From positions 2,848,001-2,912,000 of the forward strand of contig OZ252149.1 in NCBI GenBank assembly GCA_965248755.1: a stretch of DNA of 64,000 nucleotides, read 5' to 3'. Made by a program: the position numbers and the translations under genes. This DNA is from Candidatus Latescibacterota bacterium. GTDB taxonomy: Bacteria > Latescibacterota > CBDEFO01. The notes beneath the pieces were generated by a model. It ran no database searches. It saw nothing but the letters and a program-made list of their open reading frames with translations, and was not told where the DNA came from. Below, piece after piece: positions 1-64,000 of the stretch (its first letter is position 1; each line of letters starts with the position of its first letter).

Positions 1-10
1 CCACGTCTTT

Positions 11-976
11 TTATTCCCCGCTTTCTCGCTCGTAAAGATCGTATGCCTTTATTATTTCCCCAACCAGGCGATGCCGCACAACGTCCCTTTCTGTCAGGAA
101 CACGAATTTGATCCGCTCTATGCCCTTGAGGACATCTTTTGTCTGCACAAGTCCCGAAGTGCTCTCAAAAGGCAGATCCACCTGAGTTATATCTCCTGTC
201 ACCACAGCTTTGGAGTTTACGCCCAATCTGGTCAGAAACATTTTCATCTGCAAAGGTGTGGTGTTTTGAGCCTCGTCCAGGATTACATAGGCTCCGCTTA
301 GAGTCCTTCCCCTCATATAAGCAAGTGGGACTATCTCTATTACTCTCGTATCCTGAAGTCGTCTGAGCTTATCAGGTTCTATCATATCGTGAAGAGCGTC
401 ATAAAGGGGCCTCAAATAAGGGTCTACCTTCTTCTGCATATCCCCGGGAAGAAAACCCAGCCTTTCTCCAGCTTCGACTGCGGGTCTAGCCAGTATAATC
501 CGTGAGACATCTTTCCTTTTGAAAGCGGCAACAGCCATAGCCACCGCAAGATATGTCTTTCCCGTTCCCGCAGGCCCAATCCCGAACACTATGTCGTACT
601 CCTCTATAGCCGACACGTAAAGATACTGTCCCAAAGTCTTAGGACGGACCTGGATCCTCTTAGCTGAGAGAATCACCTTCTGCGACAGAACGTCAGAGAC
701 GTCCTTTCCCTTATCCTTTATCTGGTCCAATACCTCCACCAATTCCCTTCCCCCGTCGTCACTTCCGGCTCTTACAAGTTCAGCCAGATCTTTCAAGAGC
801 CGAACCGCACCCTTAACGTCTTCTTCGTCCCCCTGAATCGTAACGTCTTGGCCCCTTGCCACTATCTTGACGTTATATTTACTCTCTACAGAAAGAAGAT
901 TCGAATCGTTGTGACCGTAAAAAAGGAGAGGGTCCACGCCTTCCACTGATATTTTCTTCGAAACGCTGTCGCTCAA
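11..976 (-). CDS. phoH: PhoH-like ATPase with N-terminal KH-like domain
   Basis: GPAGTGKT Walker A, RPAVEAGERLGFLPGD, PLAYMRGRTL, ILDEAQN, RHRLV motifs. Confidence 0.95.
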   Translation of the reverse strand: MSDSVSKKISVEGVDPLLFYGHNDSNLLSVESKYNVKIVARGQDVTIQGDEEDVKGAVRLLKDLAELVRAGSDDGGRELVEVLDQIKDKGKDVSDVLSQKVILSAKRIQVRPKTLGQYLYVSAIEEYDIVFGIGPAGTGKTYLAVAMAVAAFKRKDVSRIILARPAVEAGERLGFLPGDMQKKVDPYLRPLYDALHDMIEPDKLRRLQDTRVIEIVPLAYMRGRTLSGAYVILDEAQNTTPLQMKMFLTRLGVNSKAVVTGDITQVDLPFESTSGLVQTKDVLKGIERIKFVFLTERDVVRHRLVGEIIKAYDLYERESGE

Positions 977-1004
977 TCTTTAGAACCTTCCTCCATCAAA
1001 CAAG

Positions 1005-1047
1005 AAAAGCCCTCACTTTCGGGCAGTAGCCGGAGACGAGAGCTTTT
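1005..1047 (-). terminator. Intrinsic terminator/attenuator-like hairpin just upstream of phoH
   Basis: Minus strand AAAAGCTCTC...GAGGGCTTTT stem followed by CTTGTTT, ahead of a GGAGG SD. Confidence 0.4.
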
Positions 1048-1198
1048 AGCAACCAAACTGTTCAGATCCGAAAAATTTTAATCTTGTCGAGGAAACGGAT
1101 ATCGTCCATCCAGGGACGAAAGCAAAGATTTAAAGATAAACGTAAGATAAAATCACGCCGTCCTTTAAAATTAAAAAAGAATCCATGTTTCAGCCATA

Positions 1199-1227
1199 AT
1201 ATTAACATATATATAAGGCAATGTCAA
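1199..1227 (-). promoter_or_regulatory. Sigma70-type promoter for phoH
   Basis: Minus strand TTGACA-N17-TAATAT. Confidence 0.5.
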
Positions 1228-1674
1228 GAGAAAAATAGACTAAGCTGTGTGATAGGGCGTATTGGCGAGCTTTTCGGGGTAATATCGTCCGCGTCACCGA
1301 TTTAGGTAATTTCATACCGCTCCCATGTCACCGTCAGCGGATTCATGCCCGTCCATCTACCCTACGACCCATGCGTCTTGGGGCTCACCCGCTAAGAGGT
1401 GAACCATGTTCAGGCTGTGACGGCCGCCTCCCGATATGTGGTTGGTCATATCATAATTGCTAGTGGTCAGCTTCTTTCAGAATTCCCCATCATTTATCAT
1501 TTCCCTTGCCTTCCACATGTTAGGAAGATCCTCACACAGCTTCTCCAAGTCAATACATTACTGGTCAAAATTATGTTGACTTGCGCACGATCTTAGGGTA
1601 ATTTTAATCGTTGCGCTGTACAGCTCATCTCTACGTTATAGTAGGCAGGAATGCGATTATGATGCCTAAAAGGT

Positions 1675-2058
1675 ATGATGCCTAAAAGGACAGATAAGGA
1701 CATGGGACGTTTCTTTCTGATGATCGCCCTGGTTTTGCTTGCGGTGAACGCTGGTTGCTCAAAGGGGGAAGATGGACGAACAGGAGAGCACATCGGCGAA
1801 GAGGAGCTTGCCGACATAATCGTGGACATGGCGAAAGCTAAAGACGAATATCGCTCAGATGAGGAGGCTCTCAAAGAGAGAGAAGAAGCTCTCAAAGAGA
1901 GACTGGAAGCTATACTAAAGGAGCGAAGTATTTCTTGGGCTGACATAGAAAAGATCATGGGGGATTTGAGGAAGGATCCTAAAAGGTGGGAAAGGGTGCT
2001 GATAACTGTCCAGACAAAATTGCAGATGGAGTCTAAAACAGTGAACAGCAAACAGTAG
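1675..2058 (+). CDS. Small helical lipoprotein (DUF4296-like)
   Basis: Hydrophobic signal ending NAG-C lipobox; charged helical body. Confidence 0.6.
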   Translation: MMPKRTDKDMGRFFLMIALVLLAVNAGCSKGEDGRTGEHIGEEELADIIVDMAKAKDEYRSDEEALKEREEALKERLEAILKERSISWADIEKIMGDLRKDPKRWERVLITVQTKLQMESKTVNSKQ

Positions 2059-2280
2059 ACAGTAGATGGGGAAAGGCAAATGCAAGTAGATAGCATACGG
2101 AAGAGGTGTCAGACAAACGTATCGGCCTCAAGATTACCTACCATAGTTTTTCTCTTGCTCTGAGTAGAGGCATCGGATATATTAGTTATAAGGTTTGGCC
2201 GGTGACAAAGTTCAAAGATCATGAACTGAATTCCTTCGAGATAAGCTGCAAAATTAAGAAAGTTTTGAGAGGGGACTATT

Positions 2281-3020
2281 GTGGCTGAAGAAAGAGAAAT
2301 TCGTCATTTAAATATCGGCGCTGCCGAGCGCGTCCGCCGATATAAGGAATTTTACGGAGGTTGTGTCTCAGACGCGCTTTCACGCTGTGGCGTGCAGGAT
2401 ACTGTGCTGTCACCGAAGTTTTATGCGTTGCGACAGGACATGATCCTTGCAGGCGAGGCTCTAACCGTCAAGCTCCATTCCCACCCCGGAGAGATCATGA
2501 CGGATGAGGAGAAGAAGGCTCGCGATGAGGAGTGGGACCGGATCGGTTCACCCCAAAAGCGTATGATGAGGTCGGTCTATGCGGGCGCTGTCATCTGCTT
2601 CGACACCGGTAGCGTTTCAGCCAGCGCACTTTGGGGAGATGAGTTGCACGCTGGCCCAGGCACACGGTTGTACAGGGATGCTAATTGCCGGGAAGATCCG
2701 GCATACTCGATACGTTTTGAAGATGGAGAATTTTCCTGTATATACTAATGGGCACGCGGCCAAACGCCTTTGGCAGCTGGGGGGTTACGCACGTCCAGCA
2801 CCCGATATTTCTCCCCGGTCACCTTGTGCACTACGTGCGGGTGAATCCCGGAGATTTCATCTTTGGGGACACAGACGGTGTCCAGATCATCCCTGGGGAG
2901 TTCACAGATGAGGTTATGCTGATCTGCGAGGAAATAGTTGAAAAGGAGAATGAGGAGCGCTGCCTCATCAGGGAAGGTATGCCCATAGATGAGGTGTATG
3001 CCACCTATGGAGACCTATAG
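2281..3020 (+). pseudogene. RraA/HMG-aldolase family protein split over three frames
   Basis: VSDAL, AGEALTVK, then AHFGEMSCTLAQAHGCTG, then VNPGDFIFGDTDGV in successive frames; shifts near 2610 and 2747. Confidence 0.75.
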
Positions 3021-3022
3021 GT

Positions 3023-3727
3023 GTGCATGCCAAGTTCTCTGTTAAAGGAAGTGCAATCGTGGTTCTTATCTTGGTAGCTATTCTAACAATGGCAAGCTCT
3101 CAAGATACTTGGGGGCAACTGGCCGAGCCGTCGCCTAAGTTTACTATAGCTCGGTTGAAATACGAGGGCGGAGGGGATTGGTACAACGATCCTGATATAA
3201 TTGGGAATCTCTTGCGATTCATCGGAGAAAATACGAACATCAAAACGGTAAACGATGAGGCGAGGGTCGAGATAGGGGACAAAGAGTTCTTTTCCTATCC
3301 GTTCCTGTTTATGACAGGGCACGGAAATATACTTCTGACACGGGAGGAGGTACCGAGGCTCAGGGAATATCTGGAAAGAGGGGGGTTCTTATATGCGGAC
3401 GATGACTACGGGATGGATGAGTCGTTTCGAAGGGAGATAAAACGTGCACTCCCGGATAAGGAGCTTGTAGAGCTTCCGCCGTCATACGGACTCTTTGACT
3501 GTCACTTCAGCTTTCCGGGGGGACTGCCTAAAATACACGAACATGACGGAAAGCGTCCCCAGGCGTTTGGAATATTTCATGAAGACAGGTTAGTTGTTCT
3601 CTACACTTACGAGACGAACATCAGCGACGGATGGGCGTCTCCTGATGTACACAAAGATTCTGAAGAAAAGCGGAACGCGGCTTTGAAAATGGGAACTAAT
3701 ATAGTAGTATGGGCGCTCACACATTAA
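3023..3727 (+). CDS. DUF4159 domain protein
   Basis: IARLKYEGGGDWY, YPFLFMTGHG, GGFLYADD, PKIHEHDG, DGW motifs; signal peptide. Confidence 0.9.
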   Translation: MHAKFSVKGSAIVVLILVAILTMASSQDTWGQLAEPSPKFTIARLKYEGGGDWYNDPDIIGNLLRFIGENTNIKTVNDEARVEIGDKEFFSYPFLFMTGHGNILLTREEVPRLREYLERGGFLYADDDYGMDESFRREIKRALPDKELVELPPSYGLFDCHFSFPGGLPKIHEHDGKRPQAFGIFHEDRLVVLYTYETNISDGWASPDVHKDSEEKRNAALKMGTNIVVWALTH

Positions 3728-3887
3728 AGAAAGTAGATAGTAGACAGGGGCACCGCCTCTCCTCCTTGAGATTGCTTCGGGCGAATGCCCCCGATCGAAT
3801 CTATCGGGCGGAAGCAATCTCGTAGACAGTGTAGTCAAGAAGGAGCAGAGGGAATCCATGTATGCTGTCTACTAATATAGGAGATCC

Positions 3888-6661
3888 ATGATGTCCTTCA
3901 AGCATCTTTTATTCTTTTTCCTTTCTCTTTTGCTTGCGGACAATACACAGGCACAGACTCAGCTCACGTTAGATCGCGATCGGCTTGAAGTCACAGAGGA
4001 ACAGACGGAGTCCCTGGCGAACCGACTTCTGGAACTATCCATAGCGACTCGCCAAAAAGATCTCGATCAGACCGCAGATTTCTTTGCAGATTCATTATCA
4101 GCTACCCCTCTTCCGACTGAACCCGAGGAACTTGTGCATCAAGTCAAGTGGATCCACAAGCACGGCTGGAAGATTCAAAAGGAGGCTTTGAGGTTGTCTT
4201 TGAGCGCTTTTTTGAAGGATTGGGGGGTGTTTTTGAACACTTCTCTGAGATTGATGACGCTCGGTTCAAGGTGGTGAAAGCTAAGTTTGACGACAGGGGC
4301 GCTCAGGCCCGCGTCTATTTCTATCTGGTGGGCAGGGACGCTGAGGGCCTAAGAGAGTGGGCAAGGGGATATGCCTCTGTACATGCACAGGCTTCGGAGG
4401 AGGGCAACTGGAAAATCAGCCAGTTCGTACTCGAGAGTCTTGAATCCCTGGTGTCCACCATTGAGCTCTTTTCCGAAGTGGGTGGTCCGGCAGGTGTTGC
4501 GGCCTTCTTCCCGGCCTATGGATCGAGCCAAAACCGGGGTTTCGTCTGGCACGGGGCAGCGGTAGCGGACGTGGACCTGGATGGGTTGATGGACATCTTT
4601 GCGACCGGTATCTTCGAGAACTATCTCTATTTAAACGAGGGCAACGGGCGCTTCCGCGACGCTTCTGCTCAAACGCAGACCAAGATTTTGCCCAAAGCCA
4701 CGACCCCGCTCTTTTTGGATTATGACAACGATGGGGATCAGGACCTGTTCCTCTCCTCGCCACAAAATCAGATGTTGCTTGAAAACCGGCTCATACCGGA
4801 AGGGAAGCTCGAATTTTTCGACGTGTCGTTGCAGTCAGGGATCGGGCTTGTTCCGGCAATAGGGTTCAGCGCCATCGCCGGTGACGTCAATGGGGACGGC
4901 CGTCCGGACATCTACGTTTCGTCTTACAACAGGTACGGCCAGGTGATGCCGAATTCGTGGCATCGCGCCACCAACGGGACTCCAAATCTGTTGTTCATAA
5001 ATAAGGGCAAGGGCGAATTTGTGGAGTCTGCAAAGGAATGGGCTGTAGATGACGGCCGTTGGAGTTACGCCGCTGGATTTGTGGACATAGACGAAGACGG
5101 GGATATGGACATCTACGTTGCCAACGATTTCGGCGAAAATGGTCTCTACTTAAACCAAGGTGATCGCTTTGTCGATGTGGCGGCTTCTTGGGGAGTGCTG
5201 GACCCGGGAAATGGCATGGGGGTCTCTTTCGGTGACTACGACAACGATGGGGACCTGGACCTCCACGTGACCAATATGTCCTCGACGGCGGGAAATCGGA
5301 TTCTCGGGAGACTCTTTCCCAGTGTGAGCCGGGAGATTGGCGTCCTGGGTAAGCTGGCTTCGGGAAACAGCCTCTATGAAAATCTGGGGAACGGCCAGTT
5401 CAAGGACGTTACATCGGCCGTTGGGGGATTTTCATCGGGCTGGGCGTGGGGCGGTGGATTCATCGACTTCGACAACGACGGATGGGAGGACATCTATACC
5501 CCCAACGGGTTCATTTCGGGAAAGTCGATGAAGGACACGTGAAGCCTCTTCTGGCGCCACGTGGTGGCGTCTAAGGCAGGAGTTGAGCAGGCGGGCAGCG
5601 ACACTTTCACAGAGCGGCAAAACAAATTGTTCGGACAGGGGTTTTCATTCAGCGGCTTCGAGAGAGATGCACTCTACCTCAACCTGGGCAGCAAGAAATA
5701 CTTGAATATCTCCGGCGTCTCAGGCATAGATTCGATCACCGATGGAAGGGGAGCTGTCTTCGCCGATTTCGACAACGATGGCGACACAGACATCTTTTTG
5801 ACCACTATCCAGGGAGAGGCTCACCTGCTCTTTAGAAATAATCTTTCCGAAGATGACTCCTTCATTCGTGTCACCTTGGAGGGCGTAAAGAGCGGGAAAG
5901 ACGCCTTCGGAAGCCTGGTGAGAGTCAAGACCTCCGCCGGCGTCCTCACCAAAGTCAAATCCGGTGGAGCCGCGTACCTCTCCCAGAGCGACCCGCGACT
6001 TACCTTCGGTCTCGGCTCAGATGCTAAAGCCGAGTGGGTCGAGGTTGTGTGGGCTTCAGGCCTGGTGCAGAAATTTGAGAATATCCCACAAGGCTCTTCC
6101 ATGAAGATTACCGAAGGAGATGAGCAGGTGCGATGGGTTGAGGAGAAACGATTCCAGCTGCCCGAGCCTATCAGGCCACAAGAGACCCGCCTGATGTCCT
6201 TGAGGATCAAAAAGGGGGGACAGTTTCCGAATCTTGCGCTGTCTTTATTGGATGGCGAAAGGACTTCCCTGCAAAGTTCTTCGATACTTTTGGATGATCC
6301 CATACCCGGACGAAAATACCTTGTGAATCTGTGGGCAACGTGGTGCCTGCCATGCGCCAAAGAGATGCCGGAGTTGCAGAAACTCTATGCTCGCAACATC
6401 GATAGTCTTGAGATTATGGGTATCAGCCTGGACCACGAACGGGCACAAGACAAGGTCAAGAGCTTTTTGAGCGATCACGGTATCCAATACCCGATCTATC
6501 TAAGCGATAAGAACATAATCGAGCAAATCTATGCCACAGACGAGGTCTTCGTCCCCCTCTCTTTTCTCCTCGACCAGAGCGGCAAAGTAATGGAGATCTT
6601 CTCAGGATGGTCTGAGGAGGTCAGGGAGAGATTGATTGAACAAGTAGACAGCAAACAGTAG
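3888..6661 (+). CDS. Secreted CRTAC1/ASPIC-UnbV FG-GAP protein with C-terminal TlpA-like thioredoxin; putative selenoprotein (UGA 5540-5542); one frameshift near 4230
   Basis: Signal peptide in ORF 3888; DxDNDGDxD repeats in ORF 4148; in-frame TGA then SLFWRHVV continuing into ORF 5561 (FSGFERD, YLSQSDPRLTFGLG, WATWCLPC). Confidence 0.8.
5543..5577 (+). promoter_or_regulatory. Candidate bacterial SECIS element
   Basis: GGCGCCAC-GTG-GTGGCGTC stem-loop plus basal GCCT/AGGC pairing immediately 3' of the in-frame TGA; apical loop begins with G about 18 nt after the UGA. Confidence 0.7.
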
Positions 6662-6741
6662 ACAGGGGCACCCATCTCCGCTCCCTATGTGCTCTTTATT
6701 AGGGGAGATAGGTATGCCCTGTATCCTGTCAATGTTTTGAG

Positions 6742-9700
6742 GTGTCGGTAATGTCAGACTCGGCGGAAAAGACATATCGGGAGCTTTTGGAGAGGCTCAG
6801 GAGGTTAAGAATCAGGGAGATGAATCTCGGGGTCTCCTTCGGGACAGCTTTGTGTCTTCTGGTTGCCCTTTGTATCGGGTCGCTCTGGATGGCCGTAGAG
6901 ATCTTGTTCTATCTGCATCCAGTGGCAAAGATGCTTATGCTGTCTCTTACTGCCGGGACTGCGGGCTCTGCCTTTGTGTACTTCTCCATCTTCCAAGTCT
7001 TCAGGAAGAAGTCGCCTCAGGACATGGCTCTGAAGGTGGAATCTGTGTTCCCGAAGTTCAAGCAGACCTTGATAGGTGCACTTCAACTCTGGGACAAAAA
7101 GATAGAGAATCCAGAGGGCTATTCAATGGATATGATCGACCGGACTGTGATAAAGGCGGGAGACTTATCAAAGGATGTGGAATTTGAGAGCATCGAAAGT
7201 ACCGCAAAGATATGGAAGACAGTTGCCATCCTATCTGCTATTATAGGTTTCGTCGCCCTCTTTGTAATTCTGTTTCCGTCTCAGTTTAAGGGAGCGCTGT
7301 CCAGGACTTTTCACATCACCACCGCCTTTGCAAAGCCTCCAGAGACGTTTCTGTACGTGGAACCCGGAGATATGGAGGTTGTGAAGGGTGCGGACGCCTC
7401 TATACTCATACAGTTGGAAGGCAGACTTCCCGACCAGATCAGCGTGCTCTCCAAAGAGCCTCTGGCAAAGAGATGGAAAGAGGCAGACGTAGAGATTTCA
7501 ATGGAGGACAGCTTGTTCCAGTTGCAGCTGAAGCTGGGCTTTGTATATGCTTTTAAGGAAGTAAGCCGGACTATCGACTACTATGTCAAAGCCGGCGACG
7601 GAGAGAGTCCTGGTTTTCGAATCAATGTGATCGACCGTCCGATGGTCAACAAGATCACGGCGCAATACGAGTATCCCGCATATACGGGTGTTCCCGCCAA
7701 AGTGACAGAGGGTGGGGATCTATCGGCCCTTATCGGGACTGAAGTTGAGCTTTCTATCTGGGCGAGCAAACCCTTAAGGGGGGCCTTCCTGATCTTGGGA
7801 GATGGAACAAAGATCGAGGCTACCCTGGAAAACAGGACCGCGAGACTGGGCTTCGAGATAAAAAAGGACGACACTTATCACATCCGATTGGTGGATTTGG
7901 AGGGTCTTGATAACTCTGAGCCCATAGAATACAGTATATATGCCCTGAAGGACGAATCGCCCATAGTCAGAGTCGCCTATCCAGGGAGCGATACGGACCT
8001 TGGAGATAATATGTTACAGCCGCTTACAATAGAGGCGTCCGACGACTTCGGGATATCGAAGATGAATATCATCTGGAGACTGAACGAGGATCCGAGGCTA
8101 AGACGTTGGGAAGTACCTCTTCTCTCTGGAGGAAGGAAAGAGGTTAAAGAAGACTATGTGTGGGATCTATCGGCAATGAATCTGCTGCCTGAAGATAGGA
8201 TATACTACCGCGTTGAGGTCTATGACAACGATGAAGTCTCAGGGCCCAAAAGAGCCCAAAGCGAAGAGTTTGTCGTGAGACTTCCCTCTGTCCATGAGAT
8301 ATTGGAGGAGGTCGAAAGGACGCAGGAAGAGCAGACAATGCAGATGGAGGGGATAGCAAAGGAAAGCCGTGCAATCAAGGAGAAGTTAGAGGAGATAAAA
8401 CGTGAGCTTTTGAAGGGTGTGCAGTTAGATTGGGAGGAAAGGAAGGACATCGAGTCTCTTGTGAATAGACAGATGAGAATGGCTGAGGAGATGAACAAGC
8501 TTTCCGAGAAGATGGACGAAGTGACGGAGCAATTAGAAAAGAGCGGGTTGTCTGCGGCGGAGACTCTGCAGAAGATGGCTCAAATAAGGAAGCTTATGTC
8601 GGATGTAGCGACCCCTGAACTAATAGAGGCTATGGAAAATTTGAGGGAGTCTGTGAAAGACCTGGATCAACGGCAGATAGAGCAGGCCATGAAGGATTTT
8701 TCGATTACACAGGAGGAATTTGGCAGGAGGCTCGACCGCACTATCGCTATCTTGAAGAGACTTCAGGTGGAGCAGAAGATAGATGCCGCTATCAAGGCTG
8801 CAGAGGAGCTGACAGAAAGACAGGAAGGCGTAAACAATCAGATCAAAGAAAACAAAAAAGAAGAGTTGGCAAAGGAGGAGGAGGCGATTGCCCAAGATAC
8901 GCGAAAGCTCCAGAAGGACATAGAAGATCTGGCGGATGCCATAAGGGAAATCTCCGAGCAGAGTCAGGTCGCAGGTTTGGCTGATTCGATTTCTAAAGAG
9001 ATGGCAAGGCAGAAAATACCCTCTCATATGCTCCAGATGGCAGAGTCTTTAAGGTCGAGTGATGGCAAATCGGCTGAATTGCAGGGAGAGTGGATAGTTC
9101 AAAACCTGGTGGATCTATCCTTTGGCCTAAGAAAAATGCAGGAGTCCTTTCTGAAAAGCCAGAAAGCCGAGCTTTTCGGCGAGATCAGGAAGTCCATGCG
9201 GGACCTTCTGTATCTATCTTATCGCCAGGAGGACGTGATTGCAGACGGCAAAGATACAAAGATACAACGAGAGCTTGCAGAAGTTCAGCAGTCCCTCTTT
9301 TCGGGGACTTCCAAAATCGCTGACAGGCTCTTTGAAACATCTCAAAAGACGTTCTTCATTACCCCTTCCATAGGAAGAGCTTTAGGAGAGTCTCTGGAAG
9401 GGATGAAAGAGGCCACCTCTCTCCTTGAAAGAGGGAACGGAAAATTGGCGTCGAGCCATCAAAGGAAGGCCATGTCCTCCTTAAATGAGACGGTAAATCT
9501 CCTAAGAGGGGCGATGGGGGACATATCGTCGTCTGAATCGGGAACGGGCTTTCAGGAGATGTTAGAGAAGATGAAGGCTCTGTCGCAACAACAGCAGGGC
9601 GTAAATCAGAGGACAGAGAGCCTGTTCGGTGGGGGACAGATGGGACTTTCTCCAGAGCAGCAAGGAGCCAACAGTGCTACCATGATGGCTCAACTTCTGG

Positions 9701-10122
9701 CGGAGCAGGAGGCTATAAGAAGGGCAATCGAGGGGCTTCAAAGGGCGATGGAGCAGAAAGGGGGTCTCCTGGGAAGACTCGACAAGATGGGCAGGGAGAT
9801 CGAGGAGGTCACCAGGGACCTTGCAAGCGGAAGGATAAGCAGAAGGACTATCGAAAGGCAAAGAGACATACTCTCCAGAATGCTGGACGCCCAAAGGTCG
9901 ATATACGAGAGGAGCTACAGCAGGAAGAGACAATCTAAAGAGGGAAAGGACCCAGATTATCAGGGCTCTGGCAGTCTGCCGGAGGATCTGGGACAGAGGA
10001 GAAATCTTTTGAGAGAATATCTCCTCCAGGCCTTAAAGGAGGGCTATTCTCAAGAGTACATCAATTTAATACGAAAGTATTTTGAGTCACTATCTATAGA
10101 TCAAGTAGACGGCATACAGTAG
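6742..10122 (+). CDS. DUF4175-family membrane-anchored protein (Ig-like domains plus long coiled coil)
   Basis: 3 N-terminal TM segments, YPAYTG and ASDDFGI motifs, Q/E-rich coiled coil, RQRDILSRMLDA...YF C-terminus. Confidence 0.8.
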   Translation: MSVMSDSAEKTYRELLERLRRLRIREMNLGVSFGTALCLLVALCIGSLWMAVEILFYLHPVAKMLMLSLTAGTAGSAFVYFSIFQVFRKKSPQDMALKVESVFPKFKQTLIGALQLWDKKIENPEGYSMDMIDRTVIKAGDLSKDVEFESIESTAKIWKTVAILSAIIGFVALFVILFPSQFKGALSRTFHITTAFAKPPETFLYVEPGDMEVVKGADASILIQLEGRLPDQISVLSKEPLAKRWKEADVEISMEDSLFQLQLKLGFVYAFKEVSRTIDYYVKAGDGESPGFRINVIDRPMVNKITAQYEYPAYTGVPAKVTEGGDLSALIGTEVELSIWASKPLRGAFLILGDGTKIEATLENRTARLGFEIKKDDTYHIRLVDLEGLDNSEPIEYSIYALKDESPIVRVAYPGSDTDLGDNMLQPLTIEASDDFGISKMNIIWRLNEDPRLRRWEVPLLSGGRKEVKEDYVWDLSAMNLLPEDRIYYRVEVYDNDEVSGPKRAQSEEFVVRLPSVHEILEEVERTQEEQTMQMEGIAKESRAIKEKLEEIKRELLKGVQLDWEERKDIESLVNRQMRMAEEMNKLSEKMDEVTEQLEKSGLSAAETLQKMAQIRKLMSDVATPELIEAMENLRESVKDLDQRQIEQAMKDFSITQEEFGRRLDRTIAILKRLQVEQKIDAAIKAAEELTERQEGVNNQIKENKKEELAKEEEAIAQDTRKLQKDIEDLADAIREISEQSQVAGLADSISKEMARQKIPSHMLQMAESLRSSDGKSAELQGEWIVQNLVDLSFGLRKMQESFLKSQKAELFGEIRKSMRDLLYLSYRQEDVIADGKDTKIQRELAEVQQSLFSGTSKIADRLFETSQKTFFITPSIGRALGESLEGMKEATSLLERGNGKLASSHQRKAMSSLNETVNLLRGAMGDISSSESGTGFQEMLEKMKALSQQQQGVNQRTESLFGGGQMGLSPEQQGANSATMMAQLLAEQEAIRRAIEGLQRAMEQKGGLLGRLDKMGREIEEVTRDLASGRISRRTIERQRDILSRMLDAQRSIYERSYSRKRQSKEGKDPDYQGSGSLPEDLGQRRNLLREYLLQALKEGYSQEYINLIRKYFESLSIDQVDGIQ

Positions 10123-10275
10123 ACAGTGTAGCCCCGCCCATCCTCGTATCAAGTTGACAGCATGCAGACAGCGGGAGGATGTCCTACCTACTGACATTTC
10201 TGACGTTTTTCAAGGCGTATGTCCTTTTTCGCTCCCTATTTTATCCCAAGAATTGCAAAGGAAACTGGAAAACAT

Positions 10276-12075
10276 ATGCAATCAGATAGCAGACAGCAAA
10301 GAGCAGATAGGTATCGAGAAGGAGCGTTCCCCTGCCTCCGATTGAATCTATCGGGGGTCTGTCTACTGGCTATTGTTTACTGTCTACTGATCTTTATGGG
10401 ATATACCAGCCTTTCCGCTGACTCCGGGGTGGACAGGCTAAACTACGCCATCTCGCTGGAGGCCCGGGGAGATCTCCAAGGGGCTTTATCTATTTATGAG
10501 GAAGGAATCAAAAAAAGGCCCAAAGATATAGGCATCAAAATCAGGCTGGCAAATGTATTATATAAGTTGGGTCGGAGGGAAGACGCTATTAAGGAATGGA
10601 ACGAGATATTGAAGATCGCTCCCGAATCCATACACACCTATTCTATGGTCGCAGAGCAGTACAGAATACGAGGGATGGCAGAGGAGGCGATAGAGGTCTA
10701 CACAAAATTGAGAGAAAAGTTCAATATGGAGAACGAATTTTCACTCCAGGTGGGAGATCTCTGGGCATCTTTGGGAAAGTACGATAGAGCCGTTCAAGAA
10801 TATATAGCCTACCTCGGCGAAGGCTCAAATTCGATGGTCTATCAGATTGTGGAGCTGAAGATATTGAATCTGGCCAGGAATCGTCAGACTGTGGACTCGG
10901 TTATGCCGGTTCTGAAAGAGGCATTGTCTACCCGGCCTGATAACGCCTCTCATCTTCGGCTCTTTGCGGTCTGGTGCGTTGCAGCGGCAAAGGCAAGGGA
11001 AGCTCTTCCCTTTTTGATCTTGAAGGAGGTAAAGGACAAACAGTGGGAGGAGATTATCTACAGGTTCGCATCGGATTGTGAAAGAAATGGCTTCAAAAAA
11101 GAGGCCATGCAGGCCTACAGCGAGCTTGCCAAAGAAGCGCCGAATTCCAAGTACTGGTCACAAGCCGAGCTTGCCGTAGGACGAATTCACGAGGCACTTG
11201 GCCTCTACGGGCAGGCGGCTGTCTCGTACACGGAACTGATAAGGAGGTATCCTCTGACCTATCAAAGCTTTGAGGCGCTCTACAGAGTTAGCGATATGCA
11301 GCTTAATGTAGAAAAAGATGTAGAAGCGGCACTTTCGTCCTTCCATCTCTTATCACAGAAATCCTATGCAGGAGCATGGAAAGAAAAAGCGCTTTTAAAG
11401 GTGGCCGAGTGTCTTATCATTCAGGATAAGATTGAAAGCTCAAAGAAAACTTATCAGCAGATTGAAACCTCGACAAAAGATGCGTCCACCAGGGAAAAGG
11501 CCCTCTTTAAGTTAGCCTATCTTGAGTATCTTTCAGGAAACTTTGAAAGGGCTCTCCAACTTTTGGAGAAGATATCTCTGGATTATCCCGGCGGGGAGAT
11601 GGTCAACGACGCCTTAGAACTGATCGTGCTTATAGAGGAGAACGCAGGAATTGAGGAGGAAAACCTGAAGGCCTTCGCCCGTGCGGAGCTTCTAAGGCTC
11701 CAGTGGAAAGAGGACGGGGCAATTGGAGTCCACCAAAAACTTATTCAGAAACATCCTACATCTAACCTTGCAGACGACGCTTTTTTGATGGTAGGGGACA
11801 TAAAGTCCGATGCAAGAGATTACTTCTCCGCTGTTGAGACTTACAGAAAGCTCTCCCTTGAGTATCCCGAGAGCAGGCTTTCCGAACATGCCCGCGTGAG
11901 GATAGGGCGCATCTTTGAGGAGAAGTTAGACGACATCCAGAGGGCGGCAAGGGAATACGAAATGTTCCTTGTAGATTACCCCGACAGTCTGCTTTCAGAT
12001 GAGGTGAGAATTAGGCTCAGATCGCTAAAGGAGAGGCTGAAGGCTCTGGAGGGGCTTAGAAAGGAGACAGGATAG
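10276..12075 (+). CDS. Secreted tetratricopeptide-repeat protein (start uncertain)
   Basis: Many TPR units with YPxS/HPxS turns; hydrophobic signal ending SLSA. Confidence 0.85.
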   Translation: MQSDSRQQRADRYREGAFPCLRLNLSGVCLLAIVYCLLIFMGYTSLSADSGVDRLNYAISLEARGDLQGALSIYEEGIKKRPKDIGIKIRLANVLYKLGRREDAIKEWNEILKIAPESIHTYSMVAEQYRIRGMAEEAIEVYTKLREKFNMENEFSLQVGDLWASLGKYDRAVQEYIAYLGEGSNSMVYQIVELKILNLARNRQTVDSVMPVLKEALSTRPDNASHLRLFAVWCVAAAKAREALPFLILKEVKDKQWEEIIYRFASDCERNGFKKEAMQAYSELAKEAPNSKYWSQAELAVGRIHEALGLYGQAAVSYTELIRRYPLTYQSFEALYRVSDMQLNVEKDVEAALSSFHLLSQKSYAGAWKEKALLKVAECLIIQDKIESSKKTYQQIETSTKDASTREKALFKLAYLEYLSGNFERALQLLEKISLDYPGGEMVNDALELIVLIEENAGIEEENLKAFARAELLRLQWKEDGAIGVHQKLIQKHPTSNLADDAFLMVGDIKSDARDYFSAVETYRKLSLEYPESRLSEHARVRIGRIFEEKLDDIQRAAREYEMFLVDYPDSLLSDEVRIRLRSLKERLKALEGLRKETG

Positions 12076-12167
12076 TAGATAAGTAGATAGTAGGTAGGGG
12101 TATATCCTCTTCTCCCTGTCTACTTGTTTGAGATAAAAAATATAGTGTGGAAAAGAGGGTATACACC

Positions 12168-13493
12168 TTGAAAAAAACATCAGAAACACCAGTATCAAGT
12201 AGGCAGTGTCAAGTAGGTAGGGGATACCTCCTCCCTGTCTACTGTCTACTGTCTACTGTCTACTTGTTTATGGCTTCAGAGCTCTGGGCCCAAAAGATGC
12301 TGATATACATGGACCTGAATCAGACTGATCATCTCAAGGCGTATGGCGTCGCGTACCGGGCTTTAGAGCAGGGGATAGATGTGGAGTGGCTGTTGAACTA
12401 CCGGGGAGGATCATTTATGATAGACAGTGCAGATGAGTTGATAGCAGAGGCGAGGATAAGAGGGGTCTCCTTTTCTATGATAGGCGGAGCCGAAGCTGCC
12501 CTTGTATACGCTCAGATAGAAAGGGAGAACATGGACGTAGTGCACCTTACAAAGACTCCCAGAATAGCGGTCTATACTCCTCCCAACACTCAGCCCTGGG
12601 ACGACGCTGTGACCCTGGCTCTCACCTACGCACAGATACCGTACGATAGGGTCTGGGACGCGGAGGTGCTTACTGGAGAGCTTGAGAAATACGACTGGCT
12701 GCACCTGCACCACGAGGATTTTACAGGACAATATGGCAAGTTCTACAGCACGTACGGGAATCAGCCTTGGTACAGACAACAGCAGATCCAATACGAGGCT
12801 GTGGCCCGCCGTCTGGGATTTACTAAGGTCTCCGAGGAAAAAAAGACTGTGGCAGGGGCGATCAAAAATTACGTCATAAATGGAGGTTTCATCTTTGCAA
12901 TGTGCTCGGCGACAGATACCTTTGATATAGCTTTAGCCGCCCAAAATGCCGACATCGCCGTGGCTGTGTTCGACGGCGACCCGGCCGATCCAGACGCCCA
13001 GGAGAAGCTCGACTACTCCAGGACGGTGGCGTTTGAGAACTTCAAAATAGAGATGAATCCTTTAGTATACGAGTTCTCGGATATAGACACCACGCCCAAA
13101 AGGATGTCACAGATACGGGGCGCCGAGGCAGATTATTTCACTCTGTTTGAGTTTTCTGCAAAATACGATCCTGTCCCCACGATGCTGACTCAAAATCACA
13201 CACCTGTTGTGGACGGCTTTCTGGGACAGACTACCGCGTTTAGAAAGTCCCTCATAAAGGATTCTGTCGTGATATTGGGGGAATCTGCAGCAACAGATGA
13301 GGCTAAATATATACACGTAAATGTGGGGAAAGGGACATTTACTTTCTACGGGGGGCACGACCCGGAGGACTATCAGCACCTGGTCTATGATCCGCCCACT
13401 CAGTTGTCCTTGCACAATAATTCTCCCGGATACCGGTTGATCTTAAACAACGTACTCTTCCCGGCAGCCAAGAAGAAGGAGAGGAAGACCTAG
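12168..13493 (+). CDS. Conserved FCB-group secreted protein (family often labelled 'asparagine synthetase B'; glutamine amidotransferase-like fold)
   Basis: HLKAYG, WLLNYRGGSF, QPWDDAVTLALTYA, WLHLHHEDFTGQYGKF, MCSATD, GGHDPEDY, LILNNVLFPAAKKK. Confidence 0.8.
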   Translation: MKKTSETPVSSRQCQVGRGYLLPVYCLLSTVYLFMASELWAQKMLIYMDLNQTDHLKAYGVAYRALEQGIDVEWLLNYRGGSFMIDSADELIAEARIRGVSFSMIGGAEAALVYAQIERENMDVVHLTKTPRIAVYTPPNTQPWDDAVTLALTYAQIPYDRVWDAEVLTGELEKYDWLHLHHEDFTGQYGKFYSTYGNQPWYRQQQIQYEAVARRLGFTKVSEEKKTVAGAIKNYVINGGFIFAMCSATDTFDIALAAQNADIAVAVFDGDPADPDAQEKLDYSRTVAFENFKIEMNPLVYEFSDIDTTPKRMSQIRGAEADYFTLFEFSAKYDPVPTMLTQNHTPVVDGFLGQTTAFRKSLIKDSVVILGESAATDEAKYIHVNVGKGTFTFYGGHDPEDYQHLVYDPPTQLSLHNNSPGYRLILNNVLFPAAKKKERKT

Positions 13494-13704
13494 CGCTTTT
13501 TAAGTGGATAGAATAGAGATTGCTTCGCAGACCCTTCGCTTCGCTCTGGGCTTCCCCGATACATTCAATCGGGGACTCGCAATGACGTTGAAGTGTGCTC
13601 GTAACGATATTGCTTAGCTTCGTCCTTTGGTCATTGCGAGGGCCAAAGTCTCGAAGCAATCTCCCCGTTTACTGACTGCTGTCTACTTTGAAAGGAAGGA
13701 GTCG

Positions 13705-14709
13705 ATGCAGGAAATTAGGGAAAGTCACGACTTAGAGGCTATCGAAAGATTGGAAGAGGCAAAGGACGCAATCTGTTCTGAGATCGAAAAGGTGATCGTT
13801 GGACAAAGGCAGATAATAGATCAATTGCTGATTGCTCTTTTTTCAGGCGGGCATTGCCTCATCATCGGCGTGCCCGGCCTTGCCAAGACACTGCTTATAA
13901 ATACGCTTTCTGAGATTCTGGATCTTTCGTTTAGCAGGATACAGTTCACGCCAGATATTATGCCGTCCGATATTACGGGGACGGAGGTGATTGAGGAGGA
14001 TCTGTCCCTGGGGAAAAAGACCTTCCGATTCGTAAAGGGACCTGTCTTTGCAAATGTGATATTAGCAGACGAGATAAACAGGGCGCCTCCCAAGACTCAG
14101 TCGGCTCTTCTGGAGGCTATGCAGGAGCACAAGGTTACGGCTTCGGGAAAGACAATGAAACTTTCCGAGCCGTTCTTTGTGCTTGCCACTCAAAACCCTA
14201 TAGAGCAGGAGGGCACCTATCCACTGCCCGAGGCTCAGCTGGACAGGTTCTTCTTCAGCCTCTGGATAGACTATCCTACCTTTGAGGAAGAAGAACAGGT
14301 AGTTCACAGGACCACGAGCGCATACACCTGGAATGTAAGGAAGGTAGTGAGCGGAGATGACATTATAGACATGCAAAATCTAATAAGGAGGGTTCCAGTT
14401 TCAGATCATGTGGTCAGATACGCTGTGGATTTGGTCAGAAAGACGCGACCATTTGAAAAAGACGCTCCGCCTTACGTTAAGGACATGATCAGTTGGGGGG
14501 CAGGTCCAAGGGCGTCTCAGTATCTCATACTGGGAGCAAAGGCAAAGGCTGCTCTGAACGGACGATGTTCTGTGTCCATCGAGGATGTCAAATCCATTGT
14601 GGTGCCTGTACTAAGACACAGGATAATCACCAACTTCAACGCCGAAGCAGAAGGCGTTGATACAAAAGGGATAGTAACCAGACTGTTGGAGGAGGTCCCC
14701 GATAAATAG
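13705..14709 (+). CDS. moxR: MoxR-family AAA+ ATPase
   Basis: GVPGLAKT, RIQFTPDIMPSDITG, LADEINRAPPKTQSALLE, ATQNPIEQEGTYPLPEAQLDRF. Confidence 0.95.
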   Translation: MQEIRESHDLEAIERLEEAKDAICSEIEKVIVGQRQIIDQLLIALFSGGHCLIIGVPGLAKTLLINTLSEILDLSFSRIQFTPDIMPSDITGTEVIEEDLSLGKKTFRFVKGPVFANVILADEINRAPPKTQSALLEAMQEHKVTASGKTMKLSEPFFVLATQNPIEQEGTYPLPEAQLDRFFFSLWIDYPTFEEEEQVVHRTTSAYTWNVRKVVSGDDIIDMQNLIRRVPVSDHVVRYAVDLVRKTRPFEKDAPPYVKDMISWGAGPRASQYLILGAKAKAALNGRCSVSIEDVKSIVVPVLRHRIITNFNAEAEGVDTKGIVTRLLEEVPDK

Positions 14710-14719
14710 AAAGGTCTAT

Positions 14720-15601
14720 TTGGATTATCTGGACCCCGAGGTCGTATCCAGGCTCAGAAGTCTCGACCTTGTGGCGCGGCTGGTCGTGGAGGGATTCATA
14801 ACTGGACTTCATAAGAGCCCGTATCACGGTTTTTCGGTGGAGTTTGCCGAACACAGACAGTATATGCCGGGCGATCCTGTGAGGGACATAGACTGGAGGG
14901 CTTACGGAAAGACGGGACGCCTTTACGTAAAGAAATACGAGGAGGAGACGAACCTAAAGGCGTATATCCTTCTGGACGCAAGCGGTTCTATGGAGTTTAC
15001 CTCAGGGGGCATAACCAAGTTTAAGTACGGATGCTATCTTGCGGCCTCTTTAAGTTATCTTATGCTCAAGCAGAGGGACGCTGTGGGATTGTGCATCTTT
15101 GACAGTCGAATACGCCGCTATGTGCCTCCGCGATCTGTCGGGAGCCATCTTCACACCATACTTAAAGAGATTGACGGCGCAAAAACGGCTCATGAGACGG
15201 ATCTGGCAGGTACTCTCCACACCCTGGCTGAGAGGATAAAAAGGAGAGGCCTAGTGATAGTGATCTCCGATCTTTTGGACGATCCATCTAAGGTGTTGTC
15301 AGGATTTAAGCACTTCCGCCACAGAAAGCACGAACTGGTAATATTCCACATCCTGGACCCCAAGGAACGGGATCTGTCGTTTCCCAGGGAAGCCAGATTC
15401 GTGGATCTTGAAGGCGAAGAACAGCTAGTTACTGAGCCGTGGCACATTCAGAAGGACTACACTTCTTTGATGGACGACCTTGTGAATCGCTATCGCAGGG
15501 AATGCCGCGAAAGTCTCATAGATTATGTCCTGATAAATACGTCAGACAGGTTCGACACCGCGCTTCTGGGATATTTATCCAAAAGGAAAAGGTTAGGGTG
15601 A
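14720..15601 (+). CDS. DUF58 domain protein
   Basis: GLHKSPYHGFSVEFAEHRQYMPGD, IDWRAYG, YEEET, DASGSM. Confidence 0.93.
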   Translation: MDYLDPEVVSRLRSLDLVARLVVEGFITGLHKSPYHGFSVEFAEHRQYMPGDPVRDIDWRAYGKTGRLYVKKYEEETNLKAYILLDASGSMEFTSGGITKFKYGCYLAASLSYLMLKQRDAVGLCIFDSRIRRYVPPRSVGSHLHTILKEIDGAKTAHETDLAGTLHTLAERIKRRGLVIVISDLLDDPSKVLSGFKHFRHRKHELVIFHILDPKERDLSFPREARFVDLEGEEQLVTEPWHIQKDYTSLMDDLVNRYRRECRESLIDYVLINTSDRFDTALLGYLSKRKRLG

Positions 15602-16339
15602 TTATTCAGATTGGCTCTCGATAATAGCTCGCATAGTATCTGCCACCCACTCCACGGCGACGTCTATCATCTCCTCTCCCTTCTCTGCCGTTGCGAACTT
15701 GGCTTCCTGGTGTAAGGCTCTGTCGTGTTTTGCCTTTTCTGGATCGGAGATCGTCAGCTTGGCGTTATCGTAGTCCACTCCCTCCCAGTGGACCTGATCC
15801 GGGAAGGCCGCCAGTGCAAACGATGTCTCGAACTCACTGGCATGTCCTGGACAGTTGCCGGACTCCATCAGCCTTTCTACAAGCTCTGGGGAGTACGCTT
15901 CCCAGTATGAACAGAACTTAACATCGACCCCCAGCTTCTGGCTGAACCCATCCACCTGGTCGGCAAGTCCACTATTTCCCGCGTGACCGTTCACTATAAA
16001 TATGCTCTTTATGCCGGCCCTCTGAAGACTCTCACAGACTTCGTAAACCACGGCGAAAAACGTCTCCCTTTTCAGCGTCAAAGTACCTTTGTGATCCATC
16101 CAGTGCTCAGAGATGCCTAAAGGCACCGGGGTGGTGACTATCACATTCGGATATAATTTCTCCGCCGCCTTTACAGATACAAGGCGTGCGCTTGCAGTAT
16201 CGTGTATCATTGCCAGATGCTCGTTGTGTTGCTCGGTGCTGCCCACCGGGACTATAGCGCCCTTGATTATTCCGGCGTCAATGCCCTCTCTTGCATTCCT
16301 GCGGGTTAACTTCCACAGACGAACCTCTCCGATATCCAT
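15602..16339 (-). CDS. Creatininase-family amidohydrolase
   Basis: PVGSTEQH, SEHW, GTLTL, NGHAGN, GHASEFETS, ATAEKG. Confidence 0.9.
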   Translation of the reverse strand: MDIGEVRLWKLTRRNAREGIDAGIIKGAIVPVGSTEQHNEHLAMIHDTASARLVSVKAAEKLYPNVIVTTPVPLGISEHWMDHKGTLTLKRETFFAVVYEVCESLQRAGIKSIFIVNGHAGNSGLADQVDGFSQKLGVDVKFCSYWEAYSPELVERLMESGNCPGHASEFETSFALAAFPDQVHWEGVDYDNAKLTISDPEKAKHDRALHQEAKFATAEKGEEMIDVAVEWVADTMRAIIESQSE

Positions 16340-16485
16340 CTTATCTCCTTTGGCTAAAACCGTAACTTTAAGCTTCCACCCGATGATCGGGTGACGGTCA
16401 TATCAGGTAAGAATATATCTAGCTCTGTTCTTAAAGTCAAGATGTTTTTGTTACTATTAGGTAGTTGGATGCAATCAAAAAAATC

Positions 16486-16632
16486 TTGACAGAGTGCGTT
16501 GATTTGCTTATATATCACTCTGTTATCCCTTACGGAAGAGAGTAAAAAAACCTCTAAGTTCGCTGTGACAGCTTCACAATTTCACAACAGTCTTACAAAA
16601 AGCTTGACAAATATACGTTAAATTGATATATT
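16486..16632 (+). promoter_or_regulatory. Tandem sigma70 promoters upstream of the outer-membrane protein gene
   Basis: TTGACA-N17-TATATA at 16486-16514 and TTGACA-N17-TATATT at 16604-16632. Confidence 0.6.
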
Positions 16633-17070
16633 TGACTCTGTTGTGATCTCGATCACCAAAAGTTGAGGAGAAGCGGGGTAACGTCAACTGTTAGAATCTG
16701 CGTGTCCTGCGTGGTGACTATCGTGTTTTGGGCGTTGAACTTAAGAGGTGAAATCGGGCGTACACGGGTGTTAGTGTTCACATTAAGTCGTTGCGCTCAT
16801 TGCAGCGATAGTTAGGGAAGTAAAGCGTAAAATAAAAAGCTGTAGTCTTCTGATATTAACTAGAATGGAAGGGGGTGATTGTACAGGCAGTCTCAGTTTA
16901 CTCATCGCTAAACAGCAGTGGCAAAGACATTCTCACAGATGACGGATTCTCCCAGAAAATAGCTGGATTTCACTTTAAGAATCCTGGGGGGTTTTGGGTC
17001 TGTAGAGAAATAAAGTAAATTTTCAACTTCACTTTTTCGTAAATTGTGGAGTTAAAAGAGGGAGGAACAG

Positions 17071-18354
17071 ATGTTCAAAGATGTTTCAGTCAAATGTGCG
17101 TTGGTTTTCGGAGTCCTTCTCCTGGTTCTGGTGGCCGCCGGTAGCTCTGATGCGAGCAATGCAAGGCTTAGGGCATTGGGTAATGAGCCGATCCTTGTGA
17201 AGGACAGTAGCAATATCTTCGACTTTGTATCCACCGTCAACGATTATACGAACAATGTCTACGTCGAGAACGCCTCGGATAACGCAGGTGTTGGAGACGG
17301 ACAGAACTGGGGCACAGTCGTCTGGGGTATTAGTGAGAACAACATCCTGGGTATCTCTCTGGACAGGCCCTCAGGTCTTACTTTTCCCGCTCGTGGCGAG
17401 CCGGTTCCCATCTGGGTAGTACATTTTTTCAATCTCCTGGGGAGTATCCCTCTGGACGATATCCCTGCGGACGGTATGCCTGCGGACGGTACGCCTCCGG
17501 ACGGTATCCCTCTGGAGGACTTGCTCCAAGCTTTTGGCGAGCTGGCTCCCAGCTCGGCTCCCAGCTCGGCTCCCAGCTCGATAGTAGATCTTATCTATGG
17601 AAGAAAGTTCGATGATACCGACTTCGGCGTGGGACTTGCAATCCTGTTCGATACTGATGACAACGGTGTGGATGTTGAGAACAGCCAGCTCGGCATCGAT
17701 CTTAACGTTGGCGTCGGTTTGGACGTAGGAGAAGCATCAGAGCTCGACATCAACCTCGGCATAGGTTTTACAAGTGTTGAGGAAACTTTACCTGCTAGTC
17801 AGGATTACGACAGCGGAATTAACTTTGGCATGGATATCAGGCTATTCCGTCCGAAAAATGAGAAAACAACCGGTATCCTCGGTGTACGTTTTGGCTTTGA
17901 TACAGCTGCCAAGCAGGCGAACGCGGACGATTTGAATTTGATCACGTTCAAGGCCCTGATCGGCTGTGATCACCAATTGTCTGAAGATGCCAATTTGATC
18001 TTGGGCTTAGCGTTGGAGTTAGAAAATAGAGATAGGCCTGACATGGGCAAAAATGTATCGGAGACCAACATAAGTATCCCTGTTATAACTGCCGCAGTAG
18101 AGATGGGGCTGACAGATTGGTTGGATGTCCGTGCTGGAGCTCACAGAGCCTCAACGTTTGAATTCACAAGCAACGGAGTAGATACCAGTGGTTTCGACAC
18201 GGATTATAACCTCGATTTCGGCGTGGGTCTCAGCCTTGGGGGCTTAACATTGGACGGTGTTATCACCAAGAAATTCCTCGAGACAGGACCGGATATTATC
18301 AGCAATAACCCCGAAGACGTCTTCAGTCAGGTAGCTGTGACCTACAGCTTCTAA
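17071..18354 (+). CDS. Outer-membrane beta-barrel protein (porin-like)
   Basis: Signal peptide, ARLRALG start, alternating beta-strand pattern, terminal VTYSF beta-signal; strong SD and terminator. Confidence 0.75.
   Translation: MFKDVSVKCALVFGVLLLVLVAAGSSDASNARLRALGNEPILVKDSSNIFDFVSTVNDYTNNVYVENASDNAGVGDGQNWGTVVWGISENNILGISLDRPSGLTFPARGEPVPIWVVHFFNLLGSIPLDDIPADGMPADGTPPDGIPLEDLLQAFGELAPSSAPSSAPSSIVDLIYGRKFDDTDFGVGLAILFDTDDNGVDVENSQLGIDLNVGVGLDVGEASELDINLGIGFTSVEETLPASQDYDSGINFGMDIRLFRPKNEKTTGILGVRFGFDTAAKQANADDLNLITFKALIGCDHQLSEDANLILGLALELENRDRPDMGKNVSETNISIPVITAAVEMGLTDWLDVRAGAHRASTFEFTSNGVDTSGFDTDYNLDFGVGLSLGGLTLDGVITKKFLETGPDIISNNPEDVFSQVAVTYSF
17445..17580 (+). repeat. In-frame tandem repeats: 5x15 bp and 3x12 bp
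   Basis: TATCCCTCTGGACGA-type 15-mers at 17445-17519; GCTCCCAGCTCG x3 at 17545-17580. Confidence 0.9.
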
Positions 18355-18448
18355 CAGGCACTACAGGTGACAAAAGCAATTCAGCTATTCACAGAAGTTC
18401 ACCTTTCTGGCCTGAAGTAGATCGTCTCAGTATAGTTAAGCATTCCAT

Positions 18449-18489
18449 AAGACACGCTATCACTTTTGATCGTGATAGCGTGTCTTTTT
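18449..18489 (+). terminator. Rho-independent terminator
   Basis: Perfect 15-bp stem AAGACACGCTATCAC/GTGATAGCGTGTCTT followed by T run. Confidence 0.9.
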
Positions 18490-18889
18490 GCTATCACGTG
18501 AGATGAAGGTGAGAATTGTGTTTTAGGATAGGGTCTTTCGGATAATCACTTAAAGTTTGCCGAGCAGCTTGGGGAAGATCTCTTAACAATACCACGCGTT
18601 TTCTATACAAACGGTACAGAGAATCGCTGTAGATACCGTAAAGGACGGTAGAGCACATACCGACCTGTATGGTTGACACCAAATTAAGAGTTAAGGTGGT
18701 CTTTGGAGTCGGCTATATAAAGACGCTGCTGGCAGCGCTGTCCTCCTGATTCAACGTATTGTTCCATTCTCAAGCGGGTCAAAATTTTTGTTGACTTTGA
18801 AGGGAAGCGTTATTAAGTTTTACATTAAAGTTGCTTATGGTTTTCTATACACAGAACAGCTTAAGTAATAGAAAGAGGTAATTTAGCAT

Positions 18890-18966
18890 GGCGAACGTAG
18901 CTCAAAGGATAGAGTGCCTGACTGTGGCTCAGGATGTTGCGGGTTCGAGTCCCGTCGTTCGCCCCA
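18890..18966 (+). tRNA. tRNA-His (GUG) with encoded G-1 and CCA
   Basis: GCGAACG/CGTTCGC acceptor with G-1:C73, anticodon arm CCTGA-CTGTGGC-TCAGG, T-loop TTCGAGT. Confidence 0.95.
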
Positions 18967-18981
18967 TATATATCTTAGTGA

Positions 18982-19170
18982 CAGGCTCTTTTGGCGTCTG
19001 CGAGATACAGGTGTGGTTTGTCCCTGGTGAATTTGACTGTGCCCACATTCGTCGTACTTTCTGCCGTCACCATTCCTGAATTGAAGGCGGGTCGGCAGTT
19101 CATACAGGGCTAACGGCAAGATACCGAAAGTGACTACCGCCTCGCAAATTTCAAAAGGGCTTCTTTTTTA
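18982..19170 (+). ncRNA. Candidate rod-like structured RNA or leader between tRNA-His and hisS
   Basis: Nested complementary blocks AGGCTCTTTTG/CAAAAGGGCTT, GCGAG/CTCGC, CCCTG/CAGGG, GTGAATT/AGTTCAT; T-tract at 3' end. Confidence 0.4.
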
Positions 19171-19218
19171 TCTGTGCAGGATTCTATTATCATTAGTTAC
19201 GCTACAAGGAGCGTGGAA

Positions 19219-20733
19219 ATGCCTTCGTTCAGAAGACCAAGGGGTACTGAAGACTTTCTCCCAGATGAGATGATCATAAGAAGTTACGTCGAGGGTATTA
19301 TGAGGGAGACGTTTGAATCTTACGGTTTTCAGCAGGTGCAAACGCCTATCTTTGAGGAATTTGCGTTGCTTGCAGCGCGTTCAGGCGAGGAGATTCGGGA
19401 AGGTATGTTCACCTTCGTAAGCGACGACACTGAATATGCCCTGCGACCAGAACTAACGGCGCCTGTATGCCGCCTTGTGGCTACGGGAGAGTTAGAGCCT
19501 TTCCCAAGACCGTATAAGGTCTACTGTATCGGACAATGTTTCAGATACGAGCGGCCGCAGGCGGGACGATACAGGGAGTTCAGGCATGCCAGTTTGGAGC
19601 TTATAGGATCCTCATCACCGATGGCAGACGCCGAGGTGATCAGCGTCGCTTCCAGTATACTTGACAAGTTGGGAATTTCCGACTACACCTTGAAAGTCGG
19701 CAACATCGGCATCTTTCGTTATGTTCTGGCGAGCAAGGGTTTCGACTATAACTTCCAAAGTAAGATTATAAGTGATATAGATAATGTCATCAGCCTGCGA
19801 GAAAAATGCGAAACTATTAGAGGGCGATCCAACTTTGAACGCGATGACATCGAATACGTCAAAGGAAAAATCAGAGACCTTTACACCTTTCAGGATGAGG
19901 TGGACTACGAGGGAGAACATGAGATCGTACCTCAGCGGGTCCTCGATGAGGCTTCTATAAGAAGATGGCTTGATGAGCTTCCACTCGTCGCTGAGGACAC
20001 ATACCGTAGCATCTGGGTAAAAAAGGACGTTATAGGTGAAGAGCTGGCAGATCTCTTAATCAATATATCGAAAGTCAGAGGAAGCAAAGATGAAACCCTC
20101 CAAGCTGCAAAAGACCTCATCTGGAATACAGATGCAAAGGGTGCTTTCAAAGAGCTTCAGGAGGTGCTCAACTGGCTGGAACACTATGGAGTGAGTAATT
20201 ACCAGGTGGTCCTGGGAGTAGCACGCGGCCTGGACTACTATACGGGAACTGTATTTGAGATTGATTGCCCGTTGCTCGGCGCTCAAAAGCAGATATGTGG
20301 TGGGGGGAGATACGACAAACTGGTAAGCGAATTTGGGGGGCCGGAGATACAGGCGACAGGATTTGCTTTCGGCTTCGACAGAGTCACAGAGGCGTTTAAA
20401 AAGAGTGACGGGATCGTCCCCCCCCCAAAGGTCCATATCTTTGTCGCTGCTGTTTCAGAAGATATGAAGGCAAAGGCGGTCGAAATAGCAGGTATGTTAA
20501 GAGGTCGCGGTAAGAGGGTGGAAGTCGATATGCTGAAACGGGGCCTGCAGGACCAACTCGGTTATGCCTCCGGCATAAACTGCGATTATGCTGTGATCGT
20601 GGGTCCGGACGAGCTTGAGAAGGAGTCCGTGATTCTAAGAAATATGAGGACTCGAGAGCAAGAATTAGTTGCTATCTGTTCGCTTGCCGATTCGGTAAAC
20701 CAGTCCCCGATTGAATCTATCGGGGGTAGCTGA
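19219..20733 (+). CDS. hisS: Histidyl-tRNA synthetase (archaeal-like, enlarged insertion domain); may also serve a HisZ role
   Basis: PRGTEDF, LRPELTAP, FRYERPQAGRYREF, RGLDYYTG, GGGRYD, C-terminal anticodon-binding domain; AAGGAG SD before ATG 19219. Confidence 0.85.
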   Translation: MPSFRRPRGTEDFLPDEMIIRSYVEGIMRETFESYGFQQVQTPIFEEFALLAARSGEEIREGMFTFVSDDTEYALRPELTAPVCRLVATGELEPFPRPYKVYCIGQCFRYERPQAGRYREFRHASLELIGSSSPMADAEVISVASSILDKLGISDYTLKVGNIGIFRYVLASKGFDYNFQSKIISDIDNVISLREKCETIRGRSNFERDDIEYVKGKIRDLYTFQDEVDYEGEHEIVPQRVLDEASIRRWLDELPLVAEDTYRSIWVKKDVIGEELADLLINISKVRGSKDETLQAAKDLIWNTDAKGAFKELQEVLNWLEHYGVSNYQVVLGVARGLDYYTGTVFEIDCPLLGAQKQICGGGRYDKLVSEFGGPEIQATGFAFGFDRVTEAFKKSDGIVPPPKVHIFVAAVSEDMKAKAVEIAGMLRGRGKRVEVDMLKRGLQDQLGYASGINCDYAVIVGPDELEKESVILRNMRTREQELVAICSLADSVNQSPIESIGGS

Positions 20734-20735
20734 CC

Positions 20736-22046
20736 ATGGAGGAAAAGCCATTAATCAACCTTGTCTTCGCCGGCCATCTGGATGGCGGAAAATCGACTCT
20801 GGTCGGGAGAATGCTCTACGAACTCGGTCGCTTACCAGAGCAGACGATCTCCAGGTTAAGAAGACACGCTAAGGCGGCTGGAAAAGAGACATTTTTCTAC
20901 GCCTTCAACTCAGACCGAAGTCTCGAGGAACGTGAAAGAGGCATAAGCATAGAAGCACACTTTGATGACTTTGAGACGGAGCAGAGAAGGTTCAATATCA
21001 TCGACGCTCCCGGGCACCAAGACTTTGTAAAGAATATGATCATGGGGGCGGCAAAGGCAGATGTCGGGGTCTTGGTACTGGATGCTCAAGAGACCTCTCA
21101 AGAAGAGCTACAGCCTCAGACGAGGGAGCATCTTATTCTGCTCCACTCCCTCGGAGTCGAAAAGCTTATTGTAGTCGCTAATAAAATGGATCTGGTGGAC
21201 TACTCCAGGGAGATCTATGAATCCTTAAAGATCAAAATAGAAGATTTTCTCAAGCAAGTCCTGTGTAAGTTCCAGGATGAGGTTGTATATGTTCCTGCCT
21301 CAGCATACTGTGGAGAAAACGTCATTGAATCATCCGATAGGTTGCTGTGGTATTCTGGCCCTACGTTTCTGGAGGCTCTGGAAGGCATAGAACAGCCTCA
21401 CAGACTTGTGGATGCGCCTCTTCGAATGCCGATTGTCAGGACGTTCAACGTCCAGTTTGGCGCTACGGCCACCGGAAAGATAGAGACGGGAAGAGTTCGA
21501 CCGGGTGATACGGTCGTAATCGTTCCGTATCCTGGAATAGGTTCTATAACGGGACGTGTCAGTTCGATAAAATGTAAGGATGAAGATAAAAAGGAGGCAA
21601 CTGCCGGAGATGATGTCGGTCTCCTCTTGGAACAGTTAGAGCAGGGGTTCGTAATACGGAAGATTAAAAAGGGATTTATGCTTGCCGGCCCTGAGCATCC
21701 TCCGGTCGAGGCAGAAAGGTTCAAGGCCCGGATTGTAGTGTTAGACCATCCGTCCGAAATCAGAGCTGGTTATACGCCGTACCTGCATTGCCATCAAGCG
21801 TCCCTCCCATGCCGAATTACAGAAATTGAAGATGTACGGGACTCAAAGAGTAACGAGCCAAAAGAGTCGAATAGTGGAAGTCTTGTAAATGGCGATACGG
21901 CAACAGTGTGGATCGAACCTCAAAAGCCTCTCGTAATAGAAAAGGCACAGGATTTTCCTCGGTTAGGGAGATTTGCATTACGAGACGGAAGAACTATAGG
22001 AAGCGGCACGTGCCTAGAGATTGTCCCAAAAGAAAATAGACAGTAG
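20736..22046 (+). CDS. EF-1alpha-like translational GTPase
   Basis: GHLDGGKST, ERERGISI, DAPGH, NKMD; EF-1alpha-type insert after G1; IVVLDHP...GYTP and LGRFALRD in domain III. Confidence 0.85.
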   Translation: MEEKPLINLVFAGHLDGGKSTLVGRMLYELGRLPEQTISRLRRHAKAAGKETFFYAFNSDRSLEERERGISIEAHFDDFETEQRRFNIIDAPGHQDFVKNMIMGAAKADVGVLVLDAQETSQEELQPQTREHLILLHSLGVEKLIVVANKMDLVDYSREIYESLKIKIEDFLKQVLCKFQDEVVYVPASAYCGENVIESSDRLLWYSGPTFLEALEGIEQPHRLVDAPLRMPIVRTFNVQFGATATGKIETGRVRPGDTVVIVPYPGIGSITGRVSSIKCKDEDKKEATAGDDVGLLLEQLEQGFVIRKIKKGFMLAGPEHPPVEAERFKARIVVLDHPSEIRAGYTPYLHCHQASLPCRITEIEDVRDSKSNEPKESNSGSLVNGDTATVWIEPQKPLVIEKAQDFPRLGRFALRDGRTIGSGTCLEIVPKENRQ

Positions 22047-22165
22047 AGAGGGGCACATGCACCCATTACCCATCTCAAGAGGTCGGTGGAACAGACATTC
22101 TTTTCTGTTCTTTAGAAGTAGACAGTAAGTTAGGCGGTGTTCCTACCTGCTACGTAAACTAAACA

Positions 22166-22924
22166 ATGGATACCAAGAAATCTACAAAGAAGCTGAAGAT
22201 AGCCCTTCCCAAGGGAACCCTGCAATCAGATACGTTAGCTCTGTTTACGAAGGCGGGCTACACGATAGGAGGCTACAACACAGAGAACCGGAACTACAGG
22301 CCCACGATCCACGACCAAGAGATAGAACTCAAGGTCTTGCGACCGCAGGAGATCCCACTTTTTGTATCCGATACGGCATATGATTTGGGTATTGCCGGCA
22401 TAGACTGGGTGCTGGAAAACGGCATTCAGCAGCGCGATCAGACCCAACAGATAGAGGAGATTCTGGATCTGGAATATGGGCCGGTGCAATTGGTGCTTGC
22501 TGTGCCTGAGGATTGGTCGGATGTGGATTCGTTCGGGGACCTTATGGAATTTCACTGGGGAAACGTAAGGATCGCCACAGAGTATCTCAATCTGGCCTCG
22601 AAATATGTCCTTGAACGCACCGATTCAGAGCCCAGCATCAGATCGCCCTGGAGCCAGAGGTATCGTCAGCATACGTCGAGGGTGGAGCTTCTGCACTCGT
22701 TTGGAGCAAGTGAAGGTAAGCCTCCGGAAGATAGCGAGGCTATAATAGATATTGCAAGTCCAAAGGCGACAACAATAAAGGAAAATGGGTTGAAGATAGT
22801 AGATGTCATATTAACATCTACGGCTCGACTTTTGGCTTCATCCAAAGCCCTTGCTGATCCTTGGAAAGCTGTGAAGATAAACGAAGTCAAAGAGAAGCTG
22901 GCAAAAGCCATCTCGTCCGATTGA
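22166..22924 (+). CDS. hisG: ATP phosphoribosyltransferase-like protein, lacking the C-terminal regulatory domain
   Basis: IALPKG, LRPQEIP, DLGIAGIDW, LDLEYG, RIATEY, SFGASEGKPP, STARL. Confidence 0.8.
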   Translation: MDTKKSTKKLKIALPKGTLQSDTLALFTKAGYTIGGYNTENRNYRPTIHDQEIELKVLRPQEIPLFVSDTAYDLGIAGIDWVLENGIQQRDQTQQIEEILDLEYGPVQLVLAVPEDWSDVDSFGDLMEFHWGNVRIATEYLNLASKYVLERTDSEPSIRSPWSQRYRQHTSRVELLHSFGASEGKPPEDSEAIIDIASPKATTIKENGLKIVDVILTSTARLLASSKALADPWKAVKINEVKEKLAKAISSD

Positions 22925-23136
22925 TCCGAAGGAGAATTCCGCTTCGAGATTGCTTCGTCAGACAGGAATGTCTGACCCACCTTTTTATATATGTTGGTAG
23001 GACAGACATTTTTGTCTGTCCTGAAGGCCTGGGCAAGCAACGTCATTGCGACCCCCGATTTAATCGGGGGCAGCGAAGCAATCTCAAAGATTGTCCATCC
23101 CCAGGTTTGATTGCTCTGCTTACGAGAGTGAACCTA

Positions 23137-24407
23137 TGCAAGTCTATAGATTAAATGACCTGTCCGAAGCCCAAAGGGATAAAATACTCAAAAGGTCAGA
23201 AGCCGAGTTTGAGAACCTCATTCCCTACGTGCAAGAGATTATGGATGACGTCAGACAAAATGGAGATGAGGCTCTCTTGAGGCTGACCGAACTACATGAC
23301 CGCGTAAGAATATCGGACATTGCCGTCGCGGATGAAGAGTTCGACAGAGCCTACGAGGAAGTGGGGGATCCTGGAGTCTCTGCCCTTAAACACGCGATGC
23401 GAAATCTGGAGGTCTTCCACAGGACCCAACTCGTCGAAGAGGAGATAGTTCAGGTGGACGAAGGCATCCGAATCGGTCGCCTTAATCGACCCGTTGAGAA
23501 AGTCGGCATCTATATTATCAGCGGTTACACCTCCGAGGTGCTGATGAACGGGGTGCCCTCTGGGATTGCGGGCTGTAAAGAGCGTGTCATCTGCACTCCC
23601 CCGCAAGAGGGTGGAAGCGTCCCCGCATCGATTTTAGTTGCGGCGGATCTTGTCGGCGTACGGAGGATATTTAAGGTAGGAGGTGCGCAGGCAATTGCAG
23701 CCATGACCTACGGTACGGAGACGATTCCAAAGGTTTACAAGATCTTTGGAGCGGGGAATAACTACGTGACAGTGGCTAAGATGCTGGCCTTTGGCCACGT
23801 GAACATAGATCTTCCAGCCGGCCCAAGCGAGATTTTCATCATCGCCGACGAGAGCGCCGATGCAAGATTTGTCGCCGCCGATCTGATCTCTCAGGCGGAA
23901 CACCCAAACTCAGCGTGTATACTTATCACAACATCTCAAGCTTTAGCTGCTGACGTCAAAAGGCAAATTGATCAGCAACTTGCCCTCCTCCCCACAAAGG
24001 AGTGTGTGCAGGGAGCAATCGAAAAGAACGGCGCGATCGTAATTGCGGACGATCTTGCCGAGTCCATAGACTTTGCCAACGCATATGCGCCCGAACATCT
24101 GGAGATTATGACCACAGACGATCAGGCGATCCTCGAAAAGATCACGAACGTCGGCTCCGTATTTCTGGGTCCGTACTCGACGGTACCGGCGGGGGATTAT
24201 GCCTCAGGCAGCAATCACGTGCTGCCCACAGGTGGTTTTGCAAAGATGTTCTCCTCTCTTTCGGTTGACTCGTTTATCCGTAAGGTGGAGGTGCAACAAT
24301 TAAGCAAAGAAGGGCTTTCTTCAATCCGAAAAGCTGTGGGATATTTGGCTGATGTTGAGGGATTTGCCGCCCACAAAAGGGCAGTGGAAATCCGTCTTGA
24401 GAATTGA
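23137..24407 (+). CDS. hisD: Histidinol dehydrogenase
   Basis: GGAQAIAAM, DLPAGPSE, SQAEH, APEHLEI, GDYASGSNHVLPT. Confidence 0.92.
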
Positions 24408-24425
24408 CTAAGGGGTAGACGAAAA

Positions 24426-24629
24426 ATGAGGCGTGAAGAGCACAGATGGCTCTTTGACCATCTTGATATAGTTAGACAGTTTACGGGAGAATGGATCGCC
24501 GTATTGGATGATGAGATCATAGCTCACAGCAAGGACTTTCAAAACGTGATGGACGAAGGGAGAAAGATACACCCTAACCCTCTACTTATCTGGGTGCGTG
24601 AGGATATAGGGACCGGTGGGACAGTATAA
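24426..24629 (+). CDS. Small DUF5678-like protein
   Basis: FTGEWIAVLDDEIIAHSKD pattern. Confidence 0.6.
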   Translation: MRREEHRWLFDHLDIVRQFTGEWIAVLDDEIIAHSKDFQNVMDEGRKIHPNPLLIWVREDIGTGGTV

Positions 24630-24797
24630 TCCCAAATGAGTATCGAGTAGTCCCCGATTCCCGACAGGTTCGATCGGGGGTAGTGGATAGGTCAATGTGG
24701 CAGCAAGCCACGAACCGGTTTTCCCTACGTAGCTGTCTACTATGTTGGATCTCTATGATCGTGTCCAGTTGTCAATTTTGCCCATAATCTCTACTGA

Positions 24798-25811
24798 TCA
24801 GGGCTTTTGTGCACGAGAGGTCAAGTCGTTGCGCGTCTGCCCTGCTATGTTATGGTGCTTCTCGCCCGACGCATCCACGGGGTCAACGTGTATGGTGGCA
24901 TTGGAGAGGTAGCCCAGGTGATTCAAAAGTTGGCTCTGTACCTTATTGGCTATCTCATGCCCTTGTGCCACGGTTAGCTCGGATTCCACAGCGATGTTCA
25001 CTTCGGCGTGCAGTCGATGTCCTATCCATCTTACTCTAACTTCGGTGACCTCGCGGACCTCTGAAACTTGATTCGCAGCTCCTCTTGCCTCCTGGATGAT
25101 CTCAGGATCTACTCCGTCTAAAAGGCGGCTGAATACGGATTTTCCAGCTTTCCACACTATCCAGAGAATCGCAGCGGTGATAAGGAGTCCTACAATGGGG
25201 TCTGACAGCGGATAGCCGAGCCAGATGCCCAGCGCTCCGAACAACACAGCAAGACTGGTCCAGCCGTCTACGCGCGCGTGGTAACCGTCCGCAACAAGAG
25301 CCGCACTGCCTATCTCCTTGCCTACCTTAATGCGGAAAAGTGCAACAGCTTCATTGCCCCCAAACCCAACTATCGAAGCGGTGATCACCGCCCACAGATG
25401 CTCTACATTCTGCGGATGTATTAACCGATTGATCGATTCGTACCCCGCGATAACAGCGCTGAACAGAATAATAAACACGATAACTACTCCGGCAAGATCT
25501 TCAACCCTGCCGTAGCCGTAAGAGAATCTCCTGTTGGGCTTTATGCTCACAAGCTTGAAAGCGATCCACAGTGGGAGAGCTGTGGCAGCATCGCCGAAGT
25601 TGTGAATCGTATCTGCCAAAAGAGCAACGCTTCCAGAGAGCCAGACGACCAGGACCTGGAGCAGTGCAGTAAGCATCAGTACGGAAAATGACCATTTAAT
25701 AGCCCAGATTCCCCGATCACTACTCATCACTGCAGGGTCCACAACTCCGTGGGTATGGCTGTGTGAACCGGGATGATCGCCCTTGTGCGAATGCCTGTGT
25801 CCTGACACCAT
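24798..25811 (-). CDS. Cation diffusion facilitator transporter
   Basis: His-rich N-terminus, SGSVALLADTIHNFGD, YGYGRVED, SAALVADGYHARVD. Confidence 0.93.
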   Translation of the reverse strand: MVSGHRHSHKGDHPGSHSHTHGVVDPAVMSSDRGIWAIKWSFSVLMLTALLQVLVVWLSGSVALLADTIHNFGDAATALPLWIAFKLVSIKPNRRFSYGYGRVEDLAGVVIVFIILFSAVIAGYESINRLIHPQNVEHLWAVITASIVGFGGNEAVALFRIKVGKEIGSAALVADGYHARVDGWTSLAVLFGALGIWLGYPLSDPIVGLLITAAILWIVWKAGKSVFSRLLDGVDPEIIQEARGAANQVSEVREVTEVRVRWIGHRLHAEVNIAVESELTVAQGHEIANKVQSQLLNHLGYLSNATIHVDPVDASGEKHHNIAGQTRNDLTSRAQKP

Positions 25812-26380
25812 ATGCCCTGTCTCTACAGATTCTGAAAGACCTTACTTAATGTTCTTGCAGGCTCCTTCAAAGCTTCGGATATACCCGATTGATTCTATCG
25901 GGATCGGTAAGCTTAGTAGTTACACACTTGGTATTTCTAACAGATAGATCTATCCACGAATAGCGTATTCAGTTGCCGTAGAAAATGACACGACACTTCT
26001 CTCCTACAAAGTGGATATAATATCTCTTGATTGTCCATATCGTAGGACAATAATAATGGAGTCGGCATAGTTTGTCAAGGTCTCATTTTGCAAGAATTCC
26101 AGAAGGCTTCCTAGTACGATTAAGACTCTGAATATGCAAAGATTACATCATCACAATCAGGACTCCTCCTCCAGGGCAGCACGTCAACTCCCTGTAAGCC
26201 ATTGAGGCGCTTAGAAATATTCACCCAACGGAGCCCCTATCCACAAAATGTCCAGATAAGAAGGTAAAATCGTGCCCTTTCCTCTCCCAAGAAACTTGTA
26301 GTTGACATTGGATCGGTAATTTCATAATATTATAGAGAAACTGTGTCTTTATGTGTAACTTCAGCACAGAGGACAGAGGG

Positions 26381-27100
26381 ATGTACAGGATAACCAGATA
26401 GACAAAAGACATCCCCCCGTCTTGGAGATAGACCCTGGTGAGATTGTGGTCTTGGAGACGTACGACGCCCGCACAGGTACGATACAGTCTGAGGAGGACA
26501 TTCTGGATCGTCCGCACCCTGTGGGTTGCAACCCTTCTACAGGATCTATCTACGTAAGAGGGGCAGAGCCCGGCAACAGTCTCGTCGTGGAAATAGAGAA
26601 GATAGAACTTTGTGACCGGGGTTTCGTCGCAGTAAAAGCCGGTGAGGGGTTTTTAGCGCATGGCTCTTAGCACATATGGCTCCCAGATTCGGTACCAGCA
26701 TGGTCTCTGTTGAGGGCATGGAACTCATCTTCAGCGACAAGACAAGATTTCCCGCAAAGCCGATGGTCGGTGTCATCGGAACTGCTCCCGAGGGAGAGGG
26801 GGTAAGGACAGGACTTCCCGGATCTCACGGCGGAAACATGGACAACACCGAAGCAAAAGAAGGCTCCAAAATCCATCTCCCTGTCTTAGTTCCAGGTGTT
26901 CTCCTTTTGATCGGAGACGTACACGCCTCTATGGGAGATGGAGAGATATCCAATCTCGGTTTAGAGAGATATGCACCGAAGTCACGGTCAAAGTAGATCT
27001 CCTCAAAGGAGAGACCATATAGAGGCCATGGATAGAGACTCTCCCGACGCCTGGGTCAGCATAGGCGATGCTTATGACCTTTCTGAAGCGCAAGGGGAGA
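26381..27100 (+). pseudogene. Degraded acetamidase/formamidase-family gene
   Basis: NPSTGSIYVRGAEPG, PMVGVIGTAP, HGGNMD, GDVHASMGDGE spread over several frames with stops. Confidence 0.8.
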
Positions 27101-27201
27101 CCTCAAAATATCTCAGTGCTGTGATCCGGGAGAATTCCCCGCAACCACGAGGGTCGTAATGCCTAAACTCTCAAGCTAATATGTTCTATTACAAAGATGA
27201 G

Positions 27202-27300
27202 TGTAGCGCGAACCCCTGTGTGGTGGAGGAAGAGATCTGGCGACAAGCCACGAAGTGGTTCGCCCAAATTTCGGGCGGATGCACTGGGAAAGCCCCTACA
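27202..27300. repeat. Degenerate GTAG-family REP doublet
   Basis: GTAGCGCGAACCCCTGTG...GGTTCGCCC facing GGGCGGATGCA...GCCCCTAC. Confidence 0.5.
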
Positions 27301-27353
27301 GATCTGTCTGGCATATCCCAGAACTTTCTGGGGAAAAGGATCAGGAGACATAA

Positions 27354-29198
27354 ATGCCCAGCAGGATAAAGATACTCCCACTGAGCCTGTCCAACAAGAT
27401 AGCAGCAGGAGAAGTTGTCGAACGCCCCGCATCTGTCGTCAAGGAACTGATCGAAAACTCAATAGATGCAGGCGCCTTGAGGATAAGTGTAGAGGTCGCC
27501 GCTGGCGGCAAGCAGGCAATAAGGGTCTCCGACGACGGAACTGGAATGTCCAAAGACGAGGTTGCCCTGGCGTTAGAACGCCACGCCACAAGCAAGATTT
27601 CATCTGAGTCCGATCTGGAGTCTATAGTCTCACTCGGATTCAGGGGCGAAGCCCTGCCCAGCATAGCCTCCGTCTCCAAGATGGCAGTCGAATCGCGCTC
27701 TTCCGAAGACCCTACAGGGACAAAGGTGGTCGCAGAAGGGGGAAAGATCAAAGCTATAGAGGACATGGGCAGAGATACGGGAACCACTGTAACTGTAAGC
27801 CGACTCTTTTACAACACTCCTGCAAGGAGAAAATTTCTGAAAGGCACTGACACTGAGATGAGGCACATCACCCGCACTGTAGCCGATCATGCTCTGGCCT
27901 ATCCGGAAATAGGTTTTACGCTTATGCACAGCCGCAGAGAGATATTCCGCCTTCTCAGAGGCTCAAACGTCAACAAGAGAGTCGAAGATATCTTCGGGAG
28001 TTCAGTAATGAAGCGAACGGTGCCCCTGTGCCTTGACGGAAAAGGCATCGCCATCGAGGGCTTCATCGGCGATCCGGAGATAGCGAGGAAATCCAGACTG
28101 CATCAGGCTATATTTGTGAACAGGCGTCCCATAACCAGTAAGATCCTCAACCACGCTATCTATGCCGCCTACGAGGGCCTCCTTCCCAAAGACAGCCACC
28201 CATTCTTTGCCGTCTTTTTCCAGATAGACCCCAGATACGTGGACGTCAACGTTCATCCCGCAAAAAGAGAGGTGCGCTTCTCAGATGATCAAAAAGTCCA
28301 CGATGCTCTATACGAATGTGTAAGGTCAGCCCTCTCTACCGGAGGGTTGATCCCCCAGATGGACATTCCTCAAGTCCAGGAACCCCGTGCTTCCAGCCCA
28401 ACTGTGCGTGACACGCAGACAGAGTCGTCCCCCGTATACGAAAAGCAGAACCGAGAGCTCTTTGGGTCGAAGATGGACGAGGCACCCCAGGAATACCTAC
28501 AATCTGATCTCTCCCCCAAGAAGGATCTGAGCTCTCAGTTCTCTCTACCCCTATCCAGCACAGAAAAGGTCCTCAGGTCTTCGGTTTCGAAACCTCAAGA
28601 AGAGGAGATACACCACACAGCATCGGAGCACGCTGATGTCTCTTTATGGCAGCTCCACGAGAAATACATCTTCGCCCGCATCAAAAACGGACTCATAATA
28701 GTCGATCAGCATGTCGCCCACGAGCGCATCATCTATGAGGAGACCTTGAAGAACTTAAGCGAAGCCCCCGCATCGGCACAGCAGCTGCTTTTGCCTGTCA
28801 CAATGGAGTTAGGGGTAAAGGAGATCGAAGTTTTGATGGAGATCATCCCCCTCTTAGAGCAGATGGGATTCGGCATGAGAGACTTCGGAGGGAGAACCGT
28901 AGTTATCGATGCTGTCCCCGCAGATATTATGAGCAGTTGGGGCGATGGAGAGGTGTTGAAGGCCATTATAGACGATATAATTCAAGAGGGTCACCCCAAA
29001 TCAGAGTACAAGGAAGAGCTAGCGGCGTCGTACGCCTGCCACACCTCCATAAAGGCTGGACAGGGTCTATCCACCGCGGAGATGCAGACCCTCATAGACC
29101 GGCTCTTCGCCACGGAAAATCCCTTCGTATGTCCGCACGGACGCCCCATTGTGGTCAGAATGCCCATCGAAGAACTCGATAAGAGATTCGGAAGGTGA
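27354..29198 (+). CDS. mutL: DNA mismatch repair protein MutL
   Basis: IAAGEVVERPASVVKELIENS, LGFRGEAL, DVNVHP, DQHVAHER, CPHGRP. Confidence 0.97.
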   Translation: MPSRIKILPLSLSNKIAAGEVVERPASVVKELIENSIDAGALRISVEVAAGGKQAIRVSDDGTGMSKDEVALALERHATSKISSESDLESIVSLGFRGEALPSIASVSKMAVESRSSEDPTGTKVVAEGGKIKAIEDMGRDTGTTVTVSRLFYNTPARRKFLKGTDTEMRHITRTVADHALAYPEIGFTLMHSRREIFRLLRGSNVNKRVEDIFGSSVMKRTVPLCLDGKGIAIEGFIGDPEIARKSRLHQAIFVNRRPITSKILNHAIYAAYEGLLPKDSHPFFAVFFQIDPRYVDVNVHPAKREVRFSDDQKVHDALYECVRSALSTGGLIPQMDIPQVQEPRASSPTVRDTQTESSPVYEKQNRELFGSKMDEAPQEYLQSDLSPKKDLSSQFSLPLSSTEKVLRSSVSKPQEEEIHHTASEHADVSLWQLHEKYIFARIKNGLIIVDQHVAHERIIYEETLKNLSEAPASAQQLLLPVTMELGVKEIEVLMEIIPLLEQMGFGMRDFGGRTVVIDAVPADIMSSWGDGEVLKAIIDDIIQEGHPKSEYKEELAASYACHTSIKAGQGLSTAEMQTLIDRLFATENPFVCPHGRPIVVRMPIEELDKRFGR

Positions 29199-29258
29199 AC
29201 CGAGAGTTGTAGACAGGGAAACTCCTCTCCCGCCTGTCTACTCATTTGATGACCCCTG

Positions 29259-30177
29259 TATGAGAAAACTGCCCCTGATAGTCGGACCCACAGGAATAGG
29301 CAAGACCGAACTTTCCCACCAAATCGCAGATAGGCTCAAAGACGTTGAAATTGTCTGTGCCGATTCGCGACAGGTCTACAGGTACCTCAACGTAGGCACG
29401 GCAAAACCTACGCAAACCCAAATGTCTCAAGTGCCGCATCACTTCATAGATATAGTCGATCCCGACTGTACATACACTGCCGGGGTCTATGGGAAAGAGG
29501 CAAGAAGGGTCATAGACGACATCTTCAAAAGACGTAAACACCCCATAGTCGTGGGCGGCTCCGGTCTCTACATCCGCGCCCTCTTAGACGGGCTCTTCGA
29601 GGAGGAACTCACAGACCCCGAAGTAAAAAGACAGCTCCAGAAAGAAATAGAGTCGAAAGGTCCGCAAGACCTCCATTATGAACTATCCCGCGTCGATCCT
29701 GCCTCAGCTCAAAGGTTACATCCAAACGATAGACAGAGGATAGTCCGAGCTCTTTTGGTCTTCCGATCCAGCGGATATCCTCTTTCCTATCTCCACGAAA
29801 CTTCTCCCCCGCAAGAGTTGGGCGCAGAGCCCTTAATCTTCGGCATCACCACGGAAAGAGGAAAACTATACCGGAAGATAGAAGAAAGAGTGGATAAGAT
29901 GATACGAGATGGTCTTATAGATGAGGTGAGATCGATCCTTGAAATGGGTTATTCAAAGGACCTCAACTCGCTCCAGACAGTGGGATACAGAGAGGTATTC
30001 CCCCTTTTGGACGGACAGGCAACGCTCCAGGAGACTACGGACGCCATCAAGAGGAACTCCAGAAGATACGCCAAGAGACAGTTCACGTGGTTCAGAGGCG
30101 ATAGCAGAATAAGATGGGTGGAAAAGAGAGAGAAAGAGTCTATTATAGAGGAACTTGAGGCGTGCCTGGGGTCTTGA
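29259..30177 (+). CDS. miaA: tRNA dimethylallyltransferase
   Basis: GPTGIGKT, DSRQVY, GTAKP, GGSGLY, YAKRQFTWFR. Confidence 0.96.
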
Positions 30178-30389
30178 ATGTTTTTGATAAGTTGTTGAAA
30201 AATCTGTGCTTCTATTTTCTAATGTCAAGAATAGATCAGTTGATTACAACTTTGATTTAGAACCCTCTGCGCAAAGTCTTGACTACTGATCGTAAACACT
30301 GTATATTTATAGAATAACATTAATCTGAAAAAAGTGGGGATGCTGATGGGGGACGCTTTTGAAAATGGAACCTCTTGAGGAGAAATATC

Positions 30390-32291
30390 ATGAAATACCT
30401 ATGGGGGGTCAATTACCCGGAGGATTTGAAAAAGCTCTCTTTAGATGAGTTGGAGATATTGGCAGGAGAGATCAGAGAGTATGTCATCTCTGTGGTCACC
30501 GAGATTGGTGGCCATCTGGGCGGAAGCTTAGGTGCTGTGGAGTTGACTATAGCTCTGCACTACGCCTTCGAGGCGCCGGTGGACAAGTTAGTCTGGGATG
30601 TGGGTCATCAGGCGTACGTGCATAAGGTACTGACGGGAAGACGAGAGTCCCTAAAAAACATACGCCGCAAAGGGGGGATCAGCGGCTTTTTGAGGAGGAT
30701 TGAAAGCCAGTATGATGTGTTCGGCGCGGGACACGCGGGCACTTCGATCTCGGCTGCTCTGGGTTTTGCGGCAATGAGAGACCTTAAGGGGGAGGACTTT
30801 AAGGTTGTGGCGATAATAGGAGACGGCGGGCTGACCAGTGGAATGTCGTACGAGGCCCTGAATAACGCCGGAGCATCAGAAAGAGATATGATCGTTGTCC
30901 TGAACGACAACAGCATGTCTATCTCTCCGAACGTGGGGGCTATATCGAGCTATCTGACGAAGATAATAACTGACCCCCTCTACAACAAGATTAAGGCGGA
31001 TATATGGAAGCTGACGGGCAAGATCCCGTCTGTGGGCCAGGGAGTGAGGGCTTTGGTCAGTAGAATAGATGAGGGTTTGAAGAATCTGTTAGTCCCGGGG
31101 ATGTTGTTCGAGGAATTGGGGTTCAGGTATATAGGGCCAATTGATGGTCATAACTTGGAGGAAGTGATAACGACCCTGGGGAACATAAAGGAACTTAAAA
31201 GGCCAATTTTGCTGCACGTTGTGACTCAAAAGGGGAAGGGGATGAACGATGTGGAGGGTGACCCGCAGAGGTATCACAGCGTGAGTCCCGCCAGTCCCAA
31301 AAAGAAGGGGAAGAGCGTTCCTAAATACATGGACGTTTTCGGAGAGACGTTGGTGGATATCGCCCGAAAGGACGATAGAGTGACGGCTATCACTGCGGCT
31401 ATGTGCGATGGGACAGGTTTGACTTCGTTCTGCCAGAGGTTTCCCGACAGGTTTTTCGACGTAGGCATCGCAGAGCAGCACGCTGTGACCTTTGCTGCGG
31501 GATTAGCGGCTGAGGGAGGAAGACCTGTGGCGGCCATCTATTCGACTTTTCTTCAGAGGTCGTTCGATCAGATCATCCACGACGTGGCGCTTCAGTCGCT
31601 TCCGGTCGTATTTGCGCTGGATAGAGCCGGATTGGTCGGCGAGGACGGCCCGACGCACCACGGTGCCTTTGACCTCTCGTATATGAACCTCATCCCGAAT
31701 ATGATCGTCTCGGCTCCTAAGGATGGAGATGAACTTAAGGACCTCCTTCATACAGCTATCTGCCAGACCGAGAGGCCTTTCGCCTTGAGGTATCCCAGAG
31801 ACTCGGTGAAAGGGGAGTTTGAGGACAGAGATCCCAGGATTCTAAAGATAGGGAGCTGGGAGGAGCTTGAAGGGGGGGAGGATCTGGCGATCTTGGCTGT
31901 AGGGACGATGGTGCAGCCTGCTCTGGAGGTAAGTGAGGTCCTGGCCCTGGAGGGTTACAGCGTAGGAGTAATCAACTGCCGGTTTGTAAAACCTATGGAT
32001 CATGAGCTCCTAGATAGCCTCATAGATAGATATAATATCGTATTGACCCTCGAGGAAAATGTTCTTAAGGGGGGGTTCGGGTCGGAGGTGGCAAGGTATG
32101 TATCCGATCGTCATCCAGGTGCCTGCAGGTCATACCATTTAGGCTTGCCGGACGAGTTTATAGAACACGCTCCCAGGGCAGATCTGTTGGAGGAGGTTGG
32201 ACTTTCAGTGGCAGGAATAAGACAGGCGGCTTTGGGGCTCCTGACGAGTGATCAGGGTACCATAGCTGAAAGATTCGGGGATCTTGTCTAG
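30390..32291 (+). CDS. dxs: 1-deoxy-D-xylulose-5-phosphate synthase
   Basis: GGHLG, WDVGHQAYVHK, GDG...NDN, GIAEQHAVT, DRAGLVGEDGPTHHG. Confidence 0.97.
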   Translation: MKYLWGVNYPEDLKKLSLDELEILAGEIREYVISVVTEIGGHLGGSLGAVELTIALHYAFEAPVDKLVWDVGHQAYVHKVLTGRRESLKNIRRKGGISGFLRRIESQYDVFGAGHAGTSISAALGFAAMRDLKGEDFKVVAIIGDGGLTSGMSYEALNNAGASERDMIVVLNDNSMSISPNVGAISSYLTKIITDPLYNKIKADIWKLTGKIPSVGQGVRALVSRIDEGLKNLLVPGMLFEELGFRYIGPIDGHNLEEVITTLGNIKELKRPILLHVVTQKGKGMNDVEGDPQRYHSVSPASPKKKGKSVPKYMDVFGETLVDIARKDDRVTAITAAMCDGTGLTSFCQRFPDRFFDVGIAEQHAVTFAAGLAAEGGRPVAAIYSTFLQRSFDQIIHDVALQSLPVVFALDRAGLVGEDGPTHHGAFDLSYMNLIPNMIVSAPKDGDELKDLLHTAICQTERPFALRYPRDSVKGEFEDRDPRILKIGSWEELEGGEDLAILAVGTMVQPALEVSEVLALEGYSVGVINCRFVKPMDHELLDSLIDRYNIVLTLEENVLKGGFGSEVARYVSDRHPGACRSYHLGLPDEFIEHAPRADLLEEVGLSVAGIRQAALGLLTSDQGTIAERFGDLV

Positions 32292-32369
32292 CGTGCGCTC
32301 TTTGGATACACAGAATCACGTAGCGTTATTTTTGCTTTGAAGCTTTAACTCATTTTATATATAAGGAAG

Positions 32370-33473
32370 GTGAGTAAAATGGTCCTTTTCCAGGAGTCTC
32401 TTCCCGATAAGTACAATTTGATCTCGGAGCAGGAGGCTGAATTTCAGATATCAAACGCCAAGGAGATGTTGGGGGACTCCTCGGTGATCCTGGGGCATCA
32501 CTATCAAAGGGACGAAGTGATAAAGTTCGCCGACTTTACGGGCGATTCATTCAAGTTGTGTCAGCTTGCAGCCAGCAGAAAGAAGGCCCAGTTCATAGTG
32601 TTCTGCGGGGTGCACTTTATGGCTGAAAGCGCAGATATCTTAAGCAAGGATTACCAGAAGGTGATACTGCCCGATCTGAACGCAGGATGTTCTATGGCGG
32701 ACATGGCGAACATAGATCAGGTGGAAGAGTGCTGGGACGAGCTTATGGACATATTCGACGATGGATCTGTGATCCCGATCACATATATGAACTCCGCGGC
32801 GAACCTGAAGGCGTTCTGCGGGGTAAATGGAGGAGCTGTATGCACTTCTACAAACGCAAAGTCCATCTTTGAGTGGGCGTTCCAACAGGGCGAGCAGGTG
32901 CTCTTCTTCCCGGACGAGCATCTGGGCAGGAATACGGGCTGTAAGATGGAAATAGGCCTGGACGAAATGATCGTATGGAACCCCTTTGAGGTCATGGGCG
33001 GAAACACAATCAAGGACATCGAAAAAAGCAGGGTTATCCTCTGGAAGGGCCACTGCTCTGTGCATCTAAGGTTTAATCTAAAGCAGGTAGAGGGCGTAAG
33101 GAAGGCGTTCCCCGGGATAAGGGTCATAGCTCACCCCGAATGCAGTAAGGAGGTCGTGGACGCCTCAGATGAGGACGGCTCCACCGAATACATAATAAGG
33201 AAAGTAAGCCAGGGCGAGCCGGGCTCCAAGTGGGCAGTAGGGACGGAGATTCACCTTGTGCACAGGCTGGCTAAGCAGAACAAGGACAAATTTGTGATCT
33301 CTCTAAACGAGAACGTATGCGCCTGTGCCACTATGTACAGGATAGACCCTCCTCATCTCCTATGGGTATTGGATAGCCTGAGGGAGGGGAGAATGGTCAA
33401 TCACATAACTGTGCCCGAAGATATAGCAGAAGGGGCAAAAATAGCTTTGGACAGGATGTTAGCGATAGCCTGA
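32370..33473 (+). CDS. nadA: Quinolinate synthase
   Basis: LGHHYQ, FCGVHFMAE, GCSMAD, GHCSVH, HPEC, CATM. Confidence 0.95.
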   Translation: MSKMVLFQESLPDKYNLISEQEAEFQISNAKEMLGDSSVILGHHYQRDEVIKFADFTGDSFKLCQLAASRKKAQFIVFCGVHFMAESADILSKDYQKVILPDLNAGCSMADMANIDQVEECWDELMDIFDDGSVIPITYMNSAANLKAFCGVNGGAVCTSTNAKSIFEWAFQQGEQVLFFPDEHLGRNTGCKMEIGLDEMIVWNPFEVMGGNTIKDIEKSRVILWKGHCSVHLRFNLKQVEGVRKAFPGIRVIAHPECSKEVVDASDEDGSTEYIIRKVSQGEPGSKWAVGTEIHLVHRLAKQNKDKFVISLNENVCACATMYRIDPPHLLWVLDSLREGRMVNHITVPEDIAEGAKIALDRMLAIA

Positions 33474-33582
33474 ATGAGCCAGTAGACAGTAGAGACGGGT
33501 ACCTCTCCCCGACCTTGAGTCCCCGATTGAATCTTTCGGGGGTAGACAGCAAACAGTAGACAGTAGACAGGGAATTGAACAG

Positions 33583-33906
33583 GTGCAATTTGCTCTGGAT
33601 AGGTTTGACGAAAGTGATCAGTTTCTTATCACAAAGAAGGGGGAAAAGCAAGATAAGAAAGTGGATTTGAAGAACGCTGTTTTGATGATAGAGCTGGATA
33701 GGGGTATAGACTCTATCGGATTAGATATGCTGCTTTGCGTCGGAGATTTGGAAAGGGGCAACGTAAATCCATTCCTCGTCTTGAAGGAGGTACTGGATTT
33801 TGACGAAGAGAGGGTCGCCTCCACCAAGGTAGAAAGAAGGGGCATGTTCGACGGGAGTGGAGGTCTAATCGAAGGGGTAAGCGTGAGAGAAGAGGTTTTG
33901 GTGTAG
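33583..33906 (+). pseudogene. Probable C-terminal remnant of a radical SAM-linked protein (DUF2344/TIGR03936-like)
   Basis: KKGEKQDKKVDLK...GNVNP...KVERRGM pattern; 5' end abuts a repeat cluster. Confidence 0.35.
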
Positions 33907-33954
33907 CTTTGATTCTACATTTATATATCCAGCAGAAATGGAGATGACAGACTG

Positions 33955-35163
33955 ATGTCCCAAAAGACATATTTCCAAAAGGGCTTCGGCCTGAAGCCCG
34001 AGATCGAGGGACAGCTTTTCGACGATTACGACAGCCAGGTGGTAGAGCGTTTAAAGGACACGGACTATCGGCTTCAGATACAGGACGTTACTATCAGGTT
34101 GGCGCAGGAGTTCGGCTTTTGTTACGGCGTTGACAGGGCTGTTGACTATGCTTACGAGACGAGGAAGCAGTTCCCGGACAGGAAGATATATATAACCGGC
34201 GAGATTATTCACAACTCCCACGTAAATGGCAAGCTGATAAGTATGGGAGTAGAGTTCTTGGACGGGATCGGCACATTAGAGGAGAAGTTCGAGCCTGTTG
34301 AGTCCGAAGATGTGGTGATCATCCCCGCTTTCGGAGTACCTGTGAGCGAGCTTGAGATCTTGAAAGATAGGGGCTGTATTATGGTCGATACGACGTGCGG
34401 CTCGGTGCTGAACGTATGGAAGAATGTGGGAAGATACGCAAAGGAAGGCTTCACGTCTATCATACACGGAAAGTATCAACACGAAGAGACAATGGCCACA
34501 AGTTCAAGGGCGTCTCATTATCCCGGAGGAAAGTACTTAGTCGTCAGCGACATGGATCAGACGAACATAACTTGCGATTATATCCTTCAGAAAGTGGATA
34601 AGGCGGATTTCTTATCCCGGTTCAAAGGGGCCTTCTCTCACGGCTTTGATCCTGACAGAGATCTGTGCAAGATAGGTCTTGCCAATCAGACGACCATGCT
34701 CTCCGCGGAGTCTCTTAAGATCGCTGACACGCTGAAAGAGGCGATGATCCAAAGGTACGGTAAGGAGGAGTTAGAATCACGATTCAGGACCTTCGATACG
34801 ATCTGCAGCGCCACGCAGGACCGCCAGGATGCTGTCTACAGTCTCGTAAGAGAGGGTTTAGATCTTATGATCGTAATAGGGGGATACAACAGCAGCAATA
34901 CGAATCACTTAGCCGAGATCGCCTCCCAATATACATCTGCGTATCATATAGACGATGCAAATTGTATCATAGATAGATGCAGGATAAGGCATAAGCCGAC
35001 GGGAGAAGATAGTGAGAAAGTCTCCTCAGACTGGATGCCAGATGGAAAGATAACTATAGGCTTTACGGCCGGGGCGTCCACGCCGAACAATAAGATCGGC
35101 GAAGCGATCCAAAAGGTGTTAGAATGTAGGGGCTATCAGCTTGAAGATATCATGAAGCTGTAG
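33955..35163 (+). CDS. ispH: 4-hydroxy-3-methylbut-2-enyl diphosphate reductase (long form)
   Basis: FGFCYGVDRA, IIHN, DTTC, DTICSATQDRQ, GGYNSSN, TAGASTP. Confidence 0.95.
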   Translation: MSQKTYFQKGFGLKPEIEGQLFDDYDSQVVERLKDTDYRLQIQDVTIRLAQEFGFCYGVDRAVDYAYETRKQFPDRKIYITGEIIHNSHVNGKLISMGVEFLDGIGTLEEKFEPVESEDVVIIPAFGVPVSELEILKDRGCIMVDTTCGSVLNVWKNVGRYAKEGFTSIIHGKYQHEETMATSSRASHYPGGKYLVVSDMDQTNITCDYILQKVDKADFLSRFKGAFSHGFDPDRDLCKIGLANQTTMLSAESLKIADTLKEAMIQRYGKEELESRFRTFDTICSATQDRQDAVYSLVREGLDLMIVIGGYNSSNTNHLAEIASQYTSAYHIDDANCIIDRCRIRHKPTGEDSEKVSSDWMPDGKITIGFTAGASTPNNKIGEAIQKVLECRGYQLEDIMKL

Positions 35164-35175
35164 TTAGAGGGCTTA

Positions 35176-36495
35176 ATGGCAAAAAGAGCGGCTTTCTATA
35201 CGATCGGCTGTAAACTGAATATTTATGAGACCGAGTCTTTAAAGAGCATCTTTGACAAGAACGGTTATCAGATAGTTGACCCTGACGAGGGTGCGGATGT
35301 CTATGTGATCAATACATGTACGGTCACAAGTTACGGGGATTCGGATTGCAGGAAGTTGATCAGGAGGGCTGTCAGAAATAAAAAGGACGGGAAGGTCGTG
35401 GTGACGGGGTGTTATGCTCAGAGGAACCCTCTCGAAATCGCAGAGATCCCGGGCGTGGATTTAGTCCTGGGAAACAGGGAGAAGGGGAAACTCTTTGAGT
35501 TTGTGAATAGTGTAGAAAGCGGAAATGGATCGAATATCTTTGTAAGTGATGACCCCGGATCAACTGAGTTCATAGACTTCCATACGTCCTACAAAAGCGA
35601 TCTGACGAGGGCAACGCTCAAGATTCAGGACGGATGCGACGAGCACTGCACCTATTGCATTATTCCGAGTGTTAGGGGGGGGAGCATAAGCCGTCCACTG
35701 AGCGATATTGTGGATCAGGTCAAAAGACTTGTGAATTCGGGATACAAAGAAGTGGCTTTAACAGGCGTCAATACGGGAAGTTACGGCCTCGATTTAGAAG
35801 AGGATGTCGTCCTCTTAGATGTATTGAAAAAGCTGGACAGGATAGACGGGCTTCTGAGGATAAGGATGAACTCCCTGGAGCCGGGATGCGTCTCTGATGA
35901 TCTTATAGATTTTGCCGCAGATTCAGAGAAGATATGTCGGCACTTTCACGTCCCACTGCAGAGTGGAGATGATATAGTCTTGAGGAGAATGGGGAGGAGC
36001 TACAGGACGGGATATTACGCCGAAACAGTAGGCAAAATAGCGGATAAGATAGAGGGCTGTGCAATAGGCGCTGACGTGATGGTCGGTTTTCCGGGGGAAG
36101 ATGAGGATGGGTTTTTAAACTCCTACAGGTTTATAGAAGAAATTCCACTTACGTATCTGCACGTGTTTTCCTACTCTCAGAGGGAAGGTACCCCCGCAGT
36201 TCGCATGAAGGGACACGTTTCCCCAGAGATAAAGGCAGAAAGAAGCAAAAGTATGAGGCAGTTGAGCAGAAAGAAGAGAATTGACTTTCAAAACAGCTTC
36301 CTGGGCAAAGGATTGGAAGTGCTGGTCGAGGACAACAGGGACAGTAAAACAGGACATCTGACGGGCTTGAGCGACAACTATATCAGAGTCAGGCTGGATG
36401 TGGATAAGGATAGGGTAAACAAAATTGTGGCAGCGGATATGATGTGGACAGAAGGTGAAGCAGTATTTGGGGAGGTAAAAGAGTCAGGCGTATGA
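35176..36495 (+). CDS. mtaB: tRNA t6A37 methylthiotransferase
   Basis: GCKLNIYETE, NTCTVT, VTGCYAQ, KIQDGCDEHCTYC, LHVFSYS. Confidence 0.92.
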   Translation: MAKRAAFYTIGCKLNIYETESLKSIFDKNGYQIVDPDEGADVYVINTCTVTSYGDSDCRKLIRRAVRNKKDGKVVVTGCYAQRNPLEIAEIPGVDLVLGNREKGKLFEFVNSVESGNGSNIFVSDDPGSTEFIDFHTSYKSDLTRATLKIQDGCDEHCTYCIIPSVRGGSISRPLSDIVDQVKRLVNSGYKEVALTGVNTGSYGLDLEEDVVLLDVLKKLDRIDGLLRIRMNSLEPGCVSDDLIDFAADSEKICRHFHVPLQSGDDIVLRRMGRSYRTGYYAETVGKIADKIEGCAIGADVMVGFPGEDEDGFLNSYRFIEEIPLTYLHVFSYSQREGTPAVRMKGHVSPEIKAERSKSMRQLSRKKRIDFQNSFLGKGLEVLVEDNRDSKTGHLTGLSDNYIRVRLDVDKDRVNKIVAADMMWTEGEAVFGEVKESGV

Positions 36496-37895
36496 TAGAC
36501 GTAAGAGACCAAATGCCCGATGTTTTAATAAACGAAGTGGGATCCGGAAAGACTGAGCCGGAAGGGCCCCTTGTGCAGGAAAATACACTTGCAGCCGACG
36601 CTCGGCCAAAGGCTGTATATATAGAGACCTACGGGTGCCAGATGAACGTCTCGGACTCTGAACTTATAGCGGGCGTATTTCTTAATGCGGGCTACAGAAT
36701 CGCGCCGAATATGGATGAGGCGGATGTGATCCTTGTGAACACGTGCGCTGTGAGGGAAAGGGCCGAGGAGAGAGTGTTCGGAAGACTCTCTGAGTTAAAC
36801 AGGTACAAATTGAGGAATCCGGATTTAGTATTGGGGGTTTGCGGGTGCATGGCCAAGCATCTGGGGGAGAAGATTTCCCAGAGGGCTCCTTACGTGGATA
36901 TAGTGGCTAGCCCTGATTCTTACAGGAGGTTGCCCGATACCGTAGGTCGGATTTCAGGGGAGCCCCTTTTGGATCTGAAGCTGGATAGGGATGAGTTGTA
37001 CATAGGCCTGGACCCCATAAGGAGCGAGGGCGTGACTGCATGGGTGACTATAATGAGGGGATGTGACAAGTTCTGTTCCTTCTGCATAGTGCCTTATGTG
37101 AGAGGCAGGGAACGGGGCGTGCCTCCCCAGGAGGTTGTGCGTCAGGTGGAGGTACTGGCCTCTGAGGGATGCAAGGAGGTGACACTCCTGGGGCAGACTG
37201 TAAGTTCATACAGATACGACGGTGTGCATTTTGCCGATCTTCTGGACACGGTCAGCAGAGTCGGTGGGATCGAAAGGATGAGGTTTACGGCGCCGCACCC
37301 GAGCGATTTTTCGGATAAGTTGATAGACACTGTAGGAAGAAACGATAAGGTCTGCAATCATGTTCATCTGCCACTACAGTCGGGATCGGACAGAGTCTTG
37401 AAGGCTATGAAGCGGGACTATACTTCGCACCAATATATGAATTTAGTGGAAAAAATAAGAGACAGGATTCCAGGCGTGGCTTTGACTACAGACGTGATTG
37501 TGGGATTCTGCGGCGAGACTGACGATGATTTTGAGCTTACTTACGATCTTATGAAGAACGTCAGGTTCGACTCGGCCTTTATGTTTAAATACTCCCCAAG
37601 GGAAGGCACGTCTGCGTACAGGCAACTTGAGGACGACGTGTCAGAAGAGGTGAAATCCCAGAGGATTCGGGAGATTATAGATCTTCAGGAGTCCGTGTCT
37701 TTAGAGATAAATAGGGGCTTTGTAGGCAGTACCGTAAGGGTAATGGTAGAGGGGACTTCAAAGAGGGACGAACATAAGCTGTTCGGCAAGACAGGCGGGT
37801 TCAAGACTGTGGTCTTCCCCAACGAGGGCGACTCTCCGGGGGATATGGTAGATGTCAAGATCGGGGACGCCACGTCGCATACTTTGGTTGGATAA
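36492..37895 (+). CDS. miaB: tRNA i6A37 methylthiotransferase
   Basis: ETYGCQMNVSDSE, NTCAVRE, GCMA, GCDKFCSFCIVPYVRGRE, TRAM domain. Confidence 0.95.
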   Translation: MIDVRDQMPDVLINEVGSGKTEPEGPLVQENTLAADARPKAVYIETYGCQMNVSDSELIAGVFLNAGYRIAPNMDEADVILVNTCAVRERAEERVFGRLSELNRYKLRNPDLVLGVCGCMAKHLGEKISQRAPYVDIVASPDSYRRLPDTVGRISGEPLLDLKLDRDELYIGLDPIRSEGVTAWVTIMRGCDKFCSFCIVPYVRGRERGVPPQEVVRQVEVLASEGCKEVTLLGQTVSSYRYDGVHFADLLDTVSRVGGIERMRFTAPHPSDFSDKLIDTVGRNDKVCNHVHLPLQSGSDRVLKAMKRDYTSHQYMNLVEKIRDRIPGVALTTDVIVGFCGETDDDFELTYDLMKNVRFDSAFMFKYSPREGTSAYRQLEDDVSEEVKSQRIREIIDLQESVSLEINRGFVGSTVRVMVEGTSKRDEHKLFGKTGGFKTVVFPNEGDSPGDMVDVKIGDATSHTLVG

Positions 37896-38022
37896 AATTA
37901 GATAGATAAATATAGGGGCGAGAATATGAGCCCCCAAGGGCAGGAAAGCGCTACCCCTACGTTTTTGGGGAAAAAGGTTGCCTCTTACCTCGGAAGACGA
38001 TTGAGATTCTGAAAGGACCATT

Positions 38023-38916
38023 GTGAGAGAAGAAAGACTCCCGAAATGGCTGAAGGTAAAGGGACCGGGCAGTCCGGGATATATAGAGCTCAAGTCTTTG
38101 GTCAAGAAGCTGAACCTAAACACTGTGTGTGAGAGCGCACTCTGCCCAAATATTGGGGAGTGCTGGGGCAACGGGACGGCCACATTCATGATCCTGGGGG
38201 ATATATGCACCCGAAGCTGCGGATTCTGTGCAATAGCTACAGGGAGGCCGCAAAAGCTCGATTTAGAGGAGCCTGAAAGGGTGGCAAAAGCCGTGGAAGC
38301 CCTGGGATTGAGGCATGCTGTGATCACGTCGGTAAATAGAGATGAATTGGAAGACGGAGGGGCTTATATCTTTGCGGAGACGATAAGGAGAATAAGGTTT
38401 TACTGCTCTCAGACCAGCGTTGAGGTGTTAATTCCGGATTTTGAGGGAGACGAGCCAGCGCTCTGCACAGTGATGGAGGCAAAGCCGGATATTTTGAACC
38501 ACAATATCGAGACCGTTCCCAGACTCTATTACAGAGTAAGGCCGCAGGCTAAGTACCTTAGATCTATAGAGCTAATAAGAAAGGCTAAAGAGTTTGGAGG
38601 TGCAATCACCAAGTCGGGGATGATGTTAGGAGTCGGAGAGGAGAAAGATGAAGTTTACGGGTGTATGAGGGATCTTGTGGACGCTGAATGCGATATTCTG
38701 ACTCTGGGGCAGTATTTGAGGCCCTCCCCAAGGCATATCCCGATAGTAAGGTTCTATCATCCTGATGAGTTTGAAGAGTTCAAATGTGTCGGTCACCAGA
38801 TGGGATTCAGGCATGTGGAGTCGGGTCCGCTGGTGAGGAGTTCCTATCACGCTGCAGATCAGGTGGTGCCACCTCTGCAGATGGATCGTCCGCTACAGAA
38901 TGAAACGTCAGTGTAA
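38023..38916 (+). CDS. lipA: Lipoyl synthase
   Basis: [32 protein letters not shown]. Confidence 0.97.
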
Positions 38917-38996
38917 AAGTAGCATTAGTGGACGCCCCTGTTGTCCGAGGAGCGCTGAGGGCAAGCGGCTTGTTGTGACGAAACGAGGGAGATAGC

Positions 38997-40073
38997 GTGA
39001 GCAAACCCTGTCGTGGCTGGGATCACGGTAGTCTGGCTAGACCAGCCTCAGAGTATGACATCCGTTACGGCTTCCAGCTTCTGAAAGATGAAAGCTCTAA
39101 GTGGCCTAGCTACATAGTGGTAACAACTCCGAGTGCCTACAAAGCAGCGCAGCCGGACCTCTCTCAACAACCCGCGGGCGTGGCATATGCCGCCTGGCTG
39201 GATTCTGAATATCTTAAGGAATTAAGTGATGGCCTTCCCAACGGCGCGGAGCTTGTGATCGGGCTCGGGGGAGGGCGGGCGCTGGATGCTGCAAAGTACG
39301 TAGCTCTTGAGAAGAATCTGCAGCTCATTCTGGTCCCCACGCTGGTATCGACAGGGGCTATTATCCACGGGGTTTTCGCCAGATGGGACGGTCGGAACAT
39401 AATCGGGTGGCTCGATGATTGGCCATGGATCGACTGCGAATACGTGCTCGTAGATTACGATCTGGTGCAGAGAGCGCCCCACTATCTGAATACAGCCGGG
39501 CTTGGCGACGTGCTCTGTGGCTACGCCGGGGTTGCAGAATGGAGACGGAGCTCCAAACTCGGAATTGATCCTCCTTGCGACGACGAGGCCGTAGCCGCGG
39601 TTATCGAGTACCACGAAGAAATCGTCGGCGGTTTCCTAAAGACGCTCGACGATCAGGGTAGCTTGACTGCGGACAGCGTCCACTGCATTATGACTACGTT
39701 GCAGGAGCGCGATTCAAAGGCGCTCCGCAATCTGGCCGCTCCGAGTGGAGACCACGTGTTTCTAATTGCCCTAGAGCTTGTGAACGACAAATGTTGGATC
39801 CACGGAGAGGTCGTCGCCCTCGGGGCTATAATCATCGCGTGGCAGTGCGACGAGTATCCCGAAACTCTGATCTCCAGGCTGGACAGGTGCAGGGTGCGAC
39901 ACCGACCGACTCAGATGGGAATCGGCCGCGAGGAACTCAGCAAAGGGCTTGAATTCGTTCCGAGCTTTATGGCAGAAATGGAGGACAACCCAAACGCCAA
40001 CTCGATCATGTGCCATGAGCCCGTCACAGGGGCGAAGTTCGATGCCCTCTGGGAGTTCTTGGAGACAAAATAG
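38997..40073 (+). CDS. Glycerol-1-phosphate/glycerol dehydrogenase-like protein (DHQS-like fold)
   Basis: GLGGGRALDAAKY, VPT, AGLGD, SGDH, HGEVVALG. Confidence 0.7.
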   Translation: MSKPCRGWDHGSLARPASEYDIRYGFQLLKDESSKWPSYIVVTTPSAYKAAQPDLSQQPAGVAYAAWLDSEYLKELSDGLPNGAELVIGLGGGRALDAAKYVALEKNLQLILVPTLVSTGAIIHGVFARWDGRNIIGWLDDWPWIDCEYVLVDYDLVQRAPHYLNTAGLGDVLCGYAGVAEWRRSSKLGIDPPCDDEAVAAVIEYHEEIVGGFLKTLDDQGSLTADSVHCIMTTLQERDSKALRNLAAPSGDHVFLIALELVNDKCWIHGEVVALGAIIIAWQCDEYPETLISRLDRCRVRHRPTQMGIGREELSKGLEFVPSFMAEMEDNPNANSIMCHEPVTGAKFDALWEFLETK

Positions 40074-40107
40074 GATACATGGAAGATAGATCTCAGGAAG
40101 AGGAGAT

Positions 40108-41097
40108 ATGGAAAAGATTCTCGCAGACGATATAGAGAGTAAGGTCATGGACGGGGTCGGTGTGGACTACGACGAAGCGCTTTTGCTAATGAATCTGGGA
40201 GGAGATGATGCATTTTGGCTCCTGGAGCTTGCGGACAGAGTGAGGGACAGGCATAAAGGAAACGAGGTGTCGTTTTGTTCAATAGTAAATGCCAAATCAG
40301 GTAACTGTTCGGAGGACTGCGGCTTCTGCTCTCAATCTGCCTATTCTGATACTGGGATAGAGGAGTATCCCATGATGGATACAGAGCAGATCGTGAAGGC
40401 CGCAAGGGACTCTCACAATATGAAGGCCACAAGGTTCGGGATAGTGATAGGCAGGAAGGGGATAAAATACAGCCCCAGGTCGGAGAGAGAAAAGATATTT
40501 GAGGCTATAAGGGCTCTGAAAGAGGACGGGAGTGTGATCCCCGACGCATCTTTGGGGATACTGAGCTGGGAGACAGCGTTGGAGCTGAAGGAGGCGGGGT
40601 TAGAGGGCTACCACCATAATTTAGAGACATCCCGAAGGTTCTTTCCGAATATATGCACCACTCACAGCTACGACGAGCGAGTTGAAACGATAAGAATAGC
40701 AAAGGCTGCAGGGTTTTATGCGTGCAGTGGGGGGATATTCGGGATGGGGGAGTCTGTAGAGGATAGAGTGGACATGGCGTTTACGTTGAGGGAATTGGAC
40801 GTGGACTCTATCCCGGTGAATTTCCTGGTGGCAATCCCGGGGACGAAATTAGAAAATCAGGAGCCTTTAGATCAACTCGAGATTTTAAAGATTATCGCTG
40901 TGTATCGTCTGATCTTTCCGACCAAAGATATAAGGATGTGCGGGGGCAGAGAGAAGAATTTAGGTGATATGCAGTCGCGGATATTTGAGGCAGGAGCGAA
41001 TGCTACTCTGATAGGAAATTACCTGACCACGTTCGGCAGGGAACCACTTCTGGATATAAAGATGGTCGAGGATTTAGGGTTCGAGCTTACGAAGTGA
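40108..41097 (+). CDS. bioB: Biotin synthase
   Basis: NAKSGNCSEDCGFCSQS, YHHNLETS, CSGGIFGMGE, GGRE, GNYLTT. Confidence 0.95.
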   Translation: MEKILADDIESKVMDGVGVDYDEALLLMNLGGDDAFWLLELADRVRDRHKGNEVSFCSIVNAKSGNCSEDCGFCSQSAYSDTGIEEYPMMDTEQIVKAARDSHNMKATRFGIVIGRKGIKYSPRSEREKIFEAIRALKEDGSVIPDASLGILSWETALELKEAGLEGYHHNLETSRRFFPNICTTHSYDERVETIRIAKAAGFYACSGGIFGMGESVEDRVDMAFTLRELDVDSIPVNFLVAIPGTKLENQEPLDQLEILKIIAVYRLIFPTKDIRMCGGREKNLGDMQSRIFEAGANATLIGNYLTTFGREPLLDIKMVEDLGFELTK

Positions 41098-41109
41098 GTG
41101 TGATTTCTA

Positions 41110-41781
41110 CTATTTTTCCTTTTCGCGGTACCCTATCCTGTGGAAGGGATTTACGATGCCTGAGGCTATGTTCATCAGATGAGCGCCGATCCTTTTTAGA
41201 AATCTGAGATAGAGGGCTAAAGTTACGGCGTCTTTTAAGTGGAAAGGATGGTCCTCCTCCTCGATAAGATCAAACACGATTTCATCGCACCTTTTTGTGA
41301 CTCTCCACAACTTATCCAGCGTCTTACGAGCAACCTCTATGTCCGACTCCTTCAATGCGGACACCAAGAACTTAAACTCCGACAAGATTACGCTTTCCAT
41401 CCCTTTCAACTCCTCCTCGAACCGCTCGGCGTCGAGCCTTTCGGGATGATGCATTGCAAGTTCGAGTATATTCTTGCTGTAGTCCCCTATTCTCTCGATG
41501 TCGCTTACAACGCTCGACAGCATCAAACCTGCGGAAATGTCCATCGGACCCGATACGGCAAGGTGCGTCAGGACCTTCTTTCTGACTTCTCTTTCGTAAT
41601 CATTTATTTCTTTGTCTTTCTGCCGGAAGTCTATGTCTACCTCCGCCGTATCTCTTTCCCTCAGCGATTTGACGGCCTCTGCAAATATCTTCTCGTCCTC
41701 CTCCAACATAGTCTGAGAATCTTTCATAGCCTGGGCAAAGAGGTTGTCCCTTTTGAATATCTCCTGAAGTTCCTTTAACAT
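41110..41781 (-). CDS. PhoU-domain protein
   Basis: DKEINDYEREVR, DIERIGDY, LKRIGAHLMNIA. Confidence 0.85.
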   Translation of the reverse strand: MLKELQEIFKRDNLFAQAMKDSQTMLEEDEKIFAEAVKSLRERDTAEVDIDFRQKDKEINDYEREVRKKVLTHLAVSGPMDISAGLMLSSVVSDIERIGDYSKNILELAMHHPERLDAERFEEELKGMESVILSEFKFLVSALKESDIEVARKTLDKLWRVTKRCDEIVFDLIEEEDHPFHLKDAVTLALYLRFLKRIGAHLMNIASGIVNPFHRIGYREKEK

Positions 41782-41871
41782 GATCTATCACCCCCAAATT
41801 AGTAGACAGTAGACAGTAGACAGGGCACCGCCTCCCATCCCTGTATGCTGTCTACTTGTTTCCCCTACCTA

Positions 41872-43017
41872 CTACCTCACAAAATAGATTAGAGTTATGG
41901 GTATAGCAAAAAATACCAGCAGAATGTACGCAAGGGGTATGGCCTTGCTCTTTAAAGAGAAGTTTGCCAAGGCTCTGGATAAAGATATAGGTACCTTTCT
42001 AATCGGCCAGATTATAACTATCCCGAACACGTTAAATATCAGATGGGCGAAAGCCACAGTTACAGCCGCTATGTTTCCGGTCGCGAGCGAAGCTAAAATA
42101 GCGGTCACGGTGGTGCCTATGTTGGCTCCCAATGTGAAGGGAAATATCTGTTCTAAGGTCAAGATTCCCGCTCCTGCCAGTGGCACAACGATAGCCGTGG
42201 TTATGGAACTGCTCTGAACCATAACAGTTAATATCATCCCGAAGAGCATCGCCCTTAAAACGGTCCTGAAGATGTACCTGTCGAAGAAGACCTCAATTCT
42301 CGATAAGACTAGGGATTTTAAGGTAATTACAATATATCTTAAGGCCATAAAGAGCAGTGCCAGAGACGCTATAATCATCAGAAGCTCTGCCAGATCGATC
42401 TTAAATAATGTGATCTTCCCGGCAGCATCAATCATCACCTTTTCGATAAAGCCAACAGCCGGCTGAACTATCAGCTTAATGGGACTGGTGAATTTCAATC
42501 CCCCCGCCTTGTCGAAGACGCCCGCAAGCCATCCTGACGCCCATCCGAGTATATTAGTCCAAAGATGTAAGGGAAAGAGAATAACCACAGCTGAAAGATT
42601 GAAAAAGTCGTGAACTGTGGAACTTGCGAACGCTCGCTTGAACTCATCGCTCCTTGAAATGTGCGCTATCGAGACTATGGTGTTGGTCACACTCGTCCCT
42701 ATGTTCGCCCCCATAACGATCGGGATAGCGTTTTGGATTGAGATCACGTCTCCTCCCACCATTCCCACCAATATAGAAGTCGTTGTGGAAGAACTTTGAA
42801 TCAGACTCGTAGCTAATATCCCTATCAACAGTCCCACAAACGGATTGGAGGTCGTCGCCAGCATCTCCTTTGCCGCGCCCTTTCCCAGCGACTTGAACGC
42901 CGTGCCCATCAAAGAGATGCTGACCAGGAAGATATATAAAAGCAGTAACAGCAATATAATCCTGCCGATTGTCTGACCTCTTTTAGGAGAATCCTCACTA
43001 ATTGCTACTTGAGCCAT
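41872..43017 (-). CDS. nptA: Na+/phosphate symporter (NptA/SLC34 type)
   Basis: Two QSSS repeats, two GANIGT motifs, HDFFN. Confidence 0.9.
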   Translation of the reverse strand: MAQVAISEDSPKRGQTIGRIILLLLLLYIFLVSISLMGTAFKSLGKGAAKEMLATTSNPFVGLLIGILATSLIQSSSTTTSILVGMVGGDVISIQNAIPIVMGANIGTSVTNTIVSIAHISRSDEFKRAFASSTVHDFFNLSAVVILFPLHLWTNILGWASGWLAGVFDKAGGLKFTSPIKLIVQPAVGFIEKVMIDAAGKITLFKIDLAELLMIIASLALLFMALRYIVITLKSLVLSRIEVFFDRYIFRTVLRAMLFGMILTVMVQSSSITTAIVVPLAGAGILTLEQIFPFTLGANIGTTVTAILASLATGNIAAVTVAFAHLIFNVFGIVIIWPIRKVPISLSRALANFSLKSKAIPLAYILLVFFAIPITLIYFVR

Positions 43018-43377
43018 GTCCCTCCCTCAAAAAAGTAGACAGTAGACAGCATACAGTAGACAGTGGAGCGGGCACCATGCATATACTGTCTGGAATCAGA
43101 TCTCTTTCCATCGACAACGCCATAGAAGATGGTCAAAGATTATCCTGATGTCAAGTATTTGTTTGCAGATGATAGATAAAGGCAATATTGTGGAGCTAAA
43201 TCCTTGACAATGTGAGTGTGCTATCTAAAGAAGAACGATCTTCAAGGAGTCTAAAAGCGTCTAATATAAGAACTCAAGAATCAGTGTCCGCTTGACAATC
43301 CCTTCCATTATATGTATTTTTTGAAAGTCCTTACAACCCAACAAGTTCCTATTCCCACAGGAATATTAGTTTTCCCC

Positions 43378-46300
43378 ATGACCAGACAAACAATCTTAAG
43401 CTTTCTGTTTGCAACCAACAGAGGTAAGAGACGGTGCCCCGTCTTGTGTCCACTGGTTCTGTCCTTATTCCTCGCTGTTTTGACCTCCTTTGTTGAAAGA
43501 GCCGAAGCTCGGGATAGCGCATATTCTCAAATGGAAGCGGAGGTGGAGTTAAAGGGAGACGGAACAAAAGGCCCCTATGCACTGGGCGATTATATAGTCA
43601 TAAAGGGCAGCCAGAGCGTGTGGGTGGACTCGCTTCTGAAGCGTCCCATAGAATATGACATAGACTACCTTGGGGGGTCGCTAACGTTCAAAGAGGTAAT
43701 ATCCTCTACCTCCGAAATTAAAGTCAAGTTTTTGAAACTCCCATCAGGTGTAAAAAGGGTCTATCGACACCGGAAAGCTGTACCATTTAAGGAGAAAGAA
43801 TGGACCCCCGAAAAGAATTACGGAGAGCTACAGAGCAATGAGTACAGCTCCCCTGCGCTTGATGAACGTTCAGATGATGACTTCTCCGATTTAGAGGTAG
43901 GGGGAAGCAAGACCTTCGGGATCAGCGTAGGCTCGAACAGAGATCTGTCCCTGGAACAGGCTCTCCGAGTCAACATATCGGGGAAGATAGGAGACGATCT
44001 TGAAGTTGTGGCCATCCTTTCGGACCAGAGCACGCCCATGCATCCTGACGGAAGCACAAGGGCTCTTAAGGAACTCGACAAGGTGCTCATAGAGGTAAGG
44101 TCGAAAGTCCTGTCGGCTACGTTAGGAGACATTGATCTGTCGTCGAACCATACGGAGTTTGGAAACTATAGTCGGAAGCTCCAGGGGATAAAAGGACAGA
44201 TATCTCTTGCAGAGGGGGAGGCAACGATATTTTCGGCAACGTCCGCAGGCAACTTTCTCACAAAAGAGATACATCCTATAGACGGCAGCCAGGGGCCTTA
44301 TCGGCTTACAACAGAAGACGGAAAAGATGATATAGTAGTGCACCCCGGAACTGAGAAAGTATGGCTCGACGGACGGCTCTTAACAAGAGGAGGGGATTAC
44401 GATTACACAATTGACTACAACAGAGCTGAAATCACATTCACGCACAGAAGGCCGATCACAGCTGACTCCAGGCTCGTGGTAGATTACGAATATGCGGATG
44501 GAACATTCCAGAGGAACTCTGTGGGGGGATGGGGCAAGAAGGAATTTGTGGACGGGAAGCTCAAAATAGGGGCCTCATTCATCCGTGAGGCCGACTCCCC
44601 CGTTGACCGCCGATTGAACCTACCGGGGGGTGACCGAAGATATGGTCTGCCTGATGGCTCTGAGGCCTTGGGCCAACCCCCGATTGAGCCTATCGGGGGC
44701 AAGCCTGCCGGCTCGCTCGACGGAGCGTTTTCCTTCGTCGGTTCCCAAAGAGGAGACTACAGATATACAGGAAGCGATTACGAATACGTAGGACCAGGAA
44801 GGGGAAGCTATTCCCTTTCCTCACCAGAGAGTTCTTCGACACTTTCTGGGGGGGCAGATATGCTTCCTACAGCGGTCATCCACCAGCTTTCAGCCCTCAA
44901 TCTCCTTTTTTCGCCCGACAGCAGATTCAACATCTCAGGTGAAATCGCCCTCTCCAATGTTGAACAGAACATCTTCTCTAATAAGGACGGCGGAACGCCC
45001 GCTGCAAATGGAGACAATTTCGGAAGAGCCTACAGATTCCATCTATCCACATCTCCTTATGAAATAAGGGCCTTCGGGAGTTCCGCAGGCTCTGTACAAT
45101 TCTCAGCCCTTCACAGGGCGCTCGGCGACAACTTCTCTCCCGCAGGTAGGATAAGGGAGGCGGAGGAGAACAGGAGATGGGGCTTGAGCCTGTCACAGGC
45201 TGTAGAAGGGGAGACGCTGCAGGAGTTCAAAGCCGCGCATCTTCTTACCTCGCGCTCACGTTTGAGCATAGGATACGGACGCATACGAAGGGAGAGCGGA
45301 TTCAGTGGACAGAGGCGTGAATTGTCCTTGACTATATCAGAAAATAACCTTCCTGAACTTGGGTACTTCCTTGAAGTTATAGACAGAAGCGGGGATAATG
45401 CTTTTGTCCCTGGAAAGATCACAAGACAGTCTGCAGAGGCACGGGCTCAGATCTGGAGACTGAGGCCCGAGCTTTCCTTTGAAAACGAAAGATCCCGAAT
45501 GAACGTCAGGGAGTTTGAAGAAGGCTATCCAGGCTCGAAATCTGGATACGATCGGATCGAAGGTGAACTCTCCTCCATCGGCTGGGGACAGCTTGACTGG
45601 TCGTCCTCCTTTGGTATTAGGAAGACACATGGTATTAGGACGAGACATAATTCTGTTCCTTTGTCGTTCGACGCCGACAGTTCAAAAGCCTATACAGGAT
45701 TGCACCGTATCAAGCTGAACAACTGGCGATCGCTCAACCTTTCCGCCGAGTACTCCCACAGAAAGAGAGTTGAGTTGGGTCCATCAGGGGATGAGACTAA
45801 GAGTGACCTTGCCCGCATTAAGGCCAACTTTTCTCCAGCCAGGCGTTCTTTTTTTGGGGACCTGGACTACGAAGTTTCCAGCACACAGACAGCCACAAAG
45901 ACGAGAAACTTCATCTATGTGGGACGAGGAAGAGGCTCTTACGTCTGGGAGGACAGGGACCACGACAGAATCCAGGACGAAGAGGAGTTCATACCGGACG
46001 CTGAGGGCGATTACGGGCTCTACATAGAAAGGACGGGCGACTTCCAGCCTGTAAGGGAGATATCTGCAAACCTGGCGTTCAGATTCGACCCCAAAAGGCT
46101 GCTGAAGGACACAAGCTCGTCTCTCCTTGAAAGGATCGTCCGGGCAATATCCATAGAAACATTTGCAAGGGGCAAGCGTAAGACCCTGAGAGAATCAAAA
46201 GCAGGCTACTTCGATCTATACAGATTCCACCTGGGCGACTCCGTGATAAAGGGCGGAAGATCCCTCAGAGGTGACATCTATCTTTTTCGCTACGCACGTC

Positions 46301-46893
46301 CCCTGTCAGCGAGGATTAGATATGATTCCAGGGACGATCTGGACAGGGAATTTTCGATCGGAGAGGTGAAGAGATCAACCGTTTTGAAGTCTTTCAGAAT
46401 CAGGTCCAAGTTTGCCAGACGATCCGACGCAGAAATAGAATATACCGACAGAGCGGACAAAAGAGCTGGAAAGTCAGGATTTAGCTTCGACATATTATCA
46501 CGCAAAATCGAACTCAAGGGTACTTACAGACCGAAAGACCACATACAGACTATCTTGAACGTCACAGCAGGAAAAGACCAGAACAGAGTATCTGGAACTC
46601 CCGTCGCTGCAAACTATATAAGCATAAAGCCCGAACTGTCCAGATCGATTAAAACAAAGGGGAAAGCAAGAGCCCAACTTGGCTGGACTAAGGTCTCCTC
46701 CAATCCGCACGGTGCTTCCTTACCGTTACAGATGGCGGAGGGCAAAACACAGGGAAAGAATATAGACTGGAATTTAGGATTCGACTATAAGGTAGGGCGT
46801 TATCTTACGATGATAGTCTCTTACAGAGGGGAAAATATCCCCGCCAGAGATGTGAGGCATACTATGAGAGCCGAGATGCGAGCGTTCTTCTAA
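43378..46893 (+). CDS. Large exported/outer-membrane protein, conserved in FCB group (start uncertain)
   Basis: YDIDY, GSKTFGIS, GSQGPYRL, DYTIDY, GSYVWED motifs; beta-strand-rich C-terminus ending RAFF. Confidence 0.75.
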   Translation: MTRQTILSFLFATNRGKRRCPVLCPLVLSLFLAVLTSFVERAEARDSAYSQMEAEVELKGDGTKGPYALGDYIVIKGSQSVWVDSLLKRPIEYDIDYLGGSLTFKEVISSTSEIKVKFLKLPSGVKRVYRHRKAVPFKEKEWTPEKNYGELQSNEYSSPALDERSDDDFSDLEVGGSKTFGISVGSNRDLSLEQALRVNISGKIGDDLEVVAILSDQSTPMHPDGSTRALKELDKVLIEVRSKVLSATLGDIDLSSNHTEFGNYSRKLQGIKGQISLAEGEATIFSATSAGNFLTKEIHPIDGSQGPYRLTTEDGKDDIVVHPGTEKVWLDGRLLTRGGDYDYTIDYNRAEITFTHRRPITADSRLVVDYEYADGTFQRNSVGGWGKKEFVDGKLKIGASFIREADSPVDRRLNLPGGDRRYGLPDGSEALGQPPIEPIGGKPAGSLDGAFSFVGSQRGDYRYTGSDYEYVGPGRGSYSLSSPESSSTLSGGADMLPTAVIHQLSALNLLFSPDSRFNISGEIALSNVEQNIFSNKDGGTPAANGDNFGRAYRFHLSTSPYEIRAFGSSAGSVQFSALHRALGDNFSPAGRIREAEENRRWGLSLSQAVEGETLQEFKAAHLLTSRSRLSIGYGRIRRESGFSGQRRELSLTISENNLPELGYFLEVIDRSGDNAFVPGKITRQSAEARAQIWRLRPELSFENERSRMNVREFEEGYPGSKSGYDRIEGELSSIGWGQLDWSSSFGIRKTHGIRTRHNSVPLSFDADSSKAYTGLHRIKLNNWRSLNLSAEYSHRKRVELGPSGDETKSDLARIKANFSPARRSFFGDLDYEVSSTQTATKTRNFIYVGRGRGSYVWEDRDHDRIQDEEEFIPDAEGDYGLYIERTGDFQPVREISANLAFRFDPKRLLKDTSSSLLERIVRAISIETFARGKRKTLRESKAGYFDLYRFHLGDSVIKGGRSLRGDIYLFRYARPLSARIRYDSRDDLDREFSIGEVKRSTVLKSFRIRSKFARRSDAEIEYTDRADKRAGKSGFSFDILSRKIELKGTYRPKDHIQTILNVTAGKDQNRVSGTPVAANYISIKPELSRSIKTKGKARAQLGWTKVSSNPHGASLPLQMAEGKTQGKNIDWNLGFDYKVGRYLTMIVSYRGENIPARDVRHTMRAEMRAFF

Positions 46894-46965
46894 AGAAAGT
46901 GGACAGAACACCGTCTCTCATTAGCCACCGAGGCACAAAGATATTAAAATTAGTATTTTTGTGTC

Positions 46966-47010
46966 ACCCCCCTGTATCCCCCCTTAATAAGGGGGGAATT
47001 AAAGGGGAGT
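46966..47010. repeat. CCCCCCTT...AAGGGGGG palindromic repeat between convergent genes
   Basis: CACCCCCCTGTATCCCCCCTTAATAAGGGGGGAATTAAAGGGGAG. Confidence 0.55.
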
Positions 47011-47023
47011 CGCTAACCTTATC

Positions 47024-48388
47024 CTATCTACTGTTTACTATCACTGACGATCCATCCAGGTCATCAGGGTGGCAAGGCCACTTTTCAACAGGTAGTTCCA
47101 TCAGTTCAAGGACAGTGGGGAAAGAATCGCCTATCCATATTTCTCTGTCTCTTTGTATATCTTTGCCCCTTATGTACAAAAATGCGTCGTCATAAGTATG
47201 AGTTCCCGTAAAGACATCTTTTTGAAAGGGCGCATCCCTGTTGAAATCGCCTTTCAGATCGTAGCCTGCATTGGGTAAAGCTATCATGTCGGGGGCTCGA
47301 TCGTAGGCTCCGGTATCGTCTCTCGTGTATATCTCCTCTTTGTCTACTACCCTTCCTATGACGGGATCTCCTGTGTCAGGATCAGATAGTGCAAGTAACT
47401 CCCCTTTCAATCGGTCCTTGATAACATTGTAGTCTTGGGGATGCACAGAGCCTTTTGGTTCCCTCCCTTTAAGGTTAATGTAGATCCTGCCCGGAGCAAG
47501 GCTGTAAGCGCGCGACTCTGGGCGGATCGAATCGAGAGAGTCTCCCCCGAGTGCAAGCCATCCTCTCTCCTGAAGGATTCGATTTACGGCAACCTCTTTT
47601 TTGAGTGAGCAGAACCCGTGATCTGATAGGATCATCAGCGCTGTATCGTCGCCAAGCCTGCGGGTGAATTCTCCGAGTATTGCGTCTATTTTCCTGTAAA
47701 ATCTGATAAAGGCGGGAGCGTATACGGGATCGCCGCGCTCCCAATATTCCCACAGGAAATGGTGGAGCCTGTCGGTCTCCATGATGTGAACCATGAAAAA
47801 GTCCCATGTCTCTTTTTCCCAGAAGGCGCACATAGCCTCAATTTTCCTGTCGAGGACATAGTCCAGGTCTGAAAGGAGGAAGTCCGTGGACTCTTTGGCT
47901 CTTTTTATATCTATGTCTATGCGATAGCCCATCTTTTTGAGTTGATCTGATACATGCGCGGGATATGCGGCTCTGCCGATCTCGGTGCACAGGAATCCCG
48001 AAATGAGGACGCCGTTGATTTTTCTCGGAGGATACGTAATGGGCACGTTCATAGAGAAGACGCGTTTAGATAGATCGCTCAAGTGCTCCCAGAGCGTCCT
48101 GGACGTAAGGTCTAAAGAGGTGGGCACAAAGATTTCATAGGTACCCCGACGTCTGTCGGTAAAGCCGTATATATTGTGTCTGCCGGGGCTTACGCCCGTC
48201 AGAAAAGACGCCCAGGCTGTGGAAGACACGGAGGGAAGAGTGGAGAGCATAGGCTTGACAGAACCTTCTTTAAAGATCCGAGAGAGGTTCGGAAGGATCC
48301 CCTCTGATGTGAGGCGGCGTATGAGACTGTATGGGGTGCCGTCGAGGGCAATGACGACTATCCTTTTCCCCTTAGTCTTTATCAGCAT
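47024..48388 (-). CDS. Alkaline phosphatase superfamily (type I phosphodiesterase-like) protein
   Basis: VIALDG, STLPSVSSTAWASF, ETDRLHH, SDHGF, INLKGREP. Confidence 0.88.
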   Translation of the reverse strand: MLIKTKGKRIVVIALDGTPYSLIRRLTSEGILPNLSRIFKEGSVKPMLSTLPSVSSTAWASFLTGVSPGRHNIYGFTDRRRGTYEIFVPTSLDLTSRTLWEHLSDLSKRVFSMNVPITYPPRKINGVLISGFLCTEIGRAAYPAHVSDQLKKMGYRIDIDIKRAKESTDFLLSDLDYVLDRKIEAMCAFWEKETWDFFMVHIMETDRLHHFLWEYWERGDPVYAPAFIRFYRKIDAILGEFTRRLGDDTALMILSDHGFCSLKKEVAVNRILQERGWLALGGDSLDSIRPESRAYSLAPGRIYINLKGREPKGSVHPQDYNVIKDRLKGELLALSDPDTGDPVIGRVVDKEEIYTRDDTGAYDRAPDMIALPNAGYDLKGDFNRDAPFQKDVFTGTHTYDDAFLYIRGKDIQRDREIWIGDSFPTVLELMELPVEKWPCHPDDLDGSSVIVNSR

Positions 48389-48482
48389 GAAGTCTTCTCC
48401 GCAAGATATGGCCGCAACATATAGAAAGACGGGATATCTACTGTCCACTAACCTGGAGGGGCAGCGGCGCCCTGTCTCTTCT

Positions 48483-49871
48483 CTAACCAGACAGAATGTC
48501 TGCTCTACTGTCTGATTGCTTGATGTCGAAGAGATTCAGGACTGCAGGGGCTATATCCAGAAGGTGAAGACCCTCAAGTTTACGCCCCCTTCCGGGATTT
48601 TGAGGATCGTACAAAATGAATAAGCCATGCTGGGCGTGGTTGGCGTCGTCGGGGCCAAGGTCGGTCTCAAAGGTGCGGATGTCACCTATTCCGATGCCCC
48701 CTACTGATCTCCAGTATAGGTCACCGAAGTGGATTATGAGGTCTGAGGGGATGTTGCGGCACTCAGAGTATATCTCCTGCGGTTTATAGACTCTGGTGCC
48801 TATGTTGTTTCCATTTTCATCTGTGAGGGCTTCGAGCTTAGATACAAGTTCATCTCTGACCTCCTCATAGTCCCCCGGCGGAATGACCCCAGTTGGTTCT
48901 CTGCCCCTTACGTTCAGAAAGAGACGGCCGTAATATCCGCCTGAACCCCAGGCTTTTGTATTCTCCCAATCCACCTCTACTTTTTCAATCTGAGCGATGC
49001 CCTCGGGTTTACGCTTGATCTTGAGGTATCCCTCCTCTATCAGCCATTCGTTGATGCAGATGCCGCCGTCCATATGTTTGGCCCCGTGGTCGGATACCAC
49101 AAGGACTGCTGTATCGTCGTCCAAGAGCTCTAAAGTCTTTCCTATCTCTTTGTCTATGTAGATGTAGTAATCTCTGATGGAGTTTTTATAAGGAGAATCG
49201 GGAGAATGCTTGCGGTGCTCTTTGTCCCAGAACTTCCAGAAGCCGTGATGTATCCTATCTATCCCTATCTCCATGAATATAAAGAAGTCCCATTCCTTTT
49301 CGGTTAAGAGATGCCTTACGACCTTGAATCTCTTTTCGGTCATTTCGTATATCTGTCTTAAGAGATAATCCTTATCCTCCGTGCGGAACTTCCTGACGTC
49401 AACTATGTATTCGCCCACCAGCTTATCTATTTCCGCCTTCAGTGCAGGTGGATAGGTGTACTGTTTCGTTGTTGAAGGGGTCATGAAGCAGGTTACCAAA
49501 GAGCCGTTGATCGGACGAGGAGGGTAGGAGGGAGGGATACCGATTACGACGGACTTCTTATTATATCTGGCAAGTATGTCCCAGATGGTCTGTTCCTTGA
49601 CAGATCTGGAGTCTACGATGGCGAGGTCTTCGTAGCTGTAGTTAGCCCGGTTCCTGAACCCGTAGAAGCCGAGCCTCCCGGGATCTAACCCAGTCATCAT
49701 GCACATCCAGGCGGGGACGGTTATGGGCGGGATGATGCTCTCTAATTCTCCGTAGGAGCCTTCATCCATAAGTCTGCTCAAATGGGGAAGTTGGTCCTTC
49801 CATTCGTCAAAGACCAGCTCAGGAGCAGCGCAGTCGAGTCCGATAACAAATACTTTTGGCTGGTTTGGCAT
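48483..49871 (-). CDS. Alkaline phosphatase superfamily (type I phosphodiesterase-like) protein
   Basis: IGLDCA, PPITVPAW, DRIHH, SDHGA, GPDDANHA. Confidence 0.9.
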   Translation of the reverse strand: MPNQPKVFVIGLDCAAPELVFDEWKDQLPHLSRLMDEGSYGELESIIPPITVPAWMCMMTGLDPGRLGFYGFRNRANYSYEDLAIVDSRSVKEQTIWDILARYNKKSVVIGIPPSYPPRPINGSLVTCFMTPSTTKQYTYPPALKAEIDKLVGEYIVDVRKFRTEDKDYLLRQIYEMTEKRFKVVRHLLTEKEWDFFIFMEIGIDRIHHGFWKFWDKEHRKHSPDSPYKNSIRDYYIYIDKEIGKTLELLDDDTAVLVVSDHGAKHMDGGICINEWLIEEGYLKIKRKPEGIAQIEKVEVDWENTKAWGSGGYYGRLFLNVRGREPTGVIPPGDYEEVRDELVSKLEALTDENGNNIGTRVYKPQEIYSECRNIPSDLIIHFGDLYWRSVGGIGIGDIRTFETDLGPDDANHAQHGLFILYDPQNPGRGRKLEGLHLLDIAPAVLNLFDIKQSDSRADILSG

Positions 49872-50086
49872 TTTACCTTCCTGTGATATTCAATTCTGAG
49901 TAGCTACTAGTGCCTATTTATTCCACAATGGCAAATCTGTAGGGCAGACCCCAGTGTCTGCCCTGAAAATACAGCTAAATCGCGCACGTCAGACAGGAAC
50001 GTCTGACCCACCAGCAGAGCGTGTTGATAATGTGGTCGGTAGGACAGTCGCCGATAGATTCAATCGGGGATTTGTCTGTCCCCTGT

Positions 50087-51205
50087 CTACTTGTTTCGAG
50101 TTTGCAGTTTCACAAAGGGAGGCCGGACGACTTCTGCGGCCTTACTGCTGCCTCTTATATCTACTGCGAGCTGCGTCCCTTCTTCTCTGTGATCCCACGA
50201 CACATATCCCATTCCTATCCCACATTTCAGGTAGGGAGAGAAGGTCCCGCTCGTTACAGAGCCTATCTCTTTTCCGTCTTTGCACAGTATCTTCTGATGA
50301 CTTCTGGGTATCGCCCTTTCCACCATCTTGAAGCCTACGAGCCTCTTTTTCAAGCCGTCCCTTTTCTGTCTCAGAAGGGCATCCTTGCCCACAAAGTCCT
50401 GGGTCTTATCCAGCTTGACCGTCCATCCGAGGCGAGCCTCCAGGGGCGTTACGTCCTCGGTAAGATCGTTCCCGTAGAGTGGGTATCCCGCCTCTAATCT
50501 CAGAGTATCCCTTGCGCCGAGGCCCGCAGGTACTGCGCCGTCTGTCGAGAGAGCCTCCCATATAGCGGCCGCATCGGACGGATCGCAGATTATTTCAAAT
50601 CCGTCCTCTCCAGTGTAGCCTGTCCGGGACATAATGCACTCTGCCCCTGTGGATATCTTCCCTTCCACGAACCAGTAGTAGCCAATGTCGGAGAGGTTTA
50701 CATCAGTATGTCCAGACAAGATCTCCTCAGCATCGGGACCCTGAAGCGCTATCATAGCGTATTCCGGGCTGACGTTTCGTGCCGATACATAATCAAATTC
50801 CCGGACTCTTTCTGCTGTCCACTCGTAGTCTATATCCATCCTTGAGGCGTTGACCACAAGGAGAAAGAGGTCTTCGCTGCGCTTTAAGCAGAGCAGATCG
50901 TCCATGATCCCACCTTTTTCATTGCACATAGGAGCATACAAGATTCTGCCCGGAACGAGGGAAGCAATGAGGTTCGGGAGCAGGTATTCCAAAAACTCTT
51001 CGGCTCTTTTTCCCCCGATCTCTATCTGTCCCATGTGGGAAATGTCGAAGATGCCCGCCTTCTGTCTGACTTTGAGGTGTTCAAAGTTTATGCCCTCATA
51101 CTGAACGGGCATCTCAAAACCTGCAAATTCTACCATTTTTGCACCAGCTTCAATATGCAGGTCGTAAAGCGGAGTCCTCTTAAGATCTCCTTGTGAACTT
51201 CCCAT
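50087..51205 (-). CDS. gcvT: Glycine cleavage system aminomethyltransferase T
   Basis: RTPLY, FDISHMG, SRTGYTGEDGFEI, GLGARDTLRLEAG, VTSGTFSP. Confidence 0.97.
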   Translation of the reverse strand: MGSSQGDLKRTPLYDLHIEAGAKMVEFAGFEMPVQYEGINFEHLKVRQKAGIFDISHMGQIEIGGKRAEEFLEYLLPNLIASLVPGRILYAPMCNEKGGIMDDLLCLKRSEDLFLLVVNASRMDIDYEWTAERVREFDYVSARNVSPEYAMIALQGPDAEEILSGHTDVNLSDIGYYWFVEGKISTGAECIMSRTGYTGEDGFEIICDPSDAAAIWEALSTDGAVPAGLGARDTLRLEAGYPLYGNDLTEDVTPLEARLGWTVKLDKTQDFVGKDALLRQKRDGLKKRLVGFKMVERAIPRSHQKILCKDGKEIGSVTSGTFSPYLKCGIGMGYVSWDHREEGTQLAVDIRGSSKAAEVVRPPFVKLQTRNK

Positions 51206-51230
51206 AATCTTTACCCTTATCTATTTCTAA

Positions 51231-53558
51231 TTATCTTGTCATCCCGAAGTTATCCAGAAAGATCACAAAGTCGGACAGACCTACGTCTCCATCACCATCC
51301 AAATCAAATGTAGAATCCCAATCGGGTGAACCGGATGCCGCACCGAACGCATCCAGAAAAAGCACAAAGTCGGAAAGACCTACTTCATCGTCCCTGTCGA
51401 AATCTCCTACGAGATCAATTATGCCAGAGGGCCCAGAGATATTGAACAGCACTGATATGCTGTCTCTTCTCCTGTTGACCACAACCAGGTCGCTGTCACC
51501 ATCTCCGTCCAGATCCGTTATGAAAAGCCAACGCGGCCTATCACCGGCAAAGTAGTCCATCCTCACACCGAACGTTCCCTCTCCATCGTTCAATAATACC
51601 GATACAGTGTTGCTGATTACGTTAGCTACAGCTATGTCGTTGTCTCCGTCTCCGTCTAAATCCTCAATGAATACCGACATAGGTTGAATTCCAACGCTAT
51701 AGTCCTCCCTGGTGCCGAACCTCCCATCTCCATTGTTCAACAACACAGACACACTTCCGCTGAGCAGATTAGCTGTCGCCAAGTCATTGTCGCCATCCGC
51801 ATCTAGATCCGCACTGAAAACTGACCAAGGTCCCTCACTGGTATCGTAGTCTAATCCACCTTCGAATGTCCCATCTCCTTTGTTAAGCAACACTGATACG
51901 CTATCGTCGTACCAGTTCGCCGCAGCCAAGTCATAATGCCCATCCTGATTCAAATCCGCGCCGAACACCGATTGGGGACCATCTCCGGCGCCGTAGTCCA
52001 CTTTGGGAGCGAACGTGCCATCTCCATTGTTTAGCAAAACTGAGACGTTATTGCTAGCATAGTTGGCTACGGCCAAGTCGTTATGCCCATCACCGTTCAA
52101 ATCCACACCCAAAACTGACCAGGGTTCATGCCCAACATCGTAGTCGGACCTATTTGCGAACGTCCCATCTCCATTGTTTAGCAGAACTGAGACGTTATTA
52201 CTTGCCGAGTTGGCTACGGACAAGTCATTGTAACCATCTTCGTTTAGGTCCGCACCATAAACTGCACGTGGACTATTCCCCACTTCATAGTCTGTCCTGG
52301 GCGCATATGTGCCATCTCCATTGTTTAATAACACCGACATGGTATTACTCTCGAAATTACCAACGGCTAAGTCCTTATGGCCATCTCCATCTAAATCCGC
52401 ACTGAATACTGAACGAGGTCCACTGCCAACCGGATATACCGCCCTGGCTGCGAATGTGCCGTTTCCGTTGTTCATTAATACAGACGCAGTATTGCCGTAG
52501 AAATCGGCCACAGCCAAGTCATTATCTCCGTCTCCATCGAAATCTGTACTGAAGACTGATGAAGAACTACGTCCGGCGACATAGTCTACGTTGGCTGCAA
52601 ATGTTCCGTCTCCGTTATTCGACAGCAGTGACACCTTGTTGTTGGAAAGACTTGCCACAGCCAGGTCATTGTCTCCATCACTATCTAAATCCGCACTGAA
52701 TAGTGCCCAGGGACGGTTCCCGACTTCGTAGTCCACCTTAGATGCAAATGTACCTTCTCCATTGTTCAACAACACTGATACGTTCCTGCTGTTCAGGTTA
52801 GCCACAGCTAAATCGTTATCTCCATCTCTATCGAAATCCACACTGAATACTGAATTGGGAGCATCCCCAGCAGCATAGTCCACCCTAGGTGCAAACGTGC
52901 CATCTCCATTATTCAAGAACACTGACACAGTATTGGCAAACCTATTGGCCACAGCTAAATCGTTATATCCATCGTCATCTAAATCTGTGCAGAAGACCGA
53001 TGCAGGAGCGTCCCCAGCAGGATAGTCTACTTTATTCGCAAATGTCCCGTCTCCATTATTGGACAACACCGATATATTATCGCTGAGCCAGTTAGCCACA
53101 ACCAGATCATAGTCTCCATCGTCATCCAGATCTGCGCTGAAGAGCGAGACGGGCCTATCGCCAACAAGATAGTCTACCTTGGCTCCGAATGTTCCATCAC
53201 CGCTATTCAATAAGACCGACACATTGTTAGTGTCAGAATTGGCCACAGCCAGATCATAGTCTCCATCATCATCCAGATCTGCGCTGAAGAGCGAGGCCGG
53301 CGTACCACCAGCAAGATAGTCTACCTTGGCTGTAAATGTTCCGTCTCCGTTGTTGAACAGGACAGACACATTGTCGTTGTTGAGATTGGCCACAGCCAGG
53401 TCATTATCTCCATCGCTATCAAGATCTGCGCTGAAGATCGATACCGGACGATTGCCAACGGGGTAGTCAGTCCGGATTCCGAAAATAGCCTGTGCAGAGG
53501 CAGGCGCATTCAAAGCGAGCGATAGCACCAGAGTAGCATATGGGATGGTTCGACTCAT
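51231..53558 (-). CDS. Secreted FG-GAP/VCBS repeat protein with C-terminal dockerin-like double EF-hand
   Basis: About 14 repeats of ADLDxDGDxDLAVAN...VSVLLNNGDGTF; GDFDRDDEVGLSDF...DLDGDGDVGLSDF tail. Confidence 0.9.
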   Translation of the reverse strand: MSRTIPYATLVLSLALNAPASAQAIFGIRTDYPVGNRPVSIFSADLDSDGDNDLAVANLNNDNVSVLFNNGDGTFTAKVDYLAGGTPASLFSADLDDDGDYDLAVANSDTNNVSVLLNSGDGTFGAKVDYLVGDRPVSLFSADLDDDGDYDLVVANWLSDNISVLSNNGDGTFANKVDYPAGDAPASVFCTDLDDDGYNDLAVANRFANTVSVFLNNGDGTFAPRVDYAAGDAPNSVFSVDFDRDGDNDLAVANLNSRNVSVLLNNGEGTFASKVDYEVGNRPWALFSADLDSDGDNDLAVASLSNNKVSLLSNNGDGTFAANVDYVAGRSSSSVFSTDFDGDGDNDLAVADFYGNTASVLMNNGNGTFAARAVYPVGSGPRSVFSADLDGDGHKDLAVGNFESNTMSVLLNNGDGTYAPRTDYEVGNSPRAVYGADLNEDGYNDLSVANSASNNVSVLLNNGDGTFANRSDYDVGHEPWSVLGVDLNGDGHNDLAVANYASNNVSVLLNNGDGTFAPKVDYGAGDGPQSVFGADLNQDGHYDLAAANWYDDSVSVLLNKGDGTFEGGLDYDTSEGPWSVFSADLDADGDNDLATANLLSGSVSVLLNNGDGRFGTREDYSVGIQPMSVFIEDLDGDGDNDIAVANVISNTVSVLLNDGEGTFGVRMDYFAGDRPRWLFITDLDGDGDSDLVVVNRRRDSISVLFNISGPSGIIDLVGDFDRDDEVGLSDFVLFLDAFGAASGSPDWDSTFDLDGDGDVGLSDFVIFLDNFGMTR

Positions 53559-53642
53559 TTTGATGATCTACTTGTTGGGTATAGTGCTCACCATTGTGTG
53601 GAACTCCAGGCCTTGGTCCTTGGTAATCCATATTTCTTGGAT

Positions 53643-54635
53643 TTATCCAGCCCTGCCGAAGTTATCCAGGAAGATCACAAAGTCGGACAGACCGACATCC
53701 CCATCATCGTCCAAGTCAAATGCAGGATCCCAATCGGATGAACTGGTTGTTGCCCCAAACACATCCAGAAAAAGGACAAAGTCGGAAAGACCTACTTCAT
53801 TGTCCCCGTCGAAGTCTCCGACAAGTGTAGCGAGCTCAGAGGTGAGAAAAGGAGACCAGGAAGGCGACCAGTCATCGTATTCTTGCCCGTCTAAGTGTTT
53901 GGTCAGATTGACCTGGTTTGACCCATCAGCATCCATCATGTAGATTTCATGGTTGAAATCGCGGGTTGTTTCAAAGGCAATCTTCGTCCCATCAGGCGAC
54001 CAAGAAGCGTAAGAATCGTGGTTCCTCGTCAGGGCTGGGCTATTGGTCAGGTTGACAGGATTTGACCCGTCTGCGTTCATCACGTAGATATCACTTTCGC
54101 CACCAGTTCCATATCCTCCATCGCGGTCTGAAATAAAGGCGATCTTGGTCCCGTCAGGCGACCAAGAAGTCTGTAGGTCCCTTTCCAGGTTATTGGTCAG
54201 ATTGACCTGGTTTGACCCGTCTGCGTCCATCACGTAGATTTCATAGTTGCCATCGCGGTCTGATTCAAAGGCAATCTTCGTCCCGTCAGGCGACCAAGCA
54301 GGAGTGTTTTCAAGCCATAGGCTATTGGTCAGGTTGACAGGATTTGACCCATCAGAATTCATCAGGTAGATTTCTAGGTCGCCATCGCGGTATGATGCAA
54401 AGGCAATCTTCGTCCCATCAGGCGACCAAGAAGGAGTGGAGTTAAACGCAGGGTTGTTGGTCAGATTAATTTGGTTTGACCCGTCTGCGTCCATCACGTA
54501 GATATCCCTATGGAACCTATTGCCATCGCGGGTTGAACTAAAGGCGATCTTGGTGTTGGAAAGATCCTGTGCGTAGACAGGCGCATTCAAAGTGACCAAC
54601 AGTGCCACAACAGGATAAAGGGTTATCTGTTTCAT
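53643..54635 (-). CDS. Secreted TolB-like (PD40) propeller with C-terminal dockerin-like double EF-hand
   Basis: WSPDGTKIAF repeats; same C-terminal module as the neighbouring gene. Confidence 0.9.
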   Translation of the reverse strand: MKQITLYPVVALLVTLNAPVYAQDLSNTKIAFSSTRDGNRFHRDIYVMDADGSNQINLTNNPAFNSTPSWSPDGTKIAFASYRDGDLEIYLMNSDGSNPVNLTNSLWLENTPAWSPDGTKIAFESDRDGNYEIYVMDADGSNQVNLTNNLERDLQTSWSPDGTKIAFISDRDGGYGTGGESDIYVMNADGSNPVNLTNSPALTRNHDSYASWSPDGTKIAFETTRDFNHEIYMMDADGSNQVNLTKHLDGQEYDDWSPSWSPFLTSELATLVGDFDGDNEVGLSDFVLFLDVFGATTSSSDWDPAFDLDDDGDVGLSDFVIFLDNFGRAG

Positions 54636-54685
54636 TTTAGTTCTCCCTCCTTTAAGGTGGATTCTTCACATGCTTGTTTACCGCC

Positions 54686-54872
54686 TCAGAACTGATCCCG
54701 GTTCTCCGTCAGTACATCCTCGTATATCTCGAACGTCCTGTCGAGATCTTCATCCGTATCAGCCAGCGATAGATATGCCTTGGCTACGGGAGTGACAAAG
54801 AGACCTCTCTTTAAGAGTCCCATTCCGAATCGCCGGCCTTTATCGGCGGCCGCGCTCAGGTAAGACTCCCGA
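54686..54872 (-). pseudogene. C-terminal remnant of a class III aminotransferase (HemL-like)
   Basis: My translation: ...RRFGMGLLKRGLFVTPVAKAYLSLADTDEDLDRTFEIYEDVL...; no start or N-terminal part. Confidence 0.55.
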
Positions 54873-54900
54873 TGTACTTAGTCTCTCCCGTATTTGACGG

Positions 54901-55577
54901 TCAGGCATCACTTTTGTAGAAACTCTCTATGGACTCGACAGCCTCCTGGGGAGTCTCGACTATCTGGAATATATCCATATCCTCAGGAGAAATATACTTC
55001 TCCGTCAAAAGGACTTTCTTCATCCAATCTACAAGACCGTTCCAGTATTCTCCTCCCATGAGGATTACGGGAAAGTTGTGTATCCTTTCAGTCTGAATCA
55101 AGGTTATAGCCTCGAAGAATTCATCCAGTGTTCCTACACCGCCCGGAAATATGACGAATGCCGAGGCGTACTTCACGAACATGGTCTTGCGGGAGAAGAA
55201 GTATCTGAACGACAAGAGGGTCTCGATGTAGGGATTAGGCTTCTGCTCTGAGGGAAGTTCTATGTTCAATCCGATGGACTTTCCCTTTGTCCCTAATGCT
55301 CCTTTGTTGGCCGCCTCCATAATCCCCGGTCCACCACCCGTTATCACGGCGTATCCGGCCTGAGCAAGGAGCTGTGCGGTTTCCTCTGCTTTTTTGTAGA
55401 ACTTGCTGTCTTCTGGAGTCCTGGCAGATCCGAAGATTGTGACTGCGGGTCCTATCTTTGAGAGATCCTCAAATCCTCCACAAACTCCGCCATTATCCTG
55501 AAGATCCGCCACGTATCGTCTTGGGTGAAGCTGGAACTCGTGTCTCTATCCAGGGTCGTATAATCATCTGATCTCAT
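54901..55577 (-). CDS. LOG-family (TIGR00730-type) protein with a frameshift near 55475
   Basis: FGSAR, TGGGPGIMEAAN, PGGVGTLDE; true N-terminus MRSDDY...DTWRIFRIMAEFVE lies in another frame with an AAGGAG SD. Confidence 0.85.
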
Positions 55578-55616
55578 CTTATCTCCTTGTGAATATGTGG
55601 GAGCTACGCTGTAGAT

Positions 55617-58301
55617 TCAATGCGCCTCCAACCAGCTGTCTCCGACTCCCACTTCCACCTTTATCGGCACAGAAAGTTCATATGCCCCTTCCATCTCCTC
55701 TACAATTAAGCGCTTTGCCTCCTCCACCTCATCTTTGGGGGTCTCAAAGACGAGTTCGTCGTGAACCTGAAGTATCATCTTAGTTCTCAGGTTCTCCTCT
55801 TTTATCCTTCTGTGGATGTTGATCATCGCGATCTTTATGATGTCTGCGGCTGTTCCCTGAATAGGCGTGTTGATAGCTGTCCTTTCGGAAACATCTCGAA
55901 TCCTTGCATTGGAACTCTTGATTTCAGGAAGATACCTCCTCCTGCCCAGAAGCGTGGTCACATATCCCTTTTCTTTGGCATCCTGAATCGTCTGATCGAA
56001 GTATCTTCTGACTCCCGGATAGACGGCAAAGTAACTGTCTATAAAATCCTGCGCCTCCTTTTGGCCTATTCCCAACTGTCTGGACAGCCCGAAGGCAGTC
56101 TGTCCGTAAATTGTGGCGAAGTTGACGGTCTTTGCCTGCGCCCTCATCTCGGGGGTCACCAACTCCGGGAATACGTTGAACATAAGAGAAGCTGTCTTCT
56201 GATGAACGTCTTCATCTCTATTGAAGGCCTCTATGAGGGCGTCGTCCCCTGAAAAGTGCGCCATGACCCTGAGCTCGATCTGAGAATAATCTGCCGACAT
56301 CAAGACCCACGATCTGTCCTCCGTAATGAAGGCCTGTCGAATACGTTTTCCTATATCCGTGCGTATGGGTATGTTCTGGAGATTGGGGTCTGAGCTTGAG
56401 AGCCTGCCCGTGGCAGCAACGGTCTGGTTGAAAGACGTGTGTGTCCTTCTGGTCTCTATATTGACCAATTTGGGCAGGGCGTCAACGTAGGTGGATTTCA
56501 ATTTGGATAGCTGTCTGTAATCCAGAAGCAATTTGGGCAGTCTGTGTTCCTCTGCAAGTTCTTCCAAAACATCCACATCGGTCGAATAGCCAGTTTTCGT
56601 CTTCTTACCCGGGGGCAGTTCAAGCTTCTCAAAGAGGATAGAGGAAAGCTGTTGAGTCGAATTGATATTGAACTTTTCGTCCGCTTCCTCGTATATCCTC
56701 TCCTCCAAGTTTTCAAGACCCATCTTCAGCTCCTCGGACATCTCCTTTAGGAAGTCTATATCCACCGAGATACCCGCCATCTCCATATCCACCAGGACAT
56801 CCACCAGGGGCATCTCTATCTTAGAAAAGAGTTCTTCGAGGCCCTTTTCCCTTAGCTCATTGGACAGAACGCTCTTCAGTCTTAACGTTATATCAGCATC
56901 CTCTGATGAGTAGTCGCGGGCTGTATCTACAGGCACCTTGGCAAAGCTTATCTGCTTTTTCCCTGTCCCTATCAGATCGGAAATCGGCGTCATCTTATAG
57001 CCGAGATACCGCATGCTCAACGAATCTAAGCTGTGCTGGTGGGATGAAGGGTCTATAAGATAAGCGGCTATCATAGTATCGAAAGTGAAGCCCACAGCAT
57101 CTATGCCGTATCTTTTCAGGATGGTGATATCGTATTTTACGTTCTGGCCCAACTTTTCGATATTGGGATCTTCCAGGATCGGCTTTATCTTTTCTAATGT
57201 TAGTTCTATGTCTGCGTTGCCGCCCTCTTCGTGCCCTAAAGGTATATAGAATCCCTCTTTCTGCTTCAGTGACACGGATATTCCCACTATCTCAGCCTGC
57301 ATCGCATCCACGCCAGTGGTCTCTAAGTCTACGCAAAATACCCCTTCTTTTTCTATCTTCTTCAGCAGACGCTTAAGTCCGTTCTCATCCACCGTCCTGT
57401 AGTCGGCATGTTCTACTCTTTTTCCCTCGGCTATCTCGACCAGAAACCTGTTAAACTCAAGCTCTTTGAACACCTCTCTCAGCGCCTCAAAATTGAACTG
57501 GTTGCGCTTCAGATCCTCTATTTGACACTCTACGGGAACATCCGTTTTTATCGTCACGAGCTCTTTGGCTCTGATCGCATCGTCTCTTTGCTGGTTTATG
57601 TTTTCTCTAACTTTCCTTTTACTTATGGCGTCGGCGTTTTTTAAAACCTCTTCAAGGCTCCCATATTCTACGATCAATTCTAATGCCGTCTTGGGGCCTA
57701 TTCCCGAGATTCCGGGGACGTTGTCCGACGAATCGCCCATCAGACTTAGGATATCTACCACCCTATCGGGTCCTACGCCTATCTTTTCTAAGACAGCCTG
57801 TTTATCTATCAGTTCGGGATCTTTGCCTCCTCTTGGCAGATTCATAATCTTAACGTTATCGGAGACCAACTGCATAAAATCCTTGTCCCCCGTTACCAGA
57901 ATAACCCCTATATCCTCCTTTTGTGCCCTTTTGGCCAGGGTTCCCATAATGTCGTCCGCTTCGAATCCCTCAAGCTCTAAGACGGTTATCCTCATTCCCT
58001 CCAATATCTGATATATCCTCGGCAGTGAGGCGCTCATCTCGTCCGGCATCTTCTGGCGGGTTGCCTTGTATTCTTTATACATCTTATGCCTGAAGGTAGG
58101 AGAGGGAGTGTCAAACACGACAGCTATATAATCTGGATCTTCATCCTTCAAAAGCTTGATCATAGTTGATGTAAAACCGAAGGGGGCAGATGTATCTTCC
58201 CCCTTGGAAGTTGTCAGAGGTTCCCTGGCGGAAATACCATAGTACGATCTATACGCCAGTGCCGAGCCATCTATTAGAAAGAGCCGTCTCCTTTTGTCCA
58301 T
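55617..58301 (-). CDS. polA: DNA polymerase I
   Basis: LIDG 5'-nuclease, DLETTG exonuclease, TGRLSSSDPNLQNIP, DYSQIELR, LQVHDEL. Confidence 0.98.
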   Translation of the reverse strand: MDKRRRLFLIDGSALAYRSYYGISAREPLTTSKGEDTSAPFGFTSTMIKLLKDEDPDYIAVVFDTPSPTFRHKMYKEYKATRQKMPDEMSASLPRIYQILEGMRITVLELEGFEADDIMGTLAKRAQKEDIGVILVTGDKDFMQLVSDNVKIMNLPRGGKDPELIDKQAVLEKIGVGPDRVVDILSLMGDSSDNVPGISGIGPKTALELIVEYGSLEEVLKNADAISKRKVRENINQQRDDAIRAKELVTIKTDVPVECQIEDLKRNQFNFEALREVFKELEFNRFLVEIAEGKRVEHADYRTVDENGLKRLLKKIEKEGVFCVDLETTGVDAMQAEIVGISVSLKQKEGFYIPLGHEEGGNADIELTLEKIKPILEDPNIEKLGQNVKYDITILKRYGIDAVGFTFDTMIAAYLIDPSSHQHSLDSLSMRYLGYKMTPISDLIGTGKKQISFAKVPVDTARDYSSEDADITLRLKSVLSNELREKGLEELFSKIEMPLVDVLVDMEMAGISVDIDFLKEMSEELKMGLENLEERIYEEADEKFNINSTQQLSSILFEKLELPPGKKTKTGYSTDVDVLEELAEEHRLPKLLLDYRQLSKLKSTYVDALPKLVNIETRRTHTSFNQTVAATGRLSSSDPNLQNIPIRTDIGKRIRQAFITEDRSWVLMSADYSQIELRVMAHFSGDDALIEAFNRDEDVHQKTASLMFNVFPELVTPEMRAQAKTVNFATIYGQTAFGLSRQLGIGQKEAQDFIDSYFAVYPGVRRYFDQTIQDAKEKGYVTTLLGRRRYLPEIKSSNARIRDVSERTAINTPIQGTAADIIKIAMINIHRRIKEENLRTKMILQVHDELVFETPKDEVEEAKRLIVEEMEGAYELSVPIKVEVGVGDSWLEAH

Positions 58302-58381
58302 GATCTGAACATCCTTTTTAAGGAAAAGATTTCCTTGATAATTTATGAGTAATTCGGTATTATCTTATACGACATGAAGGT

Positions 58382-58479
58382 GGGAATGGATGAGTCACTG
58401 GTGGGCTTCGCGGACTTCAAATCCGTTGCGGCGTACTAACACTGCGCTGGGTGGGTTCGATTCCCACACATTCCCGCCA
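58382..58479 (+). tRNA. selC: tRNA-Sec (UCA)
   Basis: GGGAATG/CATTCCC acceptor with GCCA end, anticodon loop CTTCAAA, long variable arm, GTGGG-TTCGATT-CCCAC T arm; 98 nt. Confidence 0.92.
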
Positions 58480-58577
58480 AAGACAGTAGACAGGGGGCAC
58501 CGGCTCTCCTCCCCATTCAACATCAATGTCGCCACAGTGACCGAAGGGACACTGATCACCTGATTGGTTATTCTCTC

Positions 58578-59393
58578 TTAGAAACTGAGTGTGAAGTTCA
58601 CTCCGACATTTCCTGGAGTCAGCGTTGGAAACCAGGTGAGGTGCCGCTTGGGGGACACCGACTCTGTTTTCCGAACAACACTGCAGCCGACAATGTAACC
58701 GAGCCCCGCACCGGCTACCACATCGCTTAAGAAATGAGCATTCTTTGCAAGTCGGGAAAAGCCTACAAACGCTGCCGTGGCATAGGCGGGGATAGCTGCT
58801 TTGCGCCCGTAGTAATGGCTCACCACCGCCGCCCACATAAAGGAGTTGGAAGCGTGTCCGGAGGGGAAAGAAAGATTGTCGTTGCCATTGGGCCTTCGGC
58901 GGCCAGTGCCAAGTTTGATGCCCCCCGTCAAAGCGCTGTTGAGCACATAGCCTTGTGCCAGTGAAAAAGACATAGAGCGGAAGCGACCGTGCTCATAAAA
59001 GTTACTGACTAACAGGAGGCTGCCGAAAGTCGTACTTAAAAGAACGCGCTTGCCTAAGATTCTTCCCACTTCGCCTACACTCTCAAGTCGCTCGGTGCCA
59101 TCGAGTCGCTCTTGAACGTCGTCATCAAACATGGAGGCGACGCCAGCGCCGCTCGAACTGACCAATAGCGGGGTTAAATTCTTGAGTGAGAACAAATCGC
59201 GAAAGCTCTTGAGCACTTCATAAGGGTAATCTTTCAAATTGGGCCCTGACACCGATTGCCCGGTTTGAGAAGAGGACTGCTTCGGTGCCTTCTGATCTGG
59301 GAGTTTGAGTTTCAACGTATCGGCCCAGGCATAAGGACTGCTCCAGCTTAAGGCGATTGCCAGAAAGATGGGGCTTAAGAGTCTCCTGCACAT
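58578..59393 (-). CDS. Secreted PAP2-family phosphatase (start uncertain)
   Basis: KxxxGRRRP, SFPSGH, SRLAKNAHFLSDV. Confidence 0.88.
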   Translation of the reverse strand: MCRRLLSPIFLAIALSWSSPYAWADTLKLKLPDQKAPKQSSSQTGQSVSGPNLKDYPYEVLKSFRDLFSLKNLTPLLVSSSGAGVASMFDDDVQERLDGTERLESVGEVGRILGKRVLLSTTFGSLLLVSNFYEHGRFRSMSFSLAQGYVLNSALTGGIKLGTGRRRPNGNDNLSFPSGHASNSFMWAAVVSHYYGRKAAIPAYATAAFVGFSRLAKNAHFLSDVVAGAGLGYIVGCSVVRKTESVSPKRHLTWFPTLTPGNVGVNFTLSF

Positions 59394-59609
59394 AAGCTTC
59401 TGTTTCCTTACAAGCTTCTGTCTACTTATTATTTTGTTACATAAGCGAGAATCCAAAAATGTCATAATCTAATATACAAATAACTGCCCTTTATTGCAAA
59501 GATTTTGTGTTCGTATTAAGATCGTGCAAAAAGTGGTTGTTATACTCCAAGTTAATTGTTATCTTAACTACTATATCTATAATAAGATAAGTAAAAGGGA
59601 CAACTGCCT

Positions 59610-60383
59610 ATGGAGGGTCTTGAGCTTTTCAGGATCGGTTTTCTGCCTATACGGGTAATAGACATAGTGGACATATTGGCTATAGCCTACGTCTGCTATT
59701 ACATTTTTGCGCTTTTGCGAGGTACAAGAGCGGCCCAGATGATAGTAGGTCTGATCGTTTTGCTTATTGCTTCGTTTGTGACTGACAGCGTGAACATGAG
59801 CGGGCTCTCGTGGCTCTTGTCGCATCTCCGGACGGCCTGGGTGTTCGCTATCATAATCTTGTTTCAACCTGAGTTACGCCGGATGCTGATCCGTCTGGGA
59901 CAGAGCAGGGCGATGAGGCTATTCTACAGAGTGCAGGAGAGTCGTGTTGTGGATGAGGTAGTAAATGCCTCAAGGGTATTGTCGGAGCGGGAATACGGGG
60001 CTCTTATTGTCATAGTCAGGGACGTAGGCATAGCCGCCATTATTGAGACAGGCGTGCCGATTCAGGCAGAACTGTCGGCTGACCTTTTGACCACCATATT
60101 CACGCCGAGGTCGCCCCTCCACGACATGGCGACTGTGATACAGGGGAATCTCATTGTGGCCGCAAAATGTGAGCTTCCCCTTTCTCAAAGTGCGATTATA
60201 GATAGATCGATGGGAACCCGGCACAGAGCGGCGTTGGGACTCTCAGAGGAATCAGATGCTACTGTTATCATAGTATCTGAGGAGACGAGCCAGATATCCA
60301 TAGCAGTGGATGGCAAATTCATAAGGAATCTGAGGCCGGATCAACTGAAGACTGAGTTGATAAGGCTCGTGGGCAGAAGATAG
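59610..60383 (+). CDS. cdaA: Membrane diadenylate cyclase
   Basis: 3 TM helices, FQPELRR, SPLHDMA (DGA variant), GTRHRAALG, VSEET. Confidence 0.9.
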   Translation: MEGLELFRIGFLPIRVIDIVDILAIAYVCYYIFALLRGTRAAQMIVGLIVLLIASFVTDSVNMSGLSWLLSHLRTAWVFAIIILFQPELRRMLIRLGQSRAMRLFYRVQESRVVDEVVNASRVLSEREYGALIVIVRDVGIAAIIETGVPIQAELSADLLTTIFTPRSPLHDMATVIQGNLIVAAKCELPLSQSAIIDRSMGTRHRAALGLSEESDATVIIVSEETSQISIAVDGKFIRNLRPDQLKTELIRLVGRR

Positions 60384-60409
60384 AGGGACTGATTCTGGAA
60401 AATTTTGCA

Positions 60410-61804
60410 ATGACTGACATCTCAGAGAGACAGAATAGTACAGGTTTACAGGCTCCCAGGGTGCTTGTGGTCGGGCCGGAATCGGAACATACAAAAGACC
60501 TGATCGTCTTCCTAAAGGGAGAAGGATTGGAGATCTTATGGGGAAAAGACGGCGAGATGGGGTATAATGTACTGGACTCCACGCATATTGATGTTATTGT
60601 AACTGAGCTGAAGGTGCACAGGATAGATGGGATGAACCTGCTGTCAATAGCCAGAAAGAGGAACCCTGAGATATGTGTGATTGTGATAGCTGATGAGGCA
60701 AACATAGAGCTTGCCACCGAGGCGATGCGTCAGGGCGCTTACGATTTTCAGTCTAAGCCTCTAAATTTAGAAAAATTGAAGGTGGTGATAGATAGAGCCA
60801 TATCGCACCAGCGTCTCGTACTGGAGGTGACAGATTTGTATGAGAAGCTGGATAATCGCCTCAGCTTCAGGAACATAGTCGGAAGATCGAAGGCTATGGG
60901 CGAAGTATATGAGAAGATAAGGCAGGTTGCCCCTTCTCGTGCGACCGTGCTTTTGTGCGGCCAGACAGGGACAGGAAAGGAACTCGTGGCCCAGGCGATC
61001 CATCACAACAGCCCACGGAAAGACAGTCCGTTTGTGAAGTTAAGCTGCTCGGCGCTATCTGAAGGTGTGATCGAAAGCGAACTCTTCGGGCACGAAAAGG
61101 GAGCCTTCACAGGGGCTGTTTCACCCAGGAAGGGCAGGTTCGAGATAGCCGACGGCGGGACACTCTTCTTAGATGAAGTCGGAGAGATAACCCCTTCAAC
61201 TCAGGTTAAGCTCTTGAGGGTCCTTCAAGAGGGCGAGTTCGAAAGGGTGGGAGGAGACATCACACGGAAGGTAAACGTCAGATTGATAGCGGCTACAAAC
61301 AGGGACCTGGAGGAGATGATCCGAAGGGGAGAATACAGAAGAGATCTCTACTATCGTCTGAACGTGGTGACGGTGCATCTCCCGCGGCTCAGGGACAGGA
61401 GGGACGATATTCCGCTTCTGGTGGACGTATTCATAAAGGATTTCAGCGGGGAAAACGGCAAGGATATAACGGGAATTACCAGAGGGGCTATGGATATTCT
61501 GATGCAATATGACTGGCCGGGAAATGTAAGGGAGTTGAAGAACTGCATAGAGGGAATGGTGGTCCTGTCAAAAGAGAAGAGTCGTCTGGAGGTCACAGAT
61601 CTTCCTGAGCACTCAAGGCGTTCGGGGGCGGCATCTGATGAGGATATTCGTCTGAAGGTCGGAATGACCATGAGGGATATAGAAAAAGAGGCAATTAAGG
61701 AGACTCTGAAGCACGTGGGGTATAACAAGCCTAAGGCAGCGGAGCTTTTAGGGATCGGTTTAAGGACGCTCTACAGAAAGCAGAAGGAGTACGGAATAGA
61801 TTGA
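60410..61804 (+). CDS. NtrC-family sigma54 activator with an atypical receiver domain
   Basis: GQTGTGKE, ESELFGHEKGAFTGA, LFLDE, WPGNVREL, C-terminal HTH; receiver reads VIVTELKV where Asp is expected. Confidence 0.93.
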   Translation: MTDISERQNSTGLQAPRVLVVGPESEHTKDLIVFLKGEGLEILWGKDGEMGYNVLDSTHIDVIVTELKVHRIDGMNLLSIARKRNPEICVIVIADEANIELATEAMRQGAYDFQSKPLNLEKLKVVIDRAISHQRLVLEVTDLYEKLDNRLSFRNIVGRSKAMGEVYEKIRQVAPSRATVLLCGQTGTGKELVAQAIHHNSPRKDSPFVKLSCSALSEGVIESELFGHEKGAFTGAVSPRKGRFEIADGGTLFLDEVGEITPSTQVKLLRVLQEGEFERVGGDITRKVNVRLIAATNRDLEEMIRRGEYRRDLYYRLNVVTVHLPRLRDRRDDIPLLVDVFIKDFSGENGKDITGITRGAMDILMQYDWPGNVRELKNCIEGMVVLSKEKSRLEVTDLPEHSRRSGAASDEDIRLKVGMTMRDIEKEAIKETLKHVGYNKPKAAELLGIGLRTLYRKQKEYGID

Positions 61805-61905
61805 TGATTTGAAACCTGTAGAGCCATCTACGTAAAAGTGTTAGATTAATGTCTTGGAAAATATTACTACCTTGGAATCGGGATTGGTGGCTGCTTAATA
61901 GAATT

Positions 61906-62007
61906 GGTGACGGTTGGTGACGGTGGTGACCGTTTGCATAGAACTTTTGGAAAAAGGATTTCTTGAAAATATGAAAACTTTATAGTAAAGGGTCACCAGG
62001 GGTCACC
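61906..62007. repeat. GGTGAC direct repeats with inverted GTCACC copies
   Basis: GGTGACGGTTGGTGACGGTGGTGACC, AT-rich spacer, GGTCACCAGGGGTCACC. Confidence 0.7.
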
Positions 62008-62402
62008 AAGTGAGCATTTTGGTGCATTAATTGGGTAATTCCATTCTTCCGACACACCTCAGATAGCTCCGCTGCTTTTAAAAGAGGTAGCACCACCCCT
62101 GCCTTACGGGTCGACGTCCACCGGTTACTATCTTTCACTTCGGCGCTTGACACTTGGACTTCCTTTCCCCGATAGAATCACTCGGGGACAAGCCTCAAAC
62201 ACCAATTTGCAAAATATTTGTCGCTGTGTCAACAGAGCGGTATGATATTATCAAAATAATACCAAAAAAGTCTTGACAAAGGACTGAAATTGTCGTACCT
62301 TGTCGGCGGTTAAGAGGTACTATTGAGAAGACGTATATGATGTAGTAGAAGAAAAACGAATTGCTTAGGAATAAGTAATCCTACAAAAGTAAGGAGGGTA
62401 CG

Positions 62403-63071
62403 ATGATTCGCAAAATTTATTTCATGGGGTTTTTGATGCTAGTAACGTTTGTTGGCGTAGTGCAGGGAGATGAATTGCCGGAGTTGGGTTTATATGAAGG
62501 TGATAACTTAGTATTACTATCAGTAGTAAATGAGGGAGAAATGGCTTTAAAGGGGGTAGGGGTTGAAGTGAGAGCGAAAGATCTACCCGAGTGGGTTCAG
62601 ATCGGAGAAGCAGTGAAGCGGATAGATATACCTAAAAGGTCTACTGGAACAGAAAAGCTGATGATTCCCATGTTTGTGGAGGGAAAAGTGGTGGGTGAAG
62701 CCTTCGAGCTACCAATAGTGTTGAGCGTTGCAGATGGCCGTACTTGGACGTTCGAGGTGTTGGTAGAGATTAAAAAGGCTCGTCCAAAGTCCTTCGCGCT
62801 TATGCAGAACGCACCCAATCCGTTCAATCCAGTCACAGTGATTCAGTATACATTGGGAGGAAATCAAACTGTTCCCACGCAATTGAAGATATTCAACATT
62901 ACGGGCCAGAAGATACGGACATTGGTGAATGAGCCCCAAGGGCCAGATTATTACTCCGTTATATGGAATGGCTTAGATGATCAGGAACAGAAGGTTTCCA
63001 GCGGGGTGTATTTCTTCAAACTAGCTGCAGGAAAGTTTGTAAAGACAAGGAAGATGGTGTTGCTGAAATAA
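62403..63071 (+). CDS. Secreted protein with FlgD-Ig/T9SS-type C-terminal domain
   Basis: Signal peptide; LMQNAPNPFNP...IFNITGQKIRTL...WNG...SSGVYF...KMVLLK. Confidence 0.88.
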   Translation: MIRKIYFMGFLMLVTFVGVVQGDELPELGLYEGDNLVLLSVVNEGEMALKGVGVEVRAKDLPEWVQIGEAVKRIDIPKRSTGTEKLMIPMFVEGKVVGEAFELPIVLSVADGRTWTFEVLVEIKKARPKSFALMQNAPNPFNPVTVIQYTLGGNQTVPTQLKIFNITGQKIRTLVNEPQGPDYYSVIWNGLDDQEQKVSSGVYFFKLAAGKFVKTRKMVLLK

Positions 63072-63089
63072 ATGAAAAGGAGGATTAAG

Positions 63090-64000
63090 ATGAACTGGAA
63101 GATAAGTATAGTAGCTTTCGCTCTTGCACTTTCGTTCCCTTGTTCAGCCTGGTCCAATGTTGTTGGAACAACTTACTCCACCATTTTGGTTGAAGATCCA
63201 AAGATTACGCTAGATGGGGATTTAGCAGACTGGGAGAAGATAGGGTTAGAGGCAGTCAATATTGAACATTTCTGGTATGGACCCACAGCAGATGCGGCAG
63301 ACATTTCGGGAAACTTCCGGACTTTTGTGGATACGGATCACCTGTATATAGGGGTTAAGGTAAGCGACGACTTGGTGTGCTCAGGCACTACGTGGGGAAG
63401 AATGGGGATTCAGGATGATGTTGTGGAGGTATCTTTTAATGGGGATCTGGACGGAAAGGTACAAGTGTTGCGGGGGAGAGAGAAGGACTATTTTGATCTC
63501 AACGACGGGGAGATACGGATTGTGATGGACGCACCGGGAAAGGTTCATCTGGAAGGTGCGGGCGTCTTTTTCTATGTCGAGCCATATCCCTATGCGCAGG
63601 AGATTCCGTATATATGGGAGCTTTTAGGAGTAGAGGCAGGAGTTAAGCAGACAGATACCGGATATACAGTTGAAGTGCGTATACCTAAAGAAGTATTAGG
63701 TTTAAGGAAATTTGTTCAAGGAACTCAAATCGGTTTGAATGTGAGAATTGTAGATGATGATGATGGCGGAGAACGTGATAATGTATTAAGTTGGATTAGG
63801 TATAAGGGAACCGAGAGTGGGGGTCCCTACGAGATGATACAGATGGGAACCGAGAGCGGGGGTCCCTATGGGGTGGTACAGATAGAAGGTGTTACAGAGT
63901 CTTCGGAGATGGTAGACTTAGTCGTCGGAAAGGTGAAAGTAGAAGAAGGTTCACAGGAGCTGGTGGTGACCATGGAGCCGCAGGAGGACTCAGAACTTCA
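63090..64000 (+). CDS. Secreted CBM9/DOMON-like sugar-binding domain protein (partial, runs off the window)
   Basis: AGGAGG SD; MNWKISIVAFALALSFPCSAWS signal; ITLDGDLADW, LYIGVKVSDD, GYTVEVRIP motifs. Confidence 0.7.
   Translation, partial: MNWKISIVAFALALSFPCSAWSNVVGTTYSTILVEDPKITLDGDLADWEKIGLEAVNIEHFWYGPTADAADISGNFRTFVDTDHLYIGVKVSDDLVCSGTTWGRMGIQDDVVEVSFNGDLDGKVQVLRGREKDYFDLNDGEIRIVMDAPGKVHLEGAGVFFYVEPYPYAQEIPYIWELLGVEAGVKQTDTGYTVEVRIPKEVLGLRKFVQGTQIGLNVRIVDDDDGGERDNVLSWIRYKGTESGGPYEMIQMGTESGGPYGVVQIEGVTESSEMVDLVVGKVKVEEGSQELVVTMEPQEDSEL

Follow-up and report, generated by a model that had tools for sequence, protein, structure and literature searches.

The window, that is, the whole 64,000-nucleotide stretch of DNA analysed, carries a histidine unit on its forward strand in the order tRNA-His, candidate His leader, hisS, a gene for an EF1A-like GTPase, hisG and hisD. 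The tRNA-His(GUG) gene (18890..18966, + strand, as are the other features of the unit) has an encoded G-1 and C73 and is the sole tRNA-His among the 48 tRNA genes that ARAGORN finds in the genome; its product is an ordinary 7/5 cloverleaf with no visible anti-determinant. The candidate leader ORF (19011..19079) has 22 codons, a GTG start and three His codons, two of them adjacent near the end. Alternative hairpins overlap it and no convincing terminator stem was found after it; the fold of the whole leader is no better than that of shuffled sequences (z -0.67), and a promoter/terminator scan stays at chance level. Upstream of hisS, an Rfam search found tRNAs only and no T-box.

hisS (19219..20733) encodes a long HisRS of archaeal type (504 residues) whose best solved match is the Thermoplasma enzyme (1WU7), which it exceeds by ~70 residues through a helical insertion (residues ~177-269, modelled confidently as long helices at 177-201, 208-227 and 244-269). 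The protein matches the HisRS profile TIGR00442 (368 > 287), has the PF03129 anticodon-binding domain, keeps the RPExT, RGLD(F/Y)YTG and GGGRYD motifs and stays low on the HisZ profile TIGR00443 (241 < 272). Its gene is the only PF13393 gene of the genome, which has no second HisRS. It has at least 119 relatives at 44-66% identity, and 103/119 of this clade have F for the first Y of RGLDYY. The host enzyme also has private Q123H and G125S changes at columns that are invariant in 119/119 relatives, on the motif-2 strand by the His-binding glutamate.

The HisG (22166..22924) is of the short form (252 residues, no HisG_C match at E up to 1) and is the only one in the genome. It forms a related short-form group with the HisGs of two other such cassettes (L117 9138-9917; L095 8407-9150), with an insertion (EPS/T-I-x-SP/TPW) and FGAxExKPPED in common. 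hisD (histidinol dehydrogenase, 23091..24407) is separated from hisG by a palindromic, REP-like intergenic repeat (22946-23030) with 35 BLAST matches in the genome. In this genome (98% complete, in a single contig) the unit holds the only tRNA-His, HisRS and HisG found; hisA/F, hisB and hisI are located elsewhere. The GC3 of the unit (0.49-0.56) lies within the genome range (median 0.56), and there is therefore no compositional sign of recent transfer. The host has one EF-Tu, SelB, tRNA-Sec and tmRNA, all away from the unit (a tRNA-Sec(UCA) gene lies in the window at 58382-58479, ~36 kb from the cassette).

The GTPase gene (20736..22046) starts 2 nt past the hisS stop and encodes 436 residues. 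The closest match of the protein is archaeal EF1A (43% identity with the Aeropyrum factor, E 3e-106). The protein matches the Pfam domains GTP_EFTU, D2 and D3 and has the EF-Tu/EF1A fold in its AF2 model (pLDDT 91.6, pTM 0.90; TM 0.89 to aEF1A 3vmf). All five G motifs are present (G1 GHLDGGKS, G2 RGISI, G3 DAPGH with its catalytic histidine, G4 NKMD, G5 SA), the P-loop pattern being intact despite the change of His17 to Gly. That the G motifs are largely intact, as the original prediction had it, is borne out for this protein and for most of its family (G3 His in 21/21 and G4 K/D in 22/22 dereplicated members). G2, which in its RGISI form presumably resembles that of RF3, varies between S and T (RGIS in 16, RGIT in 39, a gap in 2; n=57). 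The protein nevertheless falls below every curated cut-off for aEF1A (TIGR00483, 418 < 540; PRK12317, 450 < 502), CysN (TIGR02034, 233 < 336; PRK05124, 219 < 590), EF-Tu and SelB. No CysN-level match was found in the host genome, and neither cysD nor cysC lies near the gene, the neighbours being hisS, hisG and hisD. The letters of the pocket considered below are not an assembly error, because the sister genome (G001) is identical at these residues and one contig of run X2 (which may be the source sample) spans 18717-22975 with 0 differences. One RNA run (0.07 word share) gives short contigs, at 95-99%, over parts of the GTPase gene and the hisS junction; these may originate from DNA and so are no evidence of expression.

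The GTPase family and its amino-acid pocket

A protein search retrieves ~50 relatives at 46-59% identity, which rank above canonical aEF1A and come from Theionarchaea, Chloroflexota and sources labelled 'bacterium'; a second search added three more distant members and metagenome loci two. A FastTree tree of 82 rows places the 29 rows of the family on one side of a branch (SH 93), joined with three divergent proteins (SH 98), apart from the main aEF1A group (support 92), from CysN and from eRF3/HBS1, the deep fork being weak (49). On these sequences the window protein would belong to a separate aEF1A-derived GTPase clade of ~56 members, a real and conserved EF1A subfamily that is apparently undescribed and is linked to the charging of tRNA-His. 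The subfamily table of Atkinson 2015, in the available portion of that paper (PMC4342817), has no such group, though its sequence lists might file members under aEF1A, and the literature searched, which left out most subscription journals, yielded no description of an EF1A paralogue linked to HisRS. The P-loop is damaged in some members (L091, P0127, P0057, P0048). A sister clade (P0126, P0129, P0147; SH 100) has R where EF-Tu has D217, together with motifs of the SIE(E/T)WN type and, in switch I, FWEPI; P0126 is without the G3 histidine.

Pocket residues were compared between 56 family sequences and 68 canonical aEF1A sequences; EF-Tu numbers are those of E. coli, reached through the EF-Tu of the host (offset 2 after domain I). 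The three stretches quoted in the original prediction, a domain II strand that reads LRMPIVRTFNVQFGATATGKIETG from 21420 onward, SSIKCKD and GDDVG, are all present in the 436-residue ORF, and align with PVQNVY, SIEMH and GDNIG of solved aEF1A. The strand LRMPIVRTF (21420..21446) has Val234 at the place of EF-Tu E216 (Leu in 50/56 of the family) and Arg235 (21438-21440) at that of D217 (Arg in 56/56). GDDVG (21606..21620) puts Asp293 (21612-21614) where EF-Tu has N274 and SelB has Arg (Asp in 53/56). Phe76 (20961..20963) stands at EF-Tu H67 (F/Y in 53/54) and may be compared with the aromatic lid of SelB (PMC3037878). EF-Tu T229 has become Ala (A246, 47/56), and F219 is retained (F in 54/56). 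H67, E216, D217, F219, T229 and N274 are the positions that were randomised to make EF-Sep, according to the accessible text of PMC6386890, and five of these six are rewritten in the family, as F/Y76, L234, R235, A246 and D293 (for the roles of pocket residues, see the relevant parts of PMC4499158).

Around the pocket, SIEMHH has been exchanged for SIEWQH (E 52/56, W 51/56, Q 51/56, H 53/56), of which SSIKCKD (21561..21581) is a version private to this genus, and HxHTA in domain III for HxHQA (HCHQA, 21786..21800; Q354 in 56/56 of the family vs T in 67/68 aEF1A). A new Arg308, invariant in 56/56, precedes IKKG (GFVIRKIKKG, 21645..21674), just ahead of K312, which we take to sit at the position of the EF-Tu arginine for the 5' phosphate. 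The pocket of canonical aEF1A (Q/E-D, SIEMHH, GDN) is absent, being replaced by V-R, SIKCKD and GDD in the window and L-R, SIEWQH and GxD in the family. That such changes are due to chance is argued against by the near uniformity of canonical aEF1A at the matching columns (Q63/E5, D58, E63, M67, H68, N68; n=68). Dereplication at 70% leaves 22 members, with R235, R308 and Q354 in 22/22 and D293 in 19/22.

The substitutions are accordingly a conserved set across orthologues and not random decay, which was the check that the original prediction proposed. Its description of acidic residues becoming R/K and of N becoming D stands family-wide for the change of D217 to R and for N to D; the change of E to K is confined to the genus. 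It passed over a private H17G in G1 (His in 48/52 of the family) as well as the histidine context. The putative contacts with the tRNA backbone are retained. K99, N100, E279, K312, R416 and D417 correspond, on our assumption, to the EF-Tu residues that touch A76, the 5' phosphate and the T stem; the mean top-residue share at K99/N100, E279, K312 and R416/D417 is 0.89 in the 22 dereplicated members vs 0.62 overall. The alignment shows, then, a presumptive amino-acid pocket that has been rewritten as a conserved set while the backbone contacts stay.

Comparison with SelB defines the chemistry of this pocket further. SelB has an aromatic lid together with D, R/H and R (in the available sections of PMC4605307 and PMC3037878), its basic residue in E. 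coli being Arg181 (PMC4605307). R235 matches that residue, as does an R in the SelB of the host itself. The family has the lid and the first Arg of SelB, but Leu in place of its Asp and Asp in place of its second Arg, a 2/4 match (aromatic/D/R(H)/R vs F/V(L)/R/D). The net charge is +1 for SelB (D/R/R), -2 for EF-Tu (E/D/N) and 0 for the family (L/R/D). By homology to EF-Tu, R235, D293, F76 and R308 should lie close to one another, and such a net-neutral pocket would suit imidazole, or another group able to act as hydrogen-bond donor and acceptor alike, better than an anion.

Linkage to HisRS and distribution

A DNA pattern made from the elongation factor motifs only matches 25 metagenome loci. 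Family members are encoded in 11 of these; the other 14/25 have none and were dropped. The long HisRS lies upstream in 8/8 of the metagenome loci that have upstream DNA, directly or with hisG between (L095), six of the eight being Theionarchaea-like near kin, and hisS is likewise upstream in the host, its sister genome and G944, a genome of another bacterial phylum. tRNA-His heads the unit in four lineages (host and sister, L091, L095 and G944) and a short hisG lies within it in three (host, G944, L095). No hisG is found near the pair in the Theionarchaea-like loci or in L091, where tRNA-His, hisS and a factor gene with a damaged P-loop are followed by an aromatic amino-acid lyase of the histidine ammonia-lyase family.

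The G944 unit, which holds the sole PF13393 and HisG matches of its genome, runs from promoter-like boxes through a 26-codon leader and a strong terminator hairpin (-18.4 kcal/mol) to tRNA-His, hisS, hisG and the GTPase gene. Its upstream region (L117 7183-7405) has TTGACA-17-TATACT boxes, His-His and a third His in the leader, and the intrinsic terminator ahead of tRNA-His; this leader is likely to be a His attenuator, with a tRNA gene also under its control. The Theionarchaea-like loci lack a tRNA gene and share a conserved 10-codon leader with one His codon (M-P/L-R-R-D-x-L/F-H-R/K-x-stop; three distinct versions seen), which has a GGTGA ribosome site, an archaeal promoter 5' of it and a start that pairs with a downstream CTGGG(C) arm before hisS (L083 9530-9700, L087 7028-7200, L097 6580-6760 and L088 3413-3527, all on the - strand; L086 2950-3125, +). 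It looks like an archaeal histidine-sensing leader peptide. A protein without Pfam match is encoded downstream of the factor gene in L093 (3284-4231, +) and L095 (6009-7037, -; 27% identity, E 3e-21) and is possibly a further cassette member in one sub-lineage.

As a proxy for linkage, an exactly equal longest-contig size with a long-HisRS cluster is found for 23/51 family clusters vs 0/68 canonical aEF1A clusters. Distances between the GTPases and between their HisRSs correlate with r = 0.96 (27 pairs; 0/2000 permutations), or 0.91 over 17 pairs with ten near kin removed; 22/27 pairs are joined by longest-contig size alone and the correlation is partly shared descent, so that what it shows is joint inheritance, not physical binding. 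Fusions of HisRS or HisG with the factor were not found among 15 longer matches (a weak test), the top match of that search (P0414; 842 residues on one 3-kb contig) being canonical aEF1A with a C-terminal Ser/Thr kinase, perhaps a read-through or assembly artefact.

In the phylum of the host the long HisRS occurs in 2/168 genomes and the GTPase in 2/61 relatives, and four relatives that were checked carry an ordinary HisRS. This rarity, with the ordinary HisRS of the relatives, makes it most likely, as we infer from the sequences, that the unit arrived by transfer and replaced the native hisS. The phylum of G170 gave 1/301, a true match that is G944 (1/81 among the relatives of G944). The phyla of G168 (0/401 genomes) and G169 (0/61) gave no match, nor did viral contigs, or plasmids with HisRS as query, and a genome-contig search returned 80 loci that are all canonical aEF1A or CysN-like by identity (28-44%), with no family member recognised. 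Since only some candidates per genome were scored in the large searches, the negatives mean not found in the genomes searched. Other matches were set aside: the one in the phylum and class around G172/G859 (1/301, 1/201) is an ordinary HisRS that carries a repeat insertion and has no family factor by it, and that in the phylum of G171 (1/391) is canonical aEF1A beside aEF2. L118 (G1285:C276), an archaeal aEF2-aEF1A fragment in a bacterial genome bin, is probably contamination.

Candidate functions

An elongation factor with a rebuilt pocket, beside the sole tRNA-His and the sole HisRS of its genome, suggests a carrier reserved for a single ordinary amino acid. The reading that we favour, at a probability of about one half, is that the GTPase descends from archaeal EF1A and serves as a GTP-dependent carrier selective for His-tRNA(His), and that it works with its HisRS and has been inherited and transferred with it, usually along with tRNA-His. 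In its GTP state the factor would take His-tRNA(His) from the partner synthetase; the Arg/Asp pair beneath the aromatic lid would clamp the imidazole and the alpha-amine, and R308 would perhaps read the phosphate end of the extra G-1. Product release would be speeded and the ester shielded, and the tRNA would then be delivered to the ribosome or handed to EF-Tu. There is precedent in the archaeal EF-1alpha:LeuRS complex, which raises kcat ~8-fold (in the available part of PMC2094089).

Delivery to the ribosome in a bacterium is the weaker half of this proposal, and even granting a carrier we would put it at somewhat under even odds. It is weakened by the domain II loop 238-245, which is no better conserved than average in the family (0.59 vs a protein mean of 0.62; in aEF1A, 0.75 vs 0.69). 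With an ordinary tRNA-His cloverleaf and with EF-Tu present, which should bind the tRNA-His of the host, there is also no evident need for a special carrier. Against the carrier reading stand the damaged P-loops of some members and, in the window copy, the loss of E279, W280, Q281, H282 and H17. A bolder version, in which a portable histidine module (tRNA-His, long HisRS, His-specific EF1A paralogue and His-codon leader) has moved between archaea and several bacterial phyla, displacing host hisS and tRNA-His, and in which bacterial ribosomes receive His-tRNA at CAU/CAC from an archaeal-type factor and not from EF-Tu alone, would have to be called doubtful. If true, one of the 20 standard amino acids would have an elongation factor of its own.

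The competing explanation that survives best, unlikely as we judge it, removes the GTPase from the ribosome and makes it a regulatory subunit in the manner of CysN, bound to a long HisRS that would also act as the HisZ of the short HisG; through GTP hydrolysis, or by sensing charged His-tRNA, the GTPase would tune charging and the first step of histidine synthesis. The short form of HisG normally depends on the HisRS paralogue HisZ (so far as the accessible text of PMC10795190 goes), and no separate HisZ was found in the host, sister and G944 genomes, each of which has a single short HisG and this HisRS as its sole PF13393 gene. The presence of hisG inside three of the units, the His-codon leaders, which would place the unit under histidine control, and the CysN precedent of an aEF1A that moved into bacteria and became an enzyme subunit (PMC4342817) speak for this explanation. 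It sits poorly with the Theionarchaea-like loci and L091, in which the pair has no hisG beside it, with the retained tRNA-backbone contacts and, weakly, with the lack of fusions already referred to. The unit also suggests a way in which a short HisG could function where HisZ is missing from the genome.

The state of the copy in this genus raises another issue. H17G and SIKCKD are private to the host genus, being shared with the sister genome, and the window copy deviates at 10 of 135 conserved columns. Its E to K change may weaken tRNA binding, and the copy may be a drifted member that binds tRNA more weakly than is the norm in the family. Carried further, the argument would make it a passenger: the family is a real His-linked factor, and this copy, under relaxed selection, is retained because the essential HisRS and tRNA-His come from the unit. 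The pN/pS against the sister genome is 0.27 for the GTPase (10 nonsynonymous, 11 synonymous) and 0.16-0.20 for hisS, hisG and hisD, and the partner HisRS has its own private changes. We consider this rather improbable: both genomes keep an uninterrupted, full-length frame, pN/pS is well under 1 and its difference from the neighbours is not significant because the counts are tiny, 12/56 members deviate more and 2 equally, and R235, D293, R308 and Q354 are retained.

It is distinctly improbable that the pocket holds no aminoacyl end at all and binds a protein instead, as eRF3/HBS1 bind eRF1/pelota. EF1 paralogues have often switched to tRNA mimics (PMC4342817, in the part available), the long helices of the HisRS insertion provide a candidate ligand, and pairing of R235 with D293 could close the pocket; yet the family conserves the A76 glutamate as well as the acceptor- and T-stem contacts, and tRNA-His moves together with the unit. 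Least probable by our estimate is the SelB-like selection of a modified or anionic aminoacyl-tRNA (phosphorylated or altered histidine, for example, or a mischarged tRNA-His) that the original prediction had offered: despite the SelB-type R235, the occurrence of H67Y and D217R in the Sec-adapted EF-R1 (PMC6386890, as available) and the Phe of the HisRS clade, an Arg+Asp pocket that is net neutral and not cationic as in SelB makes an anionic cargo unlikely, the E to K change is private, no modifying enzyme recurs by the HisRS-GTPase pair, and the linked HisRS and ordinary-looking tRNA-His, sole in the genome, must supply ordinary histidine.

Comparison with known systems

To our knowledge, all standard aminoacyl-tRNAs are assigned to EF-Tu/EF1A, and no specialist but SelB is established. 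That general-carrier rule would be tested directly by a conserved paralogue that is linked to a single standard synthetase and the cognate tRNA. The bacterial case adds a unit from which the sole tRNA-His and HisRS of the genome come, a leader resembling a His attenuator in a second bacterial phylum, short HisG without HisZ, and an SIKCKD that belongs to the genus and not to the family. Since the pocket is a natural rewrite of the positions that engineers randomise for genetic code expansion, it may also help in incorporating histidine analogues.

With aEF1A itself (TIGR00483, PRK12317; PDB 3VMF, 3WXM, 4CXG) the family shares the three-domain fold, G1-G5 and the tRNA-backbone contacts; it differs in forming a separate clade, in a pocket changed from QD/N to LR/D, in occurring in bacteria and in its tie to hisS and tRNA-His. 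SelB, aSelB and eEFSec likewise have a rewritten EF1-family pocket with an aromatic lid at 67 and Arg at 217 and coexist with EF-Tu. In contrast to SelB, the window protein ends after domain III (436 residues) without a C-terminal winged-helix SECIS-binding extension, has Asp and not Arg at 274 and is linked to a standard tRNA-His(GUG) and to sense codons, the SelB and tRNA-Sec of the host lying elsewhere in the genome.

A further parallel is aSelBL (Atkinson 2011; PMC3037878, as far as available), also an orphan EF1-family paralogue proposed for one standard amino acid, patchily spread and with some damaged G domains; it is, however, derived from aSelB, keeps the Sec-type D/H/R pocket and has lost the G3 His, which the aEF1A-derived family of the window retains. 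CysN, the GTPase subunit of ATP sulfurylase, is an aEF1A that moved into bacteria and became fixed in an operon with an adenylating enzyme. The available part of PMC4342817 gives it as the sole clear case of horizontal transfer founding a new trGTPase subfamily, and the present family would be a second aEF1A-derived group in bacteria; it forms a separate branch, scores under the CysN cut-offs and has HisRS as its partner in place of a cysD neighbour. The archaeal EF-1alpha:LeuRS complex (PMC2094089, in part) also couples an elongation factor to a synthetase, but it uses the general EF-1alpha and no dedicated paralogue.
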